Source: Felis catus
Lineage: Eukaryota
Length of the DNA: 64,000 bases
Direction: 5' to 3'
Assembly: GCF_018350175.1 (NCBI RefSeq)
Contig: NC_058379.1
Span: 29,326,001 to 29,390,000 of the forward strand
Numbering within the stretch: position 1 is the first letter of the stretch; every line of letters starts with the position of its first letter. The notes beneath the pieces were generated by a model. The model did no database searches. It was not told the DNA's origin and saw only the letters and a list, made by a program, of their open reading frames with translations. Positions 1 through 64,000 of this stretch are shown one piece after another. Both the position numbers and the translations under genes were made by a program.

Positions 1-434
1 CTTTCCTGTTGATTGTCCTGGAGCTTCTTCCTTCTGCTTTTCTGTAGCTGTAATGGTTGAAACCAAGTGAGGGGAGCCCTGGTTTCTGACCCAGTGCCAT
101 ACATAAAAAATAATTTTGCCACCAACCTCAGATTGCACTGGGGATGTTCTTAGGGAGAAGAGCATCCCTCCATGTTGGTGGGAACTGTTGAGCTCCTGTC
201 CAAACCAGGCACAGGCTTTGTGGACAGAAGCCACCAGGGGCACTGCCCTCCATGGTCTCTGTAACATTGAGTGTGGCTCCACCCGCAAGGTGTTGTGGCC
301 TGACAGAAATGGGAAACATCTGGATTGCAGAGTGGAAGACAATGTATAGATAGCAACATGAACAGAAGTTATGAAAGATTATATAGACAGCATGACTTCA
401 GTTTTATAACTACTTATAAGAAATATGTATAGAT

Positions 435-1748
435 GGGATGCTTGGGTGGCACAGTCAGTTAAGTGTCTGGCTCTTGCTTTCAGCCCAGGTCATGATGTCA
501 CGGTTTGTGAGATCGATCCCCACATCGGGCTCCATGCTGACAATGCAGAGCCTGCTTGGGAATCTTTCTCTCCCTCCCTCTCTGCCCCTCCCCTGCTTGC
601 TAGCCCTCTCTCTCAAAAATAAACTTTAAAAAAATTAAAAAATATATATGTATAGATATCCAGAATAAAATGTCTTTGTTTATGCTACATATGCATAGAG
701 AACATAGCAGGGCCACGCAGCAGGGACTAACAGCTATTATCTGGAGGATGGAATGTTTAATACTTTGTTGTTGTTGTTGCTTTTGTTATATTTCTATGAA
801 GAATAATAATAAGGCTACTTCATTCCTGGGGGTAGTGGATTGTGTTGTGAGAAGTACATAGGAGTTCGGAGGAGAGAATATTCCTTGTTGAATTCAGTTC
901 ATGGATATTGTGATTTTTAAAACATTAAAAAAATTTTTTTAATGTTTATTTATTTTTGAGAGAGGGAGAGAGACAGAGTGAGAGTGGGGGAGGGGCAGAG
1001 AGAGAAGGAGACACAGAATCTGAAGCAGGCTCCAGGCTCCGAGCTGTCAGCACAGATCCCGACGCAGGGCTCGAACTCACGGACGGCGATACCATGACCT
1101 GAGCCAAAGTTGGATGCTTAACTGACTGAGCCACCCAGGTGCCCCACTGAGCATGATTTTTAAATTTAGTTATAATTCATAGGGTAGTTTGGTCATGAGA
1201 GATTGGAAAACCAGTTCTAAGATTACTTCCACTATACTTTCAGTATGATGGAATTCTGTAGTGTGGGGTCTTCATTGACAACTATAGTGTGAAAAACCCT
1301 GTGAACCAAATTGTTGGAAATGGTACAAATAACTCATTCAGAAAGCAACATTAGTGCAAAATCAGCCTACTAATTGAGCAGATTTTGTGATTCAGGCAAT
1401 CAGGAAGCTTATTTTCAGAATAGCTACAAAAGAATAAATACTTGACAGTTTACAAAGGGTAAAAAGACATTGTCTGTGTTCAGAAGACCCATGAGCTTAT
1501 CTCAGCTTTTGAGAAGACTCTAAAAATTTTTTTTAATGATTATTTATTCTTGAGAGAGAGAAAGAGAGAGGATGAGCAGGGGAGGGACAGAGAGAGTGGG
1601 TGGGCTGGGGGGGGGACACACAGAATCCAAACCAAGCTCCAGGCTCTGAGCTGTCAGCATAGAGCCCAATGCAGGGCTCCAACCCATGAACCATGAGATC
1701 ATGACCTGAGCCAAAGATGGACGCTTAACTGAGCCACCCAGGAGCCCC
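435..1748. mobile_element. Three Can-SINE copies (about 435-640 +, 930-1145 -, 1525-1748 -)
   Basis: tRNA-like head (gg..cctgggtggctcagtc.gttaag), (CT)n stretch and A-rich tail. Confidence 0.9.
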
Positions 1749-2475
1749 AATTGACAAGATTCTAGAGTAGACCCTGAAGGCATGAGAGCATAGAAAGCTC
1801 CCCTTTAACAGCACAGCTCAACTATGGGGGGCGGGTAGCCAGCAGGTCAGGTCTGGGCTTGGCATCATTGTGAATCTCGGGCTTTGTTAGCTTGCTGGGT
1901 GAGGCATGGGGAAAGGATGGGATGCGACTGAGGGGTCGTCACCAAAATGGACAGAAGTGGATGCGATACACAGAGCCTTTAGTTCATCCTGGAGTGAAGA
2001 AGGGACAGCATGTTCGTTAGCTCTAAACCAGGATCCACCTGTGTGCATCAAGTCAGCCATGAGTCCTGCATGTGGTGTCAGACAGTTAGCTGTGTACATG
2101 CTGTGGGGACACACCATGTGGCAGCAGTCCACGTACGTCAGGGAGTGGGAGGATTGGACTGACTTCCTCTGTGGCTGCCAGAGAGCTGTGTGGTGTCCTT
2201 ATTGCATCATAGAGAATGCAGTCACAGCAGTGACACAAACTGTGACTTCTGTGGGGAAACTGAAGGAATCAGGGTCAACATTCAAGAAAGGGAAGACGTG
2301 CAGTGGGGTCTTGAGATTCTTGAAGGGTTGCCCTGGAAAGGAAAGATTAGGTTTGGCCACAGGGTTAGGAGTAGGACACATGGGTAAACGGCCCCAGATG
2401 GTCTGATGCCATGTGTGGAGGAGCTTCCTCTTGGTCTTAGTTGCCACAGAATGACTTTGTGCCTTGCAAAGTTGG

Positions 2476-2750
2476 TGTCGAGAACTGTGAAGGATCTGAA
2501 GTTTTTACCCTACTTGCAAGCTAACAAGGTAGCCTGCCACGGCTTATTGGACGCTGGCAGGAGACAAAAGACTTCTTGTACAGGGACAGAGGACAATTCG
2601 TGACTCATGATACAGCAAGCCACATGAGCATCAGCACATTCTCATCAGTGCCTCTTGCCCGCAGGCCCCACAGAGGTGACGAGGATGGGCCCAGAGGTAT
2701 GCCTGCACATGCAGCAAGTTGTGTTGCAGGAGAGGAAGGGTGAGTTTAGG
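2476..2750. mobile_element. Ancient ERVL-type LTR fragment
   Basis: tgtcgagaactgtgaaggatctgaagttttaccctacttgcaagctaacaaggtagcctgccac resembles eutherian ERVL LTR ends; subfamily not assigned. Confidence 0.45.
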
Positions 2751-2957
2751 GTCTTAGGCTGATTACTCAACTTCCACCTCACTTGTTAAGTTTCCAGATG
2801 TGGGTGATGACAGCGTCTGCCTGAGGGTGCTGTTGGGGGAAGTGAATTGGAGATAAGACAGAAAAACAGCTAGCATGTAGTAAGTCTTTGGTAAAGAGTG
2901 GTCGAATCTTATTTACATGCATGTGTGTAATGACTAGAAGCAAATGCAGAGAAGGGT

Positions 2958-3162
2958 TTTTTTTTTTTAAGTTTATTTATTTCGAGACAGAGAGGGAGCA
3001 TGAGTGGGGGAGGGGTAGAGAGAAGAGAGACAGAGAGGGAGAGAAAAAATGAATGAATGAATGAATTCCTAAGCAGGCTCTGCACTGTCAGCGCAGAGCC
3101 CCCAAGATCATGACCTCAGCTAAAGTTGAACGCTCAACTGACTGAGCCATCCAGATGACCCA
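2958..3162 (-). mobile_element. Can-SINE
   Basis: Poly-T, (GA)n and reverse-complement SINE body. Confidence 0.85.
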
Positions 3163-5337
3163 GAAAAGGGGATTCTTAGCACGAAAGCGATATCAAAGTT
3201 ATTTTTCTTTTTCCTTTTTTCTCAACCATACTGTTGATAAAATACACTTATGTAAAGGGAGAGTGGATACATGTTTGGCTTATCACCTATAGCATCTTCA
3301 GGAGAGAGAGTAAAATTTAAAATCTGTGCAGTAATTTATGACATGTTAAAATTATCAGAAGAAAAAAAATTATCAGAAGAAATTAATTTTACATCTAAAA
3401 ACTTTCCTTGACACAGCAATGTGAGCTGAAGGGAATGCAAGGCATACATAAAGGTGGGAATGACAGAAAAACATTAGTCAGGGTCATGCATAATAAGTTT
3501 AGGTCTGAAATGTCAAAAGTTGTGGGGCTTTAGGCCTTTATCTGGAAGGTATATGCTTCTTCTGTGTTTTAATTTTTGCACACCTTCAGCGAAAGTCCCT
3601 GGGACCGGTGGACAGTCTGTGTGTCAGCACACATTCGAGCCACTCCTTTGGTCCTCCCCAGAGCTCCGGACAAGGACAGAGTCTCGGAGAAGTTAAGGTG
3701 AGCTTAGCCACACTCCCTGGGTTGTGGTGAGAGGCTCAGCCTGTCCTGCTTCTGGTAGCAAGAGAGCTGCTTTTCTTGAGCTTTTTCCCAGGTGCCAGGC
3801 TCATTGGACTGTATGTGCTCATACTTCATCATCAGTGCAGGCTGCTGTTACACTCCCATTTTACAGATGTTCAAGAATGTCCCAGGCTTATCCAGCAAGG
3901 AGGAGGTAGAACCGAGGTTAATACTGGTAACTGGGACCAGCTATCTCTTGCCTCTCAGCTCCTAGCACGGCGCCCAGCACAAGGCAAGGCACAAGGCTGG
4001 TGACTAGTCTGGGGCAGTGAATGAATAAATCTGGCAGAAATCACAAGCCAAACAAAAGTTATAAAGGAAAGCTCTTTTCACTTTGCTCAAGCAGTATAAG
4101 CGAACATGATTTTTACTTAGAAAATTTAAATCTCTCCTAAAAAACAAAAGCAGTATTCTCTGAGTTCCTTCCATTTGTAATTTGTACAAATGTGTATATT
4201 TGTAACAGTGAGTTGAGCTCTCTGTCCTAGGTAGTGACTCGGGGTGGGCAGACAGGGCAAGGTCTGGGAGGGGTCTGCTACCACTTTAACTTCTGGACAG
4301 TGTTGTAGAAAAATCTGTGTTCATGAAGAAGGGATTAGGGAAGGATTTGTTAGGATAAAAATGATTTCCCAATCGTGTCTTCTCCTAACATCCTTTCCCA
4401 GGTGTGTGCAGGTCAGTCTCCTCACACAGGCATACGACCCAGACTGTTAGTTAGCATCTCCACTTTCTTCCTGACCCTGAGTCTCCAACTGCCTTACAAG
4501 CTTCCCCACAGGTTAATCTGAGAGTATATCCCGCTGTTCAGGGGGAGTTCGGAGCCCTAAACGTGGCCCCAGGCTTTCCTTAGGAAGACCCTGTGTAACC
4601 CCTCGGCCACACTGTCTGCTCCCAGCCTCTTGTCTTCCCCAGACTGCCCCTTCCAGGCCTCACCATCATAGTCTTTAGTCATATCTGTCTGGAAGTCTTC
4701 TCTCGCCCCTCAGCCTTCCCCAACTTTACCTGTCCTCCAAAGCCCCTGCCCCATGCCTCCCTTCCTTGGGCAGGATTAGAACACAGGGCAGTATAGAGAC
4801 CTGGTGCAAGCCAGCCTTGCTTCCCAGCGGAGGAGCCATGTTTTGCTGGAGGATGCCCAGATGGTTTGGGGCTTGAAGTGGGGTGGGGGGGGGCGCTGCC
4901 AATAGCATTCCTGGGCGCTCTGTGAAGCTTAGCTTTCTTTGGGTTGGGTGTGACATGGCACACCTGGATGGCACGCAGGAGAGCCAGAGTATTGGGAAAA
5001 GGCAGTAGATGAAGGGTTTGCTCAACCCTGGAGGTAGAGGGAGGGTGGGAAGAGTCTGGGGCTCTTTTTCTTGGGGCATCTCTCAGAGGCTCCTGGGCCC
5101 ATCAGGGCATCCAGGCCCTGAAGTCTAGATCTTTGAGCTGTCCTCAAGTCTAGATCTTTGAGCTGTCCTAGGGACAAGGATGTGGGGCATGGTTCTGGCC
5201 ATGTGTGGATAGTAACTAGGGGCAAGCTCTGTTCCCCAGAGTTCAGCTGGAGTTCCGCCACCTCTTTGAACCGTTAGCACTCAGTGTGGTCTTGGTTGGG
5301 TTGTTATATGTTCATATTGTGTGTGACTGTTCATATT

Positions 5338-6862
5338 TTCAAAAAAGATATTTGCAAAAGACATATCTGATAAAGGGCTGCTATCCGAAAATATACAAAA
5401 AATTGTTAAAACTCTATAGAGTCTGATTTTCAAATGGGCAAAAAATCTGAATAGATACCTCACCAAAGAAGATATATAGATGACAATAAGCATATGAAAA
5501 GATAGTCAACATCATATTGTCATTAGGGAATTGCAAACTAAAGTAACATGATACCATACACACCTATTAGAATGGCAAAAGTCTAAAACACTAACACTAA
5601 CAAATGCTGGGGAGGATGTCTTGGTGGCTTTCATTTGTTGCTGGTGGGAATATAAAATAGTGCAGCCGCTTTGGAAGACAGTTGGTGATTGTTTTTTTAA
5701 TGTTTATTATTATTTTTTTTTTTTTGAAAGAGAAAGTGTGAGTAAGAGAGAGGCTGAGAGAGAGGGAGACACAGAATCTGAAGCAGGCTCCAGGCTCTGA
5801 GCTATCAGCACAGAGCCTGATACATGGCTCAAACCCACAAACCTCAGGATCATGACCTAAGCCAAAGTTGGACGCTTAACTGACTGAGCCACTCAGGCAC
5901 CCCAGTTGGTGATTTTTTTTTAATGTTTAGTTTGGAGGCACCTGGGTGGTTAAGTCAGTTAAGTGTCCAACTTCGGCTCAGGTCATGATCTCACTTAAGG
6001 TTCGTGGGTTCAAGCCCGGTGTCAGGCTCTGTGCAGAAAGCTCAGAGCCTGGAACCTACTTCAGATTCTGTGTCTCCCTCTCTCTCTGCCCCTCCCCCGC
6101 TCATGCTTTGTCTGTCTGTCTCTCTCTCTCAAAAATAAATAACTATTAAAAAATGTAAATGTTTAGTTTGTGAGAGACAGAGAATGAGAGCACAAGTGGG
6201 CAGAGGGGGAGGGAGGGAGGGAGGGAGGGAGGGAGGGAGGGAGAGAGAATGAGAGAATGAGAATATATCTCAAGCAGGCTCCATGCCCAGCACGGAGCCT
6301 GCTGGAAGACTCCATCCCATGACCTGAGCCAAAATCAAGAGTTGGTTGCTTAACCGACTGAGCCACCCAGGCACCCTGACAGTTGGTGCTTTTTAACAAA
6401 GCTAAACATAGTCTTAACCTACAATCTAGGAATCATGCTGCTCAGTGTTTACCCAAAGGAGTTAGGAATGCATATCCACACAAAAACTGACACACAGGTG
6501 TGTATAGCACCTTTATTCATAATTGCTAAACTTGGAAGCAACCAAGATGTCCCTCAGTGGATGAATGGAGTAAGCGGTGATAAATCCAGAAAACAAAATA
6601 TTTAGTGCTAAGAAGAATGAGCTATCGTGCCATGAAAAAACATGGCAAAACCTTAAATGAATGTAACTAAATGAAATATGCTAATCTGAATGATTCCACC
6701 TATAATGTATGATACCATACCAAACCAACAAAATGCATACCAAGAATTAACCTTAGTATAACTGGACTATGGATAACAATGAGCTGTCAGTGTAGGTTCA
6801 TCGATTGTAACCACTCTATGGGGGATGTTGATAGTGGAGGAGGGGACATATAGGAATTCAGT
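5338..6862 (+). mobile_element. Old L1 3' end interrupted by three Can-SINEs (about 5692-5902 -, 5934-6150 +, 6160-6377 -)
   Basis: L1 ORF2-end and 3'UTR signatures: atatttgcaaaagacatatctgataaaggg, aaatgggcaaaaaatctgaatagatacctcaccaaagaagatata, ttggaagcaaccaagatgtccctcagtggatgaatgg. Confidence 0.85.
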
Positions 6863-6863
6863 A

Positions 6864-7505
6864 CAGCTTTCCCCTGCTATCAGGGGAGCATTCTGGGGCA
6901 CCCAGCTGGCTCATTTGGTGGAGCATGCAACCCTTGACCTCAAGGTTGTGAGTTCAAGCCCCATGTTGGGTGTAGAGATTACTTAAAAATAAGTCTTAAA
7001 ACACACACACTCACACACACAACTGGAGCATTCCTAGGAAACCTTTTATAAGCCAAAATGGTGTAAAACAAAGAAGCATTTAGTTACTATTAATTTATAT
7101 GGAAAAAATTGTTAGTGTTTCCAGACCCCAAAATTAACCTCTCAGGCTTGTCTGATACCTTAGGGACATGTATTGCGCACAGATAGACAAAAGAAGTCAA
7201 GGTAAAGCACAGATGTTTACAGATACAGTTCAAAGCTCTGACGGCTTGACTCTGAGATGCTGAGTGCAGTTCCTGAAGAAGGCACTTGTCGGCGCCACCA
7301 CTCTGGCTGCTCCAGGTGCAGTGCTCTCTATAAATGATTGCTGCAAAACAGATGCTGAATGCTATTTTCATTTTTTGCCTTTTTTGGTAAAAGTGAAAAT
7401 CCTCTTCAGATTTCTGTCTGTTGGCTAGCAAAACAGGTACTAACATAGGCCTTTCAAGAAAGCAAAGTGGCGTCACTCAAACTTCTGGAAAGTGGGGGAT
7501 ACCTG
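6864..7505. mobile_element. Tigger-like (Tc1/mariner) non-autonomous DNA transposon with a nested short SINE (about 6895-7020)
   Basis: Imperfect terminal inverted repeats cagctttcccctgctatc and gaaagtgggggatacctg, flanked by TA on both sides. The nested SINE is flanked by ggagcattc repeats. Confidence 0.6.
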
Positions 7506-7917
7506 TACTTCCCTCTCAGTTTTGCTGTAAACCTAAACCTACTCAAACAAACAAAGTCTATTAAGGATACAAAGAGAAAGAGACCACACGGCCAGTTGCA
7601 GACCTTTATGCAGCTTTGCGGACATCCTGCTCCGGAAACACTGATTGATGGTTGCCCTGAAGGTGACAAGGCTTCAATTGGCATACTATTTGAAATAAGT
7701 TAATTTTTCAAGTAAACAGGACAGTCCTGTCTCAGCTACAGGTGTTTGAACTGTAGCGTGTTCATTTTGATTTTTNNNNNNNNNNNNNNNNNNNNNNNNN
7801 NNNNNNNNNNNNNNNNNNNNNNNNNNNNNNNNNNNNNNNNNNNNNNNNNNNNNNNNNNNNNNNNNNNNNNNNNNNNNNNNNNNNNNNNNNNNNNNNNNNN
7901 NNNNNNNNNNNNNNNNN

Positions 7918-10900
7918 AGGTCTGTCTGCCGGTAATTAGTGCTGAAAACTGGAAGCCAGCAACCAAAACCGACCAAGGTAAGGCATGCTTCTTGTGTCTT
8001 TCTCAGGTGGTGCTCTTCTGGGGATGCTGTTGTGGGGCAGGGGCCCCTCAGTCCTTTCTAATGCCATGTTTCACAGATTCCAGAGAAATCTTACCTGACC
8101 CAACTCCAGTGCATGCACAAGTATTGCTGAGGTTCCCGCCATTCCTCATGGGCAGGGCACATCTCAGTCAAACCATTGACCTGCACAGGTATTTGAGGAG
8201 GCCCTCCTGTGCTCGCAGACCAGTGGGGACACATGTAAATAGACCAGCCCAGCATTTGCTGCCTGTGCAGTTAGGGGGTGTAGGTACTGTCCCTGGAAGT
8301 TTTCATGAAGGATTGTGGGGCTACTTTGAGTGGGAAAGGGCGAATGGTGTTTAAGGTAACCTCATACAGCAGTTAGCACATGAACTCAGACTTGAAGGAG
8401 GGAGGGAGGTTGAAGAGGCCCTGCCAGGCTAAAAGAAGGGTGCAAATCAAAGCTACCTGGCAGACAGCACAATGCCAGTGGCTCAGAGTGGGTGGTGCTG
8501 GGGGGAAGGGGCATGGTCAAGGGCTGTGTGCCCAGATAAAAGCACAAAGTTGGCTTTAGTGGACCTGGAATTCCTTGCAATTGAATGTGGCCATGTGTCC
8601 AGGTACTTCTGTATGAACATACATGTGCTAATTTTTCTGGGAAAGGTACTTGATTCATTATTATGGTTGGCCTTCCTCTTGTCCCTTGGAAGTATCTAGA
8701 TTTTGTTATGGACTGTGTCTAGTTTTTATTTCTTAACTTCAGAACTTTCTTTTGAACTTTTAATCTCATATTGTTGGTGCGTAGCCACCTGAACCACTAT
8801 ACGATCTTTTCAGATTAAAGGGAGTGAATGAGGGTGGAAGGCCTCAGATGGTTTTTCAGACTGATATAGTAATTTTTCATTGGAACCCCTGGAAGATGGA
8901 GTTGAAATCCTTTTGCATGGGAAGTTGAGCCTCTCTTGTTTGAAATAATCATCATGAAAGGTGTCCATCAGGCTTTCACAGCTCAGTAGTAGAAAGGAAT
9001 GGGTCTAAATGTTGAGTCTGGGTAGAGAGATCTCCAGTGGACGTGACTTTCGATCATGGACGACGTGATGTTTATAAAAGCTGATGAAGTTGTTCTTAAG
9101 TGCACATACTTGGTTTTTGTTTTTGTTTTTCTATACAAATTCCTAGCTCTGTGTTGGAAGGCTGTAGCTGCATTTGTTCCGGAATGCCTTGTCAGCCTCT
9201 CACACAACTTCAGGAGCCCAAGTTGTGTGTATCTAACACCATGCCCTGGGAGGGGAAGCCCTTCCAGGCCTGGCTGCGCCACAGCTAAGACTGCCAGGCC
9301 TCAAAGTTACAAGATCTCCTCCCTTACCTGAGAAATGGAGTGGGACCAGGGGCATTGAGGCTTGTAGGAGATACAAACACAAGTAAAAGTGCTCCACACC
9401 TCTTCAGGGACTAGCTGCTCAGGATGGACAGATGTAGGCGCATAGCCAAAATGCTGGGCTCCCCTCCACCCCTAAATTAGATACCTGTCAGATACCTGAG
9501 ATAGGCTTTTCGTTCTTTTGGTACTTGCCGGTGGGCTTTTTTTTAATTTTTTTTTTTTTTAACATTTATTTATTTTTGAGAGACAGACACAGCATGAGTG
9601 GGGGAGGGGCAGAGAGAGAGAAGGAGACACAGAATCTGAAGCAGGCTGCAGGCTCTGAGCAAGCTGTCAGCACAGAGCCTGATGCGGGGCTCGAACCCAC
9701 AAACTGTGAGATCACGACCTGAGCCGAAGTCGGATGCTCAGCTGACTGAGCCACCCAGGCGCCCTTGCCGGCAGGCTTTTTAAGATAAAAATTTTGGTAC
9801 AGGGTACTGTTGTGTGTGAAGTGATGGGCAGACTTGCTATTTTGTTATTTGGGACAGTTAGGGTTTCTTTCTGGAAAATCGTTCTGTAGCTTGTCCTCAC
9901 ATACATCAGGCATGTTGTCCCTGGCACTTGCTGATATGCTTCCTTGTTTCTGCTGTCTATTATTATGTTACAAACCACCTTAAAACTTCATGACTTAAAA
10001 TAACAGCAATTTGGTATTTCTCATTCTGTAGATTGGCTGGGCTCAGCTGGATGGTTCTGTAGCTGGTCATCCCTGAGGTAACTCATGGCTGAGTATCTCT
10101 GTAATTCAGCATTCACAGCAACTTTACAGTACATAACTACTGCAAAACAAAAACAAAAACAAAAAACCCAAAACACCCAAAAACCCAAAAAAACTAGAAT
10201 CAGCTGTACCTGGAATGTCCAGAATAGGCAAATCTAGAGATAGAACATAGATTAGTGTTTGTCAGGGGTGGGATGAGGGGATTAGGAAGTGACTCTTTAT
10301 AAGAGTGGGTGTTTTTGGAATGATGAATATGTTCTGGAATGAAATAGTAGTGGTATTACACGGTTTTGTGTTATCTGCTGAAAACAACTTAATTTGTATA
10401 CTTTTAAGATTTTTTTTTAATGTTTGTATATTTTTGAGAGAGAGAGCATGAGCAGGGGAGGGGCAGAGAGAGAGAGGGAGACAGAGAATCGTGGGCCTTG
10501 AACTCACGAACCTTGAGATCATAACCTGAGTCGAAATTGGATGCTCAAACAGCTGAGCCACCCAGGTGCCCCTTGAGTTTTAATTAGAAAGTAGAGAAGC
10601 ATTAAAAATTGAGCAAAAGTATGGGGTGCCTGAATGGTTCAGTTGGTTAAGTGTCTGACTTCAGCTCAGGTCATGAACTCGCAGTTTCATGAGTTCCAGC
10701 TCCGTGTCGGGCTCTGTGCTGACAGCTCGGAGCCTGGAGCCTGCTTTGGATTGTGTTTCTGTCTCTCTGCCCCTTCCCCACTTCCACCCTGTCTCTTCTA
10801 AAAATAAATAAACATTTTAAAAAATTGAGCAAAAATAGCAGGAGAAAAGTCAAGAAACAAAGCAAAACTGTATCAAACAGAGAGGTAGTAGATGTTGACA

Positions 10901-13900
10901 ATAAAAATACCAGAAAAAAGGAATGTGAAAACAAAGTTTTGCATAGCAGTGTATCTGCTTCTAGTAGATATCTTAGCAGTAGAGCAAGGGCTTAATGTGG
11001 TAGTTGAATAAGATTTGCCATATAAATTGGAGTCTGTAACAAAGCCAGCATAATATGGATTCTGTGTGAACCAAACAATAGCGACAGAAATATATAAAGA
11101 GAAAAATAATTCCTTAATTGAATGTTTCAGTTCCCCCTGCATTATTATCTTAAATCAAGTGGATAAAATTTAGAAAGAGGACTCAGTAAATATAATAAAC
11201 AGTGTAAGATTAATTAGATTTTGTAGTACATTTTGTGGAAGGCATCAGATAGCCTTTAGGGATGGGGGAATGTACCATTCACATTTTACTCTGAGAATGG
11301 AGCCCCCGGATCTCCATGAAAAGGGGGGGGATGTCATGGATATTGTTTACATTCCCCATTACAAAGAAACTAAGAACAAAAACAAGGAAATTTTATAGCC
11401 TTTATTCTCTGACTGTATACATTGAGAGTGGGAGGTAAAATTTGATTTTGTTCTTTAGCCCCTACATTTTGGAGGAGAAAAAAAATACTCCTGAGGAGCA
11501 TTTGGGTCAAGGAAGAGATTTAAAAAAAAAAAAAATAGGGCTAGACCACTTGTAAAATACAATGAATGTGCTGTTTTATGTATGAAAAATGCTGGGATGG
11601 GGCCACAGTTGTAGTTTGAAAATCTGTTGTAGCTGTCAGTTTCCTTACTATCAAAGCAAGCTAAGCTCAGCTAGACTTTATTACAGTTTAGCCAAGGAGC
11701 CAGAAATGCACCCAGAGGAACAGAGAAAGAATGAAATACTCATCAGAACAAGTAAAAAAAATTGGAAAATATTTTGACTTGATCAAATAAGCAAAAGCAA
11801 GTTCCCAGACAAGAATTAAATAGATACAGAAATCTTACAAATTAGTCATCTTTTGAAAAAACAGTCTTGGGGTGCCTGGGTGGCACAGTTGGTTAAGCAT
11901 CCGACTCTTGATCTTGGCTCAGGTCATGATCCCACAGTCTGTGGGTTTAAGCCCTGCATCAAGTCCTGCGCTGATGGTGTGGAGTCTGCTTGGGATTCTG
12001 CCCCTCCCCTGCTTCTGCTCGCTTGCTCTCTCAAAATAAATAAATAAACTTAAAAAAAAAAAAAAAAGAAAGAAAAAGAAAAACTAGCCTTAATAGTTAA
12101 CAAAATGGTTTTTATACCAATAGATTAGGTATTAAGATGGGCTAGTTGGGGTGCCTGGGTGGCTCAGTCAGTTAAGCATCCAACTTCGGCTCAGGTCATG
12201 ATCTCACAATTCGTGAGTTCGAGCCCTGCATCGGTCTCTGTGCTGACGGCTCGGAGCCTGGAGCCTGCTTCACATTCTGTGTCTCCCTCTCTCTCTGCCC
12301 CTTCCTTGCTCATGCTGTGTCTATCTCTGTCTCAAAAATAAATAAATATTAAAAAAAAAAAAAATTAAAAAAAAAAAAAAAAAAAGATGGGCTAGTGAAC
12401 AGCAGAGAGCCTGAGTATCCATCACAGAGGGTGAACAGGAAAACTTGAAAACTCATCAGTACCTCCCACAAAGTACTTATCCAGGCAAGAACCCTCTGAG
12501 GTTCCTGAAATGCTAATGAAGCATCAGTTCTGCTACAGAACTGTTTCTGATCATGGAAGAAGACGGGAAGCCACCTTGTTGACACAGTGAGTCAGATGTG
12601 GTTCAAGTTTCTAGCCTGAAGTCAAGAGCAGCAAAAGAGTATGGGGAAGTCTGTGGAGCAGTCTCGCAGCTGAGCATGGGGTGGAGAAATCTGGGAGCTT
12701 GCTAAATTAGGGCCTGGCCTGCAAGCTGGGGTAGCATCTGGGAGAAGCTGTGAAAGATGTCCTCAGGAAGAGGGTTTGTCCATGTGCTTGCTTCCCCTGG
12801 CTGGACAGGAGGGAGCCTTAGGTGCTTATTTTAATGTTTGTTGATGCATGCCTTCTGTTTATGGTGAGTGAAAGTGGTTTTCCATTGGAGTTACTAACAT
12901 TTACTTTTCCTTTATAAAATATAAATATTTTTATTTTTTAATGTGATTTAGAGAAATATATTAGGTAAGTAGTCACTTAGGTTATATGTGGAAACACGGC
13001 AAATAGTGGAATACCAATGGTTGAAGTTGGGGAAATAGGGACAAAATACCTTTATCATTGTTTCTGCTGTTACACAAGAATAAAATATAGAAAGGGTAAA
13101 TCTTAAATAGACAGAAATATACTTCCAGAGCCTGCTTTCTCTTAAGAGATATTTACAGGTGGGAGGTGATAATGCCTGCCCCTGAGGGTGGTGTGGAGAT
13201 AGGGAGAAACTGCCCTAACCTACAGAGCTGTTTCCAGGCCTTTCATTCCTGCTTGCTCTCCCCAGTCCACCCTTTCTGCCCACCTCCTCCATACTCAGCC
13301 TGGACCCTATTGGCCTCGCCTGTGCCCACCATGGTCACAGGAACCCTCAATTGCCCTGTCTCACTTGGTAACACTAATAGACAGAGGTGAGGGCAGGTGG
13401 TATTTGGATGCCTGGCCAGGAGTACTTTGTGCTGTTCCCCCCACTCAGAGTGGACCTATTGGCTGGTTATGTTTTGTACCTGACCCAGCCAGTGGTAGCA
13501 GGTAATCCATAACTTGTAATGCTAGGGTGAAGAACATGGCTCCCAGGAAAGGAATCCATGGCTTCGGTAATCCAGAGAAGAGATGCCTTTTTTGCTAGGA
13601 ACATGACAGTGGGAAGAAACATGGAACTCTGGGGGTGCCAGTCCTAATCAGGGCGGGGTGAGGAGAAGCATGTGGGAGAAGGCAAAGTGCCTGCATGTAC
13701 CCCATTTCTGAGGTGAGGAGGCTTGGGGTTCCTGAGCCTTCTGTGCTTCCCGCTTGATCTCTCTTTCCCATCTTCTGTTCCCTGGTGGCCCTTCCATCCC
13801 AGGCCTAGCCTTCCAGTACATCTAGGATTTACTGTACTTTGGGAAAGCATTGTGGAACCCACCCTGAGCTGTGTGATTTCTGCCTGTGGGATTGAGAGCA

Positions 13901-14650
13901 TAACAGTGCTGAAGGTTACCTGCCTTCCAGCAGTTCGGGTGTCAAGTGAACCTTTCTCAGCTGCTTCAGAAGCTCCTAGTGGTCTTCCAGGGTGGGCTCA
14001 TTATGTATTTACATTGTGCAGACCTGTCATGCACCCTTCATTGCCATGCTTTCTCAGTACACTTTTATGGAAACTCCCCTGAACCGATTGTAGTGAGGGA
14101 CACGTCACCCAATCCCTGCTCTGGAGGAGCTCCACTCGTGCGTGCGAGTATGTGTATGTGCATGTGAGGAGGTGTTCTTGCTAGGCCTGAGAGCTCCGCA
14201 GTTTGGGAGAAGCAGGGAGAGGGTGACTGGCTCCCCAGGTTGTCAGTTCAGGAAGGTTCCTGGAGAGGTGGAGGTGTCATCTGACCAGTTAACTGCTGTT
14301 GTATTAGCTGCTTGTGGCTCAGTACCTTCTCCCAGCTACAGAGAAAAGATGGGTTGCGCCCTGGTGGTTAGAATTTTGGATAAACGGGAGGCTGCTTTCT
14401 CGTAAAAGCACATCGATGTAAATCAGTGTTGCAGTCAAAGTTTTGCCCTTTCTGAGACTGTTCTAACCAGCGGTGCCTGGTCCTTTTCTTGGCAGTAATC
14501 CAGTCCCTCATAGCACTGGTGAACGACCCCCAGCCCGAGCACCCACTTCGGGCTGACCTAGCTGAAGAATACTCTAAGGACCGTAAAAAATTCTGTAAGA
14601 ACGCTGAAGAGTTTACAAAGAAATACGGGGAGAAGCGACCTGTGGACTAA
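7918..14650 (+). CDS. UBE2L3: Ubiquitin-conjugating enzyme E2 L3 (UbcH7), last two coding exons; 5' exons lie upstream of the window
   Basis: Penultimate exon is visible at 7918-7977 (its 5' part lies in the N-gap 7776-7917) and encodes [19 protein letters not shown], containing the catalytic Cys; donor gtaagg. Last exon 14496-14650 follows ttttcttggcag and encodes (V)[53 protein letters not shown]. Confidence 0.97.
9540..12385. mobile_element. Can-SINE cluster (about 9540-9763 -, 10410-10572 -, 10623-10822 +, 11868-12085 +, 12148-12385 +) with MaLR and L1 fragments near 9940-10360
   Basis: Typical SINE bodies; the TSD aagatgggctagt flanks the 12148 copy; MLT1-like ttacaaaccaccttaaaactt...gggctcagctggatggttc. 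Confidence 0.8.
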
Positions 14651-17095
14651 ACTCTGCCGCGACTGATTCCAGCGAGTGTGAGCGGAGATCCCAAGCAGCG
14701 CATTCAGACACCCCGCAAAGCAGGACTCTGTGGAAAATTGACACGTTCCGNNNNNNNNNNNNNNNNNNNNNNNNNNNNNNNNNNNNNNNNNNNNNNNNNN
14801 NNNNNNNNNNNNNNNNNNNNNNNNNNNNNNNNNNNNNNNNNNNNNNNNNNNNNNNNNNNNNNNNNNNNNNNNNNNNNNNNNNNNNNNNNNNNNNNNNNNN
14901 NNNNNNNNNNATTTCTTTTCTTGTCCAAATTGATCCAAAATTTTCAATTTACATTTAGCCCTTAAGGTTAAGGAAAAAAAAAGGAGAAAAAAAAAAAGTT
15001 GCAGTTCCCTTTCTTCCCCTGCCCCTGCAACTCCCACCTTCTTGCATTCGGTTTATTTTTCACTTATTCATTTCCCCAGACTCAGGCCCATCTCCTCCAC
15101 AAAGAGAAGAGACCACTCCTGATGATTCTGGTGGCTTCTCTACTCCCACGTTGCACTGCCCTGTGTGGGAGTTGGTTCAAATTCTCCTGGCCCCAATTTA
15201 TAACATCCTTTTAAAAAATTTTAAAAACAAGCAAACTACCACTCACCACCCCACCAACTCCCCCTCATCACCCCCCAAAAAAAAACTTCCGTGAAAAGGG
15301 AGGCCCAGTTCTAATGTAAAAATCCGGCTGGTGTTACCACAATAACGTTGATTAAATGGGCAAACCCTGATGTCTGTGTGCGTGATTGAACTTTGGCCTG
15401 GCCTGATTGGGGTAACCCATGTCTGTGGTGACCCCAGGGGAGGGCCTGCCCACCAGAAGATGCTGGCACTTGTGTGAGCTGGCACTTGTGTGAGGAATTT
15501 CTCGCCAGAGAGGCTCCTGAAGCCAAAGGTTGACACTCCTCCCAGCAGCCATTGTAGAAGATGTGTCAGTGCAGGCAACAACGCCAAAGCCAGAATGTCC
15601 ATGTGAAATTCCACGCTCACCTGTCACCGAGCTCCATCTGAATGTGCCACGGAGCTCCCTCTCCCAGCTCCTCAGTGCAGCGCAGCCCCACTGCGACCCT
15701 CCCTTGGCACAGTTTGACCCTTTGCGGGGTTGGAATTGGCTGGAGTTGGCGGGACTCGGCTGTAGCCAGCACCAGTGTGGGGTTGTTGGCACCCTGCTGG
15801 CCCCTTTCTTCGGAGGAGCAGCCGGCCAGCCCAGGAACAAGACGGCCTNNNNNNNNNNNNNNNNNNNNNNNNNNNNNNNNNNNNNNNNNNNNNNNNNNNN
15901 NNNNNNNNNNNNNNNNNNNNNNNNNNNNNNNNNNNNNNNNNNNNNNNNNNNNNNNNNNNNNNNNNNNNNNNNNNNNNNNNNNNNNNNNNNNNNNACTTGT
16001 AAGGATTTGAATGTTAATGTCTTTTCAAGGCAAGTGGGACTGCCCCTGAAATAGAGAATACCTGTCACTGACACCCAGAGGAAGCTGATGGTCCAAACAC
16101 TGTGTGTCACCAACTCCTCTTTTGCCACTGGTGGCTGCCCTTCTTGGCTCTTGGGTGGTGGTGGGGGGGGGGGGGGGGGGGGAGGGACTAGATCCTGTGG
16201 GGAAGATAAACCTGGCTTTCTGTTTTTAGCTCTCTTACTTGAGATCTTTCTGGGCCTTACAGACCTGTAAGATGGTTTTACCTGTGCAGAGGTGGGTGTG
16301 ATGGGTAGGTTAGGCAGCAGAACATTGTTTAGTTGTCCAGGTGCATGGCCCCTGCAGTGTGGCAATGAACTTGGCTTCTTCAGTCCTAGGTACGCCAGGG
16401 CAGGTTCTGGAGACTCCTGTGGGCCCAGGAAGGCAGGAGCACCAGGCCAGTGTTTCCACATCTGTCTCTTCATTAGCAGAAAGGTGATAATGGACTTTAT
16501 TTCACTCACAGATTTGTTAATAAAATGCCAAATTCTGTCAGAAGCTATCCAAATAAGCCACCATTTGTTCTCGTTGCTTCTCTGAATCCAGAAATATTGC
16601 CATTCTTGGAAACTGTCCCATTGCTTCATATCTCTACCAGCGTAGCTTTGCCTGCCTGTCGCCCTCTCACGTCTGTGCTCAGGAGGATACCTTTGTCAAA
16701 GCTGGCAGCCCCTCAGGGACTCTCAGCCCTGGCATGGCACCCCATGGTTTGCCCCGTCAGAGGCCTGGCCTTCAGAGAGCAAGGCAGGGGATGGTCCCTC
16801 CTTCAGGCCTGGGCAGCTTGCCCCCCTCCAGACTGGCAGTCCCCAGGGCAGGCTTTGAGCATGCTGGCGGACAGCCCTGGCTGCTCCACAACCAAACAGC
16901 TGGGTCCTCTGGAGAAGGGGAGAGCTGTCGAGCAGCCACCACTGACCCGAGCCTACTCAGGAATTCACAAGCACTGGGTTCCTCGAAGTGCGCCGGGTTC
17001 CCTCCCGCTCCTTGCCAACGGCAGAGAATAGGCTTTCTAAGATGCTGCGATCCCGTTCTGCTGCCCTTAATAAAAATGCTCTCTGACACTGGTTT
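14651..17095 (+). other. UBE2L3: UBE2L3 3' UTR with poly(A) signals
   Basis: About 2.4 kb after the stop with no SINE insertions. AATAAA at 16519-16524 and 17069-17074; the second is followed by a GU/U-rich downstream element (ggtttggttttgtgggttt). Confidence 0.75.
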
Positions 17096-17713
17096 GGTTT
17101 TGTGGGTTTCTTCCTTACTGGGGGTGGGCAGAGCCAGGGGCCTGTGTTCTTGGAGATGGGGAAGGGGTGGCCAGGACCTAGGCTCTTCTGCCTGCTCCGC
17201 TCTCCCCATGCCCAGCTTTTCCAGAAGAGGCACACACAGGTGTGTGGTCTTTCCACGAGGGAAGCAGAAAAGGCTGAAATCCAGGCCATCGGGGCCTGTG
17301 GAAGGACCCATTGGGTGTCAGGGGAAGGGACAGTGGCCTCTGTATATGCATCACTTCAGTTCATCTGTCAGTCCCAAGAGAGTGGTATTATGTACATTTA
17401 GCAGAGGAGCAGACTGAGGCCCCTAGAGGGTGGCTGTCTTGTTCAACCTCACTGAACTAAATGAGGGTGCACCTGAGGGCGAGGCTAGGCCATTTCCTTG
17501 AATGATTCCAGGCAGAAACCTGCCTCCAAGGCCTCCTAAGTCCCCTTGGGAATTTGACACAAGCTGATACCAGACCTGCCCTGTCAGCTACATCTGCAGG
17601 TGTCCAGGAGGAACCTTCCTGGAGTGTCATTTTACCTGCAAGCAAGGAGCTAGTCCTTTCCCTTGATCATCAACAGGGTGATCAGCTCTGCTGCCTCTTA
17701 AGACTTTATCCTC

Positions 17714-17952
17714 GGGGCGCCTGGGTGGTGCAGTCGGTTAAGCGTCCGACTTCAGCCAGGTCACGATCTCGCGGTCTGTGAGTTCGAGCCCCGCGTCAGG
17801 CTCTGGGCTGATGGCTCAGAGCATGGAGCCTGTTTCCAATTCTGTGTCTCCCTCTCTCTCTGCCCCTCCCCCGTTCATGCTCTGTCTCTCTCTGTCCCAA
17901 AAATAAATAAACGTTGAAAAAAAAAATTTAAAAATAAAAAATAAAAAAAAAA
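17714..17952 (+). mobile_element. Young felid Can-SINE with target-site duplication
   Basis: CpG-rich head ggggcgcctgggtggtgcagtcggttaagcgtccgacttcagccaggtcacgatctcgcgg; TSD aagactttatcctc on both sides. Confidence 0.92.
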
Positions 17953-20099
17953 AGACTTTATCCTCTGTGACTCTTAAGACAACCCCATGGACACCATTAT
18001 CCCTATTTTTACAGAGGAAGAAACTGAAGTTCAGTGACAGGCAAGGACACGTGGCCTGTGTTTTTACAGTCTGGCTCCAGAGCCTGTTACATTCCATCAC
18101 TCAGGTTCTTGGACCCCAGACACAGCCACAATTCCCCACCCCTTTCCCAAAACCAGAGCTCTACAGGACCTTCTCTCAACTTCCTCAACTCTGGAGCCAC
18201 CATTTTCTTGCCTTCCTCACTACTGTATTAATTGTTCAGCTCAAAATATGCATCTACTTTATCACTCCTGTGCCCACTGCAGCCTGGCTTCTGTCAGCCC
18301 CTGGCCAGCCTCCTGAGGCTTTCCTGGCAAGGGCCCCAGGACTTCCTCATTGCACAATCCACAGGCTGTCAGCCTCTCAGCCTACTCTCTTCATTCGGTA
18401 GCATCTCTGTGCCCCACTCTGCAGGGCAGCCACCTGACCCCATCAAAGGCAAAGCCAGACTGGTCTTAGTTCTTCCTGCCCCATTTGCACTGGCTCTTCC
18501 TCTTCTCCCTGCCTCCCTCACGCAGTGTGGGGCAGTGGCACCAACCAGAGGAGCAGAGCTGAAGGTGGCCTGGCTCAGGTGGTACTTGCTAAATGGCTGT
18601 TTCCTGGGTGATTGGGACATGTTTTTGCAGGAGGGCTCCTGGGGACACCATACACGCCTCAGAGGATCAGAGTGGAAAGGACTGGCCCAATGGTGGATGG
18701 AGGCCCATAACCAAGGCCCAAAGAAGGAAGTCACTTCCTCCAGAGAGCGTTTTCTGAGCAGGCCTGGCTGGGTTAGGAGCCCCCCTTTGGCCCCACACTC
18801 TACTTTGTGTTCCTCCCCCCTCTCTCCTACTGCAGTCCAGCCAGCTAAGCCCATGTATGTGCCAGACTGTGAGCTCCACACAGGCTAGGCAATCTGAGCA
18901 CCCAGTCCTGCCTGGCCCAGAGCAGACCTTCCATACATGACTGATGGGTAGAGAACAGTAAACCCCTTGTCCAAGCCACCCAGTGCACAGCAGGTTTGAC
19001 ATAAGGAATACCCCATCTCCCCAGTGGGGTGCTAGTGACCAGCCCCACAGTGGGCCTGATCTGCCTGCAGCCTTCTGCCTTATCACTTTCCCACCCCTTG
19101 TGAAGTAGACCTCTGTCTCCTGGCCACAGCCTCTCTCCTCTCCACTGTTAAACCCTCATGGCCCCTAGGGCTGATCTGGGCCCTCATCTCTGATCACCCC
19201 TCTCTCCCTCTCTGGGTGACTCCACAGCTTTAGCTGTGCAGATCCCAAATCTCTCTCCTGTCCACCCATACCTCTGTCCTCAGCCTCAGAGCCACACAGC
19301 TAACTGCCTCCTCTTCTCAAAATAGCAGAACCTCCCTCAAGGGAGCTTCTGTGCCAATAGGTTGCCTTCAGGCCACCCCTACCAGCTCTGGGCAGCAGCC
19401 TGCAGGAATGTGGCCAGACCCCAGTACACTGAGGCAAGGCAATTGGAGGGGCTAAGGGATTCCACTTCACAGCTATGGAGGAAAGGGCCTGTTGCTGGAA
19501 GAATCATGGTCAAAGGAAGGTTAGAGTAGAAGATGAAGCCAGGAAAGAAAAGCGTGAAGCCACAGTCAAGGGTTAGAGATGTAGGATCCGGACAGCAGAA
19601 AGGAGGAGCAAGATCCCACCCTCACCTCTCAAAGAAAGCTGTACATCCCTCAAGGCAGCCCAGGCCAAGAGAGAGCTCTTTAGGCACCTGATTGCTTGCC
19701 TGACACTGCATGGTGAAAAAATGTACAGGCAGCTTCAAAGCCCTGCCACTCCTAGGTCTGTAAAATGAGGACATTGGTCCTTGCACATAGGCACTATTAC
19801 CTGAGATTAAATGAAACAGGATCATCGTTCCATCTGCCTTTCAACACTCTAGAGCCGGGCAGGGCAGGACTGTGCTCCCAAGAACTCCCTACCACCTTCC
19901 CCATCTGCTCCCTGCATCTCCTTGATCCGAGACACATGAATCCCAGTGACGGGGCATGCACACATCACCAGGTCCAGTGAAGAGTCCAGGATCCCATTTC
20001 CACAGACTGTTCCTCTTGGAGAATATTAAACAGGCTTGCAGGACCTCCTTTTATTTGCCCCTAGGATGGCAAAGGACTGCTTGTTTAGAACAAGTGACT

Positions 20100-20277
20100 T
20101 TTTAAGAGAGAGCACGCGTGCACACACTTGAGAGCAGGAGAGGGGCAGAGAGAAAGAGAGAATCTTAAGCAGGCTCCCACGCTAGGTGTTAACTTGGAGC
20201 TCAATCTTACAACCCTGAGATCATGACCTGAGCTGAAATGAAGAGTCAGATGCTTAACTGAGCCATCCAGGTGCCTG
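20100..20277 (-). mobile_element. Can-SINE
   Basis: SINE body flanked by the repeat gtgacttttt(aa). Confidence 0.8.
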
Positions 20278-20505
20278 GAAGAGGTGACTTTTTAAATAAA
20301 ATTTGAGATTATAGTATCTCCCAAAAAGTAGGCAAGGAGTGAGACATTCTTCTCCCAAACCCCTTCCTCCCAAATGTGGAGTATGTTTTGCATATCTACT
20401 CCGGAATAATGACCTGGTTTGGGCCCTGAGTTGCTTTTGCCTTAAGTGTCTGCAAACGTTTTCTGGGCACAGTTTATAAACCATCCAAGTTTACAAGACA
20501 AATAT

Positions 20506-20511
20506 TTTATT
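20506..20511 (-). terminator. YDJC: YDJC polyadenylation signal
   Basis: TTTATT on + (AATAAA on -), about 300 nt downstream of the YDJC stop. Confidence 0.7.
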
Positions 20512-20809
20512 AATACAGCAATCTCTACTACATCTGGACAAGGAAGATGCTAACTTACATGACAACTTGAAGGGCACCAAATGCTTGGCAGGCCCCAGGC
20601 CCAGATGTCATCTGTAGTCAAGATGGGTTGCCAAAGCTCTGGCCACCATTCTGAGCCATGAGAACCTGGACACAGATGTGACAGGGTCCTGCCCAGGGAA
20701 GTATGTTACTGGACCCCGGCTCTCAGCCTGGTTCCAGGATGTCCCTGGGCTTGACACTGGCCCCCTTTTTGTGTACTAATGGGTGTTTATGTTTGGCTGG
20801 CTATCAGGG

Positions 20810-22344
20810 TCATGGCCGGGAGCGCTCCAGGAAGGTTTTCAGAGTGGCTTCCCCAGGCCTCTTGGAATCTAGGTCGTGGAGAGCGCAGAGCTGTACTCCG
20901 TCCTGTGCAAGCTGGGCCCGCAGTGTGGGTGCGGTGAGGACACGCAGCTCATGCAGCCGCTCCCATGAGCAGGAAAAGGCATCGGGACCCTTACCACAGC
21001 CGCCGGCAGGAGGCACACTGGGGTAGCCAGGGTGTGCCATCAGTTCAGCTGTCAGGGTATGGCCCGTGGGTATGCCTTCCAGGGCCCGTGCTAGTGCTCC
21101 TGATACGCGATGAACAGACATGTGCCGGCCGCAGGTGCTCAGGCCCACGAAGGCATCCGTCCACCTGTGGATGTCGGGGCATCAGGGGCAGGCAGGGTGC
21201 AGCAGGACTATGTGATGGGCAGGGCTAGGCCTGTGACTGGACAGATCTGGGACGGGGGCAACGTAAGTCGACGCCTGACCGCCTTTAACGATGAGGAACG
21301 GACATAGCTGTCAGGTGAACTGCCGGCCGGGCTCACTAGGATACGGGATAGGGGCCTCACCATAGGCCGTGGCGGGAGAAGGGGGCCACGGCGGCCAGGG
21401 CGTCGCGCTCCACCGAGCAGGCGAAGGCACGCGCCGGGGCCTCGAGCCACGCGCGGTCGCCCACCCCACGTTCCACCGGCAGCCTTGTGAAGCGCACCCC
21501 ATTGGCCTGCAGCACCTCTGCGAACACCTGGCACACGCCTGCGGGCGGGATGGAGTCAGGAAGTAGCACCTCCTACTACCTGGGACCACCTCTCACCCGC
21601 AGCCCCCTTCCAGGGAACAATGCCCTCCACCTGGGAGCACGTGCACGTGCTGGTGCCCGTCCACGTGAGTGGGGTCCCCGCCCAGTAATTCTCGGAAGCG
21701 TATCAGCTGGGCCTCCAGCTCTTCCCGCACCTGGAGAGAGAGGATGACAGGCACCTTGAACGTCCCGGAGCAGCTACCAAGGAGGGTTCCCTCCAGGTGC
21801 CTCCGTGTGACTGCTCGTTTGAACTAGGGAAACATCCATCGCCAGCTCCTGCCACTAATGGCTTCACGGTACCCTCAGGGCGGAGCCTTGGGGATCCTTT
21901 CGAGCATCTTCCTGCAGCCGCACCTCCGCACCTGGGGCAAAGCTACGCCTCCGGTCGCCACCGCCTCCCGGAATCCCATCTTGCCGAGGAAGAAGCCTTC
22001 GGGGCTGAGCAGCGACGAGTCGCCTAGGCGGGCCGGGCCCACGGGGCGGCCCTCGGACAGGTTGGCGTGAAGGCCCGTGGGGATTTTGTGCCTGCAGGCG
22101 GAGCGCGAGCGGGAGAACTGGCTGCCGCGGGGCGGCGGCTCCCGAAGCCAGCCCCGACCCTGGAGGGGTCCGCCACTCACCTGCGGGCCAGATCCGCCGC
22201 GCTCTCCGCAGCTGCGCCGTTGACCAGCAGGGACACGCTGGTCACAGCCCCCGCCAGGAAGGCCTCTACGATGCCCTCATCGCGCCGCGGGCAGTAACCA
22301 AAGTCGTCTGCGGTGACCACGAGGCGCACGCGCGGTCCAGCCAT
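20810..22344 (-). CDS. YDJC: Carbohydrate deacetylase YdjC homolog, 5 exons, 318 aa
   Basis: Exons (minus strand) 22344-22181, 22091-21932, 21730-21631, 21538-21361, 21164-20810. All introns are GT-AG and the total is 957 nt. Starts [25 protein letters not shown]; YdjC motifs [22 protein letters not shown] and ELMAHPG are intact. Confidence 0.97.
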
Positions 22345-22560
22345 AGACACTTCCGCGGACTGCCCTGGACCCTAGAGGACTGGATCCAGGCCCCACCCCT
22401 AGACGCAGTCGCAGGCTCCGCCCTGAAGCGCACGCCCTCACGCAGCTGCACTTCGCCTTTGTTCTCGCCACCTACCGGTCTCAATGAGGCCCTGCAACGA
22501 TCCTCTGGACCACACAGCGCGCTCCGCCGGATTTATTGCAACGTGGAACTTTCGGTAACT
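21300..22560. promoter_or_regulatory. CpG island covering the YDJC promoter and exons 1-4
   Basis: High GC and CpG density compared with the CpG-depleted flanks. Confidence 0.8.
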
Positions 22561-24229
22561 GCAAAAATTATATTTAATGTGAAAAAAAACCCTATTGAAA
22601 AAAAAACCTCTTACTCTTCCCTAAAGTCACTAATGTTAACTTTCTAGATAGTGTCCCTCCAGCATTTTTCTAAGCAAATAAACCCAATTCCTTTTCTCCC
22701 CCACCCTAAAGTTTTTGTTTGTTTTGAGAAGATAATGATCACATCAGTGTTATCCCATTCTTGTAGTGTTTCATTTTTTTGATAGTGACTATGAACTTTT
22801 TCAAACTGCCTATTTGTCTTTGGTGATTTTTTTTTCTAAGAGGAGGTTTAAAAACATTCTAGAAAGAACGTTCTAAGTAAGAAAATGAAACAAAACGTGT
22901 ATAACAATGGCTTCATTTGAGGAAGCATTAGTCCTTGATTGCCCCAATTGAGCTCTGTGCCAGGATACAACTTTTACATTCATAATCTCATTTTTTTCCT
23001 CAATGGTGCAGAAAAGCTTTCTTTACTGATGACTATATAGTCACCATGGTTGACAGTGAGAGTTTTCATTGTGATGTGGCTGTGTTTCTTTTCCCAATGG
23101 AAGTGCAGCATTTGTCTCCAGCCCATGAGATTGGTAATGTTATTCCTGTTTTGCAGATGAGGAAGCTGAGGCTCAGAGGGGAAAAGTGGCTTGCCCAAAG
23201 TGACCCTGCCAGTAGTGGAGCTGCGGCTTGACCTCCAAAGCTCTGGGTCTACCCTGGTCCTCTAGACCCTAGCAACCCCCTGGGTCAGGGCAGAGAAGGC
23301 AGAGCTGAATTTGAGAATAACAAATAATATGTTCCTTGTGGGACATTGTATGGATCAGAGGCCTCATAGAGCCCTTATCAACCTCTTGGCATAAGGGTTA
23401 TTGTGTTCAGTTGTGATTATTGAATTGTTGGACTTAAACTATCTTTCTCCACTGGGAAGCTGATCCTGAAAAGACCACAGCCCTTGAGGGTAAGCAGATT
23501 GGAAAGAGGAAATTGACATTTATTGAGCACTTACTGGTATTAGAAATATTAGAGATTAGGGGTGTGTGCCTCTGTTCCTACCCCCAAGGAGCACCATATG
23601 GTAAATGAGTAACAATACCTTGTGGCAGAGCCTAGAATGGGTTTTTTGGTAATTCTGTTGAGGGTGGCAGGCCTTCTTGGAAGGTGACACCTGGGAGGGA
23701 CATTAGGAGGAGTTTACTGGGCAGAGGGGAAAGGAGGTAAAGATACACAGAGCTCTTATTGGGGTGTCAGGTGTGTTGTATGCAGATTTGATTTAATCTC
23801 TATATTCTCATATGGAAGAACATTCAACTGTTTACAGAGGAGGAGCAGATGACAAGAGGTTGAGTCACACTGGGAGGAAACAGTAGAGCTAGGAATTGAA
23901 GCTAGGTCTGTGACTTAGAGCCGGGACTCTTACCATTGTGCTCAGGGACACTGCAGAGGGAGAGGGCTGAAGACTCTCCTGGGGTCCCCCACACTGGGCA
24001 AGGAGAGGACCCTAGAAAGGATCAGGAGGCCCAGGAGGAAAGTGCTTGTGTCACCAGAGGAGACTGTGGCTTTGACCCTAGGGCTTCCCTCAGGTGCCCA
24101 GTCTCCTACGTGGAACAGTCGGAAGCAACCCCTGAATCTCCCACTGTGAATGTGGGCAAGGCAAATTCAGACGAAGTGGGGGAGGGGCCAGCCTGGGTCC
24201 CGCCCTCAACCATTGTGGCAGAATTAGAA

Positions 24230-24300
24230 AGCATTGAGAGCCAATCAGGACGTAGCATGTAAATGAGCAAGCCGTGCTGACGTGGGCCAACTCCAGAGCT
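24230..24300 (+). promoter_or_regulatory. Putative CCDC116 proximal promoter (CCAAT plus CRE half-site)
   Basis: gagCCAATcagg near 24241 and gcTGACGTgg near 24278, upstream of a likely non-coding exon (donor gtgagg near 24563; acceptor ggcgcag near 24683). Confidence 0.35.
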
Positions 24301-24750
24301 CCCTGGAGTGGGAGGCTATATTGCCTGGCACTGAGCGAGGCACGGACTCTGGTGAGCGGGTCGGCTCTGAGCCAGGGGCAGACAACAGGGCTTCCGGGGT
24401 CTAGGAGGAGGGAGGGTCGGAAACATCCAGGCCCAGAGATGGTCAGAGACAGTATGCAGACATCCTTGGGGACCTCAGCCCCGACGACTCTGGACACGGA
24501 CCGTGCGCAGACACCCAGGGAATTCCGAGCAGAGGAAGGGCCCGACATGTGAAGGACGTGGGGTGAGGGGAGCGAGGAACCTGCGGATCCCGGGATTGCT
24601 GACACAGTAGCTGACAGACGAAGGGAGAGTCAGACTCATTGAGGCCTAGGGAGACCCTCACACCATCTCCCTGCCTGGCGCAGAGAGGAATCCGTGGCTG
24701 TGCTGCGGAACCAGAGAGAGAGAGGAGGCCGACAGCGATTCACCCTCACC

Positions 24751-25493
24751 ATGACCAGTTGCCGCCACCACTCAGGATACTTGGCAGACGATGAGGCCGG
24801 CCACACCACTTACGTGGCCCGGGTAAGTGTGTCTGGCAGGACCCTGACTTTAAGACCCCCAAAATGTTCCCTGCCAGCTCCAGCACCCCAGACCACAGCC
24901 CCCCTTTCTCAGTGCCTGTTGACCTCCTCTCTGGGCCTCTTAGTGACATCCTTATCACCTTGACCACTCCTCGCACCCCCTGCTGGGCCCTAGTCACCCT
25001 CAAACTTCATTCACTGTGTCCCCTGACCTCCAGCAGCTGGGGAGGAGCTTGGTAGACTGGTACTCCAGAGTGGAAGCATGGAGTCTACTCAGGGCCCAAG
25101 GCTCAAAGTTTCAGAAACAGCCATGGGGAGCCGAGGGTTCAGGACTACAGGTGGTCTGTGCAGTGGAGACAGGACTGGTCTGCTCTAAGGACAGGTGAGG
25201 AACCCAAGTAGGGTTCAAAGGGGTTTGTGATTGCCCATTTCTGTCCTGCCCTGTGTGAGGGCAGAAGTGGGCTTTCTGACTCCCTAGCCACATATTATAT
25301 ATGTGAAATGTATGTGTCAGGGAAGCGTTAGGATGACCTGAAATCAAGCCTCACTTTGCAGAAGAGGAAATTGGACCTCAAGAGGGGCCATCATGCCTAT
25401 GGTGTCACAACCTGCAGTGGCAGAGCCAGGGTCCAGACCCAGAAACTTTCTGACTCTAAAACATAGTTCCTGACAATAAATTTTATAAAAAAC

Positions 25494-25545
<52 letters not shown>

Positions 25546-28500
25546 GCCTTCCACTGCCCACTCCCACCCAGCTCCTGGTGCCCTAGGAGGACCTCCAGGA
25601 AACCCCCTACTCCTTGTGGAGCATCCATGCCCTATATGACATGATGCCTGTCTGCTCTGGTGCAGCCGCCTAAGAAGCCACTGTTCCTGGAAATGGGACA
25701 AGTCTCCAAGCTGGGCCACATGCCACACCCACCATCGAGGTACACTCTCACAGACAGTGCAGGGCTCCGTGGCCACCAACAAAACCCAAGGGACCCTCGG
25801 CCCTTTGGTAGCTTCCTGGATTTCCTTGTCAAAGGCCAGGTGCTGGACAGCCTACAGACGGTGGTGGAGGAGGCCACTGAGCGCATGACCACCATGAAGA
25901 CAGAGGCTGGAGTGCCACTGGTGGAGGTGCAGGACCCAATAGAGGTACCAAGGGGTAGGCGGCGGGTACGTGCCCAGCCTAGCCTCAGTACCATGCACCG
26001 GCACCATGTCCGGCCCAGCCTCTGCACTGGATGTCCCAACAACTACCCATCCTGCTCCAGCTCCATGTCTGACTCCCATAGCAGCCTCACAGCTGGCTGG
26101 CTGGGATCCCACAGCCAGGACAGTGACCTGGGCACCCGTGGCATGGGCTCACTGCCACCCATGAGGGACAAACTTTTGCTGGAGAAGAACCTCAAACGGC
26201 TGCTGAAGCTGAAGAACAGAGGGGTGAGATCCAGGGCCATGGCACAGGGTAGGCAGGATGGACCCCAGTCCAGAACCCAGGGCTAGGGTTAGGCCTGGCT
26301 TGGCTGCCCCTGAATGTCCCCCTCTCTTTGCAGAAAGGCCTGGATCAGTCCTGCTTCCAGAGGGACTCCCTGCTGTGGGATTCACTGGACAGCCATGCCA
26401 GCAACCAGTGGACCCGGGAGCCGCCTCTGTCCTCGTTCTCAGGCCAGCTGGGCTCAAGCTCAGGCACACCTCAAACATCAGAGTTGGGCCCTGGAGAACA
26501 GGAACTGATTTGCCTCAAGCAAGAGTTTAATAAGGACATCAAGTCATTGTTGAGCCAGCCAGCATCCTTTGACCTGCCTGGCTACTGTTCATTCCGTGAG
26601 CCCCATCGGACTCTGGACTTTCTGGCTGAGCACCAGCTCTTTCCTGCCCTGCAGAGTGTGGTCAGCCAGGCTGTGGACAAGCTCCGTGGTGCCTGCCGCC
26701 ATGATGGCTGCCCTCTCTTCCCATCAGAATGGGAGCCCGCAACAGAGCCCAACTCTGACTCCATGCCAGGCTCCAAGCTAGCCACACCCACTGATGAGGA
26801 GGAGCCCTATGATATGCTACCCACCAGAACCTCCAGCCCCAAGATGGCTCGCAGAAAGAGCACCAAGGGCAGAGGACAGGCCAAGCCCAAGGAAGGTGGT
26901 TCCCCCATGTCCAGTGCCCAAGTGGCCACCAGACTCAGGCTCAAGGTAACACCCACAGAAGAACCCAAGGTCCCCTCACCCCACCGCAGACAGGAGGTGC
27001 CTGGCCAGGACCCTGAAATACAGACACCATCCATACCTACTTCGGGGCCCCTGAGCTTCAGCCAGAAGGCCCAGCCCTGGCGGAGCCTGCACCTCACCCT
27101 GCCTGCCCCTGGGATCGTAGTTGAAGGGCCCTCCAGCCAGACCCAGCCCACCACCCAGGGCACAGTTCCTCTCATCTCCCTCTCCCCTCACGTCTCCCAC
27201 CACCTCCCCGTGTTCTCACCACTTGCCTCCTCAGTAAGAAGCTTCTCCCCATCTACTTCACTGTATCCAGAGGTGACCTCAAGGGTAGGACAAGGGGGTT
27301 TAGGGAAGGGTTCCTTCAGCAACCACCCTTAGCCACCATCACAGGTATCTTGCCCTGCACTGTGGAAACCACCTGAGCCGGGGACGAACTGATGGGGGGC
27401 AGAAATCCTGGCCTGGTTACTGTCAGGTGTTGTTGAAGATGAATAAAGCCAAGATTTTATTCTGGGCCTTTTTGTAACGTTTGCCTGTGAATCTGAGGGG
27501 CCCTTCTATGTGGGGAGGGTCCTGTCCCTTGTAGACAGCAGCTTAAACCCAGAGTGGGGCCCCACATCCTAGGCCCAGCTACCTGTGCTCCCACTAACCT
27601 AGGATCCTCCAGTGTGTCTGCTGAGAGGGAGTTGCTCAGAAAGAGTATAGAGAAGACATAGGTGGCTTCACCCTGGTAGACCCCCAGCACAGCCCCTGAC
27701 CTTCATCTCACCCATCAAGGCCGAGGCAGGCTTCCTTCCTCTGAACCTTGGTCTGGGGGACAATCTACCAGAGCCCAGGTTATCCACGCTCCAGTTTGGG
27801 TGGCACTGTGACTGACATCACCAGCTTGGCCCCAGGCCTGACCGGTTTGGTCAAGTGTGGGAACAGTGTGGTAAGTGTGAGGGTGTGGCCCACATGCAGG
27901 ACCAGGGCTCAGCTGCTGATTGAGACAGGACAGCAGATGTGGCAAGGCCATAACACTAGTGCAACAAGCGTGGCATCTGTGTGGGTGATGTGGATGGAGG
28001 GTGCTCGGGTGTGAGGGGCATCCTGAGGCATCAGGAATGGCATGACGTGTCTCCTTTTCCCTCCCCGGCTATTGCACTAGAGCCCCAGTTACAAGTTCAT
28101 AAAGAAGAAGCCACTGCCCTCCATCTCATCCAAGTCTACCATATCCCACCTCTCCAACCCCTTGTACCAGGAGCTCATCAACTACTTGGTGGAGCAGGCT
28201 GTGTCCTTGCTCATCTGCAAGTACAAATTCGAGAAGAACCTTTCCAAGCAGCTAGGCTTCATCTCATTCCCTGTCACCGAGACGCTCGTGGACCTCCTCC
28301 TGGGCTTCAAGAAAGTGAAGGGCTCCCACATCTGCCTGTCCTCAAAGATCAACTGGAGCTGCCTGTTGCGCAAGCTGGAGGAGGCAGAGTGGGCCCGACA
28401 GCTGTCTAGACAAGGGTCCCAGCACGACTCCCACCGCGGCACCGCCCACCGCAGCACTGCCCACCAGGGGGCACCCCGGAGCAACACGGAGTCCCCCTCC

Positions 28501-28857
28501 ATGCTGCCTGAGCCGTCCACCCAAAAGAATCAGGAGGAGGACACAGAGCCCACTCTCCACAGTGAGTTGCTGGACCCTCAGCTCCTCCCAGCTCAGGAGG
28601 ATACTACACTCGAGGAGAAGGAGCCCAAGAGCCAGGAGGAGCCCAGGCCCTTCATGTTCACTGGCACAGACAGGGGCTCCGATCTGTGTCAGGAAGTTGT
28701 AGACATGGACAGTCAAGGTGATGAGGAGGAAGAGGACGAGGACAAGAATGATGACTTCTTTGGGGACAAGGGCAAACCCCAGAGCTCTCCCGAGTCTCAA
28801 GTGGAGGCCGATGTCAGCAGTGACTCCAGAGATGTGGGCCACAGTCACGCTCCGTGA
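24751..28857 (+). CDS. CCDC116: Coiled-coil domain containing 116, long isoform, 4 coding exons, about 672 aa
   Basis: Exons 24751-24822 (MTSCRHHSGYLADDEAGHTTYVAR), 25666-26223, 26334-26945 and 28081-28857, all phase 0. Recognisable motifs FLDFL..QVLDSLQTVVEEATERM, DKLLLEKNLKRLL, HQLFPALQSVVSQAVDKL and KYKFEKNLSKQLGF; acidic tail. AATAAA at 29022-29027. Lies between YDJC and SDF2L1, as in human. Confidence 0.92.
25495..25543. repeat. (CA)n microsatellite
   Basis: Perfect dinucleotide run. Confidence 0.95.
26946..27332 (+). CDS. CCDC116: CCDC116 alternative C-terminus (exon read-through with intronic polyadenylation)
   Basis: The frame stays open 128 codons past the donor at 26946 to TAG at 27330-27332, followed by AATAAA at 27442-27447. 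Confidence 0.6.
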   Translation, partial: VTPTEEPKVPSPHRRQEVPGQDPEIQTPSIPTSGPLSFSQKAQPWRSLHLTLPAPGIVVEGPSSQTQPTTQGTVPLISLSPHVSHHLPVFSPLASSVRSFSPSTSLYPEVTSRVGQGGLGKGSFSNHP

Positions 28858-30321
28858 GGCCTATGAGTTGCACCCAGTGCTTGATTCCCTGCTCCTCCTC
28901 TTGCTCCAATGGAGTGCTGCCCCCCCCCCCACACACACCGGCCCTTGCCCTGAGCAGAGGTCAGGGTGGTCTGAATGCCCACGAGGAGCTCTGCTGGCCT
29001 ATCAGGAAAGCCAGAGGGAGAAATAAAGTCTGTGTTGATGGAGCACAGTTTTCTTGTCTGGAGATTTCAGCCCCGCTTCCGTATGACTGAGCACCTGCGC
29101 CTGAAGTAACACCTCCCGCAGGCCTGGACACAGACAGCCATCATGACAGCTGGCCATACCCTGACCCCCACCCCTTCCCCTTCACCTCACATGCATGCTT
29201 GAACACAAGTGTCTGCTTACGGTTCTTCTCTGCCCCAGTGTACACCTTCCTGACTCTTCAAGCCTCTTAGGATTCATGGTGCATTTTCCTAATGGCTCCT
29301 GAGCATTGTGGTTCCTGCTTCCAGAGAGCTCCTCCTCTGCCAGGGCAGCAACCTGCTACCTTTGCTGTGCCACACCCTCATGTTCCTATTGGGGAACCAC
29401 GCATCCTCCCTTTCCTGATATTCCCATGCCTACCTGTCTTCCTAATTTGTATTTCCCAGCTCCCAGCTCCTGAATCTGGAGGATCCAAACTAGGTCACAT
29501 GGGGGCTCATGGTCTGTCAAGCTGTGGATTGGCTGCTCCAGGCTGGCCATGTGACTACCCTTTCAGTAGTGCCCCTGGCCAGACAGCTTTCTCTGAAAGG
29601 GTCTGTGGGCATGGCTGGTGCTGTGATTGGCAGGTCTCATCTCCAAGGTTCTTCTGGGGCTTCTGGCCATCCTGTGCTACCAGCTCAGAACCTGCCTTCT
29701 CTCTGCCTTCCCAGGACAGCCATTTTGTTCCGCTGTTCAGGCATCTTCACCTAGGGAACCGCTCAACCTCTCTCCCCTCCACCCTGTCAAAAGAACATGT
29801 GAAGATGCTCCACTCTGATTCGCTGTGTGGGCTGCTGTTTCAGGGATATGGGGGAGGTGTGAGCCACCTGCTCACACAGATCACACAGGTCCCACCTGGG
29901 CGTATAGAGCCCAAGTCTGCTCAACCAAGCCTGACCACGCTCAGTGCTCCATGTGTGAAGACACAGTGACTGCAGAGCTTCTCTGGAGCCAGTCAGGGAG
30001 GAGCTTCCATACCACACCCATGCCCTGTGGTTCAAGGAGAAAGACCTGCTCTGCTGCCAGTCAGAGCAACAGGGGTCCTAAGTTGGTGGATCAGGGACCC
30101 ATTTTTCCAGAGATCTCTTGTGGCAAGGATCTTTTAGGGCATATGCTCAACTCATAAGGCCCATTCCCTGAGGCCACCCACAGTGTCGGGCCACAACATT
30201 TTTGTACCTTTTTGCCATATCACTTGGCCACAGTTGACTAGCCCTCTTGACACATCCCTATTCTAAGCTAGGCCAGTCAGGTGTTTGCCCTAGGAGCTTG
30301 CAATTGGGGTGGACCGAGAGA

Positions 30322-31892
30322 TTTTTATTTTTTATTTTTTAAGTTTATTTATTTTTAGTAAGCTCTACACCTAACCTGGGGCTCGAACTCACAACCCTGA
30401 GATCAAGAGACATGCTCTTCCAATTGAGCCTGCCAGGCATGCTGGCATAGACTGGGAAATTCTGGTGCAGTTTGCACTGAGTGCTAAAAACAAGGGTGGA
30501 CAGTGTGGAGCATCTCCCCCACCCCCCCCCACCCCTCTCTGGAGAGGCAAGAAATCCTGTCTGTAGGACAGAACCAGGAGGGGAGCCCTAGGGCTCTCAG
30601 AGACAGCAGCTGGCATGAAACCTGCCAGCTTTCCAGGTCTCTCTGCCAAGTCCTCAAGGGAAAAAGAACATACACCCACCCTGGCCTCAGAGGCACATGT
30701 CTAGGGAATGTCCCTGGAGTGGGAGCAGCCCCTTTGGGAACCACTGGTACACTGTGCTAAAGACATCTGACTTTAGCTCCTGTATCTGTATCAGGTATCT
30801 GTTGCTATGTAACCACTCCAAGGCTTAAGTGGCTTCAAACAAAGTCATCATTTTTCCTGATGCTGGTGGTTGGCAGGCTCAGCTGGCAGTGGTGGAGATA
30901 GTTTCTTGTGTGGCTGCTTTTAGCTGGGGACATGGCTGAGACCAGAACATCCCACATGGCCTCTCCCCCTCTAGGATCTCCCCAAGGCCCCTACCCATTC
31001 ATTCAGTCCTCTGGCCTGCACTTCCTTACAGCACGGTGCAGCAGCTGGCTTCCTAGAGAGACAAATCGAGAACCACTGGTCCTCTTGCAGCTTTGCTCAG
31101 AAGCCCCAAAACAGCATTTCTGTGCCATTCTCTTGGTCAAAGCGAATGGCAATGCCTGCCCAGATTCAAGGGGAGGGAAAATGGAGTCCATGTGTTAATG
31201 AGAGAAGCAGCTTACACTTACAGGGATGGAAGGAACTGTTAGTAGCCATATTTGGAGACCAGCTACTACCCCTCCTCCCCATCCATAGCTGATTTCACCT
31301 TGAGCAGTCCCTGGAACCAAGTAGAGCAGATCAGATTCTTTTCTGAACCTGAAGACAAACTGTGGCTGGAAAGCAGAAGTCTGCGGAGACACCATAGTCA
31401 GTCCTGAGCATCTGCCAGCTGCGGAAGCCGGTATGCAGCGGGGAGCAGGGAAAGAGAACAGCTCCAGCCATGAAGCTCTGAGAAAGTTGATGGAGAGCCA
31501 TGTTGGTTTCTCCTATTCCAGTTCTTGGGTCTCTGCTGTACTTGGAATTCTGTCTTTGCCTGTTGGGAAGATTGCTTGCTGTGTCCTCACCACCCTCTGG
31601 TCTTACATGCAGTGGGAAGCTGTTGGCAGCTTTCAGCAGGTGCCTGGCATGATCTGATATATGCTTTTTTTTTTTTCAGATTTTATTTTTAAGTAATCTC
31701 TACACCCAACCTGGGGCTCAAACTCACAACCCTGAGATCAAGTGTCACACACTCCACCTACTGAGCCAGCCAGGCGCCCCTGATTTTTTATTTTTATTAT
31801 TTTTAAGTAGGCTCCATGTCCAACTCGGGCTTGAACTCATGACCCTGAGATCAAGGGTCACATGCTCTACTGCTGAGCCAGCCAGGTGCCCT
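30322..31892. mobile_element. Short Can-SINEs (about 30322-30437, 31665-31780, 31785-31892) and an MLT1/MaLR LTR (about 30785-31260)
   Basis: SINE heads ctgagccagccaggcgcccc; MLT1-like tgttgctatgtaaccactccaa...cccagattcaaggggagggaaaatggagtcc. Confidence 0.7.
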
Positions 31893-33386
31893 CTGATATA
31901 TGCTTTTTAAGGTATAAAAAGGTATATATTCTCCCTGTTGGAGAATGACTTGGAGGGGCCGGAGCGATGGAAATACAGAAATCTGTTAAGAGGCAGTGGT
32001 CAATATCTGGAGGGGGATGGGGTGGCTTGGATTAGGGTGGTGATAAGGAATGCAGGAGAGATGCTTCACAATCTGTTTTAGAGTTAGAGCCACCAATATG
32101 TGTTGGATGAGATGCTAGGTATGCGGTAAAGAGAGCAACTGAAGATAAGTCCCAAATGGGGGGGGGGCGGGAGGGGATGGAGGTACCATTACTAAGACTC
32201 CCTCTATGGAGAGGGAGCAGTTTGAGGGAAGAGACCAAGAATTCTGCTTTGGACATAATAAGTCTGAGATGCTTGTTGGTATCCAAGAGGATATTTTCAT
32301 TGCTTCCCAGATTACACTCTAGCCCCTCCACCCTGGAGTGGAGGCCCCTCAAGGGCAGGGTCTGCCAATGCCAGGGCATACCTTTAGCAACTTAGACACC
32401 CTAAACCCTGAAAGAATCAAGTGTCTTATACCATATGTAATTCAAAATAGAAACAATATTAAACATGAAAACCCCAAAATAACATGTTTCTATAATTAAA
32501 ATGGCTCTATTCTGGACTTTCTGAACGCAAAATTCTGAATGATTTAATTAAATATAAACTTTTATCCCTGCTTTGTTGCACCTCAAGTGCATGGGTAGTC
32601 AGCCCATTGAGCAATGCAGCCCAGAGCCAGTTCCCCAGTGGCCCCTAGCACAGGGAGTTAAGTCAAGATAAGAATGTTCCACGAATGAATAAACAGTCAT
32701 ATAAGTTTTCCTCCTTGAAGACAGCTGACAGCCCTCTGAGAAGGCAGTGAGACTGGGACCCACTCGTGTCAGAAACCTGGGACACATGGTTATCTACACT
32801 TATTTCCCAAAGTCACTTGGTTGGCTAGGGCTCTGATTTCCTAAGAAACCTTGGGGTCTCCTGTTGAGAGAACCTATCATCTTCAACACCACAGATCTCT
32901 GCTGCCCTCTGCTGCCCGATAGTCGAATGACCATGTGATTCTGCCCTGGAAAAAGTGAGTGGTCAGAGGAATTAAAAACCCACAAAGTCCAGAGACTGAG
33001 GTGACCCATTGTCAGGAAGGCAATGACCGAGTAACTGGGGGATTAACTAATCCCGGGATCCAGAGACTGAAGAGCCAAGTGATCCAATATCTGAGATACA
33101 TCGACCTTGTAACTACAAAATCTAGTAGTCCGGCAACCTCAAGACCCTGAAGCTGAGGACCAAGAGTCCGAGAGGAAAGATCGTGATTGAAGCCCCGAAG
33201 ATCCAAGATCAAAGGGCTTTGTGAACACGTACCCGCAGGGTCTTGGATTCCCAGCCTGGTGTCCAGGGTCTCAGCGGCTGCTGGGTGGGGCGCCCTCACC
33301 TACAGCGCGACTCCGCAGCTTCTCTCCTACCACTTGGCGCCGCACCAGCCTTCCTTAGGCATCATTCATTGGTGGGTCCTCGGAAG

Positions 33387-33518
33387 CGTGGACCAATCAA
33401 AACCCTCCTCGTGTCTCCAGCCCCCTCCCCAGTTGCCTCTCTGGAAAGCTAGGGGCGAGTCCCTTCCATGCCGACCCAATGGCAGTGCAGGCGGAGAGCC
33501 GTGCTGGCTGGCGATTGG
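33387..33518. promoter_or_regulatory. SDF2L1 ER-stress promoter elements (ERSE-II plus ERSE-like sites)
   Basis: CGTGGACCAAT at 33387-33397 is the reverse complement of ERSE-II ATTGG-N-CCACG. CCAAT-N9-CCTCG at 33393-33411 and the reverse-strand CCAAT-N9-GCACG at 33500-33518 each differ by one base from ERSE CCAAT-N9-CCACG. Confidence 0.75.
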
Positions 33519-33601
33519 CTGCCTCCAGTGCCTCTGTCATTGGCCGATGGCGGAGACGGAAGCGGCCCATGGGCCCGAGCTGCCGGAGCTCGGCCGGGGC
33601 G

Positions 33602-35454
33602 ATGTGGAGCGCGGGCCGCGGCCGAGCTGCCGGACCGGCGCTTGTAGGGCTGCTGCTGACTCTCTTGGTGCCAGGCAGCGGTGCCGCCAAGACTGGCGCG
33701 GGACTCGTGACCTGCGGGTCGGTGCTGAAGCTGTTCAACACGCAACACAGGGTGCGGCTGCACTCGCACGATATCAAATACGGATCCGGTGCGCAGAGGC
33801 CCGTGAATGGGGCATCGTCAGGGGGCGGAGCCCGGGGCTGGGAGTCTGAAGGCTGGGTGGTCGTGGGGAGTCTGCAGAGCCACGGGTCTGGGGGTCACCA
33901 GGGTGCCTCACTGACCGCCTGGAGTTGTTGGGGGGCCCAGGGGGACAAGGACCAGCGGTTTTAAGGGGGTCGTTGGGATATTGGGAGCGAGGAGGGTCGT
34001 CCAGGAGCTGCAGGCTAAGGGACTTGAGAGTTCAGCCAGAGACCAAGGGCCAGGGATTGGGGCTGGGAGTGAGCCCTTGGGGTCCCAGGGTTGAGGTTGT
34101 CGGGAAAGTTTATGGTGTCCGAGTCAAGTATAGGGAGTTCAGAGGTTGACCGCGACCTCGCGGTGGGGTGGGGTGTCGCCCCACAGGCAGCGGCCAACAG
34201 TCGGTGACTGGTGTGGAGGCGTCTGACGACGCCAATAGCTACTGGCGGATCCGTGGCGGCTCGGAGGGCGGGTGCCCGCGTGGGTCCCCGGTGCGCTGCG
34301 GGCAGGCGGTTCGGCTCACGCACGTGCTCACCGGTAAGAACCTACACACGCACCACTTTCCGTCGCCGCTGTCCAATAACCAGGTGAGTGGCCGGCCGGG
34401 AGAGGTTACTTGTGTTGGGGGGGGGGGGGGTGCAGGGACAGAATCTAGACTCCTCTCAGTGACTCTGAGCCTGAGCACTACCTCTGCCGGCGACTGACAG
34501 GAAGAGAGATCAGGCTGGATAACTTATTCTCCTGGGGGTGAGTTGGACCCAGGAAGAGGATCCATAAGGCCTTTGGGGTGGGGAACATGAAACCCAGCAG
34601 GGGATGAGGAACTCAGGCTGGGTCAGGAAGGATGAGTAGGAGTCCTCTAGGCCACAGAGGGGAGACTAGCGGCTTTGCAGGCCTGGCGAAGAGCTTGTGC
34701 TCCAATGGAGTTCACTGGAACTTGGGGAGGGAGAGGTAGAGGGGTGGAGTTGGGGTGGGAGGGGTTTGTGGGGTTAGGGACTGAGTGCTTAGGGGACTTG
34801 TCAGAAGAAAAAGTATGAAATTGAGTGAGGAGTTGTTGGGCATCACGTTGAGTGAGTCTCAGAGAGGTTAGGAAGGAGAACATGGAGAGAGGAGGAGGCT
34901 TTAGCTATGTGGGGGCCTGTGATCACCGCACAGACAGATGGGGTAGGGTGGACGTGTATTTGAAGAGCCCTTGCTGGGGAGAGCCTACTGGGTGCTGGGA
35001 GTGGTGGTTGTAGTGTCCCATTTTGCAGCTATGGAAGCTAAGGCTCAGAAAGGTACAGGGAAGGACCCAAGGCCCAGTGTTCTGGGTGTGAGTGTTGGTG
35101 CCAGACAAGTGATCACAGGGGACTCTGTGCCTTCTGTGGTGAACACTGTCCATCTGCCCCCTGCACCCATAGGAGGTGAGCGCCTTTGGGGAAGACGGTG
35201 AGGGTGACGACCTGGACCTGTGGACCGTGCGCTGCTCAGGGCAGCACTGGGAGCGAGAGGCTGCCGTGCGCTTCCAGCACGTGGGCACCTCCGTGTTCCT
35301 GTCGGTTACCGGGGAGCAGTATGGGAGCCCCATCCGTGGGCAGCACGAAGTGCATGGTATGTCCAGTGCCAGTACACACAATACGTGGAAGGCCATGGAA
35401 GGCATCTTCATCAAACCCAGTGTGGATCCCTCTGCAGGTCACGATGAACTCTGA
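33602..35454 (+). CDS. SDF2L1: Stromal cell-derived factor 2-like 1 (MIR-domain ER chaperone cofactor), 3 exons, 221 aa
   Basis: Exons 33602-33788, 34187-34383 and 35173-35454 (666 nt, GT-AG). Signal peptide, VTCGSVLKL..RLHSHDIKYGSGSGQQSVTG, LHTHHFPSPLSNNQEVSAFG and C-terminal HDEL. ATTAAA at 35555-35560. Confidence 0.98.
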
Positions 35455-37182
35455 GTGCCATGGATGGGTGGATGGAGGGCAGAAGGGTGGGGCATCTACA
35501 GGACCACTCTTGGTGGAGACTTTGGGTTTGTAGGGGTTTTCAAGTGCCTTTGTGATTAAAGAATGTTAGTCTGTGATTGTGTTTTGCTGTGAGCCTTGGG
35601 GTGGCCAGGAGGTACCCAGCTTCCCTGACTGGTTCACTATCTCTTCCTTAGTGCAAAACCCCTTGTCTCCAGCATGGAATGACAGCTAAACCTGTCCAAA
35701 CCTTGATGCTCTTTCATGTACTCCAGCACTGCCCTGGGCCATCACAACACCCTTCTCTATCCTTAGATGCTCTAATAGCAAGTGACTCCAGTTTCCTAGC
35801 CCCTGAGCTTCATCAATCTTCTGTTAAGGGCTATGACCAGGGCCAGGGCCTCAGCAGGATGAACAGTAGGCCCACTGCCTGCCAGCTAGAATGAAGCACA
35901 AGTTCTCTAGTGCCCTCATCCCTTGAGGTGGGTCCCTGTTCTCCTGCCTGGCACGTCTCCTCTAGCATTTGTGGCAGTCTTGACATTTGTCTTCGATTCA
36001 GCACCAAGCCAAGACTGCCCATCTGTTGGAAATTAACATCACAAGTTCCCTCACTCTTGGTGCAAATGGCACCCCTCACACCCTAGCCTGCCTGGGTATG
36101 TGGGCATCTCTAGCCCCCATTACAACCTTCCAGGGTCCCAAGGAGATTACAGAACTTCAAAAGATATTGCAAGGGAAAGTAACCACAAAGAACTGCTACC
36201 TGCAGATATCTGAGAAGGCTTCCTGGAAGGACAGTCACAATTTGGGTAAGCAAAACATTGCAACTTAAAGGCAGGAACAATAAATAGGAGGGCCCTAATG
36301 AAAGGAACAGTTAGTTTTGCTGGTGTGTAGGTGACCTCTAGAGGTTATGGTGGAGACTACAGGCTTCCTGGATTTGCTAAACTTGGCCCAGGTGTGGCTG
36401 TTTATATAGGAGGGGAGGGGTTTAAGGGAGCTGCTGGGGGTAGAGAGTGACACTTTTCCTGAATGAGAATACAAGAGCCCAAGGAGATGCTGGGGGTGGC
36501 AACTGGTTGGAAGAGGCTTGGAGGAATGTGGGCAGAGCACACTGCAGGTGAGAAATCTGTTGGCGTTATGGGGGTGGGAGAATAGCTCTAGCCAATTGTG
36601 AGACTTGAGGGGAGGTGGGTCACATGTAGGTGCTGAACCATTACTTCCCCACCCTCCCAACCCATGAGCTCCTGCTCTAGTCAAACACAGAGCTCCTGAC
36701 CCCTCCACTGCCAAACCTCTCAGACACTGTCTACAAGTTTAACCTCCTCTCCCATCACTCACCTGACCTGTGACAGGATTGGAGTACAACTAGATTAATA
36801 GCAGAATCAAAAAGTGCACAGCACATAGGAATCCTTGGGGAACCAAGGCTGAAGCTGTGGGAGCATATAAGATAGCTGAAGACAGAATGCAGGACAAGAC
36901 CAAAAATTAAATTGTCGTAGCAGTAGAGCACTCATTTATTGAACACTGTCAGGTGCTAGGCCAAGGATTTACACAGCATCTCATTTGCTCCTGGCAACAA
37001 CCCTGAAGCAGGCTCAATTATCATCTTAATTTTGCAGAGGAGGCAGCAAGTTGGTAAAGATTCAAACCCAGCTCTGCCTGCCTCAAAAACATTTACTCTC
37101 AGCCATTGGACTGAGAATAAAATGGGGGGCGGGGGGCGGTATGGGAAGGGACAGAAGCGATGTAGCCTAAGCATCGCCCCGC

Positions 37183-37184
<2 letters not shown>

Positions 37185-37228
<44 letters not shown>
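37185..37228. repeat. (CA)n microsatellite
   Basis: Perfect dinucleotide run. Confidence 0.95.
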
Positions 37229-37232
<4 letters not shown>

Positions 37233-37619
37233 GCTGTGTGAGGGCCAGTGTATATCCTTTTGGGTCATCAGCCTCGGTTAGGCACTTAATGAATGCTTAT
37301 CTACAAAATGGACCCAAGTCGACACCCACTTCCCCATACCCCCCACAGATCCACAAGGCTCCCTGGGCTCCAGGACCGGATCTGTGAAGTTCAGACCTAA
37401 CCGGCTTGCTTCAGGCAAACCCGTTCTGGTCAAACAGGACGATTAGGTGGGGTTTGGTGGGGAGGGGAGCTACCCAGCCGGGAAACCCAATGCAGCTGAA
37501 TATCAAATCCGGGAGACACAGGGAGGGATGTGAGCACGCAAAACGAAGCAGCCCTGCTCCACAGCAGGCTAGACACAGGTTTCAGGGTTTCAGAATTCTT
37601 AGGATCGCAGCCCTCTTCC

Positions 37620-38500
37620 CAGCGAGCTCAGCTGCGCGGACGCCCCCCCCCCCCCCCCCCCCCCGCGGGCTTCTAAGCGCTCTCGCGGGCGCTGCTTCTA
37701 AACTCGCGGAGACTGGAGCCGAGAAAAGGCGGGTAAAATTCCTTTTGATAAGTTATGAATGAGGAGAAAGTGTTTGTAGTACTCATTGTTAAAACCACCG
37801 AGCCTGGGACTTGGCCCGCGCCCGGCCAATGCAGGCCCGGAGGCTATTTTGAAATCGCTCCGGTTTTAGCCAATAGGCGTGCGGGAAGAGAAGCCCCGCG
37901 TCGGCTCCGGCCAATGAGCGCGGCGTTATGCTAAGAAGCCGGGGGCCGAGCCCCGCCGACTGTCAGCGGGTTAAAGATGGAGCCGGTGAGCAAGAGGGCG
38001 CCACGAGGTGCGGGGTCGTTCTGATGGGTACGAGGGGAGCGAACAACCGCTAAGACCTTTCTCCTGCTAACCTTCCGCGTCCTGGCCTGGCCTGGTTCGA
38101 AAGGTGTGTCCCGCCGCGTGAGTAGCAGGGTCAGAGGTGGAGAGCACAGGCAGGGCGGCCCTACCCGGTGGGACTGTGCGGAGGGGCGCAGCCCGGATCC
38201 CTGGCGCCTTCTCCGCAGGGGACTCCAGCAGGGCGGGAAGCCCCCCCCCCCCCCCGTTCTTTTGCTTCGCTCTGGGCCTCCAGGCAGAGAATCTTTAGGA
38301 CTGAACACGGAGCGGAGTTGGGGACTAGGGGCCAGGGATGGGGGCGTAAGCCGACAGGGGCGCATGGATCGGAATGGGGCCACCCTCCTTCTCTTGCAGC
38401 CCTGGGTCGAGTGAGGGAGTAGGGTCATCGGGGTGTACCCACCCTCGCTCCGTGCACGAGTGGGCTTCGGACTGCGGTGGAGCGCGGGCCCCTCTCCTTT
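37620..38500 (+). promoter_or_regulatory. CpG-island promoter of the miR-301b/130b primary (host) transcript
   Basis: CpG island with CCAAT at 37826, 37870 and 37911, CHR-type TTTGAA at 37848-37853, E2F-like GCGGGAA near 37881, YY1-like AAGATGG at 37974, and candidate donors gtgagc (37986) and gtgcgg (38008). Confidence 0.75.
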
Positions 38501-38751
38501 GTGTGTTTACCCCCTCCCCCGTCCTCTCCCGCTCCTGGGTTGGAGCTACCCCTCAGTCTGGGGTTTCTCCCGCACCGCAGTGTGGAGAGTGCCTGGAGAA
38601 AGTCCCAGACCTTCTGACTATCTCCAGGACAGCAGCCCTGTTGAAATCCTCTTCTCCTCCCTGTGGTCTTGAACAGGGATTCTAGCCCCACCCACCCACG
38701 GTTGAGCTTCCCGCTCTGCACTTACTGGGGACCATGCGGGTCTCCCCTGCT

Positions 38752-38830
38752 GGCCCCAGCTGCTCTGACGAGGTTGCACTACTGTGCTTTGAGAAGCAGT
38801 GCAATGATATTGTCAAAGCATCTGGGACCA
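38752..38830 (+). ncRNA. MIR301B: microRNA miR-301b precursor
   Basis: 5p arm GCTCTGACGAGGTTGCACTACT starts at 38762; mature 3p CAGTGCAATGATATTGTCAAAGC at 38797-38819. The arms pair into a hairpin. Confidence 0.97.
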
Positions 38831-39078
38831 GCCTTGGGGACCCCCCTTCCCCACACCACAACCCTCCTCAGGCCGGGCCCCTTGGGCCTGCAGGCCCTCC
38901 CCTCCCCCCACCTCCCTCCCCAGCTCACTCCCTTCTCCATGGAAACTTGAGATCCTGGCCAGGCCTGGGCCTCTAGGGTCAGAGGGCACCCTTCCCCCAG
39001 GCCTCGGGGCCCCACCCCAGTGGGCCTGCATTCCAGATCTCAGATCCTCACTGACCACCACCAGGAGAGGCGCTGGCA

Positions 39079-39160
39079 GGCCTGCCTGACACTCTTTCCC
39101 TGTTGCACTACTGTGGGCCGCTGGGAAGCAGTGCAATGATGAAAGGGCATCGGTCAGGCC
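39079..39160 (+). ncRNA. MIR130B: microRNA miR-130b precursor
   Basis: 5p ACTCTTTCCCTGTTGCACTAC at 39091-39111; mature 3p CAGTGCAATGATGAAAGGGCAT at 39129-39150. About 330 nt from miR-301b, matching the known cluster. Confidence 0.97.
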
Positions 39161-41339
39161 CAGCCCACCACCCACAGTGCCTGAGGGGAGGGAGTTTTGC
39201 TGCCTCGCTCCACTTCCTAGCAGGAGAAGGTGTGGAACTGGGCTGGACCCTCCATCAGAGGATTAGGTGAGTGCAGAACTGGGGGATCATCCCACAAATT
39301 CTCCTTCTGGGATACTGCTGGACAGGAGCAGGGGCAGAGGCCCTGGGATCAGAAAAACTCTGGTTTGAAGAGGATCTTTCCACACCAACTCCCTGGGTAA
39401 GACTGGGGACTCCAGGTTTGGTCAGGGCTTTGTGGAGAAATGAAGATTCACTGTATTGCATGAAGGGTATGCCAGGGTCTGGCTCAGACCCAGCTCAACC
39501 TTGACCATGTGCAGATGAACTGCACCCAGGCCTCCCTGAGGGCTTGGGGAGGGTCAGGCTCTGGAGAGAACATTGTCCTGGGATCTTAGGAGCAGCACTA
39601 TCTGGGCTGGGTAGGTGGACTTGGGATATGCAGACCACAGGTGATGCCCATCAACCATGTCAGCTTGTTTTCTTACAGGGAGGTGTGCTGCCCTGAGACT
39701 GCAGAAGGGACCAAGAGATGCCTGGCATGCCCATCCTAACAGCTACAATTAAAGGGACTGTCAAAGAGCCAGGCCCCAGGCATGCTTGCAGGGCCGGCTC
39801 CACCATCAGGACCTGACACAATGCAAAAGGCTTTTCTGTGCCCAGTGACAGTTATTCAAGCCTGTCTCCTTTAAGAGGAGGCCCAGGTTTCCAGATGGGC
39901 CTTTGGGAATACCCCTCACTCCTGGCTGAGCACATCAAGATGCCAGCTTCACCCCACCCTGAGGGTAGAAGCCCGGGCATGCATGCTTGGAGGTGGCCAT
40001 CCTTCTGTGCAGATTCTGTGCCCACTGCCTGGAGACTCTCATACATCTGTCTCTCGCCCTTGCTGGGGGATGTTTTTTGAACTCAGGGTTCTGCTCAAAT
40101 GTTCTGTCCCAGCGGAAGCCTTTCCTGGGCTCCACAACATCCAATATTCCTCCAGCAGAGCATGTTAGATTGAAATTTCTCCTTGTGGCTGAAGTCCTCA
40201 TTAGACCCTGAGGGCAGGGACAATATCCCTTTTTATATCTCTCTTGGCAGTGCCTGGCACAGAGGAGGGGACTGATACAACTAAAAAAAATACAAATAAG
40301 TACATAAAGTGTAAAGTATTATTAGCAGAACATGGGGGAAGATTAATTAGGGGTCTACTCTACCCCTCAGAGGATGCTTCTGCTGTTTATAAAAAGGCAC
40401 ATACTACATATTTCAAAGTAAAGTCTCATTTTAAGTTACACAGGGTCAGGAAGCAGGATGAAGATTTGAACCCAGGTGTATCTAAGTCTATTTGTCCTCC
40501 TAGGCTAGAACATTTTTCCTCCTTGGTCATTTCCATCTTGCTCTCTGACCTCAAAGCAGGAGGAAGTGAGGGCCCGATGTTGGGGACAGCAGAGCCTAGA
40601 GGGTTGGTGGCTTGGTGGTGGGAGGTGAAAATTGTCTAGACTTATCAGGTACACTCCATGGATTGTTGGGGGTGAAGGGCGGTGGAGGTGATAGGAAGGA
40701 AGCAATCCAGGGTGCACCCCCCTGTTAGTGGTTGGGGTGGATGGTGGTGTCATCGCTGACCAAGTAGGAGAGGAGAAAAGAAGCAGGTTTGGGGTTGGGA
40801 GAGAAGAACCTATATGCCAATCTTATGTGTGCAGCATGAGATGCCCCCAAAACTTCCCCATCGGACACTTGGATGTGGTTCTGGAACTCAAGGAAGGTCT
40901 GAGCCTGAGATATAAGTTAGGGTTAGTTAAGTCAGCCCTGAGTTGGAACCTAAGAGTGGGCTAAATTGTCCAAGATGGTACCATGAAGATAGGACCTTCT
41001 TAAACCCATAAGGAGCAGCTAGATGCTGAAGAGGCAACATAAAGTATTGAGCAAAGTAACACAAAGTATTGAGTTATACAGGGGAAGAGAGAAGATAGAA
41101 GCTGGGGAGGGGTGGGTGGATTTGATGCTGGAGAGTAAATCAGGAGTGGAAGAGTGAAGTCTGGGGCAGATGAGTCGGGCTGAGTGAAGTCCTTGGGGTG
41201 TTGTCTACAGACCGCAAGGAGAGATGGTGAGCTGTCGGAACAAGGAGGAGTGAGGGCCTAAAAAAGAGTTTGGGTGCGGACCATGTTCTTCTCTGCGTGC
41301 CATGGCCCGCTCCCTCCTCAAGTCTTGCGGGACCCCATC

Positions 41340-42080
41340 AGGACCAGGGTTCCGCCGCGCGCGCGCGCGCGCGCGCGTGAGTGAGTGTTCGCCCCGTCGA
41401 TGGCGCCAGAGCGCATGCCCAGAGCAGCGGGCATTGTCACGTGCGTCCCCCTCGCGCGGATTGGCCCCCTGCTAGAGAGCTCCAGGGGGATTGGCTAGAA
41501 CGGTCGGGGCGGTGGCTGCGGCTCGCGGAGAGAGGCTGCGTAGGCTCGGAGGCTGTGGGAAACAGAGCAGGTAGGTCCCGGCGGCCCCCGTCCCTACTGG
41601 CCCCGGCCCGCCCTCGGCGACCGATCCCGGGCCCTCGGGAGCTGCCCCTCTCTCCTGGCCCGAGGCGGGTGGGAGTCGGCGCGCCTGGAGCCTCGGTGGC
41701 CCCGTCCCGACGACCGCTCCGCCCCCAGGCCACCCGAGCCAGCCCGCAGCGCCTCTAGGATGGAGGTCCTTGACGAGTTCGACAGCGAGTTCTCCCAGAG
41801 CGTGACCTTCTGCCAGCTCATCTCCGAGGAGGACTTCGAGAGGCAGGCGGCCACCTACACGGAGCGCGCTCTGCGCCGCCTGTTTCGCAGCATCGACCGC
41901 AACCCCGCGCTGGCCGAGAGGGTGGTGCGCAAGGGCAAGCTGGCCGAGTACGAGGGGCGCGGGCTCCTCTCCTTCCTCTGGGTGCGAGTCCGCCGGCGGG
42001 GCTTCGGGGGATGGAGCGGAGCTCTGAAGACTGGAGGTTTGGAGCGGGTGTGGGGAGGGCCGTCGGGCGTAGGTGGAGCT
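41340..42080 (+). promoter_or_regulatory. Second CpG island / proximal promoter of the uncharacterised gene
   Basis: (CG)11 at 41356-41377, NRF1-like GCGCATGC near 41411, E-box GTCACGTG at 41436-41443, two inverted CCAAT boxes (ATTGG at 41460 and 41490), donor CAG|gtaggt at 41571 and acceptor gcccccag| at 41728. Confidence 0.65.
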
Positions 42081-43177
42081 GCAGGGTACGGTCTTCCAGG
42101 AGGCCCAGCGTGGGGAGTGCTGTAGGCAGCTGTGTCACCTCTCCCCCTTCTTCCTGCCCTGCCTCTCCCCTTGTTGTAGGCGAAGTTTTTCTGTGCAGTC
42201 CAGGGGGAGCTGAATTGTTGCAACAGCATGGGTGCCCTGGAAATGCACCAGCGCCTGGAACAGCTGAAGAGGAGCATCCACCGCGTGCACCTCTACTCCC
42301 AGGGTGAGGGTCAATCTCTGCCAGCACACCTGACTTAGGATCCCTGATCCCTGATCCTGTGCTTGGTACGTTTTCGATTGTTTGGTGTTTATTTTTTGAG
42401 TCTTTATTATGAAAACGAACATAAACAAAACTGGAGACTGCAGTGAACACTCAGATACTGGTCTCCCTTCAGCTTCTGCAATTCTCCCCATCTTGCCATG
42501 CTTGCTTCATCCCCCTTTTCTTTTTCTGGAGCATTTTAGGGGAAATCTCAGACATCATTGTATTCTTCAATACTTTAGAATGCTTTTTTAGATATTAAAA
42601 AAAGACATTTTGTGGGGCGCCTGGGTGGCTCAGTTGAGTGTGTCTTCCGCCCAGGTCATGATGTCATAGCTCGTGGGGTTGAGCCCCAAGTCAGGCTCTG
42701 TGCTGACAGCTCAGAGCCTGGAGCCTGCTCTGGATTGCGTGTCTCCCTCTCTCTCTGCCCCTCCCCTGCTCATGCTCTGTCTCTCAAAAATGAGTAAACA
42801 TTTAAAATTTTTTTTAAAAAAGATATTTTGTAATCACAGTGTTACCCCGGACATAATTGACAACAGTTCCATAATATTAGCTGATACTTAGGTTGGTGTT
42901 CAGCCTCTGACTTTCCATTACTAGGATGGCTATATACTTTGTGTCCACATTAGGACATTTGTGAGAGTGAAATGGAAGGGGCCACTTTAATGACCACACA
43001 GGGATGGCAAATGAGTATAGTGGCCACATCTGTTGAAACCTCTTGAGATGGGATGCCCTCACTTTTGTCCCCCCTGCCATCAACTTGAAGAACTGCGTTG
43101 TCCTTTGGGGTAATCCACTTAATGGGTTTATATCTGTTGTTATGGCTCATTGGTGTTGTTTGTTTTATTCTCCTCTG

Positions 43178-43215
<38 letters not shown>

Positions 43216-46200
43216 TGTGTGTCTGTGTGTCTGTGTGTCTGTGTGTTTAAGTTTATTTATTTTGAGACAGAAACAGTGCACACAAGCAGGGAAGGGGCAG
43301 AGAGAAGGAAAGACAGACTCCTAAGCAGGCTCCCTGCTGTCAGCACAGAGCCCAATGCGGGGCTTGAACTCACAAACTGTGAGATATGACCTGAGCTGAG
43401 ATCAAGAGTCTGACTCTTAACCGACTGTGCCACCCAGGCGGCCCATTCTGCCTGTATGTCTTGGACAGTCGTTCTAAAGCCTTGATTAGATTTGGGTTCA
43501 GTTCTTTCAGTGCATTTGTCTTCAGTGATAGACTACCTAGCGATGGAGCTGCTTGCTTCATTATGTTAGGAAGCCTGGCTCACCTGGGGGTCCTACTTTC
43601 CATGATGGTAAGTGTGAGTGCTCCATGTCACCATTTCATCCCAACCCATGGCATATGTAGCTCCTACCATAGTCTCCCAAGGTAGTGTTGATCCTATTTA
43701 TCCTCATTTTATGAAAGAGAGCATAGAAGCCCAGGGAGGGTAGCCAACTATGTGACAACAATGTCACATAGTAAGTAGTAGAATCTGGAATTGAACTCAG
43801 GCTTGGGTTGCTCTGAGGCTCAGGCTCTTAGCTCTGGGTCAGTGCTCTTTGGTGGTGGTGATCATCATTCTAGATGAGCCGTTCTAATGGGTTGTATGAG
43901 GCACTTGTTCACACCCACTTTGCTGGTTTCCTATAACTCTGAACAGTAGAAATAGCCAGACTTGTTGAATATAGGAGGAAAACCTAATACAGAAAGAGGA
44001 GAGGGGGTAGGCCTGAGGGTCCTGCTTCTCAAAGATTCCCTCCCTGAGCCCACCTCTGTAAGACCTTGTACATATGGGTTTCCTTACAGAAAAAGGAGCC
44101 TTTGCACACCCTTAGGATGGCCCTGGGGCTGGGTGTAGTTGGTGAGCTTACTGTCCAGAGCCTGGATACCTCATGAAGGTGCTGGCAGACTCAGGAGCTT
44201 TCCACAGTGCTTGGGCATAGGTGGCAGACTGACTTGCCTAGGGCAAGCCAAGCCCTCGTTGGTGGTGATACTCTGTCACTTCCCCTGAAATTCTGGCCTT
44301 GGAGTCAGATGGTTGGGTTGTGGATCCTGCCTGTGCCTTGTACACTTGGAGCTTACAGTTGTATCTGTAAGAGAGACAAAAATACCTTTTCCCCATGGGA
44401 TAGTTATGGGCTGATGAGATGATACATGTTGGTGCCTGTCAACAGTGGCTCTAGGTATTATCATGTGGTCCCTTTTGGGGGAGGAACCTTGTGAAGACCC
44501 TATACTACTGTTGGGCTCCCACTCTATCCTGTTCTGGCTGTGGGGTAGGCACTCACTGGTCCCTTTTGTCACAGATGCCAAGAAGAAGAGAAGAAAGCCA
44601 AAACTGAAGAAACCAGAACCCATCCTTTTGCAAGACCGGTCCACCTCCCCATGCCTGCCACCAACCGTGCTGCCACCTCCACCACTGCCATCCACTGCTA
44701 CTACCGTGGCCTCCATGGTGGCCTCATCACCCTCTGTCTACACTATGCCTAGGGTCTTTGGCCCCTTCCCTCCTCTGCCCAGCAAGTCGGTCAGTGAGCG
44801 CATCCCCCACTCGTGTGGTCCCAGGAAGGGCAGCCTGTGCCCTTCGCTCAGAACCACCCCAGTGGTTCTCCTGGGCCCACAGCAGTGGCTCTCAGAACTT
44901 TGTTTTTAAGTGGCAGAACTCTATCTGCAGGCACTATCTTGGGTGGAATGGTGACGGATAAAGCAGATGAAAAGGGGTCTGCTCTTGTTGAAGGGTTGGA
45001 GGCACAGAGTTTTACCTGCTGTGCTTCAGCTGAGTGAGGCAATCCCCAAAACACTGGGCAGAATTCTGGGGTGCCCAAAGGACAGGTGGAGAACCATGGC
45101 TGCCCCCCAATGTCTCCAGCCCCACACCTGCCTCGCCTCGTGGGTGGTGTTCTTGCCACTCTCTAGGTGCCTCTGCAGTGTGCCTTCCTATCTGCCTGTC
45201 CCTGCTAATCTCCCCTTATCCCGCACTCTCACTCCAGGCAGACCCCCATCCTCTGTCAGTTCCCAGCCCCCATCACATTCTCTGTTACCCTAACACCAAG
45301 CTCGAGGTGGGCACTGAGGATGACCCTGACGTATTTGTCAAATGAAGGACAGTCATGTACTTCCCCTGGTTCCTGTATAAGGTGTTTTTTTTCTCAGTGA
45401 GGCCCCCAAACTTGTCCTAAGATTTTGTTTCTATACCGCAGATAGAGAAGTTGGAAGTTACAAGGTCCGAAGTGAAATTAAACTGGGCTGGCCTGTCATC
45501 GAACCCAAAGAGGTGGAATTTAAACTTGGGGCAAATGAAAAAGGAGTGTTTTGGGTAGCTTGTGTGCCAACACTCGATTGCCATTTCTTCCCTACCTTGT
45601 TAATCCTCACAATAATCCTGAGGGGTTGTTATTCCCATTTAATAGGGAAGGAATTGAGGCTCGGGTCTGCTCTGTGTATAGACATGTGCAATGAGGCTGG
45701 GAAGGGCCTGCCTGGGAGGAGCCCAGAGCTGATGTTACCCTCTCCGCTCTGTCTTGCAGCCACATGGTTGATCTGACCCCCTTGGTCCTCAACCCCGGAG
45801 GCTTCCATTTCTCGTACTTGGCTGGAAACAGTGCACATCAGCTTCATTGCCCTGGCTACCCCTGGTAAGCATGCCTCTGACACCATCCTGGCTTGCCTGG
45901 CTTGATGGCATCATGGCAGTGTACATGAGGGCCAGAAAAACGTTCTGTATGATAGTCCTTTGCGTTTCATGAAAAGACCCTAATGTAATAGGGTGCTGGA
46001 AAAGTCACTCCCCCTTCCTAGTGTTTGTAATGGCAAGAATCAGAAACAAGCAGCTCAGAGACCCACTAGAAACAATTCTGTCAACTGTGGGCAGCCCTAA
46101 GGTTTATAGACATGTGTCTTGCAAAGCAGGGATTTACTGAATATGGTTGTTGGTTTGTTTTTTAGTCGCCTGTTTTTTCCACTTAGGGTGTTGTTAAGTA

Positions 46201-49200
46201 TTTCCCATGTCATTCCATGGAGTGTTATTTCAAAGTATATATTTAAACTGACCGCTTCATTGCTTCAGATGACATAAAAAAAAAAAAAATACTGTTTTTT
46301 AGAGGAGTTTTAGATTCACAGCAAACTGACAAAGTACTGAGAGTTCCCCTTTACCTCCTGTCCCTACACAGGCACCCCCACTATCAACATTCCCCACCTT
46401 AAATTGATGAACCTACCATGCCACATCATTATCACCCAGAAGTCATATGTTTGGGCTCACTCTTGGTGTTGTACATTCTGTGGGTTTGGACGAATGTATA
46501 ATGACATGTGTCCACCATTATAGTATCATACAGAATAGTTTCATTGTCCTCAAAATCCTCTGTGCCCCTCCCTCTCCTGTAACCCCTGACAACCACTGAT
46601 CTTTTTATTGTCTCCACAGTTTTGCCTTTTCCGGAATGTCATATACTTGGAATNNNNNNNNNNNNNNNNNNNNNNNNNNNNNNNNNNNNNNNNNNNNNNN
46701 NNNNNNNNNNNNNNNNNNNNNNNNNNNNNNNNNNNNNNNNNNNNNNNNNNNNNNNNNNNNNNNNNNNNNNNNNNNNNNNNNNNNNNNNNNNNNNNNNNNN
46801 NNNNNNNNNNNNNNNACTGATTCCAAATTCTGGTAATTATGAGTAAAGCTGCTATACACATAGATGTGCAGGTTTTTTACAGACATAAGTTTTCAACTCT
46901 TTCACCAAGGAGCATGATTGCTGATCACATGATGATAATATGTTCAGTTTTGAAGAAACTACCAGTGTAGCTATAGCATTGTGTATTCCCACTAGCAATG
47001 AGTGAGAATTCAGATGGCTTCTTTTGTAAGAAACCTACGCAGTTCTATAAAGCTGATTCTAAATTTAGTTGATGGAAAGTTTATCCAAGATGACACCCAA
47101 AGAGTAAGCAAACCTTTAAAAATATTTTTGGCATACTTAGTAATGAAAGATGTACACATTAAGGTTGCTAGCATGTATGTTATATACCTGTCAAAAAGCC
47201 CAAAGTAGAGAATCCTGTGCTATCGAGGCTGTAGGCAGAGACTCATTTTTGCTGTGAAAATAATATAAAATGGCTTTATTCTTTTTTATTTTTTTTTATT
47301 TTTTAAAATCTTTATTTATTTTTGAGAGAGAGAGAGACAGAGCAAGAGCGGGGGAGGGGCAGAGAGAGAGGGAGACACAGAATCTGAAGCAGGCTCCAGG
47401 CTCTGAGCTGTCAGCACAGAGCCCAATGCGGGGCTCGAAGTCACAGACCATGAGATCATGACCTGAGACGAAGTCGGACATTTAACCGGCTAAGCCACCC
47501 AGGTGCCCCTATTCTTTTTTTTTTTTTTTTAAAGATTTTATTTTTAATTTTTTTTTCAACGTTTTTTTTTTTTTTTTTTAACATTTATTTATTTTTGAGA
47601 CAGAGAGAGACAGAGCATGAACGGGGAGGGGCAGAGAGAGAGGGAGACACAGAATTGGAAACAGGCTCCAGGCTCTGAGCCATCAGCCCAGAGCCTGACG
47701 CGGGGCTTGAACTCACGGACCGCGAGATCGTGACCTGGCTGAAGTCGGACGCTTAACCAACTGCGCCACCCAGGTGCCCCAAGATTTTATTTTTAAATAA
47801 TCTCTACAGCTAATGTGGGGCTCGAGCTCACAACCCGGAGATCAAGAGTTGCATTCTCCACCGACAGAGCCAGCCAGGCACCCCTGTTTTAATTCTTTTA
47901 AAAATTCTTTTTTTTTGGGGGGGTGCCTGGGTGGCTCGGTTGAGCATCTGACTCTGGCTCAGGTCATGACCTCATGGTTCATGGACTCAAGCCCCACATT
48001 GGGCTCTCCACTGTCAGCATGGAGCCCGCTTTGGATCCTCTGACCCCCTCTCTGTGCCTCCCTGGCTTACATTCTCTCTCACAAATAAATACTTAAATAA
48101 ATTAAAAAAAATTTTTTTTAAGTTTTTTTATTTTGAGGGAGAGAGTGTGGAGGAGGGGCAGAGAGAGAGAGAGAGGGAGTGAGAAAGAGAATCCCAAGCA
48201 GGTTCTGCACTACCAACCTAGAGCCCAATGTGGGGTTCGAACCCACAAACTCTGAGATCACGACCTTAGCCTAAATCAACGTTCGGATGCTTAACTGACA
48301 GCACCCAGGTGCTCCTAAAAATTCTTTTATTGAGATAACTTACATAGCATCCTATAAATTCACCCAGTTACAGTGTCAACTTAAGTGGCTTTTTGTATGT
48401 TCACATTTGTGAAGCCATCACCATAATCCAATTTTAGAACATTTCCATCATGCCAAATAGGAGAGAGTGAAAAAACAACCCATAGGAGAAAATATTTGTA
48501 AATTATCAAAATCCCATTCTAAAAATTGGGCAGAGGACTTGAATAGACATTTCTTCTAAGAAGACCTACAACATGGCCAATAAACACAGGAAAAGATGCT
48601 CCACATCATTAGAAATCAGGGAAATGCAAGTGAAAACCACAGTGAACTACTACTTCCCACCTACTTCCATCAAAAAGACAGACAAAAGGGGCACCTGGAT
48701 GACTCAGTTGGTTAAGCTTCCAACTCTTGATTTTGGCTCAGGTCATGATCCCACAGTTCTTGGGTTTGAACCCTGAGCTGGGCTCCGTGCTGACAGTGTG
48801 GAGCNNNNNNNNNNNNNNNNNNNNNNNNNNNNNNNNNNNNNNNNNNNNNNNNNNNNNNNNNNNNNNNNNNNNNNNNNNNNNNNNNNNNNNNNNNNNNNNN
48901 NNNNNNNNNNNNNNNNNNNNNNNNNNNNNNNNNNNNNNNNNNNNNNNNNNNNNNNNNNNNNNNNNNNNNNNNNGTGGCTGGTGGGAATGTAAAAGGGTGT
49001 AGCCACCATGGAAAAAGGGTATGGTGGTTCCTCAAAACACTAAACAGAATTACCATATGACCCAGTAATTCCACTTGTAGGTATATTCCTGAAAGAATTG
49101 CAGTGGAGACTCAAACAGATACTTGTATATGAGTGTTCATAGCTCCAGTATTGACAGTGGCTAAAAGGAGAAAATAGGCCAGGTGTACCCAAGATGAACA

Positions 49201-51480
49201 AAATGTGGTCTATCCATATAATAGAATGTTGAAATAAGTGAGATAAGCCAGAACAAAAGGACAGGTTATTGTCTGGTTCCCATTACATGAAGTATCTAGA
49301 GTAGGCAGAATTCTAAAGACAAAGTAGGTGAGAAGTTACCAGGGCCTGGGAGAAGGAGATGAGTTGTTGCTTAATTGGTACAGTTTCTGTTTGGGATGAT
49401 GAAAAAGTCCTGGAGATAGATAATGATGATGGTCACCACAACACTGTGAATGTGTATAATGCCACTGAATGGTACACATAGAAATGGTTAAAATGGTAAA
49501 TTTTGTGCATATTTTACTACAATAAAAAAAAAGGAAAAACTCTAGCACCACTAAGCTGTCACCCCCAGTTCTTCTCTCCCCCATCCCGAGGCAACCACTA
49601 ACATTTCTCTGTGGATTTGCCTATTCTGGACATTTCATATAAATGAAACCATACAATAACATGGTCTCTGGTGACTGGCTGCTTTCACTTAGGATAACGT
49701 TTACAAGGTTCATCCATGTTCTAGCATGTGTCAGTTCTGAATTTCCTGNNNNNNNNNNNNNNNNNNNNNNNNNNNNNNNNNNNNNNNNNNNNNNNNNNNN
49801 NNNNNNNNNNNNNNNNNNNNNNNNNNNNNNNNNNNNNNNNNNNNNNNNNNNNNNNNNNNNNNNNNNNNNNNNNNNNNNNNNNNNNNNNNNNNNNNNNNNN
49901 NNNNNNNNNNNNNNNGATGAACCTATATTGACACTTCAGCGTCACCCAAAAGTCCATAGTTTATACTGGGGTTCCTTTTTGGTGGTGTACATTCTATGGG
50001 TTGACTTTTTTTTATGGTTGAACAATATTATTCCACTGTGTAGATATGCCACATTTTATCTGTCAGTCATCAGTTGATGGGCATTTGGGTTGTTTCCATT
50101 TTTGGCTCTTATGAATAATACTGTTGTGAACATTTCTGTGCAAGTTTCTGTGAGGACATAGTTTTCAGTTTTCTTGGGCACACTCTTTATAAATATTTTT
50201 TTTATTTTTGAGAAAGATAAGAGTGTGAGCAGTGGAGGCACAGAGAGAGAGGGAGAGTCTCACGCAGGCTCCGTGTAGAGTCCAAAGTGGGGCTTGAACT
50301 CACAAAACTGTGAGGTCATGACCTGAGCCGAAATCAAGAGTTAGACGTTTAACTGGCTGAGCCACCCAGGCACCCCTTCTTTGGTATAGTCTTAAAAGTG
50401 GAATTGCTGGGTCATATGGTAAATATATTTTGAAGGACTGCCAAAGACACAAGTCTGTTATCAGATGTAGGATCTGCAAAATATTTCCTCATATTATGTG
50501 GGTTATCTTCTCTCTTTCTCTGGTCTTTTTGGATCACCAAAGTTTAAGGTTAGTCTTTTGAGAGGCAGTTTGTCAAAATATCAGGAGCCATGGACGTTCT
50601 CATATTCTTTGCTCTGGTATTTTCAATTCTGGGAGAGTTTCAATTCAAGGAGATGATTAAGGGAAAGAAAAAAGCGACTGTGTACAAAAGTGTTTATGGC
50701 AGTGTAAAAGGAGAAAAAATGGAAACAGCTTAAATGTGCATTCACAGAATTATGGAATATTATGCAGACATAAAATTATGAACATGCTTAAACCTGATTA
50801 TGTAGATTTATGAATTATGTGTAAGTGGAAACAATAAGCTATCCAGTCAGATCATCCTACCTCCTGGTAGGATGGAAGAGTAGGAAGGTGACTGACTGCC
50901 GAGTGATGGAGAAGGGGTTGCCGGCAATCACTTGTGCAGTGTTGTTATGATGCAAAATGTAGAAGCAAGGCATTGTTGGCATCATCAGATCCTCACAGAA
51001 TTGTGGGGCCATGCACCAGGGCTGGACCATCATCAGAACTTAAACAGCTGCAGAATGGTCTGCTGCATGGTGTCCATGGTTCCTTTAGCCATTCTTTGAT
51101 GGATGTTTGATTGTTTCCAGGCTTTCATAATCACCAACATTGCTGTGATGAACAGCCTGGAACAAAACATCCATGGGAGAGCATTATGGAAGTAGAAATG
51201 TATTGAAGGCCATCCCACAGCCTTAAGTTTTGTCATGCGTACTTCTGATGGCTCTGTGTGCCGGTATCCCACCTCATGGACATGTGTTGGCTGTCTCCTG
51301 CACAGGACCTTGGCCTGTAGTGGCTCCCCCAACACCAAGGAGACACCATCCCCTCCTGTGAAGACTTCCATCTTCACCCCGCCTGTCTTGCTCAAGTTCC
51401 AGCCTGTGCCAAGACCCAAAGATGACTCTGAGAATGACCCTAGCAGCACGGAATCTGTGCCCCACAAGAGGGGTCCGTAA
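41760..51480 (+). CDS. Uncharacterised 326-aa protein (7 coding exons); probable miR-130b/301b host-gene product with a NEMP-like N-terminal motif
   Basis: Exons 41760-41981, 42180-42303, 44575-44789, 45238-45306, 45442-45512, 45760-45864 and 51306-51480. All introns are GT-AG with pyrimidine tracts; phases 0,1,0,0,2,2 join into a stop-free 981-nt ORF. Start context aggATGg; AATAAA at 51513-51518. The internal exon 3-5 boundaries are the least certain. Confidence 0.82.
42614..43443. mobile_element. Two Can-SINEs (about 42614-42820 +, 43246-43443 -)
   Basis: SINE bodies; the second has a (GT)n-expanded tail. Confidence 0.85.
43180..43245. repeat. (GT)n / (GTGTCT)n microsatellite
   Basis: Visible compound repeat. 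Confidence 0.9.
46290..50470. mobile_element. Nested L1 fragments and at least 7 Can-SINEs filling the last intron of the uncharacterised gene
   Basis: L1 3' signatures in both orientations (e.g. aaattgggcagaggacttgaatagacatttc at 48523; tgtgaatgtgtataatgccactgaatggtacac near 49445). SINEs near 47280, 47545, 47781, 47917, 48110, 48687 and 50190. Confidence 0.85.
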
Positions 51481-52949
51481 CCTCTTTCCTACAGACCACG
51501 GCTAGATCAATGAATAAAGTTCCCATGGAGGTGCCTTACTTGTGCTGGGCTCCCTAAAGGCTGTGCAGTCCCTTGGGCTTCGTCCTGCTGGAAGAGTTTG
51601 TCAGAATAGTGCAAGCCAGAGGCCCTTTAGTCTGAGCCTGCATACAGTAATTGTTCAGGTCAGTGCTACTGTGAAGTCCCCTTGCTTGTTCTCTAGCTTG
51701 GGAATGTAGCCATGGCACTTTGAAAGAGAAATGAGTGAGGAGACAGCACTGCCCTTCTCTACAGTGACTCTGTGGCTCCTTTGAGCTTCACTTGACCTCA
51801 CTGAATTGCAGTTCCATCATTTTTTCCTACACCTGGGCTCTAAACTCAAGCCTTATCTGGGTGCAGGTTTAGAAACAGTGATCTGTTCCCTCCCTGGAGG
51901 AAAATAAGCTGGCATGTTAGTTTCCAACTTGGCACCTCCCTAAGGAATTTCAGAGACGTGACTCTTGTTGTTGCTTTACACACCAGCCTTAGAGTCAAAC
52001 CTGCATCTGAGACATGAGCCCTCACAAAATGCGTAATGACTGCTGGACATTAGCACATACTTGTTGAACCCTTGTGTATGCTCCACACCTTGCTTGGGAC
52101 TGGAGATAATAAACCAAGCAGTTGGTGTCCCTGCTCTTAAGGAGCTTACATCCTATCCTCCTCTGTGTGTGTGTGTGTGTGACTGTATGTGTAACCAGTG
52201 CATCCAATTAATAGGGTTATAAATTGTGATAAGCCCTAAGGAAGCTGAGTTGGACATGTATGCAGTGGGTGGTCAGGGAAGATCTCTCTGAGGTGACATT
52301 TATGTTGAAACTTAGAAAAACATAAGGAGGCAGCTATGAAATGAGAAAGGGCAAGGACCACTGGCTCTGGGTGACTAGATAGCGGTACAGTTGTGGCAAG
52401 GGGAGCCTATGCGGAGGGGGAGGGAGGGTGGGGGGGGGGTGGAGAATTCTGTTTTGAGCACACATGTTAAATTTGAGATCAATGGTACCTAAAATAGAGG
52501 TCAGGAATCTGGAGTGCTGGCCATTTGATGATGTGAGTCAAGAGATATGAGTGGTATTTAAAGCCACAAGCCTGGGAAAGATCACCAGGTGCTTGTGTGT
52601 AGACGGAGGCCCGGGGCTTAGGCTGGGGCACACAAACATAGTGATCTGGCCGCGGGAAGGGTCCGTAAGAGAGATGAGTGAGGGCTTTGGACTCTCGGGC
52701 TTAATGGCTACTTGCCCCTAAGCCTCCCAGGAGAGGGCTGGAGGTGGTGGGGACTGAAAGGGAGAACGGGTAGACAGCGAATGTGGACGTAGGTTTGGAG
52801 ACGTCTGCCGTGGAAGGAAGCAGAGATGAGACAGAGGCTGGTGAGACTTAAGGTGGACTTTAAAAAAAATCTGAGAAACCAGGTCAAACCAGGGCAGGCT
52901 TGAGCGGGGGGATGGAAAGGAGAAAAGGTCTAGAGAGAGCCTTCTCTGT

Positions 52950-53560
52950 TCGCCCGAGGAAGTGGGGCTTCGAGGCCCCTCGGCCCCCAGCAGGAGGCAA
53001 ACCCTACCACAGACTGCCCAGGTGCCCAAGGACTGGGGTGCACCGACTGGGCATGCGCACTTGGCACCAGGCGCCACTGTTCGCTCATGCCCTGCGCCCA
53101 CTTCCGGGGCGGGTCTGCGGGGCCCGGAAGTCGTTAGGGAACTCGGCCGAGAATAAGGCTTCTAAATCGTTTGCTGTCGTTTTTCCTCACTCGCTGGTCC
53201 TGGCACTGCCACCGCTCCCGCCGCCATGGGGAAACGGCAGCATCAGAAGGACAAGATGTAAGTTGAACCGCAGCCGGAAGCGCGGCCCCGCTCGGCCTCA
53301 GTGCCCACCTGTCCCGCAGTCCGCGCCGCCCTTCTTCCCTCTCTCAGAGCTGGTTCCCAGAGCCACTTTTAAATGCCGTTTCGTCTCGGAAGCCTTTGTC
53401 TCCTCCAAGGCAGGGGAATTACCCCGACCGCCGAGGTCTCCCGGGTTTCTTGGTACTAACACCGTCAGTGCTTCTGAGCGCGGCCTTCCTACCGCGTCGG
53501 CGCCGTGCGAGCCCCGGCCCCTCGGCTCCTCGGCTCCTCGGCTCCTCGGCTTTTGCCCTG
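52950..53560 (+). promoter_or_regulatory. PPIL2 CpG-island promoter
   Basis: CpG-rich; NRF1 site GCATGCGCA near 53051; inverted pair of ETS sites (CTTCCGG near 53101, CCGGAAG near 53124). Confidence 0.75.
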
Positions 53561-56140
53561 GAACGCCCCATCTCCACTCTCGAATTCTGCCCCTAATCAG
53601 CCCCTCTTTCTCCTCCACCTCCAGTCTTCCTGTGTGCCGTTCATTGGCTTACACACATCCGGAATCTTCCATTTTAAAACAGACCAGCCTTGCCCCGTGC
53701 TCCTCTCCTGCCACCGTGGTTTTTTTTTTTTTTTTTTTTCTTCCGAACAAGGCGTCAAAGACCTGTGTCTACTTGCTGTTTTCTGCTGTTTCTTGAAACC
53801 GCTCCAGTCAGGCTTTTCTCCCCAGCACTATTCCTGTCAGGATCCTAGTAACTTCTCTGTTGCTAAATCTAGTGGTCAATTCCCAGTTCTCGTTTTGTTG
53901 GGCTTGTCAATAGCGTGTGACACGGTTGACCACCTTGCTCCCTCTGAGGCCCTTCTTTGATATCTGAGACCCCATAGGCCCTTTTCCATTTGTTTTCCAT
54001 CTGTCTCAATGGCCTCTCTCAGTCTCCTTTGCTGGGTCTTTCTCCCACTCTCTCAGACTTCATACGTCCATGTCCCCCACGTTTCTTCTCCCTTTACATT
54101 CTCCCTGGTCATCTCTCATCTTGCAGTGGTCAACTGCTTACTTGACATCTCCAGTTGGAGGTTTGATAGACATCTCACATTTACTTACAAAAATTTTTTT
54201 TAATGTTTTTATTTATTTTTAAGACAGTGAGAGAGAGAGAGAGAGAGAGACAGAGCACCAGTGGGGGAGGGGCAGAGAGAGAGGGAGTCACAGACTCTGA
54301 AGCAGGCTCCAGGCTCAGAGCTGTCAGCACAGAGCCCGATGTGGGACTCCAACTCACAAACCGGGAGAGATCGTGACCTGAGCTGAAGTCAGAGACTCAA
54401 ACGACTGAGCCACCTAGGTGTCCCGACATCTCACATTTAATATGTTCCCCCCTCATTTTCCCTATCTCAGTGGTCATACTGCTAATTAGTTTACACAGGT
54501 CAGAAGTCTGGGAGTTAGCCTTGGTGCCTCTTTCCTGAGGCTCTCTCCTCCCCCTGTTCATCAGTAAATCCTGTGGCTCATCCAGGAAGTAAATGTGGAA
54601 TAGGAAGGCACTCACTAATCCACCAAACCCCTCAGTAGGTGGAGTGTATTTCATCTCCTTTGACATTTTTATTTATTTATTTATTTTTTATTTAAAAAAT
54701 AAATTTTTTTTTAATGTTTATTTTTGAGACAGAGAGAGACAGAGCATGGACGGGGGAGGAGCAGAGAGCGAGGGAGACACAGAATTGGAAGCAGGCTCCA
54801 GGCTCTGAGCCATCAGCCCAGAGCCCGACGTGGGGCTCGAACTCATGGGCCGCGAGATCGTGACCTGGCTGAAGTCGGACGCTTAACCGACTGCGCCACC
54901 CAGGCGCCCCTATGCCCCTATTTTTTTATTTTTATTTTTATTAAAAAAAATTTTTTTGGGGGGCGCCTATGCCCCTATTTTTTTATTTTTATTTTTATTA
55001 AAAAAAATTTTTTTTGGGGGCGCCTGGGTGGCGCAGTCGGTTAAGCGTCCGACTTCAGCCAGGTCACGATCTCGCGGCCCATGAGTTCGAGCCCCACGTC
55101 GGGCTCTGGGCTGATGGCTCAGAGCCTGGAGCCTGCTTCCAATTCTGTGTCTCCCTCGCTCTCTGCTCCTCCCCCGTCCATGCTCTGTCTCTCTCTGTCT
55201 CAAAAATAAATAAAAAACATTGAAAAAAAAATTAAAAAAAAATTTTTTTTTAACGTTTATTTATTTTTGATACAGAGACAGAGCATGAACGTGGGGGGGG
55301 GGGTTGGTCAGAGAGAGAGGGAGACAGAGAATCTGAAACAGGCTTCAGGCTCTGAGCAGTCAGCACAGAGCCCGACACAGGGCTCAAACTCACGGACAGT
55401 GAAATTGTGACCTGAGCCGAAGTCGGACGCTTAACCGACTGAACCACCCAGGCACCCCTCCTTTGACATTTTTAGATGCCTCCTGATTGGTTTTCTGTTG
55501 CCTCTCTTGCTTGTCCCTCTATACACAGCTGCCAGAGTGATGCTTTGAGGACTTATGTTAGAGCATGTCAGGGCCCTACTCAGAACCCTCCAGCCGCTTT
55601 CCATACCGCTTAAAGTAGATCCACAGCCATCACACAGCTTGTGGGGCCCCTCGTGATCCAACTGCTAGCCTTCTTCACCTGCTGCCACATGCCCCCGTGC
55701 ACACTCTTCTTCAGTGACTTCACCCTTTTCTGAAGACACACCAGCTTTTTCTGTCAGGACGTTTATATGGGATAAGCTTGCTTGGTCCCTCTGCCTAGAA
55801 AGCTCTTCCTGCACATCTTCACATGGCTTGCTCCTTTGCATCATCAAGCCTTCTGTTAAATTCTGTTCATTTTCTTCAGAGCAGAGCAGGAATGTTTGTA
55901 TTTGCTTACTAGTTTGTGTATGTCTGTGTTGCATCTCACACACTATAGGTGTTTAATAAGCATTTGCTGAATGAGTGAAATGATTTAATCATCAGTTACT
56001 TCTAGAGATTGTCCTCTTTATAAAGGGAGGTGGTAATAAGATTCTCTGTCTCTTCTTCAGGTACATTACCTGTGCTGAATACACTCACTTCTATGGTGGC
56101 AAGAAACCAGGTAAGGCATGAAATCTTTCTGTTTTCCTTG

Positions 56141-56199
<59 letters not shown>

Positions 56200-57888
56200 T
56201 GGCGGGGCGGGGGGTGGGTGTTGTAATTAAGGGATGATGTTTTTACTACACAATGAGACTATAAAAATTAACAATGAACAAGAACACAAAGTGTAGCAGA
56301 CAAATGGGTTGAGGACACAGATGATTCACAAAAGAAGATGAAATAAAAAGAGCACATTCTCATAATTGTTGACCGGGGTAAAACCAGCACAGGATTCTTG
56401 GAAAGCAAAGCCAGGCCCCACAGCAAGGGTATTAGGATTATGGGAGAAACCCAACCCCAGCGGCTTACGCAAGTATGTCATTTTTTGTCTACGTTCTTTC
56501 TTGATGTATTCCATGTGTCCTACCTATTGAAAGGTTTTTAATCCACAGCAGTTTTTGCACTAGGTAATTCACATGAACTTTTTCTGATTTATTTATTTAA
56601 TTTATTAAAAAAAAAAAATTTTTTTTTCTCAACGTTTATTTATTTTTGGGACAGAGAGAGACAGAGCATGAATGGGGGAGGGGCAGAGAGAGAGGGAGAC
56701 ACAGAATCGGAAACAGGCTCCAGGCTCTGAGCCATCAGCCCAGAGCCTGATGCGGGGCTCGAACTCACGGACCGTGAGATCGTGACCTGGCTGAAGTCGG
56801 ACGCTTAACCGACTGCGCCACCCAGGCGCCCCGTAATTTTTTTTTAAAATATTTGTTTATTTTTGAGAAAGAGAGAGCACTAGTGGGGGAGGGGCAGAGA
56901 GAGAGGGAGACACGGAATTCGAAGCAGGTTCCAGGCTCCAAGCTGTCAACACAGAGCCCGATGTGGGGCTCAAACCCACGAACTTCGAGATTATGACCTG
57001 AGCTGAAGTCAGATGCTTAACTGACTGAGTCACCCAGGTGCCCCCACATGAACTTTTTCTTAACATGGAATTGAATTGTTGGTAGGAACACATACATGAA
57101 GTGTTTTACAGAATAAACTTTCCATCTTTTATTTTCATCTTAAACAGATATCCCACAAGCAAATTTTCGTCGCTTACCTTTTGATCACTGCAGGTAAGAG
57201 TTTTGAGTGTTTATCTTTCCCTCCTAGTTGTTTTCTGTTACTTAATGACATATTTTGACAGTGAATATGATTTTTGGGGATGCAGATGTGGGTTCTGTCT
57301 GTGTTCTCCTGTCTAGATCTTCCTTGAACTGAGAGAAGATGACCTAACAATGATAAGAACTAATATTTCTGCTCATTCGGTGTCTATGTATTTGCATTTT
57401 TTTTTTCTAGCCTCTTTCTTGCCTTCCAAGGTAGGTAGACTCTGTTGTTTAGCCTACTTTATAGGTGAGAGGATTAATGTTTAGAAGTGGGAAGTCCCTC
57501 ACCCATGTGTCACATCCAGGAAGTGATGCCATTGAGGCTTGGACCTGGTGGTCTGACTCCGGGCCCATGTCTTTCATGCTTTACTTTTGGTCCACAGTCT
57601 AAGCAGTAACAGCAGCAGCAACAGTCATGATACTGTGAACCCCTTCCCCCTTCCCTGCGAGCACAGGTTATTGGTGAGGATGAGGAGGGACCCAGCTGCA
57701 GAGCCACTCAGATGCTTCTTCCCACTGTGGTTGGTATGTGTATGAACAGGTGTGTCTGCTGGAGAAGTGGGGCTAAGATTAATGAACCCCAAGACATTGG
57801 GGCTTTGGGGATTGGGCAGGTCCAATGGTCCATTTGGGCCTGAGTTTCTCCAAGCTCAAGCTGTGATCATCCTTGCCCTGGACACATG

Positions 57889-57937
<49 letters not shown>

Positions 57938-60900
57938 ATTGGGCATGATGAGCTTAAGAACTGACAAAGCTCTACTAGTGATCCCAGCACCCTGATTGGG
58001 GCAGGTCAGCCAGACACCATAGGGCGAGAAGGGTGCAGGGAAGGCCAGGGATGCAGCCACTGGGTTGGCTCCAAGAGGCTCCCATGTAGCGCTGACTGAG
58101 GGCTTTTCCCTTCTCATAGCACTTGCTCAGGGAGGGTCAGCAAGTGAGACCCAGGCTTCATTGTTTGGATTTCTCCCCACCCCCACCAAGTTTTGTCATC
58201 ACCTTCATGGGAATGTGGTATCCTTCAGAGTGGGTATGAATGGATTTTATGGAAATATTTTGGTCCTTGGTTTCCAGTTCCTCCAAGAGGTCTCTCTAAG
58301 CTGTGTTTCATCTACTTTTTAACTACCTTGGGTTCTGGGTAAAAATGTGCTTTGAGAATATGCCCTTCAAGGCCCATTTGGGAGAAGATGAATGTGTAGT
58401 GTCTTGTCGTTTGGAGCTTGCTTTGGTGCTGGATCGTGTTCTCATCAGTCCCCTGCAGCACCAGGATCACCACTGGGTTAGAGCAGTAGGTTGGGCCAGA
58501 GGGGGAGGTGGTGAGGTTGCCCCATGGGAGCTTTCTGGGGCAGCATCTGGGGAGGTGATGCCATTGCCACCAGGCAGTCCAGGTCCAGAGGACTGGTCTG
58601 TGCCATCTGGGTGACCGAGGTGCAAACAAGCCAGGTCAACCAGGGCTCTTGATGGCTAGTGATGGAAACCTCATGCAAGAAAAAAGGGTATTGATATAAA
58701 GAAGCTCACCAGGTACTGTCTCCCCTCATCTGTGGGCTCTCCTTTTCCAAAGCCAACCCTCCTGAGGTGGCAAATGGCTTGTGGCAGTCTGGATCTCTGC
58801 ACACCCCTCTACCCCCATATCCATGTATTAGAACTTACCCAGGGCTCCTAGGGCATCGGCTGTTGCCTGAGTCATGTGCCTGTCCCTTGGAAATGTTGGG
58901 CAACTGTGTGCACACTCTGGTCAGGTGCAGGCAGGGCACCCCCAGATCACAATAGCTCCACAGAGTCTCTTGGGATGCGAGAGGGTAGTTTTCAGTAGAA
59001 AAGTATGGCCTGCCTGCTATGTGAGGTTTTGGGGAGTCCCAAACCCAATCCCCCAACCTCTTTGGGGCTTGAATGTGATCACGTGTGTGTTATATGACAC
59101 AGTAGAGAGTGTGGGGAGAACCAGGCTTTTGTCATTCCAGGGACCCTTGCCTTGTATTTATTGGTTTGTGTGGGGAGCTTCTGAGGGTCAGGGCTGTGGG
59201 GTCACCTCTGTACTGGCACCCAGCCCCGGCTGGGCAGAGGAGCACTGGTATTGTTGCAGGAATGAGGGAAGGAGGGAGGAGCAAAGGGAGAAGTCACGGA
59301 AATCACTGTATGACTTGGGAGTGACTCTGTCCTTTCTTAGTCTCTCTCTGCAGCCCTTCGTCTACCCAGTCTGCACCCCCGAAGGAGTCGTCTTTGACTT
59401 GCTGTGAGTTTGCCCTCAACTTTTGAGCTAACAAAAGGGGTGAGGTTGTTGACACCCACTCAGCAAGGGGGTATGGGACCAGCTGGAGGGTTTGTGTCTT
59501 CAGGCCGTGCCACACCAGGCCATACTGAAGTCTTGGCAACCTCGGGACCTGAGTGGGCCTCTTGGGGACCCAGGAGGGACTTCCAGGGCCTTAGGGATGA
59601 GACAGCAGTGCTGCTGTGACCCCTGGGCAGGCAACCTTGCTGGCAGATGCTGCTGTCCCTGCCTGGGGTGGCACTGACCTCTCTACACACATGGGGGGGG
59701 GGGGGGGACGGGGCTAGTGTTCTAATTGGCCTACCTATCCTGCTTTGGAATGTTAACAAACTGAGTACTTTCCACTTTATGAAAGTGGAGCCATAATTTA
59801 GGTACATACTTTCCCAGTGCTGTATTTTGAAGCATGTTGCTTAGTCTTTTTTTTTTTTTTTTTTAATGTTTATTTATTTTTTGAGAGAGAGACAGAGATT
59901 GAGAGCGCGCCAGCAGGAGAGGGGCAGAGAGAGAGAGGGACACTCAGAATCTGAAGCAGGCTGCAGGCTCTGAGCTTTCGGCACAGAGCCTGATGTGGGG
60001 CTCGAACCCACCAACCCTGAGATCATGACCTGAGCCAAAGTTGGACGCTTAGCTGACTGAGCCACTCAGGCACCCCAATGTTTAATTTTTCAGAGACAGA
60101 GACAGACAGAGGGCGAGCAGGGGAGGAGCAGAGAGAGAGGGAGACACAGAATCTGAAACAGGCTCCAGGCTCTGAGCTGTCAGGAGAGACCCAGATGTGG
60201 GGCTCAAACTCATGAACCATGAGAACATGATGCTTAAGGTCTTATGTTCCAACATAAACCAGCTTCTAAAACTTTCCTGTGTTTTAGTCTCCTTTTAGAA
60301 AATGTGGAAAATACTTGACGGTAAAAGGAAAAACTTACCGTAATCACACTGTCAAGGATAACCATTGTCAGTACTTTTCTGTGAGGTTATTTATGGCAAC
60401 ATGGTTGAGGTAATACTGCAAGGATAGTTCTGAATCCATTTTTCACTCAGTTGTGTCATTCAGAGTTCTCTGGAAGTACACTTTTGTGTTGTTGTTATTT
60501 TTATTTTTAAGAAAGAGACAGAGGACAAGCGGGGGAGGGGCCGAGAGTGAGGGAGACACAGAATTGAAGCAGGCTCGAACTCACAAGCTGTGATATCATG
60601 ACCTGAGCCCAAGTCAGAAGCTTAACCAACTGAGCCACCCAGGTGCCCCTGGAAGTATAATTTTTGATGCTGGCTCAGCACCTCATTGCACAGACGTATC
60701 AGCATTTATATATGTCTTTTTTTTTTGCTTGTTTATGTTGTTTATATGTAACCACAATAAAAACCCTGGACATGTGTTGAAACCAGAAACACTCCCTTGC
60801 TTCCTTGGTCAAGGCTGGATGCTCCTCTTCTTGGCTTCTGCTAGCAGAAGTGAAGTAGAGCAAAACCTGTTCGTAGCCCTCACCTGGACGCAGCCCTCCT

Positions 60901-61020
60901 AAGCTGTGGCCTCCTCACCAGCCTGCACCTGACTGCCTTACTGACACTGTCTCTTCTCTTCCCTTCAGTAACATCGTCCCTTGGCTTAAGAAGTATGGGA
61001 CCAACCCCAGCAATGGAGAG
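53226..61020 (+). CDS. PPIL2: Peptidylprolyl isomerase-like 2 (Cyp60, U-box E3), coding exons 1-5; continues beyond the window
   Basis: Exons 53226-53257, 56061-56110, 57148-57193, 59341-59403 and 60969-61020 give MGKRQHQKDKMYITCAEYTHFYGGKKPDIPQANFRRLPFDHCSLSLQPFVYPVCTPEGVVFDLLNIVPWLKKYGTNPSNGE. All introns are GT-AG. Confidence 0.97.
54195..55457. mobile_element. Can-SINE cluster in PPIL2 intron 1, including an exact inverted pair
   Basis: Copies at about 54195-54425 (-), 54700-54910 (-), 55017-55240 (+) and 55240-55457 (-). The last three sit inside the TSD ctcctttgacattttt. Confidence 0.9.
56146..56196. repeat. (GT)n microsatellite
   Basis: Perfect dinucleotide run just after PPIL2 exon 2. 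Confidence 0.95.
56585..57045 (-). mobile_element. Young SINE inserted in the tail of an older SINE
   Basis: The composite is flanked by cacatgaactttttct repeats (near 56570 and 57045). Confidence 0.85.
57890..57933. repeat. (GT)n microsatellite
   Basis: Perfect dinucleotide run. Confidence 0.95.
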
Positions 61021-61787
61021 GTAGGTGGCCGGGCAGGAGTTTAAGTGATGCCAGTGAATGCTATCCTCTTGTCTGACCTTTTGTTCTGTGGTTTTCATGT
61101 ACATGCAAGCGCAGTAGAGGACTGTTCACGAGGCATGGTGAGCGGGACTGTCCTCCTCCCCCTTCCTTACATTGTTTCTTTCCAGAAATGTTCCCTACGT
61201 GCACACGCATATGCATAAACGTACATCTTCCCATAAACGTACATCTTCTTTCCTTGGGCCATGGTTGTGATCACAGGCGCGAACTCCTCTGTACTTGCTC
61301 TCCCCCCTCCCCCACCCCTGCAGTGTGTTGAAGACCTGAACATGGGTGCATAGAGCCCTGCTGCGTCCTGTGGTGGCTGCATGCGTCCTCCTGTAGGGAG
61401 GACATGTGCTGCTGAAGCACATCTGAAGTCCCCTGCTGTTACTAACAGCAGATAGGGACTACCCTTGTGCACGTTTCTTTGGGCACACATGGGAGTGTCC
61501 TTCCAGGACGGCTGGGTCACAGGGTGGGAGTATTTTCAGTTTGGGTAGCTACTGGCAAATTGTCCTCCAGAGAAGTTGCAAACGCCTGTTTCTTCATACC
61601 CTCAACAACCATGGATATCATCAATTTTTTAAAAAATTTTTGTTGCCTCAGAGTGAAAACACTTTTTAACTTTTTTTTTTTTTAAGATTTTATTTTTATG
61701 TAATCTCTACACCCAGCGTGGGCTTCAAACCCACAACCCTAAGATCACGGGTTTCAGACTCTACTGACAGAGCCAGCCAGGTGCCCC
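59847..61787 (-). mobile_element. Can-SINEs (about 59847-60076, 60080-60230, 60500-60649, 61670-61787)
   Basis: SINE bodies with poly-T ends. Confidence 0.8.
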
Positions 61788-64000
61788 TTAATTTGTATTT
61801 TTATCATGAGTTAGATTAAGCAGGTATTTATATGTCGTGTATACAGGTCCAATGACACGAATTCTGTGTTGCTCAGGAAGAGGTTCCCAGAGCCAAGTTC
61901 CAGCTTATTCTCCTCTTTTGCCCCCCACTGCACACCTCCATCACAAACCTGTGGTGTTCCTATATTTTACACATTCTGTTGGTCCCTTTTCTTCTGAGAG
62001 GTTTCTCTCCTTCCCTCACACTGCAGCCCAGGCCCATTTCTTCATTTCTTCATTTGCATCGTTGCATCCATTTATTCAGCGTGGTGGTAGCCTGTGCTGT
62101 GTGCAGGGCCAGTGAGCCGTGAGCTGTGGAGGCAGAGGTATTCACCGACAGGCAAGCTGGGGGTGGGGGGCTTGGGGAATGTCTGGAGCAGCGCAGCGCC
62201 GTTGAAGCTGAGACCTGGAGACGGAGGGGGATGGGGAAATGGTGGCAGATAGAGGCACATGGGCGGTGGGGGGAGGCTTGGAGGCCGTGGGAGGAGCGTG
62301 AGTTTGTTCTGGGGGATGGTGCTGGAAGCTGGGCAGGGTTTCAAGCCCAAGCGTGTTGTGATCCTGCCTGTGTTCTAAAGGCCCACTTTGGCTGCCCTGT
62401 GGGAAACAGGACTATGTGGAGTCAAGGGTGGAAGGTGGGAAAGCAGCCAGGGAGGGGGCTGTGCACTTGTCTGTGTAAGAGGTGGTGTGTGAGTTTGGAC
62501 CAGGGTGAGGCGGGGGAGGTGGCACAAAGAGGCTGGACCCAAGATGGCTTGTGAAGGGTGGGCCTGTGGGACTTGCTGGGCCATCACATCAGGGTCTGTG
62601 TGTCCCCAGGGCGGGGGGAGAGCTCAGTAGAAATCTTCAAGTGCAGCCACGTTTTGAGAGGACTGGGTCAGTTAGCACGTTCTGTGCCATGGACAACAGG
62701 TGGAACCGGGTGATCCAGCCTGTGCTTGGCGCTCCGGGCCAGTGCAGCTTCGGCAGGAAGGTGGATCCCTCAGAAGCAGAGCCATGGGCAGAGCAGCAGG
62801 AGGGAGCTGGGAGCACGGAGTGAGGGTGGGCAGTTGGAGTGGAGGGGGAATGAGGGGGGCCACCAGGGAGGGTGGGGACTTCTGTGGGACTTTAGAGGAC
62901 AAGTCAACTCCAAGGTGTCCAAGGGAGTTGTTTGAGGCTAAGAGGTCAACCTGATGAAATATGGACTGTTCAAGGAGGAGGAGTGTGAGGACGAGGTGGG
63001 CAGGGTGGGTTCTGGCACGGTGGAGTGGAGAGCTGGCCCAGGGGGCTGGGGTTGGAACCCTGTCTGCTGGGATGAGGTCCCGACCTGACTGAGAAGATAG
63101 TAAGCTGGGTGTGGCCCAACTAGTTCTGTGACAGAGACCCTTGAGAACATGCAGAGTGGAGGCCATCGTCAGGGAGGCCCAGGAGGACCTGGCTGCTGTG
63201 AGGCTTGAGGGCGAGGTAGTGAGAGGGTGAGCGATGTGAACAGTGTCCTGGTTGGCAGCCTGGGACAAGTGAAATGTCACTGGTTCTTTACTTAGCCAAG
63301 GTCTTATTACCTGTTTTCTGGAGGCCCTTCTGTGCTATCTGGGCTCCTCTGGCACTTGTGACAGGGTGTAGGGTGCTTTGGGCCCCTTGGATCAAGTGAG
63401 TGGCTCCCCTGCCCTTGGATGAGACAGGGCTAGACCAGTGGTGCATGTTCTGGGCCCGGCTGCCCAGAGCCTGTGGACTTTTCTCTCAGGTGGTTGAGGT
63501 GCTGCTGGTGGTCTGGCCTCCCTAAGGAGAGTGCTCTCTTTCAGGTGTCTGCTGTGTCCTTCCTCATTTGTTGTCATTTGAAAGTGTGACTGGCAGTGTT
63601 TTTCTGTGAGGCTGTCTGCTGGGAGCCACTGTGGGCTTCCAGGGGCTTCCTAAGGGGTCTGTACTGCCTGCCTGTGCCCCATGCGATTGGCTTGTGTTTG
63701 GGGTACATTGCCTTCCCTGACATGAAGGTCACTTCTGCCTCAGTGGAGCATCTGATGTTGGGGCTCCTCTGCTGCTAAGGGTCTGCTTTGTGGTGTCAGT
63801 GGTGTCTTTTAGGCCCCACTCTGCCCCTGACCCCTCTCGTGTTTTCTTGTCCATATGTCCTCTGTCTCCTTCCCAGTGGATATTGTTACTGTGGACATTT
63901 TGCTTCTCAGGTGCTTGTCAGGGCCCCCAAAACATGTAGATGTCCTGGGCTTGGCCTCCCGCCAGGAGTTGTATATGGGGTCTCTCTGGGTTGGATCATG

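Follow-up and report, generated by a model that had tools for sequence, protein, structure and literature searches.

Two microRNA hairpins, miR-301b and miR-130b, lie upstream of a protein-coding gene in the cat genome, which raises the question of whether microRNAs and protein are made from one RNA or from separate promoters. The original prediction was that a distal promoter makes a transcript carrying both microRNAs in intron 1 together with the protein mRNA, while a proximal promoter makes the protein without the microRNAs, uncoupling the two outputs. We analysed a window of 64,000 nucleotides of Felis catus DNA (NC_058379.1, positions 29,326,001 to 29,390,000 of the forward strand), numbered here from its first base. 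RNA evidence came from 4 of the 24 listed runs and covers 39300-42400: three contig sets that we guess to be RNA (X2, X5 and X6) and a raw poly(A) run (X22) with 14 reads there. Donors upstream of that stretch were deduced from loose contig ends landing in it. Contigs show presence and not absence, rare forms drop out of them, and the source tissues of the runs are not stated.

The microRNA hairpins and the Todr1 gene

Both hairpins exceed the Rfam gathering thresholds, which places them in the mir-130/301 precursor family, and both lie on the + strand between two CpG islands, as had been proposed. The "b" of miR-301b is taken from synteny and from papers.

38751-38832, + strand: pre-miR-301b (Rfam RF02061, mir-301; 85.1 bits against a gathering threshold of 56)
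39080-39160, + strand: pre-miR-130b (Rfam RF00258, mir-130; 45.8 bits against a gathering threshold of 40.6)

Judged by its sequence, the locus corresponds in the cat family to mouse Todr1 (2610318N02Rik; LOC70458), the known host gene of miR-301b/130b. The protein is encoded by six exons.

41729-41981, + strand: first coding exon, ATG at 41760 (RNA and homology)
42180-42303, + strand: coding exon (junctions in X5 and X6; loose ends leading to 44575 in all three contig runs)
44575-44789, + strand: coding exon (RNA loose ends and homology)
45442-45512, + strand: coding exon (homology)
45760-45864, + strand: coding exon (homology)
51306-51518, + strand: terminal exon (last base of the stop codon at 51480; AATAAA at 51513)

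Joined, these exons give 303 amino acids with no internal stop, 300 of which are identical in lynx (P0003). The 235 residues identical to mouse P0113 (303 versus 305 amino acids) identify the two as orthologues. A search with the ATG-41760 exon returned 166 homologues, including mouse LOC70458 and a "RIKEN cDNA 2610318N02" entry; the named ones among the 120 matches listed are all mammalian, and 78 of these 120 begin at ATG 41760, the conserved start. The genome search for Todr1 gave 1 match, so the gene has one copy in this genome, and a retrocopy that might have recorded the mRNA leader was ruled out. Five exon pieces and two full proteins gave no Pfam match above the cut-off.

An SDF2L1-type MIR-domain exon lies upstream of the gene at 34189-34383. 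The gene at about 53227 (~53.2 kb) we presume to be PPIL2, from its N-terminus and the synteny in PMC8784585; Todr1 thus falls between SDF2L1 and the presumed PPIL2. The mouse gene, which lies between Sdf2l1 and Ppil2, was named Todr1 in PMC8784585, and that paper found no human homologue, a recognisable TODR1 frame being absent in human. A review places miR-130b in an intron of mouse 2610318N02Rik (PMC6914872), and mouse Todr1 expression is reported to climb toward the tubule lumen (PMC12832764).

Galago, lemurs and colugo keep an intact Todr1 (P0018, P0048, P0063, P0087 and P0098), and no monkey or ape Todr1 protein appears among the matches listed (120 of 166); the gene may have been lost in the simian lineage. 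Within the coding region, X6 contains joints from 41981 to 42180 and also from 42036 to 42180. The alternative donor at 42037 adds 55 nt (41982-42036) and shifts the frame, leading to a stop in the 44575 exon. Its depth in X6 is 26.7 versus 32 for the coding junction, it is the only one listed in X5, and it is a possible decay-coupled switch. Retention of intron 41982-42179 leads to a stop at 42123. X6 also splices a second donor near 42365 (42304-42365) onto the 44575 exon. Elsewhere in the window, weak Rfam tRNA matches at 6900-6972 and 9676-9760 are probably tRNA-derived carnivore SINEs.

Two CpG islands and their motifs

Both CpG islands of the original prediction are real, with a CpG o/e of about 0.84 versus 0.08 between them. 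They had been thought to end in splice donors; instead, they extend about 250-550 bp beyond these.

37488-38242, + strand: distal CpG island (GC 0.62, CpG o/e 0.84), with a weaker tail at 38278-38544
37826-37915, + strand: three CCAAT boxes in the distal island, at 37826, 37870 and 37911 (within 90 bp; background in the window 0.16 per 100 bp)
41164-42150, + strand: proximal CpG island (GC 0.69, CpG o/e 0.83)
41411-41512: proximal island motifs, presumed NRF1-like (41411), E-box (41438), inverted CCAAT (41460 and 41490) and GC box (41507)

The distal CCAAT boxes are presumably NF-Y sites. The promoter-type motifs at 41411-41512 are conserved, and the proximal island begins 600 bp upstream of the ATG. 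An ATG at 41415, within the presumed NRF1-like site, is the start of short peptides that are alike in many mammals; it would be an upstream ORF if transcription started before 41415.

The distal island is likely to be the promoter of the pri-miR-301b/130b host. The human start site 711 bp upstream of mir-301b (PMC5930504) corresponds to about 38.04 kb here.

Splicing of the distal RNA

A simple weight matrix, applied to the 209 GTs in 37500-41759, gave rank 1 to donor 39267, rank 2 to 41571, rank 3 to 38104, rank 4 to 37986 and rank 11 to 38008. Donor 38104 is used in all three contig runs and donor 39267 is used too, while acceptors 39326 (X5, X6) and 39679 (X2, X6) are each used in two of the three.

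37990-38103, + strand: 3′ portion of the first distal exon, followed by donor GT 38104 (loose ends at 39324 and 39677)
39238-39266, + strand: exon end (donor GT at 39267), joined to 39679
39326-39396, + strand: non-coding internal exon of the distal RNA (acceptor in X5 and X6; joint from 39396 to 39679 in X6)
39679-41037, + strand: long exon of the distal RNA, from which coverage goes on to 41570 and beyond

At 39324 (X5, X6), the loose end is identical to the sequence immediately preceding GT 38104, which occurs once in the window. The one at 39677 (X2, X6) is mixed; it was reproduced letter for letter (agreement 0.63) and, among eight AG/GT candidates, fits only donors 38104 and 39267. The exon ending at 39266 may be either small, starting from 39221 or 39224, or long with the hairpins inside. 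Since the junctions run from 38103 to 39326 and to 39679, the distal RNA removes both hairpins as intron, and the two form an intronic cluster. The lemur model P0063 uses a donor at 39153, at the 3′ base of pre-miR-130b; the GT is present in cat, and splicing there would compete with cropping of pre-miR-130b.

Further downstream, coverage is unbroken over 39679-41037 and from 41117 onward in X2, X5 and X6. X5 contig 7 is continuous over 39324-42037 with the distal splice at its 5′ end, and X2 and X5 retain intron 41571-41728. Coverage in X2 and X5 begins at splice acceptors and therefore reflects spliced RNA; DNA contamination as the source of their long contigs was ruled out on this ground. 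Weak poly(A) signals occur at 39748, 40388 and 40417; no canonical AATAAA was found in 39300-41400, and no loose end leaves 39679-41570 for a downstream exon in the RNA data over 39300-42400. Ahead of the Todr1 start stand 32 ATGs when counted from 39679 (39679-41759) and 40 when counted from 39326; given these leading ATGs and the retained downstream introns, the distal RNA is likely a non-coding host.

The donors proposed for the distal exon, 37986 and 38008, exist as GTs but provide no junctions into 39300-42400 in any of the four runs. The bat and reindeer gene models read straight through both, and a leader from either would carry upstream ATGs at 37914, 37928 and 37977. Splicing from 37985 or 38007 to 41729, which was to yield a protein mRNA, likewise found no counterpart: no upstream end other than 41570 reaches 41729 in the four runs, which contain no loose ends at 41729 or 41410 over 39300-42400. 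The supposed single acceptor is accompanied by those at 39326 and 39679. Two first exons converging on a common acceptor were thus not seen, only 41570 being joined to 41729 in these runs, from whose contigs rare forms can be dropped.

A likely proximal first exon

41466-41570, + strand: likely first exon of the proximal mRNA (estimated start about 41.47-41.49 kb; followed by donor GT 41571)

The junction predicted from 41570 to 41729 is seen in X6 at a depth of 27.6 (listed in one of three contig runs, one of four runs overall) and is implied by 12 of the 43 5′-extended orthologue proteins described below. Its acceptor lies where it was expected, 31 nt before the ATG at 41760, with the exon beginning at 41729. 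Leaving 41570 in X6 are 27.6 spliced and 16.9 unspliced, a depth of 44.5 compared with 8.1 upstream. Depth in this run is 8-13 upstream of the proximal exon and 72-165 on the coding exons, with a step of about 5-5.5-fold near 41485 (~41.49 kb), a rough figure that uses the contig mean of 13.4. In X2, depth is nearly flat, going from 7.6 to 10.3. Judged from bin depths, about 13 of the 14 X22 reads lie from about 41.47 kb on and about one at 40.1 kb, all on the strand expected for + RNA. The ratio of coding to distal depth lies at about 1-3 for X2 and X5 and at about 6-14 for X6 (contig means, tissues not stated).

A proximal leader starting at or after 41466 has zero upstream ATGs. The motifs, their conservation and the depth step make the proximal island the likely promoter of the Todr1 protein mRNA; poly(A) 3′ bias could mimic the step in X6. 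No position at which many molecules start emerged from the runs over 39300-42400. The unspliced leader of the proximal mRNA, searched for hairpins of the kind that Drosha cuts, showed no unusual structure (z 0.25).

Gene models in other mammals

Spurious N-terminal extensions occur in 43 of the 121 orthologue proteins and reveal their 5′ exons; real coding sequence was ruled out for these extensions, as the frames differ by species and meet stops in this window. Twenty-five of the 43 align to 41380-41570, and 12 of those 25 arrive at the start codon after at most 19 residues, as only the spliced path would allow (panda, seals, camel, pig, whale, rabbit, bats and pangolin). Many other extended models continue through intron 41571-41728; they are mostly contigs and may be DNA.

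Distal sequence is contained in 3 of the 43 extended models. Reindeer P0034 joins a donor at ~38118 directly to the equivalent of the 41729 acceptor, fruit bat P0058 goes from ~38118 into the proximal exon, which it enters near 41345 judging from P0122, and on to 41729, and lemur P0063 reads through miR-130b to ~39152 and enters at 41410, so that the proximal exon is internal in the bat and lemur models. The placement of all these junctions is derived from protein alignments of annotated gene models. A second homologue search with the bat extension gave 2 matches among 554 candidates, one of them new and with the distal part absent. One RNA giving both the hairpins and a translatable mRNA is implied by 3 of 43 orthologue models and was not seen in the four cat runs over 39300-42400. 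Going by these models, a distal-to-coding isoform may exist, rarely or in other species, and not with donors 37986 or 38008. The Mastomys model P0095, which joins SDF2L1 exon 2 (34384) to the 41729 acceptor, is a possible read-through chimera.

A two-promoter model and its alternatives

We think it probable that the distal promoter serves a non-coding microRNA host and the proximal promoter the Todr1 protein mRNA, via 41570-41729. RNA from the upstream island would splice from 38103 over both hairpins onto 39326 and 39679, with the Microprocessor presumably cropping the hairpins out of the intron. The remainder of the distal RNA, long and often keeping its introns, would continue across the proximal island and would make a poor message, with 32-40 upstream ATGs, the stop at 42123 if the intron is kept and a premature stop via donor 42037. 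A second promoter near 41.49 kb would make a short-leader Todr1 mRNA through 41570-41729, and with two promoters the levels of microRNA and protein could change independently. The uncoupling originally predicted is therefore likely, and more complete than proposed; what the cat data do not support is the dual-product distal RNA, which appears to be non-coding in this species.

The bat, reindeer and lemur models, which join distal sequence to coding exons, and the review that puts mouse miR-130b in a 2610318N02Rik intron (PMC6914872) would suit a distal promoter that also yields a meaningful translatable Todr1 mRNA, with exon 1 (38104/38118) spliced to 41729 directly or via the proximal exon. 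We consider this unlikely, as no such joint or loose end occurs in the four cat runs over 39300-42400, the supporting models are annotations placed from protein alignments, and the second search with the bat extension added one protein without the distal part. Less likely again is a single promoter, with the proximal island intragenic and 41570 simply marking where a long or internal exon of the distal RNAs stops. The unbroken X5 contig 7 (39324-42037), the nearly flat X2 depth, the internal use of the proximal exon in the bat and lemur models and the unique upstream promoter reported for human (PMC5930504) are consistent with it, but the X6 depth step, the X22 read distribution, the conserved motifs at 41411-41512 and an island starting 600 bp upstream of the ATG argue for a second start, and the observed distal leaders are hardly translatable, yet the frame is intact across mammals.

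Least probable, in our estimate, are fully separate units, in which the distal RNAs stop short of the proximal island or are spliced to PPIL2, and contigs merge overlapping transcripts. Continuous coverage of 39679-41037 and from 41117 in X2, X5 and X6 argues against this, as do the lack of AATAAA in 39300-41400 and of any loose end from 39679-41570 to a downstream exon within the 39300-42400 RNA data. On the other side, a contig spanning two genes does not prove one transcript, weak poly(A) signals are present at 39748, 40388 and 40417, human molnc-301b, a polyadenylated RNA mapped by RACE, ends after 2,460 nt (PMC10667839), and human annotation has assigned the cluster to PPIL2 (PMC8232258 and PMC4351690, one of which notes "Multiple TSS").

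With a non-coding distal host and a proximal protein promoter, miR-130b/301b levels should track the distal promoter and Todr1 protein the proximal one. Because separate promoters would drive microRNA and protein, gene-level "host gene" counts would be a poor proxy for either product. The layout also suggests how human could lose TODR1 yet keep the microRNAs.

Drosha and Todr1

Drosha cleavage of Todr1 is restated in PMC6223193, bioRxiv 2023.03.30.535007 and PMC8008949. It is conceivable, but in our view doubtful, that promoter choice sets the sensitivity of Todr1 to Drosha. Distal RNAs cut at miR-301b/130b would give no protein, and at low Drosha they would survive and splice into the coding exons, a route possible according to the bat, reindeer and lemur models; the proximal promoter would escape cutting, for example in spermatids. 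If so, part of the published "Drosha cleaves Todr1 mRNA" effect in stem cells would be pri-miRNA read-through. In favour of this, data on Drosha-deficient mouse ES cells give a gene logFC of 1.80 (FDR 1.4e-23) and a logFC of 7.4 for the hairpin loci, the direction being inferred in both cases (PMC10954719). Against it, Table S2 of the same paper gives 16:-:17117508 (mm10) as a site of Drosha-dependent cleavage, which lies ~6.6 kb downstream from Mir130b and probably inside the Todr1 body. That table contains no hairpin site, the Mir130b and Mir301b rows standing in Table S5. Such a cut fits direct mRNA cleavage whichever promoter is used. What the locus adds is a connection to the Drosha-Todr1 phenotype of stem cells that can be tested.

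Comparison with known host-transcript systems

The cat locus resembles mouse Todr1/2610318N02Rik in its position between Sdf2l1 and Ppil2 and its intronic miR-130b. A miRNA-skipping Todr1 promoter downstream of the hairpins was not found described in the literature consulted. The human host is described as a 7-exon non-coding processed transcript with one upstream promoter (711 bp before mir-301b; PMC5930504). Together with molnc-301b and TCONS_l2_00017631, this transcript is like the cat host, as we read it, in having a CpG-island promoter, mir-301b in the first intron and no coding function. Human differs in being described with one promoter and without a recognisable TODR1 frame; moreover, human miR-130b spans a splice site (PMC4561498), whereas the cat junctions seen, as read from flanking RNA in 39300-42400, leave both hairpins wholly intronic.

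Promoter-based uncoupling of microRNAs is treated in a review (PMC13686912), and alternative promoters were reported for at least 25 of 103 human intergenic miRNA units (Chang 2015; PMC4561498), Table S4 of which marks no multiple promoters for the miR-130b/301b cluster. The two-promoter layout is thus of an ordinary, common and published kind. As in MIR100HG, miR-30a/30c-2 and MIRLET7BHG (Chang 2015), a downstream promoter would skip upstream hairpins and uncouple the outputs; genes of the MIR100HG type uncouple other miRNAs in this way, whereas the cat locus would uncouple a protein.

Follow-up and report, generated by a model that had tools for sequence, protein, structure and literature searches.

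A six-exon protein-coding gene between miR-130b and PPIL2 in the domestic cat is very probably the orthologue of mouse Todr1

Downstream of miR-130b, the cat genome contains a series of exons that can be joined into one long open reading frame before PPIL2 is reached; is this a genuine protein-coding gene and, if so, which one? An earlier note on the window (64,000 nucleotides of Felis catus contig NC_058379.1, positions 29,326,001 to 29,390,000 of the forward strand; coordinates below count from its first base) had claimed a ‘hidden’ and uncharacterised gene at this point, composed of seven exons and encoding 326 amino acids. We find that the gene is very probably the domestic-cat orthologue of mouse Todr1 (2610318N02Rik), listed as LOC101086852 in cat RefSeq; that it is protein-coding; and that its conserved product is built from six coding exons and is 303 amino acids long.

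The gene and its neighbourhood

The proposed location between miR-130b and PPIL2 holds. Two microRNA precursors are recovered upstream (Table 1) and, downstream, what we take to be words from the N-terminus of PPIL2 are found at 53226, 56062 and 60976, all on the plus strand. The order of features along this one strand—mir-301b/mir-130b pair, gene, then PPIL2—is that of Todr1, with the mouse locus sitting between Sdf2l1 and Ppil2 (PMC8784585).

Table 1. Features of the locus, with residues identical to felid and mouse (mCG15632) proteins for each coding exon
Feature	Position	Strand	Felid identity	Mouse identity	Remarks
mir-301 (miR-301b) precursor	38751..38832	+			Rfam RF02061, 85.1 bits, E 6e-18; upstream, same strand
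mir-130 (miR-130b) precursor	39080..39160	+			Rfam RF00258, 45.8 bits, above gathering score; 2.6 kb upstream of ATG
Coding exon 1	41760..41981	+	74/74 (303-aa proteins)	61/74	ATG at 41760; residues 1-74; first three helices of N-terminal domain
Internal GT donor of Felis catus isoform X2	41925..41926	+			Frame kept; residues 56-74 dropped
Coding exon 2	42180..42303	+	41/41	33/41	Residues 75-115 and first base of codon 116 (GAT, D116); last helix of N-terminal domain
Coding exon 3	44575..44789	+	71/71 (Felis catus X2); 70/71 (Lynx, Prionailurus)	50/71	Residues 116-187; basic KKKRRKPKLKK run, Pro-rich stretch, conserved VYTMPRVFGPFP island
In-frame 69-nt cassette (exon 4 of earlier note)	45238..45306	+			Unsupported, most likely plain intron; no matching orthologue residues
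Coding exon 4 (exon 5 of earlier note)	45442..45512	+	23/23	15/23	Residues 188-211; split codon AGC, S211
Coding exon 5 (exon 6 of earlier note)	45760..45864	+	34/34 (Felis catus X2)	30/34	Residues 211-246; conserved MVDLTPLVLNPGGFHFSYL motif
Last coding exon	51306..51480	+	57/57 (Felis catus X2, Prionailurus)	43/57	Residues 246-303 and TAA; split codon TGG, W246; conserved SIFTPPVLLKFQPV...DDSE motif
AATAAA, putative polyadenylation signal	51513..51518	+			Read from sequence
Three assembly N gaps, all in last intron	46654-46815, 48805-48973, 49749-49915				Read from sequence

As DNA, the seven segments of the earlier note are sound: all internal borders are AG...GT with compatible phases, the segments join into 981 nt with a single, terminal stop and, read directly, the AATAAA lies 33 nt past the TAA. 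A seven-exon, 326-aa product is nonetheless unsupported, as the conserved product comprises the first, second, third, fifth, sixth and seventh segments only; together 912 nt, or 303 codons. The 303-aa proteins of other felids align to these six exons end to end, with agreement at the split codons D116, S211 and W246, and the joined cat product differs by a single residue from those of Prionailurus bengalensis and Lynx canadensis. Compared with isoform X2 of Felis catus LOC101086852 (XP_023097477.1), our exons show no difference over any of the exon parts used there; this 284-aa isoform takes its first 55 residues from exon 1 and then passes straight into exon 2, residues 56–74 being absent through use of an internal donor at 41925.

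Each exon was searched individually, the joined model serving for local length and stop counts only. Exon 1 by itself returned 102 representative matches with phmmer (best E 8e-39; 16 at E <1e-30) and, as judged by similarity, the six exons together lie far beyond chance. Exon 1 sits in a GC-rich block (GC 0.64–0.65); over the open reading frame as a whole, GC3 is 0.72 versus a GC2 of 0.47. The three N gaps all fall between 45864 and 51306 and touch no exon; sequenced exons account for each of the 303 orthologue residues, so the gaps conceal no coding exon, and only the length of the last intron is left uncertain.

The cat protein can be aligned over its full length to the 305-aa mouse protein mCG15632, with 65–88% identity per exon; the two genes have in common their place after mir-301b/mir-130b and before Ppil2, their exon structure, and the alignability of every exon. 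A shorter mouse product is listed as LOC70458 isoform X2, and one mole-rat orthologue carries the name ‘RIKEN cDNA 2610318N02 gene’. The gene is thus not ‘hidden’, as RefSeq annotates it in Felis catus, in every other felid examined and in well over 100 mammals; nor is it uncharacterised, the mouse gene having been named Todr1 and its open reading frame shown to yield a functional protein (PMC8784585). In short, the gene was already known from public annotation and the literature, with a search of the latter on LOC101086852 finding no papers.

An in-frame cassette within the third intron

The one segment to fall away is the 69-nt cassette between exons 3 and 4 of the supported model. No orthologue contains matching residues, exon 3 running directly into the exon that starts at 45442 (S187–I188), and the best local score of the cassette against all the proteins fetched was just 49. 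The RefSeq models of felids, called ‘uncharacterized protein LOC...’ and including that of Felis catus itself, lie within 0–1 residue of the cat protein over the six supported exons and do not have the 23 additional amino acids. We therefore consider it improbable that the 326-aa, seven-exon form is a genuine cat isoform, even one that is minor or tissue-specific. In its favour, the cassette preserves the frame and has ordinary splice sites, comparable to those of the real exons (polypyrimidine fraction, 0.78; donor match, 6/9), and lies within an open frame stretching from 45034 to 45342. Horse isoform X3, moreover, has a tail homologous to cat 45094–45336, so that in a second species this stretch of the intron can make its way into mature RNA. 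Set against this, more than 300 proteins were fetched, from felids, other carnivores and beyond, and none contains the cassette; and the 652-nt intron between 44789 and 45442 offers 64 stop-free in-frame AG..GT cassettes, as compared to 33 +/- 13 in shuffled sequence, so that a cassette of this kind is expected by chance. Over the open frame around it, cat and the horse tail agree at 32 of 89 positions, versus ~80–90% for real exons, and at only 36% identity with 11 gaps constraint is not apparent.

Protein architecture and distant relatives

The cat protein is confidently predicted to start with an N-terminal four-helix domain, spanning approximately residues 20–121; the AF2 model has a pLDDT >90 at residues 20–120, with helices at 23–47, 49–65, 69–82 and 93–121. 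A basic run resembling a nuclear localisation signal (KKKRRKPKLKK, residues 118–128) follows the helical domain, and the remaining 180 residues, rich in Pro, Ser and Thr, are predicted to be disordered and include three short motifs that placentals conserve. The cat protein has no transmembrane segment (maximum 19-residue Kyte–Doolittle mean of 1.05), and a Pfam search with each cat exon plus ten orthologues gave nothing above threshold. No specific structural relative was returned by a sequence search of the PDB, by Foldseek against the PDB, or by VIA-align wide, whose best Z of 6.9 corresponds to generic helical hairpins; two queries of the ESM Atlas provided no usable lead.

What is new is the breadth of the family: by sequence comparison, the N-terminal domain defines an unnamed family that takes in vertebrates, a hemichordate, molluscs and annelids. 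Identity over this domain is still 38–53% in lamprey and shark, and a profile built from placentals matches that built from non-amniotes with Prob 99.95 and E 9e-38. Also new, and likewise seen through alignment, is that the non-amniote members bear a C-terminal module of the type found in the mitochondrial fission regulators MTFR1/MTFR2/MTFR1L (Pfam PF05308); the pattern ...KRLR...RSPGGTP...KF... is common to shark, lamprey, caecilian and invertebrate members and, with hhalign, the non-amniote module matches a gar MTFR protein over 62 columns (Prob 96.8, E 2e-10). In both families a poly-proline stretch precedes the module, whereas the N-terminal domains are unrelated. No member reaches the gathering threshold of Mito_fiss_reg (PF05308), with the cat exons and mammalian orthologues giving no match and one distant member an E of 0.5; in the placental profile, which includes the felid protein, the module is undetectable (Prob 0.4).

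A comparable RSPGGTP module closes PRR11. The names that NCBI gives to the scallop and Biomphalaria members, ‘proline-rich protein 11(-like)’, hint at a possible link to this protein; among the proteins retrieved with the scallop ‘PRR11-like’ sequence as query there was no PRR11 from a vertebrate. A further, tentative resemblance is to the nuclear envelope integral membrane proteins (NEMP, PF10225), matched by 10 of 15 non-amniote or invertebrate members at a best E of 0.0009, with all matches below the gathering score; the matches keep a constant register, aligning profile positions of about 186–232, the segment past the last transmembrane helix, with helices one and two of the domain. The cat protein lacks the multi-pass transmembrane core of NEMP, and Pfam finds no NEMP match in the cat exon. 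Drawing these strands together, TODR1 may represent what amniotes have left of an ancient bilaterian family, as yet without a name, Pfam entry or solved structure, in which a NEMP-like nucleoplasmic four-helix domain was coupled to a proline-rich C-terminal module of MTFR/PRR11-type; the module would have been remodelled beyond recognition in amniotes, with the gene then decaying in catarrhines, human included. To this history we give slightly less than an even chance.

Coding status, loss in primates and function

Evidence for conservation, which consists of predicted proteins, extends to 191 homologues, with full-length open reading frames across placentals; mean identity to the felid protein is 0.85, 0.85, 0.73, 0.69, 0.76 and 0.71 for the six exons in order. 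Outside placentals, the intact frame and same exon structure are also found in marsupials and monotremes. Models from apes and Old World monkeys are shortened and frame-shifted, which bears out the suggestion that the gene had degraded in some lineages and agrees with the published report that human has no Todr1 homologue (PMC8784585). A separate 117-aa cluster, which may be human, was seen on 94 Logan/ENA contigs.

The mouse locus named in the earlier note, 2610318N02Rik, is indeed the orthologue, and is one that has sometimes been termed a non-coding microRNA host: a review describes the gene as a non-coding RNA with miR-130b in an intron (PMC6914872). Might the cat locus then amount only to a non-coding host or by-product transcript of miR-301b/miR-130b, its open reading frame untranslated or functionless? 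Such a reading could also draw on the absence of any Pfam match, and on the fact that apes and Old World monkeys apparently manage without an intact frame. We judge it very unlikely, however, given that the open reading frame is conserved across mammals, with intact frame and exon structure kept in placentals, marsupials and monotremes and the N-terminal domain reaching back to lamprey, molluscs and annelids; that this domain is predicted with a confident fold; and that the mouse frame is reported to give a protein with a phenotype (PMC8784585). Less credible still is the idea that the cat copy, intact only in appearance, is beginning to decay as it has in catarrhine primates. Gene loss has certainly occurred in that other mammalian lineage, but the cat frame contains neither stops nor frameshifts, its product lies 0–1 residue from those of other felids (with a full match in every supported exon save the third), and all of the invariant family positions checked are kept. 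An intact protein gene in this felid, as the earlier note had proposed, is confirmed, its six exons by homology.

What the protein does is documented for mouse. Todr1 stands for ‘Target of DROSHA 1’ (Johanson et al. 2015, cited through PMC8784585), and its 918-nt open reading frame was shown to yield a protein inhibitor of myelopoiesis (PMC8784585); expression of this 34-kDa protein blocks myeloid differentiation (PMC8784585, PMC6223193). In mouse stem cells, DROSHA holds Todr1 mRNA at a low level by cutting the transcript at a stem-loop. The mouse gene is also expressed late in spermatogenesis, in spermatids (PMC12832764), and knock-out mice have a bone-density phenotype (PMC7822523). By analogy, the cat protein would act as its mouse counterpart does; we picture a dosage-sensitive, probably nuclear adaptor whose helical domain and short linear motifs would serve to bind its partners. 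Where transcription begins ahead of mir-301b/mir-130b, the long RNAs produced would be cleaved by Microprocessor, uncoupling the cap from the open reading frame. Within the cat 5'UTR plus exon 1 no special RNA structure is found, the fold being no better than that of shuffled sequences (z +1.7).

As the gene was already present in public annotation and the literature, its recovery adds little by itself; it does illustrate that a reading from the letters alone can rebuild a multi-exon gene, and yet may add to it a chance in-frame cassette. For the biology of the gene, the cat, unlike human, retains an intact Todr1, making carnivores a possible second model for this DROSHA-controlled inhibitor of myelopoiesis; and a first handle on the role of the protein could come from the picture of the family as a whole, namely its conservation over great evolutionary distances, its connection to MTFR and possibly to NEMP, and the loss of the gene in catarrhines.

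Gene model

Working along the seven segments (41760-51480) that an earlier note had joined into a 326-residue product, we see that all internal borders are AG...GT, that the phases fit, and that the join gives 981 nt with one stop, which is terminal; the AATAAA described for its 3' end is present at 51513-51518. Felid proteins of 303 aa (Lynx, Herpailurus, Acinonyx, Prionailurus, Leopardus and Panthera, by cluster look-up) cover exons 1, 2, 3, 5, 6 and 7 contiguously when compared exon by exon, and the corresponding six-exon model (912 nt, 303 codons) agrees with them at the split codons D116, S211 and W246. A single residue separates our model from the proteins of Prionailurus bengalensis and Lynx canadensis, and the model is 100% identical to Felis catus LOC101086852 isoform X2 (XP_023097477.1, 284 aa; cluster look-up) over all parts that this isoform uses; the window thus comes from domestic cat or a very close relative. 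Isoform X2 lacks a portion of helices 2 and 3 in the conserved domain. All residues of the orthologous proteins are assigned to sequenced exons, so that no coding exon is concealed in the N gaps and only intron length is uncertain.

Coordinates of supported exons and other features in the window
Feature	Positions	Strand	Source	Remark
mir-301	38751-38832	+	Rfam
mir-130	39080-39160	+	Rfam
Exon 1	41760-41981	+
Internal GT donor, exon 1	41925-41926		Felis catus isoform X2 (284 aa)	drops residues 56-74
Exon 2	42180-42303	+
Exon 3	44575-44789	+
Exon 5	45442-45512	+
Exon 6	45760-45864	+
N run	46654-46815			within intron 45864 to 51306; exons untouched
N run	48805-48973			within intron 45864 to 51306; exons untouched
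N run	49749-49915			within intron 45864 to 51306; exons untouched
Exon 7	51306-51480	+

Some carnivore models (Neofelis P0172, P0250 and P0252; dog P0129) begin upstream of the ATG, with long N-terminal extensions; in the window a stop ending at 41543 closes the frame 5' of 41760, and the cat start at 41760 thus stands. The Prionailurus iriomotensis protein P0154 (317 aa) takes its name from cat LOC101086852 isoform X1; it follows a different frame through the exon-5 region and extends to about 45569, which probably reflects either an artefact of annotation transfer or use of an alternative donor.

The seven-exon product itself does not survive comparison: orthologues lack residues for exon 4 (45238-45306, 69 nt), exon 3 joining exon 5 directly (S187-I188). 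Within the 652-nt intron, 64 AG..GT cassettes between 30 and 300 nt long are in frame and free of stops, where shuffled sequence yields 33 ± 13; with so many available, the choice of one is no evidence. The sole echo of the cassette is the C-terminal tail of horse isoform X3, homologous to cat 45094-45336. Over this stretch only 32 of 89 positions are identical, with 11 gaps, whereas cat and donkey are about 80-90% identical over the real exons; judged from the alignment, such divergence has the look of unconstrained sequence, and the horse tail seems to reflect an isoform that reads into the intron, not a conserved exon. Exon 4, then, is most likely a chance addition, its use in a minor isoform being improbable. 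An open frame in intron 3 (45034-45342) is homologous to the horse isoform X3 tail and to a zebra model, at 36% identity only.

Both microRNA hairpins lie on the same strand as the ORF, 2.6-3.0 kb upstream. Downstream, the forward strand carries what we take to be N-terminal words of PPIL2 (53226, 56062 and 60976); PPIL2 coding exons start ~1.7 kb past the polyadenylation signal, on the same strand, with a CpG-rich start close behind (GC 0.57-0.59 at 52500-54000).

Identity and relatives

The literature settles the identity of the gene, which is the orthologue of mouse Todr1 (Target of DROSHA 1; 2610318N02Rik), located between Sdf2l1 and Ppil2 and carrying a 918-nt ORF for a 34-kDa protein (PMC8784585). 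No human homologue is reported, the syntenic human transcript having only a 331-nt ORF unlike TODR1 (PMC8784585), and in a review the mouse gene is described as a non-coding RNA whose intron harbours miR-130b (PMC6914872); the earlier statements of no human protein gene here and of a non-coding miR-130b host in mouse were therefore both fair. The mouse knock-out appears in a list of genes that influence bone mineral density, where no human orthologue is named (PMC7822523), and in mouse testis expression increases toward the tubule lumen (PMC12832764). The proposed intact, uncharacterised gene is thus real and correctly placed, but already annotated (LOC101086852) and, as mouse Todr1, partly characterised.

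Exon 1 alone (74 aa) matches 102 representative proteins, 16 with E < 1e-30, and the full-length relatives, placed back on the window, match the predicted exons in order. With the donkey orthologue as query we find 191 homologues, comprising ‘uncharacterized protein LOC...’ models that span nearly every mammalian order, mouse mCG15632 (for which LOC70458 isoform X2 is a shorter product) and a mole-rat protein called ‘RIKEN cDNA 2610318N02 gene’. Some family members bear the NCBI names ‘PRR11-like’ and ‘MTFR-like’.

The earlier suggestion of degradation in some lineages is supported by predicted proteins of apes and Old World monkeys, which are truncated and frame-shifted. Among strepsirrhine primates the proteins are full-length and share 77-81% identity with that of felids, lemurs and galago retaining the full ORF; macaque, mandrill, gibbon, siamang and orang-utan models (93-292 aa) align, with many gaps, to the first 115-182 residues only, and none reaches exons 5-7. 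Placed on cat DNA, the catarrhine models (P0030, P0058, P0027, P0088, P0101, P0262, P0263) shift frame within exon 1 or exon 3. The matches examined include no protein from a New World monkey or a tarsier. This comparison of predicted proteins with cat DNA suggests that the gene decayed at some point in the haplorhine lineage.

The family is far older than mammals, with members in monotremes, koala, kiwi, emu, caecilian, newt, axolotl, coelacanth, sturgeon, gar, bowfin, bichir, osteoglossiform fishes, sharks, rays, chimaera and lampreys, as well as a hemichordate, annelids and many molluscs; placental and non-amniote profiles match over residues 1-121 (Prob 99.95, E 9e-38). A C-terminal module, ...KRLR...RSPGGTP...KFRNVRSPSP, links the non-amniote and invertebrate members to the mitochondrial fission regulator family, PF05308 (Prob 96.8, E 2e-10 against a gar PF05308-family protein). 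The module is undetectable in placentals (Prob 0.4), where it appears to have been lost; a very small hhalign match, in which placental NPGGF lines up with SPGGT, hints that the MVDLTPLVLNPGGF motif is what remains of it (alignments A2 and A4; protein P0304). Sub-threshold matches to Pfam NEMP occur in 10 of 15 distant members, in constant register, with profile positions about 186-232 falling on the first two helices, and none in the cat exon (41814-41900, residues 19-47); on these profile matches, a NEMP relationship is a lead.

Protein features and proposed mechanism

The ORF is conserved, intact and six-exon, with an N-terminal helical domain predicted to be folded, an NLS-like run and a disordered, motif-bearing tail. 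AlphaFold2, given a 79-sequence alignment, returns pLDDT > 90 at residues 20-120 and predicts helices at 23-47, 49-65, 69-82 and 93-121, the remainder being disordered; the basic run KKKRRKPKLKK occupies residues 118-128, and Pro makes up 18% of the tail, Ser+Thr 20%. Across placentals, exons 1 and 2 average 0.85 identity with the felid protein and the remaining exons 0.69-0.76, with three conserved motif islands (VYTMPRVFGPFP, MVDLTPLVLNPGGFHFSYL and SIFTPPVLLKFQPV...DDSE); GC3 is 0.72 against a GC2 of 0.47. We found no transmembrane segment in the protein, and sequence and structure searches gave no specific relative among solved structures, nor anything in the Atlas.

In mouse, the product acts as a dosage-sensitive inhibitor of myelopoiesis, kept low by Microprocessor cleavage of its mRNA. 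The cat protein would be an adaptor, probably nuclear, and transcripts starting upstream of the mir-301/mir-130 hairpins would be cut by DROSHA; the 5'UTR and exon 1 lack an unusual fold (z +1.7), so that a cleavage hairpin is not placeable. The gene itself is already known; what may be new is confined to the family-level observations.
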